From an uncultured beta proteobacterium (GTDB lineage Bacteria > Pseudomonadota > Gammaproteobacteria > Burkholderiales > Casimicrobiaceae): a stretch of 24,000 bases of DNA. The position numbers and the translations under genes are program-made. Below the pieces are notes generated by a model. That model worked only from the letters and a program-made list of their open reading frames with translations. It was not told where the DNA came from and ran no database searches. Within the stretch, counting starts at the first letter, position 1. Every line of letters starts with the position of its first letter. The stretch is from positions 476,880-500,879 of the forward strand of contig CAVZQQ010000004.1 of NCBI GenBank assembly GCA_963777455.1, in the 5' to 3' direction. This document shows positions 1 to 24,000 of the stretch, piece by piece.

Positions 1-868
1 GCCCAACGTTGCCCCTGCCGATGACCAATATTCTGAGCGGCGGCCTGCACGCTGGTCGTGGCATGGACGTGCAGGACTTCCTCGCCATCCCCCTGCGCGC
101 CGATTCGTTGCACGAAGCGATCCACCTAATTGCTCGTGTGCGATCGGCCGCTACCGAGGTGGCACGCGAGCGGGGATTGCCAACCCTTCTCGCCGACGAG
201 GGCGGCCTGGGTCCGGGTCTGGCGACGAGCCGGGCCGCCCTGCAGCTGATGGTTGCCTCGATCGAGCGCGCCGGCCTGCGGCCCGGTGAGGACATGGCGC
301 TGGCAATCGACGTCGCGGCAAGCTCCTTGAAGCAGCCCGACGGCAGCTACCGACTCGCGCGTGAGGGTCGCGACTGTGCCCGGATGCAGATGATCGCAAT
401 GCTGGAGGATTGGCTGCGCGAATTTCCGATCCTCTCGATCGAAGATGGACTCGACGAGGAAGACTGGGACGGCTGGAAGGTGCTCAGCGCACGCCTGGCG
501 GAACAAGTTGCAGCTGGTGGGCGACGACCTGTTCGCGACCAACTCGCGAGCGCCTTGGCCGCGGCATTCGCGAAGGCATCGCCAATGCCGTGCTGATCAA
601 GGCCAACCAGAACGGTACGCTCAGCGGGACCCTAGAGGTCATCGCGCAGGCCAAGGCGGCGGGCTACGCGACCATCATCTCGGCGCGATCGGGCGAAACC
701 GAGGATACCTTCATCGCTGACCTTGCGGTTGGCGCGACCGCGGGCCAGATCAAGATCGGTTCGCTGCGCACGCAGGGCACGGTTGCCAAGTACAACCAGT
801 TGCTGCGTATCGAGGAGCAGTGCGACGCGGTCTTCGCCGGCGTCGGCGCGCTCCGCGGCCGGCGGTGA
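1..868 (+). pseudogene. Enolase-family (phosphopyruvate hydratase-like) paralog. The 5' end lies outside the window and the frame as written is broken twice (~504 and ~550).
   Basis: Three ORF-track pieces (9-596, 445-720, 410-868, one per forward frame) join into one enolase-like sequence. Motifs seen: [127 protein letters not shown]. Frame switches were located by hand at gaa-c-aag (~504) and cga-g-cgc (~550). Stop TGA at 866-868. Confidence 0.8.
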
Positions 869-1930
869 GCGGATGGATCCCCACGCTTCGGGCTTGGACG
901 CATGCCTGCAGTGCTCACGGCCTAGCCGGAGCGAACGAAGTGGCGCGCTGGTCCCCACTGGTCGGCGGCGTGTCGTCGGAAATTTGGCGCGTCGACTTGC
1001 CCGGCCGCAGCCTATGCGTCAAGCGTGCACTGCCCAGGCTCAAGGTCGGGGTCGATTGGGAAGCACCGGTCTCGCGCAATGCTTACGAATGGGCTTGGCT
1101 GCGCTTCGCTGCCGAGCACCAGCCGCAGGCTGTCCCACGGCCGCTTGCGCACGATGCCGCCGCCGGCCTGTTCGTGATGAGCCTTCTTCCGCCCGAGACG
1201 CACCCGGTATGGAAGCAGCAGCTGCTCGAGGGCGTGGTCGAGCCCGGCGTCGCGGCACAGGTCGAGCAGAGTGCTGGCGCGGCTGCATGAGGCGAGCGCG
1301 CACCGGGACGACCTGGCGCAGACCTTCGACACGCTCCCCAACTTCCATGCGCTGCGCCTCGACCCCTACCTGCTCGCAACGGCGGGTCGGCACCCGGATA
1401 TCGCCAACCGCCTGCAGGCTCTGGTGCTGCGCACTGGCGGCACACGCCTGGCGCTGGTACACGGGGACGTGAGCCCGAAGAACATCCTCGTCGGCCCTAA
1501 AGGCCCAGTGCTCCTCGATGCCGAGTGTGCCTGGTACGGCGACCCGGCCTTCGACGTGGCCTTTTGCCTGAACCACCTCCTGCTGAAATGCCTCGTGCAG
1601 CCGGGATGCGCCGGGAATCTGCTTGAGGCCTTCGCGACCTTTGTGGCAACCTATTTCGACACGGCACGCTTCGAGTCGCGCAATACACTCGAGGCGCGAG
1701 CGGCCTCCCTCCTGCCCGCGCTGCTATTGGCCCGCGTCGACGGCAAGTCGCCGGTCGAATACCTCGTTGGACACCCACTGCAACAGGGGCTGGTACGACA
1801 GGTCGCGCGACCGTTGATCGCCAACGCGCCAGCGCGGCTCGCGACGGTCGCCGAATCCTGGCGGATTGCGATCCTGCGCGAGTACGATCCGGCGGTTGCA
1901 CCAGCCGCCGGAAGGCCGCGCCTCCTTTAG
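865..1930 (+). pseudogene. MtnK/APH-family small-molecule kinase (phosphotransferase). One frame break at ~1262-1271; the start codon is uncertain.
   Basis: ORFs 820-1290 and 1271-1930 join into one kinase-like protein. Motifs: GGVSSEIWRV..LCVKRALPRLKV, the catalytic loop LVHGDVSPKNILV (HGDxxxxN), and LLDAECAWYGDPAFDVAF, which resembles the DxEFAxYGxxxFD block of methylthioribose kinase. GTG 865 overlaps the upstream TGA. An ATG at 873 lies in a different frame, so a further break near ~905 cannot be excluded. Stop TAG at 1928-1930. Confidence 0.7.
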
Positions 1931-1969
1931 GGTCGGCGGCCCGCGTGCCGATCGGGCCGGCAGCCAGGT

Positions 1970-1989
1970 CGGCACCAATCCTGGTGCCG
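1970..1989. terminator. Short GC-rich hairpin between convergent genes (possible bidirectional terminator, no U-tract).
   Basis: CGGCACC-aatcct-GGTGCCG: 7-bp stem and 6-nt loop, lying between the kinase stop (1930) and the AKR stop (1997). Confidence 0.3.
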
Positions 1990-1996
1990 AGCCGCG

Positions 1997-2896
1997 CTAC
2001 AGCGTGTTGACGAACGCCACCATGCGCTTGCGCTGGTCCGGATCGGGCAGGCGGCCGCGCATGGCCCCCAGATTGTCGGCCATGTGCACCGGGTTCGAGG
2101 TGCCGGGAATGACGGCCGTGACTCGCTCGTCGGCAAGCAGGTACTTGAGGAAGAACTGCGCCCACGTGCCGGCGAAGTCCCGGGCCCAATCCGGAATGGG
2201 CTTTTCGCCCACCGCGCGAAACAGGCGGCCACGCCCAAAGGGCAGCGCCGTCAGGACGCCGGCCTTGACGGAGGCCGCCAGCGCCAGGATGCGTTCCTCC
2301 GCCAGGCGGTCGTCGAGGGAATAGTCTACCTGCACGAAATCCGGCTTCTCGTGTTCGAGCACCCCTTCGATGGCGGCAAAATCACGATGGGAAGTGGAGG
2401 TGATGCCGATGTAGCGGCAAAGACCTTGCGCCTTCCAGTCTCTGAATCGCGCCAATGATTGCCGCGGGTCACGGACATTGTGCAGCTGCAACAGGTCGAC
2501 TTTCGCTGTCTTGAGCCGCGCCAGCGAGCGTTTGAATTCGGCAACGTCGGGTTCCTCGACCTTCGTGGCGACGAAGATCTTGTCCCGCAAACCTGCCGCC
2601 GCAATCACGTTGCCGAGCACGGTTTCGGCATCGCCGTAGGACGAGGCCGTGTCGATGAGTCGTCCGCCGGCATCGACCAGCACGCGGATGACCTGCGCCG
2701 CGGCGCGCCGCGTTCGCTCATCATCGCTGTCGAACACACTGGCAGTGCCCAGGCCAACCACCGGCAGGCGCTCGCCCGTGCTTGGGATCGCGCGGGTAAC
2801 GAGCGGCCCCTCGTTGCTCTGCGCGAATGCGGGCCGCGCCAGCAACGCCGAGGCCGCGAGCAAAGTAAAGTCGCGACGGGTCATGCGGTTCATCAT
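1997..2896 (-). CDS. Aldo/keto reductase with an N-terminal twin-arginine (Tat) signal peptide.
   Basis: The translation starts MMNRMTRRDFTLLAASALLARPAFAQ (TRRDFTL twin-arginine motif, hydrophobic core, AxA-type end). The AKR-like body follows: LPVVGLGT, IDTASSYGDAE, DKIFVATKV, VDLLQLHN, GITS. I chose ATG 2896 rather than the ORF-track start at 3004 for two reasons: GGAG lies upstream, and the ATG overlaps the upstream gene's TGA (TGATG). Confidence 0.85.
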   Translation of the reverse strand: MMNRMTRRDFTLLAASALLARPAFAQSNEGPLVTRAIPSTGERLPVVGLGTASVFDSDDERTRRAAAQVIRVLVDAGGRLIDTASSYGDAETVLGNVIAAAGLRDKIFVATKVEEPDVAEFKRSLARLKTAKVDLLQLHNVRDPRQSLARFRDWKAQGLCRYIGITSTSHRDFAAIEGVLEHEKPDFVQVDYSLDDRLAEERILALAASVKAGVLTALPFGRGRLFRAVGEKPIPDWARDFAGTWAQFFLKYLLADERVTAVIPGTSNPVHMADNLGAMRGRLPDPDQRKRMVAFVNTL

Positions 2897-4152
2897 CAAT
2901 CTCCCTGCGCGGCCGCGGCCGCTGCCTGGACCGCGCGGCGCTCCTGAGCCCGACCTAGAGCCGTCGACAGGAGGAGCCATCCTCCCACCACCGGCAACGC
3001 GCATAGCGCAATCGCACCGAGCTTGAGGCCGAGCGCTTGTAGGCTGTCGAACACCCAGGCGTAAAACGCGTCGGAGCCGCGATAGATCACTACGTCGATC
3101 AGGTTCTTCGCCTTGTACTTCTCCTCGCGTCGGACGACGGTGAAGAACACCTGCCGCGCTGGATTAGCGATAGCGAAGTTCATCCAGCGCTGCGCCACTT
3201 GGACCACTAGGACTACGCTGAGGGTCGGCGAGAGAGCCAGGGCCGCGAAGCCGGCGATGTACACCGCCGGCAGCGCACCGGCTGTTACGCCCGTGCCAAA
3301 ACGCTTGAGCAACCGCCCTGTGGCGAACACTTGCGTGGCCAAAGTCAGCAATCCGACCCACAGGTCGATGCTAGCGAAAATGCGCGTCTGCTCGCCGGCG
3401 CCATGGACGGTTGCGGATACGATATTGGCCTGCGCGAGATAGAGAATAGTCGCGCCGAACGACAGCAGGCTTACCCATGCGCCCACGCCCAGCAGGTAGG
3501 GGGAGCGGAACAGTTCAGGTAGCGCCGCAAAAGCGCTACCCCCGATGCGGCGTTGCTCTGGGCGTGCGCCTTGCCACGCACTGCTGCTGTGCTCGAGGCG
3601 GTAGACACAGAACACGGCCAATTCGAGCAACACGACGGCGGCGATCAACAGGTTGGTCGGGCCGAGCGGTACCGAAAGACCGATGGTAATGATCGGGCCG
3701 AGCAGTCCGCCTGCCGTGCCGCCGGCACCAATGAAGCCGAACAGGCGCTTGCCCTGTTCGCTGGTAAAGATGTCGGCCATGAACGACCAGAACACCGCGA
3801 CGGCAAAGAGATTGAACACGCTGACCCAGACGAAGAAGACACGCGCCACGATCACTGTCGCAATGTCGAGGGTCAGCAACAACCAGAACAGCGCGAGATT
3901 CGCGACGAAAAAATGCAGGACCACAGGGATGAACCGGGCGCGTGGCAACCGCGCCACGAGCGCACCGTAGAATGGTTGTGCCAGGAGCAGTGTCACGAAC
4001 GTCGCGGTGAATAGCCATGGCAGGGCCTTGATGCCACCGGCGATGCCCATCTGGTCACGTAGCGGCCGTAGCACGTAGTAGCCCGCCAGGAGCGTAAAAA
4101 AATAGGCGAACGACCACAGCGCTGCCGCGCGCTCCTCGGGCGTGGCCGGCAC
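2896..4152 (-). CDS. Polytopic inner-membrane transporter, MFS-like, related to the ATP/ADP-translocase (TLC/Npt, AAA) family.
   Basis: 418 aa and highly hydrophobic with many predicted TM segments. N-terminal FAYFFTLLAGYYVLRPLRDQMGI matches the TLC-family pattern F..F..L..Y..LR..KD. VFFVWVSVFNLFAVAVFWSFMADIFTSEQGKRLFGFIGAGGTAGG matches the TLC pattern FY...ELW.....LFW.FAN.I...EAKRFY. GTG start at 4152. The family assignment is from remembered motifs, not a search. Confidence 0.6.
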   Translation of the reverse strand: MPATPEERAAALWSFAYFFTLLAGYYVLRPLRDQMGIAGGIKALPWLFTATFVTLLLAQPFYGALVARLPRARFIPVVLHFFVANLALFWLLLTLDIATVIVARVFFVWVSVFNLFAVAVFWSFMADIFTSEQGKRLFGFIGAGGTAGGLLGPIITIGLSVPLGPTNLLIAAVVLLELAVFCVYRLEHSSSAWQGARPEQRRIGGSAFAALPELFRSPYLLGVGAWVSLLSFGATILYLAQANIVSATVHGAGEQTRIFASIDLWVGLLTLATQVFATGRLLKRFGTGVTAGALPAVYIAGFAALALSPTLSVVLVVQVAQRWMNFAIANPARQVFFTVVRREEKYKAKNLIDVVIYRGSDAFYAWVFDSLQALGLKLGAIALCALPVVGGWLLLSTALGRAQERRAVQAAAAAAQGD

Positions 4153-4182
4153 CGCCCGCCCAAGCCAGCGCCGGAGCGACGG

Positions 4183-4930
4183 TCACGGTGCCAACGACAG
4201 CTTCTGCTTGAGTTCGGCGGCGGTGACCGCTTGGCCGTAGCCGGGCGCACCGCGCTGGAACCGGCGCGCATCGACGAGTTTGCCGACGACAACTGGCTCG
4301 AAGCCGGCATCGCGCACCAGTCCCGCCGCCACCAGCACGGCTTCGGGATCGTCGCCGGCGATCGGGATGGCGAGCTTCGGATCGGGCCGGTTCGCCTCGC
4401 GTGCGAAGATCATGTAGGAGAGCGTGTTGAATGCGCGCACCACGCGCGTGCCGGGCAGATATTTCTGCGACGCCACGCCGACGCCGTCGCGTTCCACCTC
4501 GTCGGCGATGGCGCCGTCACGCGCGGCGACGGCGTTGTCGGCGTCAAGCACGATCTTGCCCTTGAGCGCGGCCGGCGTAGTCCTGCCCAAGCCGCGGCAA
4601 CGCGCCATAGGGCACGGCGATAAAGAGCACATCGCTGAAGGCGATAGCCTGCGCCACCGTACCGGCGCGGGCAAGGGGACCGAGTCCGGCAACCAGATCC
4701 TTGAGTTCCTCGGGATGGCGCGAAGAGAACAGGACTGGGTGGCCGGCCTTGACCCACAAACCGCCGATCGTCCCGCCGATATGACCGGAGCCGATGACGC
4801 CAACGGGTAGCTTGGCGCCGCCGGTTGTCTGTGCGCGAGCCGGCGATAGGTTCAGCGCCCCGGCAAGGGCCAAGCCGCCGCTTGCGGCTAACAATCGACG
4901 ACGGTTACGGGCCACGGGCTGCTTGGGCAT
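4183..4930 (-). pseudogene. COG2085 / F420-dependent NADP oxidoreductase-like Rossmann protein with a Tat-like signal peptide; single frame break at ~4575.
   Basis: ORF 4544-4930 reads MPKQPVARNRRRLLAASGGLALAGALNLSPARAQ, then the dinucleotide-binding VGVIGSGHIGGTIG. The C-terminal two thirds continue in ORF 4183-4803 (ALKGKIVLDADNA..RVVRAFNT..IPIAGDDPEA..AGFEPVVVGKL). The junction was traced by hand at GQDY / PAALKGK (~4574-4580). GAGGAG lies 6 nt upstream of ATG 4930. Confidence 0.65.
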
Positions 4931-5114
4931 CGAAAGCTCCTCGAAATCGGGCTGTTGAGTTACGCCGTCCGGCAGGGTCGCAACGACGGGCCGACCGGCG
5001 CGATCAGAGTTGACGCACGCGGCAACGATCGACGATTAGCATAAGGCGTTTCTGTTGCAGTGAAAAGCCAGTGTACCCGCAGCCGCTCGGCGCCGTCAGG
5101 GTCACGCGGTGAAG

Positions 5115-5918
5115 CTACGCTTGGACCCGTTTCCCCAAGGACCTCATCAGCTGTTTGGTGCCTGTAACATCGGCGTAGATGGCAGGAACATTGTAGCCTC
5201 CCCGGTCCGAGCCCGCGGCATCGCGGACGCAGGCTGTAGGCCGGCAGGTACCGATCGAGCAACTCACGCATCGTGACCGGAATGCCGCTTGCGACGTGGC
5301 AAACTCGCCCACCCTCTGCACCCCTGGCGATGGCGGGAATCTGCTTGGCCACCTCATCCGTGGACACATAATCTCTGATGGCGGAAAGGGGGCCAAGTTC
5401 AATCGCCGACCTCCTGCCGGCCAGCACTTTTTCGATCTGCCGCCTCAGCCGCCCGACGAAAAGCCGCTCCGATAAGCCGGGGCCGTCCAGATTGAAGATC
5501 CGTGCCACGACGGCATCCACGCCGCGACTCGCGTAGAGGCCGGTAGGCTGAGTCTGCCACGCCTTGGGTAGTCCGTAAGTGGATACCGGGTTCAAGATCC
5601 AGTCCTCCCGTACGGGGTTACCCTCTGGCCGCACGCCGCCGTACTCGACCGCGGATCCGGCCAGGAAGACCCGGATCGCCAACTCCTCGGCGGTGTCCAA
5701 GAGGTGGCGTGCGGCTTCCACATTGAAACTGCCTCGTCGGCGCCGGCTCAGGAGTTCGCGGTACTATTCCCGACAACTCCCTCGTCGTCGGCAATCCGGC
5801 AAAGGTTGTAGGCAAGACCTCCCCCATGCTGGCCAAGTTGTCGAGGAGCCCGCACCGGCTGGACGCGTACAACGCCACCTCGGCAGAGCGACGAAGGAGA
5901 ATTGAAGAGCACTTTCAT
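5115..5918 (-). pseudogene. NAD-dependent epimerase/dehydratase (extended SDR) relic with multiple frame breaks.
   Basis: ORF 4960-5721 carries the SDR middle part: NVEAARHLLDTAEE..RVFLAGSAVEYG..PVSTYGLPK..ARIFNLDGPG..AIRDYVSTDEVA..CHVASG. The C-terminus continues in another frame (ORF 5115-5402: VPAIYADVTGTKQLMRSLG, stop at 5115) after a break at ~5225-5240. Upstream of 5721 the frame has a stop at 5764. An SDR-like MKVLF start exists at ATG 5918, but I could not recover a GxxGxxG motif in any frame, so the 5' boundary is soft. Confidence 0.55.
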
Positions 5919-6017
5919 ATCAGGTAAGCAACGTCGGCGGACGCGTTACCGTTGCTCGGCGACACGCGTCTCGCGCGCCGTTAGTCGCGCCGTATTCCGC
6001 TTCTTCTTGGAGAATGC

Positions 6018-6950
6018 ATGAAGCACCGATTCGCGATTTTTGTTTTGCTATTGCCGTGTGTACCTATCGGGACCGCGTGCGCCGGTTTCGATGAAGGTCG
6101 GAACGCACTCGAAAACGGCGATTACGTCACGGCGTTGACTGAATTACGGCCGCTCGCCGATCAAGGCCTCGCGACCGCACAAGTTCTGCTGGGCGAGATG
6201 TACTTCACCGGCCGAGGATTGCAGCGGGACGATGTGCAGGCGGTCGAATGGTTTCGCAAGGCTGCCGCCCAGGGCAATGCCACCGCCGAAAACGATCTTG
6301 GCAACATGTATTCGACCGGCCGCGGCGTCCCAGCGGACGACACGCAAGCGGTGGAGTGGTATCGGAAAGCGGCCGGCGAAGGTGACGCACCCGCCCAAGA
6401 CAACCTCGGCCTGAAGTATCTGCGGGGCCGCGGCGTTGCGCAGGACGATCTGCAGGCGTTCACCTGGTTTAGTAAAGCGGCTGATAACGGCGATGCCGAT
6501 GCGCAAACCAACCTCGGCTACATGTACGCCAACGGCCTCGGAGTGCCGCACGACGATAAGCAGGCGATGGAGTGGTATCGCAAGGCGGCCGCGCAGGGTT
6601 ACGCTCCCGCTCAACTCAACGTCGGCCTGATATACAGCGGTCGCGACACGGCGCAGGACGACAAGCAAGCAGTGGATTGGTATCGCCAGGCGGCCGAGCA
6701 AGGGCTTCCCGATGCGCAATACAACCTGGGCCTGATGTACCAGGTCGGCCGGGGCGTGCCACGAGACGAAGTGCTTGCCTACCTGATGTTCAGCTTGGCG
6801 GCCATTTCGGGAAACAGGGACGCCGCGCGCAATCGCCTCAGCCTGGTCCAGGGCTTTTCCATAAAGCAGATCGACAAATTGGACGAACTTGCGAAGATGT
6901 GGAGGCCAGGTAAACCACTTCCTACGGACGGCGCGATCCTGATCCGGTGA
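6018..6950 (+). CDS. Secreted Sel1-like repeat (SLR/TPR-type) protein.
   Basis: Signal peptide MKHRFAIFVLLLPCVPIGTACAG, followed by six to seven 36-aa Sel1 repeats of the form QAVEWYRKAAxQGxAxAQxNLGxMYxxGxGVxxDxx. GGAGA precedes the ATG. Confidence 0.9.
   Translation: MKHRFAIFVLLLPCVPIGTACAGFDEGRNALENGDYVTALTELRPLADQGLATAQVLLGEMYFTGRGLQRDDVQAVEWFRKAAAQGNATAENDLGNMYSTGRGVPADDTQAVEWYRKAAGEGDAPAQDNLGLKYLRGRGVAQDDLQAFTWFSKAADNGDADAQTNLGYMYANGLGVPHDDKQAMEWYRKAAAQGYAPAQLNVGLIYSGRDTAQDDKQAVDWYRQAAEQGLPDAQYNLGLMYQVGRGVPRDEVLAYLMFSLAAISGNRDAARNRLSLVQGFSIKQIDKLDELAKMWRPGKPLPTDGAILIR
6237..6773 (+). repeat. Five tandem ~108-bp coding repeats (one is 105 bp) encoding the Sel1 units.
   Basis: Units start at cag/caa-gcg/gca-gtc/gtg-gaa/gag-tgg (QAVEW / QAFTW / QAMEW / QAVDW) at 6237, 6345, 6453, 6561 and 6666. 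The DNA similarity between units is visible by eye. Confidence 0.85.
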
Positions 6951-7127
6951 GAAGGTTCCGTTCGCGCCGCTGAGGAGATCAAAAGACGCCTTTTGACTTT
7001 GCTCGTCACTTGCTAGTGCCGTTGACACTGAGGGCTGTGTCGCTTGCGTTCATCGCGCTCGGATTGTACGCGCTAATAAGAAGCAGGCCCTTCGTCATGC
7101 ACGCACGATGGCTAGATGCGTGGCTAC

Positions 7128-7343
7128 ATGGTTCTTGGAACGACGCAGGGCTCCTTTCATGAGGCCCTCTTGGCAGCGCTATCGGATCCCAATCTCAAGT
7201 TTGAAGAGGCGTTCTCCTCAATCCGGCTTCCATCCGTTCCTGCAGACCTTCGGGTCGCGGTGCATGGGAGGATCGACACGGGACAATTGTGGCTTCGGGA
7301 TAGGGGCCGACCAGGTTGCTTGCCGACATTGCAAGAGCCATGA
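7128..7343 (+). CDS. Hypothetical small soluble protein (weak call).
   Basis: This is the only protein-like translation in an otherwise stop-rich segment (MVLGTTQGSFHEALLAALSDPNLKFEEAFSSIRLPSVPADLRVAVHGRIDTGQLWLRD). Its TGA overlaps the ATG of the next mini-ORF (ATGA at 7340-7343). It has no convincing RBS, and I recognise no family. Confidence 0.2.
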   Translation: MVLGTTQGSFHEALLAALSDPNLKFEEAFSSIRLPSVPADLRVAVHGRIDTGQLWLRDRGRPGCLPTLQEP

Positions 7344-7480
7344 ACGCTTATTTCAACTCGGCGGAGGTCAAGACAAACATGACATCCGCCGTTGCCTACC
7401 TAATTCTTGGCGTGCTAATGAGTGCCTCAGTGATGACGCTCACGATCGCCACGGCGCATTCCTCTTTTCATCCCACATGA
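7340..7480 (+). CDS. Hypothetical 46-aa single-pass membrane peptide (weak call; not in the ORF track because it is under 60 aa).
   Basis: Hand translation: MNAYFNSAEVKTNMTSAVAYLILGVLMSASVMTLTIATAHSSFHPT. It has one clear hydrophobic helix. There is an alternative internal ATG at 7379 with GGAGG 11 nt upstream. Confidence 0.2.
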   Translation: MNAYFNSAEVKTNMTSAVAYLILGVLMSASVMTLTIATAHSSFHPT

Positions 7481-7782
7481 CGTTTACACCCGGGCGTGGG
7501 TTGATAGTGAAGACGCGGACGCCCTAGTTTAGCAACGGCATGTCCATGCCGTCCGGCGCAACGACTGTCTGGCGCGTCTGAAGGGGCGGTTCAAGTGCCG
7601 GCTCGATCTTAGTTACCCACGCCGGTGTTGGGTCGCGTGGGCGACAAACCTTCTCGGACATTCCAAGTTATGGCGCGCGCCATGGCGGACGCCACAATCC
7701 GGCCACGATCCAACCGTCTTTTGCTCCGACTTCTCCACAGTTCTCCGCTAACCTGGCGGCACGTCACTGCGGAGACACGGCG

Positions 7783-9156
7783 ATGCAAAAGGCGCTGTTT
7801 ATCAAAGCCGTCCTAGTTGCCATCCTTTTCTCGATCCTGCTTCTCCCTTTGTCCATGATTGGCGGCATTGTGACGGAGCGCGCTGCGCGGCAGCAGCAGG
7901 TGGCGCAGGATATCGCTGCTAGCAGTTTTGGCAAGCAAATATTTTCCGGAATCATACTGTCGCTTCCCTACGTCGAGGAATACGATGAGGAAGTAGCGGA
8001 CGGAAAGCAAAAGAGAATAGAAAAGCGGCGTATCGATCGAACCATCCGCCTGTTTCCGACCTCCAGCGAATTGAGCGGGATAGCTACCGTGGGAGAAAAG
8101 CATCGCGGTTTGTTCAAGGTGCGCATGTTTAATTGGCAGGCCAACGTGCGAGGGGATTTTATGTGGGATGGAAAGATTAGGTTCGAGCGCGCCCGCACCG
8201 ACTCGCGCATCTCTTGGGGCGCACCGATAATCAGTCTTGGTCTATCCGATTCGCGCGGCTTGGCGGGCGCACCCGCGCTCGAATTGGCGGGTCAGCGCAT
8301 CGCGCTTGAACGTGGGAGTGGCGTGCCGGGCATCACCAGCGGATTGCATGCCACGGCGACGCCCGTCGACCCGACCAAGCCACAGCGCTTGCCCTATTCG
8401 CTCGCAATCAATCTGCAGGGCACGGAGTCGCTTGGAATTGTGCCGATCGCCGACAATAACCGCGTGAACCTCAAATCCGATTGGCCGCATCCGAGTTTCG
8501 GTGGTCAGTTTCTGCCGCAACCGGACTCGCAGCAGATAAGAAAAGATGGATTTGCCGCGCAATGGACGGTGACCGCGCTTGCCTCCAACGCCCAGCAACA
8601 AGTTCAAGCCTTGTTCCATGGCGGCAAAGATGGGCTGGCATCGATCGAGCGACTTCAGGTCGGGTTCATTGAGCCGATCGACATTTATTCCATGTCTGAC
8701 CGCGCGCTCAAGTATGGCTTTCTGTTCATTGGCCTTACCTTCGGATGCTTCTTTCTATTCGAGGTGCTGAAGCGGCTTCCGATTCACCCGGCGCAGTACG
8801 CTTTGGTAGGCTTAGCCCTGGCGACTTTCTTTCTGTTACTGATCGCGCTGTCGGAACACGTCGCCTTCTGGATAGCCTATCTCAGCGCCGCAACGACCTG
8901 TATCGCGCTCCTCGGCTTTTACCTGAGCGCAGTTCTCCATGGCGTTGGTCGCGGTGTGTCATTCTCAATCATCCTGGCCGTGGTTTATAGCGCCCTGTAT
9001 GGCTTACTTGTGTCGGAGGACAACGCGCTGCTCCTGGGATCCTTATTGGTCTTCGCGCTGATCGGCACCGCGATGGGGCTGACGCGCAAAGTCAATTGGT
9101 ACGGCGTTGGCACGGACGACCGCGTGCTGGCCGCGCGGGCCTCCGGAGCAGATTGA
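7783..9156 (+). CDS. creD: Inner-membrane protein, CreD family.
   Basis: 457 aa. N-terminal TM LVAILFSILLLPLSMIGGIVTERAARQQQVAQDIAASS matches the CreD pattern (LIP..MI..L..ER..RQ..V..EIA.S). A large periplasmic middle part is followed by a C-terminal block of about 5 TM helices (YGFLFIGLTF..., HPAQYALVGLA...). Confidence 0.8.
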   Translation: MQKALFIKAVLVAILFSILLLPLSMIGGIVTERAARQQQVAQDIAASSFGKQIFSGIILSLPYVEEYDEEVADGKQKRIEKRRIDRTIRLFPTSSELSGIATVGEKHRGLFKVRMFNWQANVRGDFMWDGKIRFERARTDSRISWGAPIISLGLSDSRGLAGAPALELAGQRIALERGSGVPGITSGLHATATPVDPTKPQRLPYSLAINLQGTESLGIVPIADNNRVNLKSDWPHPSFGGQFLPQPDSQQIRKDGFAAQWTVTALASNAQQQVQALFHGGKDGLASIERLQVGFIEPIDIYSMSDRALKYGFLFIGLTFGCFFLFEVLKRLPIHPAQYALVGLALATFFLLLIALSEHVAFWIAYLSAATTCIALLGFYLSAVLHGVGRGVSFSIILAVVYSALYGLLVSEDNALLLGSLLVFALIGTAMGLTRKVNWYGVGTDDRVLAARASGAD

Positions 9157-9240
9157 ACCAAAGGATGAGGATGCTCACCCTGACAACAGGTGGCGACGTT
9201 GAGCCGAGACCGGCACCCTCGAGCTCGGTTAGTGCAGTTT

Positions 9241-9540
9241 CTACGGCTGTGGCGAGCCGTGTGGTGCGCCCGCAATTCCGAGTCGCTGCCGACGCTGTTG
9301 CGCGTCGGCTCGCTCCTGGGCTTCGCGCTTCTGCTGCTCAGCCTTGGCGCGCATCTGTGCTCGCGCACGGTCTTCTGACGTGGGGCCGCCATCGGGAGCG
9401 AGCCGCTTTACCTCGACCCCTTCCAGGCACGGCTTGTCGGAGTATTCGACCTTGCCGTTGCTCTCGCATCTGTACATCGTTTGTGCAACTGAACCCCCAG
9501 CCACCAGCAGACATACCCAGAATATCGTGTACCTGATCAT
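9241..9540 (-). CDS. DUF4124-domain secreted protein with a charged coiled-coil tail.
   Basis: I chose the start at the internal ATG 9540 (MIRYTIFWVCLLVAGGSVAQT signal peptide). The DUF4124 signature follows (MYRCESNGKVEYSDKPC), then the Arg/Gln/Glu-rich EDRARAQMRAKAEQQKREAQERADAQQRRQ. Confidence 0.7.
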   Translation of the reverse strand: MIRYTIFWVCLLVAGGSVAQTMYRCESNGKVEYSDKPCLEGVEVKRLAPDGGPTSEDRARAQMRAKAEQQKREAQERADAQQRRQRLGIAGAPHGSPQP

Positions 9541-9834
9541 CGGCGCCCCATTTGTGTTCGCCTGACGCTCCGCGGCAATCAACGACCGCCCACGGCAGGC
9601 CCGGACGATCGCAACCGGGTCAGCGCCCTGTTCCTAAACCGAGGAGCAATTACCTAGCCAGCGCCGCGTGCCGCGGCTCACTGGTCGATAACGGTCCGCC
9701 GTTCGCGCATCGTCCTACATGCGAATAGGCGTTTCGCCGATTGCTGCTGGGATTGCTATACGCGACATTTATGTTGGCGATGTTTGTGGTCATCGCAAAT
9801 GGACACTTTTCAACTGACACGCTGGAGGTTACCA

Positions 9835-10056
9835 ATGAAGGAATCGCGCACACTGTTCGCAATTGGGGTTGCGGCAGCCTTGAGTCTCCCTGCGCTTGCG
9901 GGGTGTGGTGGAATGTCGACGCGGGACCAGGACACCGCGATTGGCGCGGGTGCCGGTGCGGTAGGCGGGGCGGTACTAACCGGCGGCAGTGCCGTGGGGA
10001 CGGTCGGTGGTGCCGTGGTCGGCGGCGTCATCGGCAATCAAGTTGGTAAACACTAG
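9835..10056 (+). CDS. osmB: Osmotically inducible lipoprotein OsmB-like (glycine-zipper lipoprotein).
   Basis: MKESRTLFAIGVAAALSLPALAGC (lipobox LAGC), then RDQDTAIGAGAGAVGGAVLTGGSAVGTVGGAVVGGVIGNQVGKH. This is nearly collinear with E. coli OsmB as I remember it (RDRNTAIGAGAGALGGAVLT..GGVIGHQVGK). GGAGG lies 6 nt upstream of ATG 9835. Confidence 0.85.
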   Translation: MKESRTLFAIGVAAALSLPALAGCGGMSTRDQDTAIGAGAGAVGGAVLTGGSAVGTVGGAVVGGVIGNQVGKH

Positions 10057-10403
10057 CTAAAGCCCCGAGACCTCCAGTTCAAGTACACGGTCTGAGGACC
10101 GCGTTCGGGGCTTGGTAGCGACTGCGTACTGCCAGTCTTGCGGCCGGAAGTCCCCGTTAGTCCTCCCGCGCAGCCTACCTAGTCGAGGGGGCACGAACGG
10201 AGCACAAAGCTGCTGGGGCCCCCGTACCGAGTACTTGGCCGCAGTCACCGACTTACACCGTCTGCGGTGCCTCCCTGGCTAGAATTTCACCACTCTAGCC
10301 GGGTGTCCAGCTTGAGAATCGGATCTTCCCGGAGAGTACGCGGTGTTTCCACGCCGCGCAGGACGAACTGCACACGCGACGCGGAGCTGTCTGGGGCGCT
10401 GAA

Positions 10404-12752
10404 TCAGAACAGCTGGCTCTTTACACGTTCGGCCGATTTCTCGGCGCTGTCCGGCTTGACAGACTGATCTGATGGGGGCGGCGAAGGAATATCCTCTTGG
10501 TACACGTAATCGCCCATTCCCCCTTGCCCTCCTTGCCCGCTTTCGAGAATCTGGCCACTGGCCGAATTGATTGGTACCCGAACAACACCATCAGGGATCG
10601 ACAACGGAGTCTCTGGTTTTCCTTTGAGCACCGTCCCGATGTAGTTCATCCAGATCGGTAGTGCGGCCCGCGCGCCGACTTCGCCCTTTCCAAGCGACCG
10701 GGGCTGGTCAAAGCCGATCCAAGCGACTGCTACCAATTGTTGGTTGAACCCATCGAACCAAGCGTCGGTGAAATCGCTGGTTGTGCCAGTCTTGCCGGCA
10801 AGGTCGTGGCGGCCTAGTTGCATCGCGCGCGCTGCGGTCCCGCGTCTGATGACGTCTTGCATGATGTCGGTCATGATGAATGCATTGCGGACATCAATTA
10901 CTCTTTCGGCATCTTCACCGGCGCGCGCTGGTTCGGTTTCCTGCACTACGCCGCCGTCTCGGTTAACGATGCGCTCGATGAAGTAAGGGGTGATGCGATA
11001 GCCCGTATTGGCAAAGATCGAGTACGCTTGGGCCATCTGCAGGGGGGTGACCGAACCCACCCCGAGCACCATGGTCAGGTAAGGCGGCACCTGATCGGCG
11101 GAAAAACCAAAGCGGGTCGCATAATCCCGCGCATACGGGATCCCGATAGACTGCAGAATGCGGGCCGACGCGACGTTTCTCGACTTGACCAGGGCCGTGC
11201 GCATGCTGATGGGGCCAAGGAAATCATGTTCGTAATTGCCCGGTGTCCACGGCTTCCAACCCGTTTCCTCCGAGTCAAAGGTTATGGGTGTATCGGCAAT
11301 GATCGTGCCGGGCGTAAACCCCTTTTCCAACGCGGCCGAATAGATGAAAGGCTTGAAGCTCGAACCTGGCTGACGAAGGGCCTGGGTCACATGATTGAAC
11401 TTGTTGCGGTCAAAGTCGAAGCCGCCGACCAGTGCATGGAGCGCTCCGTCGCGTGGATCAATCGAGACCAGCGCCGCTTCCACTTCCGGCAGTTGCGAAA
11501 TCTGCCAGAGCCCCTTGGCGTCCCGCTCAACCCGGATTAAGGAGCCTCGCAGCAGGCGCTGCTTTGGCGCGGCTTTCGCGCTCAGTGCCCGTTGCGCGAA
11601 TTTGAGACCCTCGCCACGAACGTCGATGCGCTCGCCGCCCTTGAGATAGACCTTGACCGCCGTCGGGGTTGCTTCGAGCACCACGCCAGGCTTTAACCCG
11701 TTGACCTCGTGCTCGTCGTCCAATGCGTCTCGCAGGGCGTCATCGAGCGCTGCCTGATCGAAGGGCAATTCGACGAAGCCCTCAGGACCGCGATAGCCGT
11801 GGCGTCGGTCATAGTCTAAGACGCCTTGGCGAACCGCCTGGTCAGCGGCGAGCTGGTCCTCAGCACGAATCGTGGTGTACACATTCAATCCCTCGGAGTA
11901 ACCCGCCTCCTGGTAACGCTCGAAGATCGCCTGGCGCGCCATTTCCGCTACATAGTCCGCATTCACCGCAAAGTTATGGCGGTCGCCACGCACCTTCAGG
12001 GGCTCCTGTCGTGCCGCCCGGTATTCGTCGTCCGAGATGTACTTGAGGTCATGCATTCGCCGCAGGACGTATCCCCGGCGCTCGGTCGCACGCTCCGGCG
12101 AGACCACCGGATTGTCATGGGCGGGCGCTTTCGGGAGCGCGGCAAGAACTGCCATTTCCGCCAAGCTCAGCTTGTCGAGAGGCTTGCCGAAGTAGACTTC
12201 GGCCGCGGCAGCGAAGCCGTAGGCGCGCTCCCCGAGGTAAATCTGGTTAACATAGAGTTCCAGAATCTGATCCTTGCTGAGGGTGCTCTCGATCTTCAGC
12301 GCCAGCAGTGCCTCGTTGAACTTCCGCCTAAAGGTCTTTTCCCGACCCAGAAAAAAATTTCGCGCCACCTGCATGGTGATCGTGCTCGCCCCCTGCACCT
12401 CGCCGCCACCCGCAATGTCGGCCCAGGCAGCCCGCAGGACACCGGCGTAATCGATGCCCCCATGCTGATAGAAGCGGTCATCTTCAGCAGCCAAAATTGC
12501 CTGACGCAGCTTTTGCGGCACGGTGCCGATCTTTACTGTAGTGCGCCGCTCTTCGCCGAACTCGCCGATTAGCACGCCGTCGGCTGTGAATACGCGCAGT
12601 GGTAATCGCGGCTGGTAGTTGGTCACACGATCGAGGGACGGCAGACTCGGAAAGATCAGGATCACAGCAAACAGTGCGGCTAGGCCCACAACCACCCCGA
12701 GGCCCACCAAGACGGCCACGCCATATCCGAGGCGCGCGAGCATTGGGTTCAT
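10404..12752 (-). CDS. mrcA: Penicillin-binding protein 1A (bifunctional glycosyltransferase/transpeptidase).
   Basis: 782 aa and intact. GT51 motifs: AAEDDRFYQHGGIDY, GASTITMQVARN, RRKFNEALLALKIE. Transpeptidase motifs: SSFKP (SxxK), KSRN (SxN), GKTGTT (KTG). N-terminal membrane anchor. Confidence 0.95.
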   Translation of the reverse strand: MNPMLARLGYGVAVLVGLGVVVGLAALFAVILIFPSLPSLDRVTNYQPRLPLRVFTADGVLIGEFGEERRTTVKIGTVPQKLRQAILAAEDDRFYQHGGIDYAGVLRAAWADIAGGGEVQGASTITMQVARNFFLGREKTFRRKFNEALLALKIESTLSKDQILELYVNQIYLGERAYGFAAAAEVYFGKPLDKLSLAEMAVLAALPKAPAHDNPVVSPERATERRGYVLRRMHDLKYISDDEYRAARQEPLKVRGDRHNFAVNADYVAEMARQAIFERYQEAGYSEGLNVYTTIRAEDQLAADQAVRQGVLDYDRRHGYRGPEGFVELPFDQAALDDALRDALDDEHEVNGLKPGVVLEATPTAVKVYLKGGERIDVRGEGLKFAQRALSAKAAPKQRLLRGSLIRVERDAKGLWQISQLPEVEAALVSIDPRDGALHALVGGFDFDRNKFNHVTQALRQPGSSFKPFIYSAALEKGFTPGTIIADTPITFDSEETGWKPWTPGNYEHDFLGPISMRTALVKSRNVASARILQSIGIPYARDYATRFGFSADQVPPYLTMVLGVGSVTPLQMAQAYSIFANTGYRITPYFIERIVNRDGGVVQETEPARAGEDAERVIDVRNAFIMTDIMQDVIRRGTAARAMQLGRHDLAGKTGTTSDFTDAWFDGFNQQLVAVAWIGFDQPRSLGKGEVGARAALPIWMNYIGTVLKGKPETPLSIPDGVVRVPINSASGQILESGQGGQGGMGDYVYQEDIPSPPPSDQSVKPDSAEKSAERVKSQLF

Positions 12753-12869
12753 CAGCCGCCGATCGAGCCAAGGTACTGTGCCGGCTCGCGCAATCGGATC
12801 GAGTTACCGACGGCGCGTATCGAGCTGGCGCACCAGAAGGGCTCGAGCATGAGAGTCTGGGATCGGCCT

Positions 12870-14999
12870 CTAGTCTGCGGTGTGTTGCAATCCGACGACC
12901 TCTCGCTTGTCGGCATCGATGGTGAAGCCGACGTGATCGCCAGGATTGAACCCCAAGAGCAACTCCGCCGGCGCAACGAGGTAGCTCATGGTCATCGCCG
13001 CCATGAACCCTGGAATCTCCTTGTGCGCGATGATGATGCGCCCGGCGCGGCGATCCACGGCTTTGAGAGTGCCGGAGCCCCGGAACAGGTGGGCCGTAGG
13101 CGCTGTCCCTCCGTTACCGACACCGCTACGCGGCTGTTTCTCCACGGGCGCAGCGGCGGTGTCCGTGCCCGAAGCGCCGTTTTCAAGCGCCGTGACCATA
13201 GCCTCGGTTCCGGGGCTGCCGTGCCCGACGACGATCAGCCCGTGCATGCCCATCTGTTCATGCGTAGGCACATGGCAATGGAACTCGAGCGTCACGTCGT
13301 GATCGGGCGTGACGAACCGGCCGATTGTCGTTCCCGGCCCGCGGAAATCCAGCATAAACATCGGATCGAGCCCCGGGATCATCAGGTCGTGTCGGATCTC
13401 GTCGCTATTCTCGAGCACGACCTCGACGGTCTGGCACGGCTCGGCATGGATCACGCGCGGCTCGAAGCCGTAGACTTGGCCCGCGCCGGCGGCGCCGGTT
13501 CCCTCCCTGATCCGCACGCTAAGCGTACTCCTCGGCTCCTTGCAGGAGGTCGCCACGACCTTGTGGGTCTCCATTGGATCGGGCTGTCGCTGCTCGTCGC
13601 CTGTCGCGTCGCGAACCGGGAAGGGAGGATCGCCAGGCTCGTCACGCATCGCAGCCATCTGCTCGTGATAGATCGACGGATCGAATACCGGCACCTTGCC
13701 CTGGTAGTACGCCGGATCGAAGAATCGCTTCAGGTTCGTCGCTACCTTGGGTAGTCCGTCCGCGTCCTTGAACCCGTCGTAGACAATCACGGTTGCATCG
13801 CCGCCGGGACTTATGCCGTGGTTGGTCGCCGCACGTTCCGTATGGTCGTGCATCAGCCAGACGCCGGGTCCCGACGCATAGGTGCTGTCGCTGCCGGGGC
13901 GCAGCTCGAGGTCGGCGCGCTGCGCGGGTCCGATCGTCACAACGTCTCGCATCACGCGGGCGGCCTCCGGCACCGCATAGCCGTCGAGGGCGGTAACGAT
14001 GAAATGGTGGCCATGCGTGTGCAGGTTGATCGTGCTCTCGCCGGCATTGAGCACGCGCAGCAGCACACGGTCGCCCGCAGCCACTTCGATCGGGGTATCG
14101 CGCAGGGTGAACGGAAAGGAGCGGCCGTTGAGCAGAAAGACGTCTGGACGGCGTTGCGTGATGTCATAGTCGCGGTGCATCGCTCTCTCGATCTGCATCG
14201 GGTCTTTGTAGAGCGTGGGTATCCGATGCAGCCGGTCATCGACGTCCTGGTAGACCAGCGAGTACTCGCGCGTATAACCCTCCTCCCGCTCCGCCGCGGC
14301 GAGGTCCGGAATGCGTCCGGCGCCGACGATAAGATGGCGGAAATAGTTGTGCGGGCGGTTCGGTTCGACGATCAGCATCCCAGCGAGCCCCATGAGGATA
14401 TGCACGTCCGGTTGCACGTGGCAGTGATAGAAGAAGGTCCCGGGGTGCTGCGCCACGAACTCGTAGGTGAACGACTTGCCGGGCATGACTGCCGTCTGGG
14501 TGATATCAGGTACACCATCCATGGCGTTGGGATGGATGGTGCCGTGCAAGTGGATCGTGTGCGGAAAGTAGTGCGTGTTCTCCAGGATGATCTTGACGTG
14601 GTCGCCCTCTTCCACCCGGATGGTGGGGCTCGGTGCGCGCGCGAGGGAGACCATGCCGTCGCCAGGCGGCGAGAACACCCAGAAGGTAACGAATTTTCCG
14701 GGATAGACTTCCTGTTGAATCTCGTCGACTTCCAGTCGGATCGTGACCTCATCGGCGTCGCCGTCGCCGTCCAGATCACGCCCGAGCACGACCGCATCCG
14801 GCGCTGCGCCTGGAATGACCTCGCGACACATGGTCCGGCGATCTGCGTCGCAGGCCGGCAGGCCCGCTGCACTATCCTCTTGGCCCACAATAGACAGGGC
14901 GCCGAAAGCGTTTGGCACCACCGAGCCCGAGACCAGCGCAACCGCAAGTGCCGTGGCGGCCAGCAGCCCGCTCATGCCGCTGTGGCTCGGAGGTTTCAT
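12870..14999 (-). CDS. Secreted four-module copper protein: two-domain multicopper oxidase + additional type-1 cupredoxin domain + C-terminal CusF-like domain.
   Basis: 709 aa, intact, with a Sec signal (LLAATALAVALVSGSVVPNAFGA). Domain 1 (aa ~85-212): HTIHLHG and YHCHVQPDVHILM. Domain 2 (aa ~285-410): NLHTHGHH and WLMHDH. Domain 3 (aa ~485-595): IRHDL ... FHCHVPTHEQMGM. C-terminus (aa ~638-705): GSGTLKAVDRRAGRIIIAHKEIPGFMAAMTMSYLV..GDHVGF, which resembles CusF-type Cu(I)-binding domains. Confidence 0.85.
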   Translation of the reverse strand: MKPPSHSGMSGLLAATALAVALVSGSVVPNAFGALSIVGQEDSAAGLPACDADRRTMCREVIPGAAPDAVVLGRDLDGDGDADEVTIRLEVDEIQQEVYPGKFVTFWVFSPPGDGMVSLARAPSPTIRVEEGDHVKIILENTHYFPHTIHLHGTIHPNAMDGVPDITQTAVMPGKSFTYEFVAQHPGTFFYHCHVQPDVHILMGLAGMLIVEPNRPHNYFRHLIVGAGRIPDLAAAEREEGYTREYSLVYQDVDDRLHRIPTLYKDPMQIERAMHRDYDITQRRPDVFLLNGRSFPFTLRDTPIEVAAGDRVLLRVLNAGESTINLHTHGHHFIVTALDGYAVPEAARVMRDVVTIGPAQRADLELRPGSDSTYASGPGVWLMHDHTERAATNHGISPGGDATVIVYDGFKDADGLPKVATNLKRFFDPAYYQGKVPVFDPSIYHEQMAAMRDEPGDPPFPVRDATGDEQRQPDPMETHKVVATSCKEPRSTLSVRIREGTGAAGAGQVYGFEPRVIHAEPCQTVEVVLENSDEIRHDLMIPGLDPMFMLDFRGPGTTIGRFVTPDHDVTLEFHCHVPTHEQMGMHGLIVVGHGSPGTEAMVTALENGASGTDTAAAPVEKQPRSGVGNGGTAPTAHLFRGSGTLKAVDRRAGRIIIAHKEIPGFMAAMTMSYLVAPAELLLGFNPGDHVGFTIDADKREVVGLQHTAD

Positions 15000-15027
15000 T
15001 CGTAGTCCGACGTTCCTAATACGAACA

Positions 15028-15471
15028 TCATTGTCTGCTTGGCATGCCGTTCATGTTCTGCATTCTGGCCGCGCCGCTCTTCGGCTTTGCGGTGGATTCG
15101 CCCGTCGGCATCTGCTTCATACCGCCGCTCACCAATTGCATGTAATGGAAGTGCAGGATGTCAGCAGCCGTGGCATAGCCGTCGGCAGAATCGGCCCGAG
15201 CGATGCCCCGTGCCAGCGCATAAGGGCTGGCCGACTTGGCGCAGTCACGCCGCGCCCGCTTTAGCAAACTCTCGGCCTCGCTAACGAGTGCGTGGACCTG
15301 ACTTAGCTCGTCCTTCGCCATCATCGTGTCCATGCCCTGAAGGTCTCCGGTTATCTTGTCGATCGATCGTTGCGCCCTGGCAATGGGCGTCGAGCAATCG
15401 ATCGGCTGCTCTGCCGCCGCGGTGCCGGCCATGACAAAAACGGACATTACGAAAAGAAGCAGGGAACGCAC
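15028..15471 (-). CDS. Secreted helical protein with a Met/His-rich C-terminal tail (function unknown; possible copper accessory protein).
   Basis: GTG start at 15471 with a strong GGAGGAGG 5 nt upstream. Signal peptide MRSLLLFVMSVFVMAGTAAA. Two Cys residues (DCSTP, RDCAKS). Tail: HFHYMQLVSGGMKQMPTGE..ARMQNMNGMP. It lies 28 nt upstream of the copper-oxidase gene on the same strand. Confidence 0.6.
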   Translation of the reverse strand: MRSLLLFVMSVFVMAGTAAAEQPIDCSTPIARAQRSIDKITGDLQGMDTMMAKDELSQVHALVSEAESLLKRARRDCAKSASPYALARGIARADSADGYATAADILHFHYMQLVSGGMKQMPTGESTAKPKSGAARMQNMNGMPSRQ

Positions 15472-15657
15472 TCGAGCCTCCTCCAGGGAGATGATTAGAA
15501 CTCTATGGTGCTTCGTTGCACGGCATCATTGTGCGAAATGACTCGCCCTGCTGGGGACCATAGCGATGGCCGCCCATCTTCTGATGATTCGCACTGACGT
15601 GCTGAGTGTACCGGCAACACAAACTGGCCTGCGGCGCGAGGGATTAGGTGCGGTAGT

Positions 15658-16167
15658 TCACTCAACCCAGCCACCCCAGAAGAGCGATGGAGGCGACTTC
15701 TCCAGCCAACTGGACGGATAACGGACTGTACCGGGGAGGACACGACTCCAAGCAGCGGCAATCAGGGCCAGGATCAAGACGCCCAAGCCAACCGGGTCCA
15801 AGACGGCAGACAGGCTTGCATGGGCGTGAACCATGATCAAGGGGTTGGCCCCGGCAGGGGGATGAACTGTCTTGGTCGCAAGCATGACAATGAGAGACAA
15901 CACGGTCGCGAGCAGGTAAACCCAAGTAGCATCCCCAAAGGCTTGGAAACAGAGAACGCCCATGAGCGCGCCACTGAGGTGGCCACCAAATAACGCGCGT
16001 GGCTGGGCCGCTGGTGCACGAGTAAGCCCGAATAGGAAGACGGCGGTTCCTCCCAATGATGCGAGCAATAGCGGGGATGAGGGTGGGTCGACCAGCCAGA
16101 ACACCAAACCGAGGCTTGCCGCCGCACCGGCCGCACACCAGGCGAGACGCGCAAGTGCTCTTGCCAT
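15658..16167 (-). CDS. HPP-family integral membrane protein.
   Basis: PLLLASLGGTAVFLFGLTRAPAAQPRALFGGHLSGALMG and TKTVHPPAGANPL (the family-defining HPPAGA motif). I chose ATG 16167 (MARALARLAW) because AGGAGA lies 9 nt upstream; the ORF-track start at 16206 is the alternative. Confidence 0.8.
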   Translation of the reverse strand: MARALARLAWCAAGAAASLGLVFWLVDPPSSPLLLASLGGTAVFLFGLTRAPAAQPRALFGGHLSGALMGVLCFQAFGDATWVYLLATVLSLIVMLATKTVHPPAGANPLIMVHAHASLSAVLDPVGLGVLILALIAAAWSRVLPGTVRYPSSWLEKSPPSLFWGGWVE

Positions 16168-16198
16168 GAATCGAAGTCTCCTGGTGCGGGGGAGGCTG

Positions 16199-16216
16199 TC
16201 GAGCATATATGCTCTC
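16199..16216. promoter_or_regulatory. Perfect 18-bp palindrome TCGAGCATATATGCTCGA in the HPP/marR divergent intergenic region (candidate operator).
   Basis: I verified by hand that it is its own reverse complement. Its near edge is 31 nt upstream of the HPP ATG, and the AT-rich centre could double as a -10 element. Confidence 0.5.
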
Positions 16217-16548
16217 GATTCCAGCTCTGCTTATGGGCGCATGACAGATTATCGCGGCGGGTTCGAGACTCTTTGACCGTCCAGCTGCCACGTGAGCTTT
16301 AGCAAAGGCGCTTCATCGACTGGGACGTGGGCAGTTCATCCACTGGGTTGACCCCCGATTCGACTGTGCTTCTGCGCTGCGCGCCCGGAGAGCGGTACAA
16401 AAGCTCTCGCTCCTGCCATGCGCTCAGCATGGCTGAATCGTACACCGGACCCCCTGTCGCCGACGCTCCAATTTCAGCTACACTGTTTTGGGACAAAGTG
16501 ATTTCCACGTCCGCTGCAATATCACCAAACACCACTCAGCGCAAGCGA

Positions 16549-17124
16549 ATGGGCTACTCAGATCCCAAGAAATCACGACGGCATCCTCCTGGGTCGCCGA
16601 CGCCCAGCACGGCACCTGCAGGCCCGCGCCCGGTAAGGCTGGTTGGTAGCAGCAGCTCGAAATCCGCTCGGGCCCTGGCGGTTCTACAACACATCCGCGA
16701 ACTCCTTCGCGTCTCTCAACAACACTTTCAGCGCATCGAGGCTCGCTGCGGCGTGAGCGGCGCGCAACTCTGGGCCCTGGCGGAACTCCAGGCGCGGCCT
16801 GGAACAAAGATCTCCGAGTTGGCGATCGCCTTGTCGGTGCATCTGTCAACCGCGAGCAATCTTCTCGACCGGTTGGAAGCTAAAACGCTCATACGCCGTC
16901 AACGCGGTAAAGAGGACCAGCGCACCGTACGCGTCTACCTTACGCCCGCGGGCCAGGGCGTTCTGCGCAGAGCACCCAAACCGGTTGAAGGGATCATCCC
17001 CGATGCCCTTCACCGCATGCCGCGCGATGCGCTCGGTCGACTTGACCGCGATCTGGAGAAACTGCTGCGGCTGGCGAGAGTTCGCGACCAGCGCGCAGCG
17101 ATGAAGCCGCTTGCCGACCTCTGA
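16549..17124 (+). CDS. MarR-family transcriptional regulator.
   Basis: Winged-helix region: GVSGAQLWALAELQARPGTKISELAIALSVHLSTASNLLDRLEAKTLIRRQRGKEDQRTVRVYLTPAG. I chose the start at in-frame ATG 16549. The longer ORF-track extension from 16327 is low-complexity and not MarR-like. Confidence 0.85.
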   Translation: MGYSDPKKSRRHPPGSPTPSTAPAGPRPVRLVGSSSSKSARALAVLQHIRELLRVSQQHFQRIEARCGVSGAQLWALAELQARPGTKISELAIALSVHLSTASNLLDRLEAKTLIRRQRGKEDQRTVRVYLTPAGQGVLRRAPKPVEGIIPDALHRMPRDALGRLDRDLEKLLRLARVRDQRAAMKPLADL

Positions 17125-17146
17125 TGAATGGCCAGAACAGGTGCTC

Positions 17147-17180
17147 TTGCAAGAATTAATATTAGGGAATAGTATATTCC
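17147..17180 (+). promoter_or_regulatory. Promoter/operator-like element, copy 1: TTGCAA-N17-TAGTAT, overlapped by the dyad GGAATA-gta-TATTCC.
   Basis: A sharply AT-rich island in GC-rich DNA. The -35/-10 spacing was counted by hand. The 11-nt core AATAGTATATT (17168-17178) is identical to 18353-18363. A degenerate extra half-site GAATAGTG lies at 17189-17196. Confidence 0.5.
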
Positions 17181-17220
17181 TCGTAAGAGAATAGTGTTTC
17201 ACGTATAGACATACTCCCAC

Positions 17221-17257
17221 GCGGGCTGGTCAGGCACTGTCAGCCCGCGCACTTTTT
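17221..17257 (+). terminator. Intrinsic-terminator-like hairpin with a T-tract.
   Basis: GCGGGCTG-(12-nt loop)-CAGCCCGC followed by gcacTTTTT. It lies 97 nt after the marR stop, about 45 nt after the predicted start site of element copy 1, and 47 nt before ATG 17304. Confidence 0.6.
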
Positions 17258-17303
17258 GTCAGCCTCCGTGCTGAATGCAGGGTGCGGGCGAGGATTGATT
17301 GCC

Positions 17304-17636
17304 ATGCGTGACTGGCTCTTGGTCATGGCTCTGGTGGTGGCTCTGGTCGCGTGGGTCGTCGCGGTACTGCTCTCGCCGCAGTTAGGGAGCGTACCGGCCG
17401 ACCTGAGCGAGTCCGACGAACTCTTCGTGGAGGCATTGGGCGGCAGTACTGTTCACGCGTCCTCTGATTCGCATCCCTTCGACTTCTTCCAGGAAAGCAG
17501 CGGCCCAAGCGATGCCGCGGCGGATGGCAGTGCGCTGGCCTCGGTAGCGGAATTTGCCGCTCATGCTCGAGCCTACGCGATCAGCTCCTTCGATCAGTCT
17601 TCCCCTACGCGCGCTCAGGAACGAGCAAATCGCTAG
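17304..17636 (+). CDS. Hypothetical membrane-anchored acidic protein.
   Basis: MRDWLLVMALVVALVAWVVAVLL (one TM helix), then an acidic, Ser/Ala/Asp-rich and probably disordered region. GAGGA lies 8 nt upstream of the ATG. I recognise no family. Confidence 0.45.
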   Translation: MRDWLLVMALVVALVAWVVAVLLSPQLGSVPADLSESDELFVEALGGSTVHASSDSHPFDFFQESSGPSDAAADGSALASVAEFAAHARAYAISSFDQSSPTRAQERANR

Positions 17637-17663
17637 GCGGGCAGCGATCTGCAGCTGTTCCCG

Positions 17664-18188
17664 CTAGTCATCGGGGTAGACCAGGTCAGCACGCCGATTC
17701 TGCGACCAGCATGATTCCTCGCTAGCCGTACACCGAGGTTTCTCCTTGCCGAAGCTGACCGTATCGATCTGGCGGTCTTCGGCGCCGAGCACCGTAAGGT
17801 ATCGCTTGACGGCGTCAGCTCGCCGCTGGCCGAGGGCCAAGTTGTACTCGCGGCTGCCACGCTCGTCGGTATTGCCCTGCACGGTCACCTTGGTGCCCGG
17901 ATGTTGGCGAAGGTAATTGGCGTGAGCTTGGAGCAGGGGTCGGTCACGGTCCTTGATCAGCGACTGGTCGTAATCGAAGAAGATGCTGCGCTTGGAAAGA
18001 ATATTGCTTGGGTCTTTCAAAGGGTTGCCCACCGTTCCCGGGCCAGCGCGGTTGGGCGCGGTGGTTGCCTCGGTGGGTTGCTGCGCGACTGGCGCCGGCG
18101 CCGCAGCCGGAGCGGCTTCCTTCGTCGGTGCATTGGAACAGGCCGCTGCCAGCAGTACCGACGCCAACAGGAAAATACGGTAATACAT
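17664..18188 (-). CDS. Peptidoglycan-associated lipoprotein (Pal)-like OmpA-family lipoprotein, outside a tol-pal context.
   Basis: Lipobox LLAAAC, a Pro/Ala linker, then the OmpA-C-like domain FFDYDQSLIKDRDRPLLQAHANYL..VTVQGNTDERGSREYNLALGQRRADAVKRYL..VSFGKEKP..CWSQNRRADLVY. GGAGGAG lies 4 nt upstream of ATG 18188. Confidence 0.85.
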   Translation of the reverse strand: MYYRIFLLASVLLAAACSNAPTKEAAPAAAPAPVAQQPTEATTAPNRAGPGTVGNPLKDPSNILSKRSIFFDYDQSLIKDRDRPLLQAHANYLRQHPGTKVTVQGNTDERGSREYNLALGQRRADAVKRYLTVLGAEDRQIDTVSFGKEKPRCTASEESCWSQNRRADLVYPDD

Positions 18189-18330
18189 GACGCTCCTCCA
18201 TCAAGAGTTCGTGAACCACCGCTGCGCCGACGCCACGCGACACGGACTCCTGGCTACCGAAGGCTACGCGTCGGGCAGCGATCGGCCTCAAGGTTCTCGA
18301 TACCTTGACAACACGGTGTAAGCTGGAAGT

Positions 18331-18366
18331 TTGCCAGAAATAAGTATTTGGTAATAGTATATTAGG
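18331..18366 (+). promoter_or_regulatory. Promoter/operator-like element, copy 2: TTGCCA-N18-TAGTAT, with the dyad TAATA-gta-TATTA.
   Basis: Hand alignment to 17147-17180 gives 28 identical positions of 33 with one 1-nt gap, including the identical 11-nt core at 18353-18363. The opposite strand also offers TTGCAG-N18-TATACT pointing at the Pal-like gene. Confidence 0.5.
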
Positions 18367-18373
18367 TACAAGT

Positions 18374-18888
18374 ATGATCCTGCAAGCCATGTCTGCACTG
18401 TGGGCGGTTCCCGCTCTTTGGAGTTCGGCGAGGCGCTTTAACTATCAAGCGCAGGACTGTCCGCTGACGCTGCGTCAGGCTGCCGACGGGTACCGACGGG
18501 GGCACCCGGAAGCACTGCAGGCGGATAAGCTTAGTGCGGTGAGCGCTGCGCTATTTCGTTCGCATGACATCTCTGCCATGTCACCTTCGGCCTTGATACA
18601 ACTGTTCGCGATGAGGTGTTGACCGATTTCTGGACAATCTTTGGCACCGACATCGGTCTGCACCGATACCTCCACTACCTCCGCGAGACGCCGGAGACGA
18701 AGGAACTCCATCGTGTGATTGGCTATGACAGGGCAACGCTCTGGACCATCCGGGCCGTCCCGCAGATCGGCAAGGCATCGCCGCGAAGTAGGCGCATGTC
18801 CAAGAGGTGGCCTTGGGTTGTGCCAGGCTCGTTCTGGATGCAACCGCTGAATACGTTACGCCGGGAATTTAATATCCGCGTTATTTGA
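18374..18888 (+). pseudogene. Coq4-family protein homolog; frame broken at 18575-18576, inside the HDxxH motif.
   Basis: ORFs 18374-18622 and 18616-18888 join. Removing 'gc' (18575-18576) gives LFRSHDISHVTFGLDTTVRDE, which is HDxxH-x11-E, the spacing I recall for the Coq4 zinc motif. The C-terminus FWMQPLNTLRREFNI resembles the Coq4 tail (W...L..LR.EL.I). The start codon is uncertain (ATG 18374 or 18389). Confidence 0.5.
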
Positions 18889-19110
18889 ATCCTTGAACAA
18901 CACTGACCCGACGTTGTAGTTGAAATGTCAATCGCCTTCCGACACTTCACGCCGACGTCGCTTAGGCGGTGGCCGGTTCGACGGGCCACTATCGGAAGAG
19001 GGCGATCGCCCCGATTGCGACTGCTCACCCTTCGCCACGAGCGGCAGAAGGACTTCACGGCGAACGAGCACACGAGGGAGCTAGTCCGAGCCCCCATTTT
19101 GGAGACCACC

Positions 19111-19434
19111 ATGAAATCAGCAAGCCTCTATCCAGCAGCACTTGGCGTCTGTTTGACCTTCCTGGCGTTATCGGTAGGTGCCCAGACCGCCAGCGGCAAC
19201 GCGTCACCGGCAGCCACCGGCAGTTCGACTATGGCGCCAGCCGCGAGTACTCACAAGCACCACGCGATGGCTCATCACCAAACCCATGCGAAGCACATGC
19301 ACATGGGCGCGGGAGCATCCGGCAGCAATCAAGACGAGGCATATCGCGGCGCGCTGAAGAGTTGCGTCGAAGGGCCGCAGACACAACGGGACGGCTGCCT
19401 GGACGATGCAATTGCGCGATTTGGTCGTTCATAA
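19111..19434 (+). CDS. Small secreted His/Met-rich protein (probable periplasmic metal-binding protein).
   Basis: ATG 19111 has GGAGA 5 nt upstream. Signal peptide MKSASLYPAALGVCLTFLALSVGAQT. HKHHAMAHHQTHAKHMHMG cluster. C-terminal Cys pair: KSCVEGPQTQRDGCLDDAIARFG. Confidence 0.65.
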   Translation: MKSASLYPAALGVCLTFLALSVGAQTASGNASPAATGSSTMAPAASTHKHHAMAHHQTHAKHMHMGAGASGSNQDEAYRGALKSCVEGPQTQRDGCLDDAIARFGRS

Positions 19435-19575
19435 CGCGCCCCGACCGTGAAGAAAACTGGTGCGAGCCGTTTCTCCACAGAGTACGGAGACACCAAGTGG
19501 CCGCGCTGCCAGGGGAGTCCGCTCGCAGTCTTGCTGCCCTGTTAACCCTGCGACCGCTGATCGGGTAGAAGGTAA

Positions 19576-20475
19576 ATGACGGCTACCAAGCAGTTCGACC
19601 CTGGGCATCGTGACATGCTTGGTAGGCACGCGAGGCGCGAAGCACCGTTCGCATTCTTGCGCAAGCCTGTCTGGTGGCTGGCAACCCTCGCGCTCCTGGG
19701 TGGCATCGCTGTGGCGGTCTACTACTACGGGCGAGAACCGTCTCGGGAGGCGATCGGGCCTCGACCGGTACCCGCTAGCGAGACGGTGCCGGTACCCAAG
19801 GCTGCCGAGGAGCCGACCCTACATCATCCAATCCCGGAAACCCAACCTCCATTCAGACAGGGCGAACCGCTGCCTGCGCTAGATCAGAGCGACAAGGTGC
19901 TGTGGGATGTGCTGGTTGGCATGTTTGGGAAAACGTCGGTCGGCGAGCTTTTCTATTCGAGCGATATCGTTCGGCGCTTTGTAGCCACCATCGACAACCT
20001 GCCGCGGAAGAAACTGCCTCTGCAGCCGCGGCCGGTCAAGCCGGCGACCGGACATTTCCTGACTGCCGCCGAGAGCGGAAGCGTCGTCATCGCCCCTGAA
20101 AATAACCTGCGTTATTCAATCTATGTTTTGGCGGCCGAGTCCGTGGATGCGAAGAAGCTTGTCGCCATCTACGTTCATTTCTACCCTCTATTTCAGCAGG
20201 AATACCGGAACCTGGGATACCCTTCCGGCGCCTTCAACGACCGCCTGATCGAGGCCGTTGATGACTTGCTTATCACGCCAGACGTGAAGGGATCGATTCA
20301 CCTCGTGCAGCCCAAGGTCGTGTACGAGTTCGCCGACCCCGATTTGGAGGCGCTCTCCGCGGGCGAGAAGATCATGCTCCGAATTGGGCTCGACAACGCC
20401 GCCAGGATCAAGGCAAAGTTGCGGGAGATCCGGCGCGAGTTAACCCCAACTACCGCCCGTGACCAAAGGCGGTAG
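19576..20475 (+). CDS. DUF3014-family membrane-anchored protein.
   Basis: N-terminal TM WWLATLALLGGIAVAVYYY and a Pro-rich linker. Conserved blocks then match my recollection of DUF3014: LPALDQSD, RRFVATIDNLPRKK, NNLRYSIYV, YPLFQQEYRNLGYPSGAFNDRLIEAVDDLL, YEFADPDLEALSAGEK. Confidence 0.7.
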   Translation: MTATKQFDPGHRDMLGRHARREAPFAFLRKPVWWLATLALLGGIAVAVYYYGREPSREAIGPRPVPASETVPVPKAAEEPTLHHPIPETQPPFRQGEPLPALDQSDKVLWDVLVGMFGKTSVGELFYSSDIVRRFVATIDNLPRKKLPLQPRPVKPATGHFLTAAESGSVVIAPENNLRYSIYVLAAESVDAKKLVAIYVHFYPLFQQEYRNLGYPSGAFNDRLIEAVDDLLITPDVKGSIHLVQPKVVYEFADPDLEALSAGEKIMLRIGLDNAARIKAKLREIRRELTPTTARDQRR

Positions 20476-20657
20476 GCCCCACCAGATGCCTTGCATCGCA
20501 CCCTATGCGGTCGCGTGACACGCGGCGCGAAGGTGCGACGCATTAACCGAAAATCAAGGGTGTTGAGGGAAGGCTTTTCATCGAAAACGACGGCACAAAT
20601 AAGGCACAGAGGTGAAAGCGAGTGAGGAATTGCTATCTCGCAGAACCGCGTTGGGAT

Positions 20658-20733
20658 TGGTGCCGGCAGTAGGAATCGAACCCACGACCAACGGTTTACA
20701 AAACCGCTGCTCTACCAACTGAGCTATGCCGGC
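20658..20733 (-). tRNA. tRNA-Thr (anticodon UGU), with encoded CCA.
   Basis: Folded by hand: GCCGGCA-TA-GCTC-AGTTGGTA-GAGC-A-GCGGT-TTTGTAA-ACCGT-TGGTC-GTGGG-TTCGATT-CCTAC-TGCCGGC-A-CCA. 76 nt. U33 and A37 flank the TGT anticodon, and all four stems pair. Confidence 0.93.
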
Positions 20734-20760
20734 CCGGCTACGAGCCAAGTCTGAGCGCGG

Positions 20761-21189
20761 CTATTTTACAACTTGAAGGTGTTTGGGCCGGCCCCGGGGT
20801 TTACTGTCCGAGGGCGATGCTCCCGCCGCCGGTGTCTCCGGCGCAGCCGTCGCGGCATCGAGCGATGCCGCCGGATCGGCGGCCATGGCAAACGCAAACC
20901 CGTAACCGGTCTCCTTGGCGAAGACCCCCGACACGGCAGCCATCGGCACCGAGACTTCCTGCGACACGCCATTAAAGCGTGCGGTGAACTGCACGTGGTC
21001 GTTGTCGACCGTGAGACGGCGAGTCGCACCCGAACTGATGTTCAGGACGATCTCGCCGTTCTTGACGTAAGCGACCGGAACCCGCGTCTGCCGGTTGACC
21101 TTTACCGCCAGGTACGGAGTAAGACTGTTATCCGCGCACCATTCGCAGATGGCGCGAATCAGGTACGGTTTGGCAGATTGCTCTGACAT
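20761..21189 (-). CDS. sspB: ClpXP specificity-enhancing factor SspB (stringent starvation protein B).
   Basis: PYLIRAICEWCADNSLTPYLAV..VPVAYVKNGEIVLNIS..A..L....D.V.F.ARF.G. A flexible Ala/Pro tail ends in the ClpX-binding-like RPKHLQVVK. It lies directly downstream of sspA. Confidence 0.9.
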   Translation of the reverse strand: MSEQSAKPYLIRAICEWCADNSLTPYLAVKVNRQTRVPVAYVKNGEIVLNISSGATRRLTVDNDHVQFTARFNGVSQEVSVPMAAVSGVFAKETGYGFAFAMAADPAASLDAATAAPETPAAGASPSDSKPRGRPKHLQVVK

Positions 21190-21241
21190 GCGCTAAGGAT
21201 ACACCAAGGGGCCCGGCAACGCCTTTGGCCTAGGCCGCCGA

Positions 21242-21842
21242 CTATTTTCTCATGCCGCGTTCTGCGGAGGTAAGCGCCTCGATAAACGCCGGTCGCGAAA
21301 ACAGCCGCTCCGAGTATTTCATGAGCGGCGCCGCCGGCTTGGGCAGTTGAATTCCGTAGTAGTCGAGCCGCCATAGCAACGGCGTGATCGCCACATCGAG
21401 CATCGAGAACTCCTCGCCGAGCATGTACTTGTGCTTGGTGAATACCGGCGCGATCTGCAGCAGACTGTCGCGCACCAGGCCCACGCGCTTTGTCGAGCTG
21501 CTTTTGATTGTTGCCCTCGAGCGTATCGATGTGCGAGAACAGCTCCTTCTCGAATCGGTGCAGGAACAACCGCGCCCGCGCGCGCATCAGCGGATCGGCC
21601 GGCATCAGCTGCGGATGCGGGAATCGTTCGTCGATGTACTCATTGATGATGTTCGACTCGTGCAGCACCAGGTCGCGCTCGACGAGGACGGGTACCTGGT
21701 TGTACGGATTCATGACCGCGAGGTCCTCCGGCTTGTGATCCAGATCGACATCGATGATCTGGAAATCCATGCCCTTCTCGTGCAGCACGATTCGGCAGCG
21801 CTGGCTGAAAGGATCGGTCGTCCCGGAATAGAGCGTCATCAT
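21242..21842 (-). pseudogene. sspA: Stringent starvation protein A (GST-like); one frame break at ~21479-21481.
   Basis: The N-terminal part comes from ORF 21159-21842 (MTLYSGTTDPFSQRCRIVLHEKGMDFQIIDVD..NPYNQVPVLVERDLVLHESNIINEYIDERFPHPQLMP). The C-terminal part comes from ORF 21242-21484 (GLVRDSLLQIAPVF..KYMLGEEFSMLDVAI.PLLWRLDYYGI). The junction is at gcg-cgt-g-ggc, i.e. a CCC run on the + strand. Confidence 0.85.
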
Positions 21843-21895
21843 GATGTTTTCTCCTGAGGCGGCGCTGCGATCGTCACCGCGGTGCGGAAATGCGA

Positions 21896-21921
21896 GGGGC
21901 AGGAGCGCGTGCTCCTGCCCC
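21896..21921 (-). terminator. Strong GC hairpin between petC and sspA (terminator or attenuator; weak U-tract).
   Basis: GGGGCAGGAGC-acgc-GCTCCTGCCCC (11-bp perfect stem) on the transcribed strand, followed by tcgcatttcc. Confidence 0.4.
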
Positions 21922-21941
21922 GGTGTTCGCTGTCGAGTTGT

Positions 21942-22737
21942 TCAGTGCAATTCGGCCCAATAGTCGCGCTTTAGCGCATACACGAGGGCGAAGAGAACGC
22001 CCAGGAAAAGCAACACGACGATGCCGATGTTGATGCGCTCGTTCTTGACCGGCTCGGCCATGTAGTCGAGGTAGTTGACCAGATCGGCGACGAACGTCTC
22101 GTAGTCGGTGCGCGACAGCGTGCCCGGCGTATCCGCCGCCAACGTCTTCACGATGTACTTGCCCCCGGCGCCGGTTCGACCACCGAGAGCCCCTTGGTTG
22201 CAATCGCCGCGGCCTCCGCCTTCTCGACATCGTCGTACGGGGTCTCGACGAGCTTCTGGGCTCCGGCCAGGCTCCACAACACGTGCGGCATGGCGACGTT
22301 CGGGAACACGAGGTTGTTCCAGCCGGTCGGCGACTTGTCGTCGCGGTAGAAGGCGAGGAGATAGCTGTAGAGCCAATCCTTGCCGCGCACGCGCGCTTCA
22401 ACAGTCAGGTCAGGTGGCGCCGCGTTGAACCATGCCGCGGCGTCGGCACGGCTCATCGCCACCGTCATCGTGCTGCCGATCTTGTCGGAAGCAAACATCA
22501 GATTGTCCTGAATCTGCTTCTCGGTCAGGCCAAGGTCGGTCAGCCGGTTGTAGCGCATGTATTGCGCGCTGTGGCAATTCAGGCAGTAGTTGACGAAGTT
22601 GCGCGCGCCGCGCTGCAGCGATTCGACATCGAGGCGGTTCGACGGCGCCGAAAGCAGGCGCGGCTCCTCGCCGCGAGCGCCGCGCCCGCGAGCGCGAGCA
22701 GGATCACGCCGGCAACGCAGCGCAGCACCCTCACCAT
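21942..22737 (-). pseudogene. petC: Cytochrome c1 of the bc1 complex; two frame breaks (~22668-22672 and the C5 run at 22162-22166).
   Basis: Signal peptide MVRVLRCVAGVILLALAGAALAA (ATG 22737, overlapping the petB stop). It then continues in another frame: EEPRLLSAPSNRLDVESLQRGARNFVNYCLNCHS (CxxCH heme site) ..APPDLTVEARVRG.DWLYSYL..F..V.MP. A third frame gives GKYIVKTL..DLVNYLDYMAEP and the C-terminal TM anchor. Both breaks behave as net -1. Confidence 0.85.
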
Positions 22738-24000
22738 CTCACTCTCTCCGGCACGGGTTTGGTCTTGTCGCGAGCGGTATACCAGGGCATCAGCACAAAG
22801 AACAGGAAATACACCAGCGTCAACAAGCCGCGCGAGCCACGTCGCCCGGTCCTTGGTATCGAGCACTTCCGACCAGCCGCCGCTGAACTGTCCCCAGACG
22901 GTGACCGAGACGGTGCCGAGGTAGCCCAGCACGAGGAAGCAGAAGACGAAGATCGCCAGCCAGGTCTTGTAGAGCGCGCCGCGATAGCGGATCGACTTCA
23001 CCGCGCCGCGATCGAGCCAGGGCAGGAAGAAAAAGATGACGACCCCGGCGCCCATCACCAGAACTCCCCAGAACTGCGAGTTCGAGGAACGACGGCACCG
23101 CGCGCAGCATCGCGTAATAAGGCGTGAAGTACCACACCGGCGCGATGTGCTCCGGCGTCTTCAGCGGATCGGCGGGAATGAAGTTGTTCGATTCGAGGAA
23201 GTAGCCGCCGACATCAGGAAGGAAAAAAATCGACGATCGCAAAGATGATGAGGAAGAAGACGATCCCGACCAGGTCCTTGATCGTGTAGTACGGATGCGA
23301 ATAGATGCCGTCGAGATAGATGCCGGTCTTCGGGTCCTTGGGCTGGTTCTTGATCTCGATGCCGTCCGGGTTGTTCGACCCGACTTCGTGCAGGGCCATC
23401 AGGTGCGCCGCCGCCAGAGCCAGCAGCACCAGCGGCAGCGCCGCGACGTGAAACGCGAAGAAGCGATTGAGCGTCACGTCGGAGATCGTGTAGTCGCCGC
23501 GAATCCAAGTGCCGAGGTCCTCGCCGATGACCGGCACTGTCGAGAATAGATTAACGATTACCTGCGCGCCCCAGTACGACATCTGTCCCCACGGCAGCAG
23601 GTAGCCGAAAAAAGCCTCCGCCATCAACGCCAAGTAAAGAAAACAGCCGATAATCCAAAGCAGTTCGCGCGGCTTGCGATAGCTGCCGTAGAGCAAGCCG
23701 CGGAACATGTGCAGATAGACGATGATGAAGAACGCCGACGCGCCGGTCGAGTGCATGTAGCGGATGAGCCAACCGCCGGATACGTCGCGCATCATGTACT
23801 CGATCGACTCGAACGCCTTGGTCGCGTCGGGCTTGTAGGTCATGGCCAGGAAGATGCCGGTCACGATCTGCAGCACCAGCACGAAGGCCGCGAGCGAGCC
23901 GAAGTAGTACCAGAAGTTGAAATTCTTCGGCGCGATGTACTTGCCCCACTGCTCTTCCCACAGCTTGCGTCAGTGGGAAGCGGGCGTCGATCCAGGTCAG
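22731..24000 (-). pseudogene. petB: Cytochrome b of the bc1 complex; the 5' end runs out of the window and there are four frame breaks inside it.
   Basis: Hand-joined translation: LTWIDARFPLT / KLWEEQWGKYIAPKNFNFWYYFGSLAAFVLVLQIVTGIFLAMTY..RYMHSTGASAFF..GYLLPWGQMSYWGAQVI.. / FFLPDVGGYFLESNNFIPADPLKTPEHIAPVWYFTPYYAMLRAVPSF / NSQFWGVLVMGAGVVIFFFLPWLDR..KSIRYRG.. / LTLVYFLFFVLMPWYTARDKTKPVPERVRW*. Breaks lie at ~23967, the A7 run at 23223-23229, ~23080-23088 and ~22822-22828. Each behaves as one extra base. Confidence 0.9.

Follow-up and report, generated by a model that had tools for sequence, protein, structure and literature searches.

How do enzymes that depend on nicotinamide cofactors obtain them once they have been exported from the cytoplasm? 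To our knowledge, the periplasm is generally held to be without NAD(P)H, and the few known exported nicotinamide enzymes rely on permanently bound cofactor. The question is raised by a locus on the minus strand (1997-4930) of the window, that is, the whole 24,000-nucleotide stretch of DNA that was analysed, where three genes encode an FNO/NpdG-like NADP oxidoreductase, a 12-helix carrier and an aldo/keto reductase (AKR) (Table 1). The locus is a conserved, translationally coupled operon centred on a divergent NTT-like (ATP/ADP translocase-like) MFS carrier, and the two flanking NADP-type oxidoreductases, FNO-like and AKR, are, as read from their sequences, catalytically intact and equipped with twin-arginine leaders. 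This pairing of carrier and enzymes may show how exported enzymes obtain cofactor outside the cytoplasm.

Table 1. Features of the carrier operon, in positions of the window
Feature	Position	Strand	Basis
Gene 1: FNO/NpdG-like NADP-type Rossmann oxidoreductase	4183..4930	-	PF03807, orthologue PDB matches
Gene 1 twin-arginine-type leader	4829..4930	-	read from sequence; orthologous leaders conserved
Gene 1/carrier junction	4153..4186	-	alignment with eight relatives
Gene 2: 12-helix MFS carrier, divergent NTT/TLC-like subfamily	2896..4152	-	PF07690, profile, AlphaFold2/Foldseek
Translational coupling site carrier/AKR: GGGAG, then TGATG stop/start overlap	2894..2905	-	sequence
Gene 3: aldo/keto reductase, intact catalytic tetrad	1997..2896	-	PF00248, 118 bits
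Gene 3 twin-arginine-type leader	2819..2896	-	read from sequence

The initial annotation had described three close-packed genes on one strand, the first with a Rossmann fold like that of F420-NADP oxidoreductases and the last an aldo/keto reductase, and this arrangement is borne out, with all three genes on the minus strand. The TGATG stop/start overlap that it reported is also real, lying at 2898-2894 with GGGAG just upstream (2905-2901). The 30-nt gap after gene 1, on the other hand, stands in the sequence as given but is probably an artefact of one extra base. In eight relatives, the carrier gene begins with a GTG or ATG that overlaps the stop codon of gene 1 (GTGA or ATGA), and an extra base near 4180, present in the window only, puts this overlapping start out of frame. 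It is because this base disrupts the start used by the relatives that the gap is probably not genuine. The carrier is 418 residues long in the window; its homologues mostly have 429. A scan for promoters and terminators gave results at chance level only. A gene for an NAD-dependent epimerase upstream (4960-5878, minus strand) was considered as a fourth member and rejected: it has no Tat leader, is frame-broken and does not lie beside the trio in relatives.

Is the operon intact in this organism? The frame break that had been noted in gene 1 at about 4575 was traced to one surplus base near 4573 by DNA alignment with five intact relatives, and the open frames of the gene come in two pieces (4930-4544 and 4803-4183). 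Both this defect and the one near 4180 are most likely assembly errors and not signs of gene decay, because essential genes in the same window are frame-broken too. If the locus were a decaying pseudogene cluster, both defects would be real and the module non-functional here, and the two single-base insertions are indeed not present in relatives. However, the essential enolase and cytochrome b genes are broken within the same 24 kb, as are an APH-type kinase and the epimerase gene; the genome is assembled in 4 contigs yet has 78% marker completeness, a pattern typical of long-read indel errors; and a closely related assembly has private indels of its own. Both frames are otherwise open and 77-90% identical to intact relatives. 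Decay is thus quite unlikely.

The N-terminal piece of gene 1 matches PF03807 (F420_oxidored) in Pfam at 47 bits (cut-off 21.6), and a PDB search with an intact orthologue returns FNO, the STEAP3/4 NADPH domains and 4huj (E 1e-10 to 1e-13), so that the PF03807 Rossmann domain is common to gene 1, FNO/NpdG and the NADPH-binding domain of STEAP. The S-S-R motif that follows G-x-G-x-x-G in gene 1 presumably fits NADP, judging from FNO and STEAP. F420 itself is an unlikely partner for the enzyme, since a search of the source genome, which is only 78% complete, detected neither of the F420 biosynthesis genes CofE (PF01996) and CofD (PF01933). The Tat leader distinguishes gene 1 from FNO/NpdG and STEAP.

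Gene 3 matches the aldo/keto reductase family (PF00248) at 118 bits, and the catalytic tetrad is all but invariant among 93 family members (D in 93, Y in 92, K in 93 and H in 91). Among solved structures, gene 3 comes closest to bacterial AKRs of the 2,5-diketogluconate reductase type (E 7e-17). With the cytoplasmic 2,5-diketo-D-gluconate reductases (PDB 5dan, 6kik; DkgA/DkgB), gene 3 shares the PF00248 barrel, the D-Y-K-H tetrad and the C-terminal cofactor motif. Unlike them, the gene 3 family carries a Tat leader, its mature N-terminus is conserved as R-x-I-P-x-x-G-E, and gene 3 falls far short of all NCBIfam equivalog cut-offs (for DkgB, 48 bits where 327 are required). A literature search found no paper on Tat-exported aldo/keto reductases.

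What kind of transporter is the carrier? Its AlphaFold2 model (pLDDT 90.9) has 12 long helices. The initial annotation had likened it to the TLC/Npt nucleotide exchangers and had set PF03219 against a generic MFS assignment. The comparison stands as regards the nearest relatives by profile and predicted fold but fails at the level of the family model: the only Pfam match is PF07690 MFS_1 (44.4 bits; cut-off 33.4), and PF03219 (TLC) gives no match even at E <= 10, either in the carrier protein or in the whole genome. The NCBIfam models for TLC do not match the carrier either, and membership in PF03219 was therefore rejected. (One close homologue, P0067, has a precomputed PF03219 match, and JGI labels carrier homologues "AAA family ATP:ADP antiporter".) When the carrier-family profile is compared with the PDB, the best match is Chlamydia pneumoniae NTT1 (9j3n; E 8e-9), covering residues 103-403 and the N-terminal motif, and the next family is OxlT (E 7.5e-5). 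A Foldseek search with the carrier model places 9j3n, 9j3l and 9j3m (NTT1, AtNTT1) at ranks 1-3 (TM-score 0.76-0.82, E 9e-11 to 6e-10), and other MFS transporters follow from E 2e-7, NorA being the first. Since NTTs are nearest by both profile and predicted fold, the carrier does not classify, on these comparisons, with an unrelated MFS subfamily of known non-nucleotide substrate. Its substrate could nevertheless differ from those of the NTTs, because the TLC model is not matched and identity to NTTs is only 15-19%.

The NTT/TLC proteins (PF03219, TC 2.A.12; C. pneumoniae NTT1, Arabidopsis AtNTT1, Protochlamydia NTT4) have in common with the carrier the 12-helix MFS fold and several motifs, namely an N-terminal Y-x-V-L-R-x-x-[RK]-D, F-W-x-F, K-R and a basic K-x-K-x-K...D...R block, in which the basic residues of K-x-K-x-K...I-D-V-V...R are kept. 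In contrast to them, the carrier is shorter by about 70-80 residues, its hosts are free-living soil and water bacteria, and its neighbours are Tat-signal oxidoreductases. One chlamydial NTT exchanges NAD+ for ADP, and Protochlamydia NTT4 is such an NAD+/ADP exchanger.

The leader of gene 1, about 34 residues long, has N-R-R-R-L-L, a hydrophobic stretch and A-R-A-Q, and that of gene 3, 26 residues long, has T-R-R-D-F-T-L-L, a hydrophobic stretch and A-F-A-Q. The twin-arginine-type leaders initially ascribed to both enzymes can thus be read in each, with RR, the hydrophobic stretch and A-x-A, and both fit the pattern of Tat substrates (an S/T-R-R-x-F-L-K-like motif, a moderately hydrophobic stretch and A-x-A). 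Every orthologue inspected by eye likewise combines RR and a hydrophobic stretch with a cleavage site of small residues, in most cases A-x-A. An automatic scan of anchored reading frames in the AKR cluster gave an RR-type leader in 50 of 55; the other five comprise four single-Arg leaders (S-R-[A/G]-[D/E]-F-L-[K/R]) and one mis-called frame. RR-type leaders also occur on the FNO-like and epimerase-like partners. Could the N-terminal extensions instead be membrane anchors or mis-called starts, and export be ruled out? Neither of the window's own two leaders is matched by the curated Tat model TIGR01409, and PF10518 reaches only E 0.32 on that of gene 1. The twin arginines, hydrophobic stretch and cleavage site are kept in dozens of orthologues across phyla, however, and four orthologous leaders pass the TIGR01409 cut-off of 16.7 bits (L012 23.1, L087 23.7, L092 20.5, L091 19.1), among them a D-R-R-S-F-L-K leader of a gene 1 orthologue (23.1 bits) and two leaders of gene 3 orthologues. 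Moreover, one signal-less member of the AKR family (L137) begins directly at the conserved mature N-terminus, and the extension is therefore a separable module. That the enzymes are not exported is very improbable.

The full trio, whose co-occurrence the initial annotation had proposed to examine, is conserved: 41 of 80 public loci have all three genes, and the pair of carrier and AKR is much more widespread. Among loci with enough flanking sequence, a Tat-signal NAD(P)-type enzyme adjoins the carrier in 67 of 83; such a neighbour is lacking from about a fifth of the carrier loci. The pairing spans Pseudomonadota, Gemmatimonadota and Myxococcota, with single loci in other phyla. Three unrelated folds are represented among the partners, namely the AKR TIM barrel, the FNO-like Rossmann fold and an extended-SDR "epimerase" (PF01370), which have only two traits in common: the Tat leader and an NAD(P) fold. 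Whichever enzyme is the partner, the carrier keeps the same polar and charged residues in its core, and this invariance points to one common ligand. Beyond these enzymes, no neighbour is conserved, be it a regulator or another transporter; the remaining large ORF clusters are shadow frames or local synteny. No paper describing the module of carrier and Tat-signal enzyme was found in the literature. The 2017 survey of NTT diversity mentions PF03219 and does not describe the carrier and its Tat-oxidoreductase context (PMC5381601).

Does the association extend to whole genomes? Among 301 sampled Gemmatimonadota genomes, the Tat-signal epimerase-like family occurs in 107, of which 102 also have the carrier, and in a sample of 41 relatives an AKR-family member occurs in 12 of 12 carrier-positive genomes, although counts of this kind are confounded by shared ancestry. 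Five carrier-positive Gemmatimonadota genomes each have 3-7 Tat-signal epimerase-like paralogues away from the carrier, with none of the inspected copies less than 1.5 kb from the carrier gene; such enzymes are absent from the five carrier-negative genomes checked. Of 29 relatives without the carrier, 12 have Tat-signal AKRs that belong to the same family and are about 40% identical; among them are genomes with 93-97% completeness in which a carrier homologue was undetectable. Therefore, the enzyme has no strict need of the carrier, and a strict dependence of the AKR on it was ruled out.

What, then, might the carrier do for its partners? Both enzymes would fold and bind cofactor in the cytoplasm, be exported in the cofactor-loaded state by the Tat pathway and act in the periplasm. 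The carrier would take a nicotinamide dinucleotide across the inner membrane, most likely exchanging cytoplasmic NADPH for periplasmic NADP+. Since NADPH exceeds NADP+ by one negative charge, a membrane potential that is negative inside would promote exchange in the NADPH-out direction, as it does with ATP/ADP, and the exported reductases could turn over repeatedly with exchanged cofactor. This favoured reading, in which the carrier supplies the exported enzymes with NADP(H) over the inner membrane, is, tentatively, quite possible. The wider proposal is that some free-living bacteria maintain NADP(H) as a functional pool beyond the cytoplasm, through potential-driven NADPH/NADP+ exchange, and that this pool feeds Tat-exported reductases of unrelated folds, encoded both beside the carrier and elsewhere; it is regarded as less probable. 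We infer a cofactor supply of this kind, which the initial annotation had also suggested, from the three unrelated families of Tat-signal NAD(P) partners and the partner-independent charged core of the carrier; the Tat-signal AKRs in carrier-less genomes speak against it.

Alternatively, the exported enzymes could keep a tightly bound nicotinamide cofactor and convert a periplasmic organic compound, with the carrier importing their product or exporting their precursor, in which case the transported compound would probably be an anionic or nucleotide-like metabolite. This main rival is somewhat less likely. An enzyme gene beside a transporter gene is the usual layout for nutrient processing, Pfam finds a generic MFS match only, and the AKRs of known structure closest to gene 3 are sugar-acid reductases. 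Glucose-fructose oxidoreductase and GalE-type epimerases hold their nicotinamide cofactor tightly, and the bound NAD that extended-SDR epimerases typically recycle would suit the same explanation. So would the asymmetry in the 41-genome sample, where the carrier is never seen without a Tat-signal AKR and the AKR is often seen without the carrier. On the other hand, one carrier with unchanging core residues would have to serve the compounds of three unrelated enzyme folds, and in the five carrier-positive Gemmatimonadota genomes checked the Tat-signal epimerase-like paralogues are distant from the carrier, yet the family as a whole tracks its presence. All characterised relatives of the carrier move nucleotides, and we know of no redox-neutral AKR reaction. 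If the ligand is a nucleotide, it might still be another one, such as ATP/ADP, or the carrier might salvage nucleotide breakdown products, and it would then be linked to the exported enzymes only indirectly. ATP/ADP exchangers are the closest solved relatives, the JGI label of the homologues agrees with them, and NTT homologues without an assigned role are widespread among free-living bacteria (PMC5381601). But this reading, which we regard as unlikely, leaves the specific Tat-signal NAD(P) neighbours and the gene overlap unexplained, and the neighbour analysis found no ATP-using periplasmic partner conserved beside the carrier.

The coupling of a nucleotide-carrier homologue to Tat-signal NADP enzymes, which is conserved in several phyla and often translational, offers a concrete candidate cofactor shuttle that can be tested cheaply. 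If NADP(H) transport is correct, NTT-like carriers would gain a new class of substrate and a new role in physiology, many puzzling annotations that combine a Tat signal with an NAD(P) enzyme would be explained, and a tool for NADPH-dependent biocatalysis in the periplasm would become available. If the carrier transports a substrate instead, it would still represent a new transporter subfamily, and its partner a new family of periplasmic aldo/keto reductases.

A precedent is the glucose-fructose oxidoreductase of Zymomonas mobilis, a periplasmic nicotinamide enzyme with a twin-arginine leader, which as a Tat substrate takes bound NADP out of the cytoplasm. The enzyme holds this cofactor non-dissociably and recycles it via its own two half-reactions, and we know of no dedicated carrier gene for it. 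As an exported NADP enzyme that works without supply, it counts against a need for cofactor delivery. The likeness is one of principle (Tat export plus NADP) and not of family membership: glucose-fructose oxidoreductase has the Gfo/Idh/MocA fold, whereas the exported partners here are AKR, FNO-like and extended-SDR enzymes encoded with a nucleotide-carrier homologue, and neither PF01408 nor PF02894 (Gfo/Idh/MocA) matches either enzyme of the window. The principle itself is documented, in that Tat substrates can carry NADP (Halbig 1999, as cited in a passage of PMC13673990).

The interval 1997-4930 of the window is occupied by three genes, all on the minus strand: an FNO/NpdG-like oxidoreductase (gene 1), a carrier (gene 2) and an aldo/keto reductase, or AKR (gene 3). 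The product of gene 1 has a leader of about 34 residues, followed by a G-x-G-x-x-G Rossmann fold and then an S-S-R motif. In the PDB, an intact orthologue matched the STEAP3/4 NADPH domains, F420H2:NADP oxidoreductase and two uncharacterised structures, 4huj and 2raf. The gene 1 enzyme is unlikely to have F420 as its partner, since neither CofD nor CofE, both of F420 biosynthesis, was found in the window's genome (marker completeness 78%). The AKRs are predicted to be working hydride-transfer enzymes, rather than binding proteins, because their catalytic tetrad is invariant in the family alignment. The TGATG stop/start overlap described between the carrier and AKR genes is there in the sequence, with GGGAG upstream of it.

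Features of the window and of two further loci
Feature	Position	Strand	Remarks
Gene 1, FNO/NpdG-like oxidoreductase	4930-4183	-	PF03807, 47 bits (first piece)
Gene 2, carrier, 418 aa	4152-2896	-	Sole Pfam match generic MFS_1
Gene 3, aldo/keto reductase	2896-1997	-	PF00248, 118 bits
Enolase, frame-broken	3-868		Split across reading frames
APH-type phosphotransferase (kinase), frame-broken	723-1930		Split across reading frames
NAD-dependent epimerase, frame-broken	4960-5878		Split across reading frames
Cytochrome b, frame-broken	23214-23882		Split across reading frames
Multicopper oxidase, 709 aa	12870-14999	-	C-terminal CusF-like copper-binding domain; looks like a fusion
ORFs overlapping multicopper oxidase	12849-15005	+	Probably shadow frames
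Tat-leader protein, locus L125	2804-3748	-	Adjoins a carrier pair
LigB-type extradiol dioxygenase, locus L052	7298-8113		PF02900; no Tat leader

Are the frame defects in the trio genuine? The break placed near 4575 by the initial annotation is present, and corresponds to one surplus base near 4573 in a DNA alignment with five relatives; gene 1 orthologues in relatives have a single open frame. A second surplus base, near 4180, throws the relatives' carrier start out of frame. In all eight relatives examined, this start is a GTG or ATG overlapping the stop of gene 1 (GTGA or ATGA), yielding a 429-aa carrier, the typical homologue length. The reported 30-nt gap thus exists in the sequence as given, but is probably an artefact, a downstream GTG being used because the upstream start is out of frame. 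Both defects are likely to be assembly indels rather than decay, since essential genes in the same 24 kb are also broken. The split genes, together with a genome in four contigs that is yet only 78% complete by markers, point to systematic single-base indel errors in the assembly.

The leader of gene 1 reads N-R-R-R-L-L, a hydrophobic stretch and A-R-A-Q; that of gene 3 (26 residues) starts with T-R-R-D-F and ends with A-F-A-Q. The twin-arginine motif originally noticed is found in both enzymes and in their orthologues, all of those checked by eye having RR, a hydrophobic stretch and a small-residue cleavage site. However, the curated model TIGR01409, whose cut-off is reached by four orthologous leaders, does not match the window's own pair. 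An automatic scan gave RR-type leaders in 50 of 55 anchored reading frames, the remainder being four single-Arg leaders (S-R-[A/G]-[D/E]-F-L-[K/R]) and one mis-called frame. In a Rhodospirillales MAG (L081 / L094), three tandem AKR paralogues follow the carrier, and a single Arg takes the place of the twin arginine in their leaders (S-R-A-D-F-L-K, S-R-G-D-F-L-K). One family member (L137, G039:C17) is predicted to be a cytoplasmic version, because it lacks a leader and starts at the conserved mature N-terminus.

What kind of protein is the carrier? Close homologues are labelled "AAA family ATP:ADP antiporter" by JGI and "MFS transporter" by NCBI, and NCBIfam has no match to the carrier. The proposed TLC/Npt resemblance holds at the level of profile and predicted fold, but not for the Pfam TLC model PF03219, which matched neither the carrier nor anything else genome-wide. 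A profile built from nine family members gave its strongest PDB match to Chlamydia pneumoniae NTT1 (9j3n; E 8e-9), followed by OxlT (E 7.5e-5). The carrier and NTT1 have in common an N-terminal Y-x-V-L-R-x-x-[RK]-D, F-W-x-F and K-R motifs, and their alignment includes a basic K-x-K-x-K...I-D-V-V...R block. An AlphaFold2 model from 90 sequences (pLDDT 90.9) has 12 long helices. Its top three Foldseek matches were structures of NTT1 and AtNTT1 (TM-score 0.76-0.82, E about 1e-10); NorA, SPNS2 and LacY came later, from 2e-7. By profile and model, the carrier is best described as a predicted divergent sister subfamily of the NTTs, outside PF03219. Two open frames, 1075 and 1163 aa long (L098, G044:C121; L099, G045:C198), also contain weak carrier matches and may be of the NTT-HEAT fusion type. 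A 2017 survey of NTT diversity reports that free-living bacteria have NTT fusions, NTT-HEAT among them, and does not describe the carrier/Tat-enzyme context (PMC5381601).

The association of carrier and enzymes is widespread. The carrier occurs in 12 of 41 relatives' genomes, and an AKR adjoins it in 10 of 11 loci outside the window's genome, five other families of the order included. A public scan, reduced to one genome per species (80 loci), bore out conservation of the trio, with the AKR cluster represented in 75 of 79 loci and FNO-like genes in 41. These loci showed no further conserved neighbours. Among Gemmatimonadota, the carrier is present in 137 of 301 sampled genomes, often in 2-3 copies; at eight sampled loci it adjoins a gene whose product, about 385 aa long, combines a canonical Tat leader with a Rossmann fold of the extended-SDR type (PF01370). 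Because these epimerase-like neighbours join the AKR and FNO-like enzymes, the partners comprise three unrelated folds, with a Tat leader and an NAD(P) site as common features. Of 90 carriers, 83 have enough flanking sequence to judge, and a partner adjoins 67 of these. In the carrier tree, AKR partners appear in almost every clade; FNO-like and epimerase-like partners each mark separate clades.

What would such a carrier transport? Its invariant core (R29, R32, D127, R136, Q274, R322, R333, K347, K349, D353, R358, D361) is polar and charged, and constant across all partner types and at loci without a partner. A core invariant irrespective of the neighbouring enzyme fits one common ligand. In the best-supported mechanism, the enzymes would be exported folded through Tat and the carrier would move NADP(H) across the inner membrane, plausibly by electrogenic NADPH/NADP+ exchange modelled on ATP/ADP carriers; the transport step is one we infer. 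The main rival, in which the carrier transports the enzymes' substrate or product and the enzymes use a tightly bound cofactor, is only a little less likely. Glucose-fructose oxidoreductase (GFOR) is the precedent for an exported enzyme with non-dissociable NADP (Halbig 1999, cited in PMC13673990). A 2026 Tat review counts both NADP and F420 as cofactors that are exported, and its text nowhere mentions "aldo"; a literature search found no paper on Tat-exported AKRs.

Co-occurrence bears on both readings. In 301 Gemmatimonadota genomes, cross-tabulated by hand, epimerase-like genes were present in 102 carrier-positive genomes and not found in 35 (26 of these having just a weakly scoring homologue); where the carrier was not found, they were present in 5 and not found in 159. 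The association is strong, if confounded by lineage and incomplete genomes. In five Gemmatimonadota genomes whose carrier lacks an adjacent enzyme, other loci encode 1-2 Tat-signal AKRs and 3-7 Tat-signal epimerase-like proteins per genome; in five carrier-negative genomes, neither was found. Among the 41 relatives, all 12 carrier-positive genomes have the AKR, as do 12 of those in which the carrier was not found (17 have neither). Thus, the carrier is always accompanied by such an AKR in this sample, but the carrier is dispensable for this AKR clade at least. Of nine other AKR loci inspected (L129-L137), six come from carrier-negative genomes and three from genomes with the carrier elsewhere; the leader has RR in seven, is a single-Arg variant in one and is absent in one. 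In AKR-holding genomes of 90-97% completeness, a search at E 0.01 still found no carrier homologue, and Tat-signal AKRs in such near-complete genomes argue against a strict dependence on the carrier. Since AKRs occur without it and GFOR offers a precedent, NADP(H) shuttling is put forward only tentatively, as a reading slightly less likely than not.

Recorded hosts include Casimicrobiaceae, Xanthobacteraceae, Variovorax, Xenophilus, Beijerinckiaceae, Acidiferrobacterales and Rhodospirillales, records with the labels Desulfobacteraceae, Nitrospinae, Nitrospira and Gemmatimonadota, and some "Deltaproteobacteria" that the tree tool assigns to Myxococcota. Cultured hosts with an intact carrier are Variovorax sp. 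Sphag1AA (L021), Variovorax robiniae KACC 18901 (L024) and Xenophilus sp. L33 (L039). Carriers of Alpha- and Betaproteobacteria are up to 83% identical and intermixed in the tree, a pattern that suggests recent horizontal transfer of the unit as a whole. In a comparison of L015-L050 with L013, L014 and L038, the flanking enzymes are likewise up to 83% identical between Xanthobacteraceae (Alphaproteobacteria) and Casimicrobiaceae or Variovorax (Betaproteobacteria). At one betaproteobacterial locus (L052), a dioxygenase gene lies downstream of the carrier. Some Gemmatimonadota loci (L105, L107, L111, L113, L117, L119, L121, L123, L125, L126) hold head-to-head pairs of paralogous NTT-like carriers, separated by about 200-300 nt; at most of these loci, no oxidoreductase lies within 1.5 kb. 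In the carrier tree, one of the two paralogues makes up a basal clade with a long branch. The mature part of the Tat-leader protein at L125 resembles a sugar-phosphate isomerase/epimerase TIM barrel, putatively, rather than an NAD(P) enzyme.

Follow-up and report, generated by a model that had tools for sequence, protein, structure and literature searches.

A p147–copper-oxidase cassette beside a genus-typical MarR|HPP pair: two units side by side in a betaproteobacterial locus

Introduction

Copper oxidases of the CueO, PcoA and CopA type are three-domain enzymes that are exported by the Tat pathway, carry Met-rich inserts and answer to CueR or CopRS; the CusF/PcoC-type Cu(I) carriers of these systems are separate proteins. 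Domains of the CusF type have been described in systems that export or detoxify Cu(I) and Ag(I). Among the type-C two-domain multicopper oxidases (MCOs), solved structures are 3G5W, the Nitrosomonas europaea enzyme, and 2ZWN, the metagenomic laccase mgLAC. There are also copper nitrite reductases with a tethered cupredoxin or cytochrome (PDB 2ZOO and 6TFD). HPP proteins, for their part, include nitrite transporters, and regulators of the MarR/OhrR/SlyA style can sit divergently from a membrane transporter.

The locus we describe here lies in a 24,000-nucleotide stretch of DNA from an uncultured betaproteobacterium (the window). Three genes run on the reverse strand: HPP (15658–16206, 182 aa), a secreted protein of 147 residues that we call p147 (15028–15471) and a fusion oxidase (12870–14999, 709 aa). 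A MarR regulator faces away from them on the forward strand, in an open frame (16327–17124, 265 aa) that reaches up to a GTG at 16327. The ORF listing agrees with a first-pass annotation on these four frames, their strands and the spacers between them, 186 nt from HPP to p147 (15472–15657, reverse strand) and 28 nt from p147 to the oxidase (15000–15027), and Pfam bears out its gene identities (the Cu-oxidase set, TM_HPP and MarR). That annotation saw a single regulon with hints of nitrite, NO or hydroxylamine chemistry. Our own reading, to which we give a probability of about 0.6, is that the locus holds two units with separate histories, a copper-oxidase cassette having been acquired beside a MarR|HPP pair, and that the cassette encodes a periplasmic Cu(I) oxidase and its p147 partner.

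The oxidase

The Pfam matches in the oxidase are Cu-oxidase_3, Cu-oxidase_2, Cu-oxidase and CusF_Ec, plus a weak cupredoxin match, and the protein is a four-module one: a type-C two-domain MCO core (13770–14828, reverse strand; residues about 58–410), an extra T1-type cupredoxin domain (13215–13562, reverse strand; residues about 480–595) and a CusF/SilF-like OB domain (12882–13088, reverse strand; residues about 638–706). The best solved relatives are 3G5W (1.4e-37) and 2ZWN (3.9e-36), each matched in two stretches that span both domains of the core, and these matches together with the ligand set confirm the type-C assignment made at first pass. Domain 1 holds the T1 site together with one half of the trinuclear cluster, and domain 2 the other half. 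Roles were assigned by alignment to 3G5W and general knowledge of MCOs. On this basis the T1 ligands of domain 1 are H147, C193 and H200, invariant in 26 sequences, with M203 kept in at least 90% of them, and the trinuclear cluster is made by eight His that are likewise invariant in all 26 (H150, H152, H192, H194, H327, H329, H384 and H386).

The two fused domains keep their own ligands. In the extra cupredoxin H537, C575, H580 and M585 are invariant and the flanking H574 and H576 are retained; among solved structures it comes closest to small two-domain laccases, to whose T1-bearing C-terminal domain it aligns, the motif HCHVxxHxxMGM included. The CusF-like domain (CusF_Ec, 1.2e-12, 48 bits against a cut-off of 27) can be aligned residue by residue to SilF and to the C-terminal domain of SilB. 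H659, M669 and M671 fall on the Cu(I)/Ag(I) ligands of SilF and M666 on the position of the capping Trp, and all four are invariant. Taken together, the invariant CusF ligands, the eight trinuclear His and the two T1 sites point to a periplasmic Cu(I) oxidase.

Two other identities for the protein can be set aside. A copper nitrite reductase (NirK) is rejected, since the NirK model TIGR02376 gives 60.8 bits against a cut-off of 296 and the trinuclear cluster has its full eight His. Nor do we have a classical cop/pco or cue/cus resistance operon: a Met-rich three-domain oxidase, CopB/C/D or CusCBA, and CopRS, CusRS or CueR are all missing, as is CopR, from the set of 22 window ORFs on which Pfam was run, so the first-pass observation that the usual cop/pco partners are missing from the window holds. 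TIGR01480 reaches 79 bits on the oxidase against a cut-off of 479. The signal peptide of the window oxidase has no twin-arginine motif, and metallation must therefore occur in the periplasm; most of 25 aligned homologs lack the motif as well, while P0032, P0066 and P0104 show RR. The full-length model, of the monomer only, is of moderate quality (pLDDT 68), and the enzyme is probably trimeric.

The secreted partner

p147 has a Sec-signal peptide, a three-helix bundle of roughly 90 residues and a Met-rich tail. Its AlphaFold model (pLDDT 82.7) places the helices at residues 27–44, 53–79 and 83–115, and the alignment gives C26, K39, M47, H107 and M111 as invariant. The model suggests a bundle with a Met/His site at one end and a Cys site (plus Cys or His) at the other. 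Pfam and NCBIfam return no match for p147, we found no specific fold or sequence match, and the names given to its 909 homologs are solely 'hypothetical protein' or 'uncharacterized protein'; it belongs to an unnamed Cys/His/Met three-helix family. Translation starts at a GTG, where the closest relative has ATG, with GGAGGAGG 5 nt upstream, which upholds the strong ribosome-binding site claimed at first pass. The Met/His tail of the same annotation stands in part: the tail is Met-rich, but it is not Met/His-rich, its His lying just before it in HFHYM.

The MarR|HPP pair and its surroundings

The MarR domain (PF01047) is clear in the 265-aa frame (6.5e-12, 45.6 bits against a cut-off of 24.6), and no NCBIfam equivalog is reached, the best giving 37 bits against 200. 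The most likely start is ATG 16549, predicted from start conservation, which would make the regulator 191 aa long (16549–17124, forward strand). Four relatives keep this ATG, and in L200 and L201 the ORF begins with it; an upstream ATG at 16429 is not conserved in relatives. The single Cys, in the motif EARCGVSG, is kept in the window and in all five genus orthologs aligned. HPP carries the transmembrane domain PF04982 (TM_HPP, 5.1e-34, 117.6 bits against 27.2) in a short form without CBS domains, 169–182 aa in length; an alternative in-frame start, the ATG at 16167 with AGGAG before it, is the one used at first pass.

Between the two genes lies a perfect 14-bp palindrome, GAGCATATATGCTC (16201–16214), which overlaps the first in-frame ATG of the HPP frame and is a candidate MarR operator. 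A palindrome in this divergent region had been proposed before; it is there, but as this 14-mer and not as one of 18 bp. It is unique in the window, where 0.4 matches would be expected at up to three mismatches, and a scan of the window found no second copy upstream of p147, leaving the site at HPP as the sole one. Only this genome has it in perfect form; what relatives retain is a shorter GCATATGC-like core, present in both G008 copies and degenerate in G018.

On the MarR side the pair adjoins a conserved syntenic block (17664–19434) that includes an OmpA/Pal-like lipoprotein (Pfam OmpA; 17664–18188, reverse strand) and p169, a secreted His/Met-rich protein (about 19111–19434, forward strand). 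On the other side, 117 nt downstream of the oxidase and on the same strand, is the gene for PBP1A (mrcA; 10404–12752, reverse strand; Pfam Transgly, Transpeptidase and PCB_OB), and no terminator was found between the two.

Two modules with separate distributions

The first-pass annotation had asked whether HPP, p147 and the oxidase stay together in related genomes, and largely they do not. HPP orthologs occur in 12 of 68 genus genomes and the fusion oxidase in two. The MarR–HPP pairing is conserved in six genus genomes, and five other genus genomes (G018, G013, G076, G079 and G067) have the pair without the fusion oxidase. The trio is confined to this species (G000) and one copy in the sister species, G008; the second G008 copy has lost the spacer and p147 to a 585-nt deletion, and its oxidase now lies 91 nt after HPP without an upstream region of its own. 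The order DUF3014-p169-Pal-ORF-MarR|HPP holds in G008, G018, G076, G079 and G067. With every relative, synteny is lost where HPP ends: homology to G018, G079 and G067 goes no further than its stop codon, and homology to G076 about 40 nt past it.

p147 and the oxidase, by themselves, travel widely and form a tight two-gene cassette. Of 72 genome loci anchored on the oxidase, drawn from many phyla, 33 have p147 as the immediate upstream neighbour on the same strand; of 62 metagenome loci anchored on p147, 56 have the oxidase as the immediate downstream neighbour. The oxidase does not universally require p147, which is missing in the other 39 genome loci, those of more distant clades. An HPP profile run over 161 cassette loci (1.27 Mb) found no HPP gene at the 159 that lie outside the genus. 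What flanks the cassette is otherwise unrelated from locus to locus; in L112 and L194 the oxidase has transposases next to it. L112 is the closest outside cassette (oxidase protein 79% identical), and its nucleotide similarity to ours is restricted to the two coding regions. Copper genes lie near some cassettes, CopC in L195 and Cox11, SCO1 and PCuAC in L112. The locus is thus two units side by side, a genus-typical MarR|HPP pair and a widely travelling p147–oxidase cassette, and the trio is not the single conserved unit it had been taken for.

What the locus may do

We consider three other explanations. The nitrite idea has HPP moving nitrite in or out and gives the type-C oxidase nitrite, NO or hydroxylamine as substrate, as is suspected of the oxidase beside nirK in Nitrosomonas. 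It takes encouragement from the N. europaea structure being closest to the core, from the transporters in the HPP family and from G029, a genome of the same order in which an HPP-CBS gene lies beside a cluster of qNor, copper-protein, cytochrome c, FGE-sulfatase, SCO1 and NnrS genes. The G029 protein, however, is a different, CBS-bearing form, 35% identical to ours, and none of the 26 order-level HPP loci adjoins a copper oxidase, just as none of the 159 cassettes outside the genus adjoins an HPP. The neighbours of genus HPP genes are unrelated to nitrogen oxides; across ten genus loci and the 26 order-level ones the neighbours scanned include no nitrite or NO gene, and only G000, G008 and G067 have a copper oxidase beside HPP. 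The genome assembly (78% complete) has no AMO and no NirK above threshold (TIGR02376 score 63.8 bits), and its matches to cytochrome d1 are faint. The C-terminal CusF-type Cu(I) site, moreover, argues for copper as the substrate. With HPP linkage, genome search and CusF site all failing to support nitrogen-oxide chemistry, we think it very improbable. Copper might instead be the cofactor and not the substrate: the cassette would then encode a laccase-like or Fe(II)/Mn(II) oxidase whose CusF domain and p147 supply its own copper. The next structural relative after 3G5W, 2ZWN, is a laccase; in one database source a homolog goes by the name 'manganese oxidase', and Sec export makes a built-in device for acquiring copper plausible. 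Such labels are untested, however; the window domain matches SilF and SilB, proteins of the Cu(I)/Ag(I) efflux and detoxification systems to which CusF-type domains belong, and there are the copper-handling genes near some cassettes. We regard this version as doubtful.

The remaining explanation concerns wiring. A MarR-controlled HPP promoter could drive HPP, p147 and the oxidase as a single message, perhaps reaching mrcA, so that the cassette has been wired into an older MarR/HPP stress response in which HPP takes part in copper or oxidant handling. The genes share a strand, the 186-nt spacer shows no terminator-like structure (fold z-score +0.6) and no recognisable sigma-70 promoter, and a scan of 12700–17300 found no promoter-like site, although it was limited to the sigma-70 consensus. 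The deleted G008 copy, with its oxidase 91 nt behind HPP, fits as well, as do the His/Met-rich p169 in the conserved block and the one conserved Cys of MarR. G067 has, 40 nt beyond the HPP of its own MarR|HPP pair, a different copper oxidase (Tat-signalled, Met-rich and three-domain) and a CopD-cytochrome c gene, and this therefore keeps a local copper-related coupling in play. Against it, the palindrome is at HPP alone, p147 has its own strong ribosome-binding site behind a long spacer, the cassette occurs elsewhere without MarR or HPP, and four of six distinct genus contexts downstream of HPP have no copper gene. Copper genes are common cargo of genomic islands, and the two copper matches at this variable junction may be chance. 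We hold such coupling to be rather unlikely, and the caution over co-transcription expressed at first pass was justified.

We therefore return to two units with separate histories. Gene content, the independent distributions of the two modules, their conserved ligands and the close p147–oxidase linkage are observed; the substrate, the part played by p147, the MarR operator and any coupling in transcription are inferred. The divergent MarR|HPP pair is the edge of a genus-conserved betaproteobacterial chromosomal block, and MarR, with its single Cys, probably acts on the palindrome at the start of HPP to repress both HPP and its own gene. The p147–oxidase cassette would have been gained horizontally by the common ancestor of this species and its sister, entering the chromosome immediately behind HPP. 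In the mechanism we propose, the oxidase is Sec-exported and probably a trimeric type-C enzyme with two tethered extras: the CusF-type domain would capture periplasmic Cu(I) and the T1 cupredoxin hand electrons onward, the net reaction being Cu(I) to Cu(II), with O2 going to water at the trinuclear cluster. p147 may be a dedicated periplasmic copper-handling partner, which either loads the Sec-exported apo-oxidase or feeds Cu(I) to it.

Comparison with known systems

The MarR|HPP pair resembles MarR/OhrR/SlyA-style systems in its winged helix, divergent layout, palindrome at the target start and single conserved Cys; it differs in that the window MarR reaches no NCBIfam equivalog and its operator is a candidate. 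HPP shares the transmembrane domain and HPP motif of the family (PF04982) that includes the plant and cyanobacterial nitrite transporters, but it is the short form without CBS, and no nitrogen-oxide genes lie near the HPPs of the genus.

The tethered copper nitrite reductases, which are weaker matches, share the design of a two-cupredoxin core, probably trimeric in the window enzyme too, with a tethered electron-transfer domain, yet theirs has a T2 nitrite site where the window core has a full eight-His cluster. With the CueO/PcoA/CopA systems the common ground is the proposed handover of Cu(I) from a periplasmic binder to an MCO, with the H/M/M ligands of CusF conserved. The window oxidase has none of the three-domain build, Tat export or Met-rich inserts of those enzymes, neither CueR nor CopRS is among the window ORFs scanned, and the carrier is fused. 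The type-C two-domain MCOs share with the window oxidase two cupredoxin domains, HxH pairs in both, and a T1 Cys in domain 1 flanked by two trinuclear-cluster His. Identity over the core is only about 40–45%, however; unlike them, our oxidase carries some 300 extra fused residues (the second T1 cupredoxin and the CusF-like domain), and the partner it keeps across genomes is p147 in place of cytochromes or nirK.

Gene content of the locus

The four reading frames that a first-pass annotation had read as one candidate regulon, with a hint of nitrite, NO or hydroxylamine chemistry, were all recovered by our ORF scan, together with the gaps of 28 nt and 186 nt that separate three of them. On the minus strand lie the 709-aa fusion oxidase (12870-14999), the 147-aa secreted protein p147 (15028-15471) and the 182-aa HPP membrane protein (15658-16206), which has an internal ATG at 16167 preceded by AGGAG. 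The MarR regulator diverges from them in a plus-strand frame at 16327-17124; judging from sequence conservation, its start is most likely the ATG at 16549, from which it would run to 191 aa. Pfam recognizes Cu-oxidase_3, Cu-oxidase_2, Cu-oxidase, CusF_Ec and a weak cupredoxin domain in the 709-aa protein, TM_HPP in the 182-aa protein and MarR in the divergent frame; p147 has zero matches in Pfam and NCBIfam. The classical copper partners described as missing at first pass are indeed absent, with no CopR, CusR, CueR, CopB, CopC or CopD among the 22 window ORFs scanned, and the remaining window genes are housekeeping ones (PBP1A, CreD, Sel1, SspB, a GST/SspA-like protein, cytochrome b, an aldo-keto reductase and an MFS protein). 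Two details needed amending. The reported palindrome exists, only it is not 18 bp long; it is a perfect 14-mer at 16201-16214, overlapping the first ATG in frame with HPP, and MarR may control HPP through this candidate operator. The tail of p147, taken to be rich in both Met and His, is Met-rich, with the His residues sitting just ahead of it.

A conserved pair of genes

The real conserved unit at this locus is p147 with the four-module oxidase, a pair we call the cassette. A scan anchored on the oxidase, with one genome per species, turned up 518 stretches encoding relatives, from which we fetched 79 loci, their sources being Proteobacteria, Methylomirabilota, Acidobacteriota, Gemmatimonadota, SAR324, Acidimicrobiia and some archaeal bins. 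Of the 72 loci whose upstream sequence was long enough, 33 have a p147 homolog directly before the oxidase on the same strand; the 39 without one come mostly from oxidase clades further removed. Conversely, among 80 metagenome loci fetched on p147 alone, the oxidase lies directly downstream in 56 of the 62 that have at least 500 nt of sequence on that side. Genes flanking the cassette are otherwise unrelated from locus to locus, and transposases adjoin the oxidase in two, L112 and L194. HPP does not share in this conservation: a profile search for it across 161 loci (1.27 Mb) found it at only two, both from the sister species, G008. The closest outside cassette, L112, encodes an oxidase 79% identical at the protein level, and its nucleotide similarity to the window is limited to the two coding regions; a promoter travelling with the cassette was rejected on that ground. 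Titles and abstract openings of the literature retrieved mention neither the cassette nor any fusion of a two-domain multicopper oxidase (MCO) to CusF. The cassette is a clean, widespread and unstudied two-gene unit.

There are variations on the theme. L049 (859-4038) has two p147 copies flanking the oxidase; L194 (4515-7881) has a DDE transposase between the oxidase and an upstream 114-aa gene. Loci of the Methylomirabilota/Rokubacteria type (L196 4259-8085; L024, L071, L116, L117 and L121-L123) have one or two extra small ORFs before the cassette, some with an HSVHHL-type motif, and a MarR gene divergent upstream of it, which in L196 adjoins a CLC channel gene. That MarR was rejected as an ortholog of the window's, being of a different MarR subfamily: the best match of these regulators in the window's own genome (5.7e-18 and 1.1e-20) is another MarR, located elsewhere beside a branched-chain amino-acid ABC transporter, and their matches to the window MarR are 5.7e-6 and 9.9e-5.

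The fusion oxidase

The top solved relatives of the fusion oxidase are the type-C two-domain MCOs 3G5W, from Nitrosomonas europaea (1.4e-37), and 2ZWN. Across an alignment of 26 homologs (55-92% identity), the domain-1 T1 residues H147, C193 and H200 are invariant, with the fourth ligand, M203, kept in at least 90%, as are the eight histidines of the trinuclear cluster (H150, H152, H192, H194, H327, H329, H384 and H386). The third cupredoxin domain, whose closest match is the T1-bearing domain of small two-domain laccases, has a second T1 set that is likewise invariant (H537, C575, H580 and M585) and retains H574 and H576. The C-terminal domain, with H659, M666, M669 and M671 invariant, aligns residue for residue to SilF and to the C-terminal CusF-like domain of SilB, so that its H/M/M fall on their ligand positions and M666 on the capping tryptophan. 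An AlphaFold model (pLDDT 68) predicts four folded modules, with disordered linkers between modules at residues 420-477 and 609-635. A twin-arginine motif is absent from the signal peptide of the window oxidase and from most of the 25 aligned homologs. The protein is a type-C two-domain MCO to which its own probable electron-transfer cupredoxin and a predicted Cu(I)-binding CusF domain have been joined, making four modules.

One oddity lies in the extra cupredoxin (residues 480-595; window 13215-13562), which has an invariant His-Cys-His triplet like that of a cluster-binding MCO domain, with partner HxH motifs not evident; the triplet is perhaps a relic, perhaps a further copper site.

The p147 family

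The database we searched holds 909 members of the p147 family (E <= 0.001), none with a Pfam domain and all named simply 'hypothetical protein' or 'uncharacterized protein'. An alignment of 26 homologs shows some 90 conserved residues behind a signal peptide, with C26, K39, M47, H107 and M111 invariant. The window's subgroup has a second Cys (C77) at the position of the HNH motif found in most members, and has added a Met-rich tail. AlphaFold predicts p147 with confidence (pLDDT 82.7) to be a bundle of three helices. The alignment, taken with the order of these predicted helices, suggests two metal-binding sites, one at one end of the bundle formed by M47, M51, H107 and M111, the other at the opposite end, where C26 would pair with C77 or with His residues. 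A fold search returned only generic helical bundles (best E 0.035), and PDB sequences searched by profile yielded no meaningful match and no specific relative.

The junction with MarR and HPP

Within the genus, the fusion oxidase occurs in 2 of 68 genomes (the window's own, G000, and G008) and HPP orthologs in 12. The divergent MarR-HPP pair stands without the fusion oxidase in the genus members G018, G013, G076, G079 and G067, usually inside a block that runs DUF3014, p169 (a secreted protein), Pal (an OmpA/Pal-like lipoprotein), an ORF, then MarR-HPP. Relatives cease to be similar either at the stop codon of HPP or some 40 nt beyond it. After HPP come BatD genes in G018, an SDR in G013, a VTT/DedA gene in G076 and a Rieske protein in G079, and 3' of HPP in these genomes there is no remnant either of the fusion oxidase or of the copper oxidase of G067. 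From these differing contexts, and from the coding-only similarity to L112, p147 and the oxidase appear to be an acquired cassette that adjoins a resident MarR-HPP pair at a variable junction.

The juxtaposition is possibly functional all the same, with the cassette coupled to MarR-HPP locally. The 186-nt gap between HPP and p147 shows no terminator-like structure, and a search of 12700-17300 for sigma-70-like promoters came back empty. In the sister species the entire block is present twice, from DUF3014, p169, Pal and the ORF through MarR-HPP to the oxidase (L111 on contig 4, about 6043-12469, and L013 on contig 7). One of these copies has lost 585 nt, starting just past the stop of HPP and reaching into the 3' end of p147; the deletion took the spacer and nearly all of p147, sparing its last ~55 nt, and left the oxidase 91 nt after HPP without an upstream region of its own. 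In G067 (L203 on contig 11, 3278-8315), a different oxidase lies 40 nt after the same pair, a Tat-signalled, Met-rich, three-domain, CopA-like protein of 495 aa, about 27% identical to the fusion oxidase and followed by a convergent 660-aa CopD-cytochrome c fusion. That one spot should hold two unrelated copper oxidases is, in our judgement, more than random cargo would be expected to yield. Islands do, however, commonly carry copper genes, and our sample comprises six contexts. The 14-mer palindrome counts against a shared operator: it is unique in the window, and neither it nor its core recurs upstream of p147 or elsewhere there. Taken furthest, the short HPP and single-Cys MarR would be a copper- or oxidant-responsive membrane module, not a nitrite transporter, whose promoter was co-opted twice in the genus for unrelated periplasmic copper oxidases, here for p147 and the four-module oxidase and in G067 for the CopA-like oxidase with CopD-cytochrome c. 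We think this improbable; if true, it would be the first link of the bacterial HPP family to copper homeostasis.

Nitrite or NO chemistry for HPP and the oxidase had its own attractions: the oxidase core belongs to the class of the Nitrosomonas enzyme, some HPP proteins are known as nitrite transporters and G029, a genome of the same order, has a denitrification-type cluster (L110 1945-10174: qNor, a 355-aa two-cupredoxin copper protein, cytochrome c, an FGE-sulfatase-domain protein, SCO1 and NnrS) with a convergent HPP-CBS gene 35% identical to the window HPP. Yet the HPP profile finds no HPP at cassette loci outside the genus, none of the 26 order-level HPP loci has a copper oxidase, the neighbourhood of HPP in the genus holds no nitrogen-oxide genes, the genome's assembly (78% complete) contains neither a NirK above threshold nor an AMO, and the domain fused to the oxidase is a Cu(I)-binding one. 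The reading as a single conserved regulon with nitrogen-oxide chemistry finds no support, and the regulon hypothesis is best not pursued further as a nitrite/NO system.

Several features of the neighbourhood are recorded here in their own right. The His/Met-rich p169 (18925-19434, plus strand) is syntenic with Pal and MarR-HPP in G008, G018, G076, G079 and G067, and with Pal and HPP in G338, from a different genus of the same family; it is therefore present with or without a copper oxidase. Some 80 nt just 5' of the probable MarR start (16450-16530) are strongly conserved in both G008 copies and in G018, far better than the remaining intergenic region, and the promoter or operator of marR may lie there. 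Another inverted repeat, the weaker CCATGC-N5-GCATGG at 16416-16432, was set aside: by our own estimate, chance alone would give about one repeat of this size in the region, and relatives keep it only in part. The HPP of G067 appears frameshifted near its C-terminus. The window's genome has a second MCO at a distant locus (L199, contig 4, 7826-9280), an ordinary three-domain protein of 484 aa whose neighbours have no Pfam match; it is not a displaced ortholog of the G067 oxidase because the two are only 26% identical.

What the cassette might do

Beside the architecture, conserved ligands and gene linkage that we observe in the cassette, we infer a scheme for the oxidase's substrate, its electron path and the role of p147. 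The fusion oxidase would be exported by Sec and, by analogy, would form a trimer. Its CusF domain would capture periplasmic Cu(I), and electrons would pass through the T1 centres, those of the tethered cupredoxin, domain 1 or both, to the trinuclear cluster, where O2 would be reduced. p147 may load copper into the apo-oxidase or shuttle Cu(I) to the oxidase.

The junction with MarR-HPP offers a natural experiment, on a small scale, in the wiring of acquired metal-resistance cassettes into resident regulators. The cassette itself is an uncharacterised variant of periplasmic copper oxidase systems. To our knowledge, type-C two-domain MCOs have no agreed physiological substrate yet; with its built-in Cu(I) carrier and dedicated partner, the cassette offers a directly testable case for cuprous oxidation, and for the periplasmic metallation of Sec-exported multicopper oxidases.
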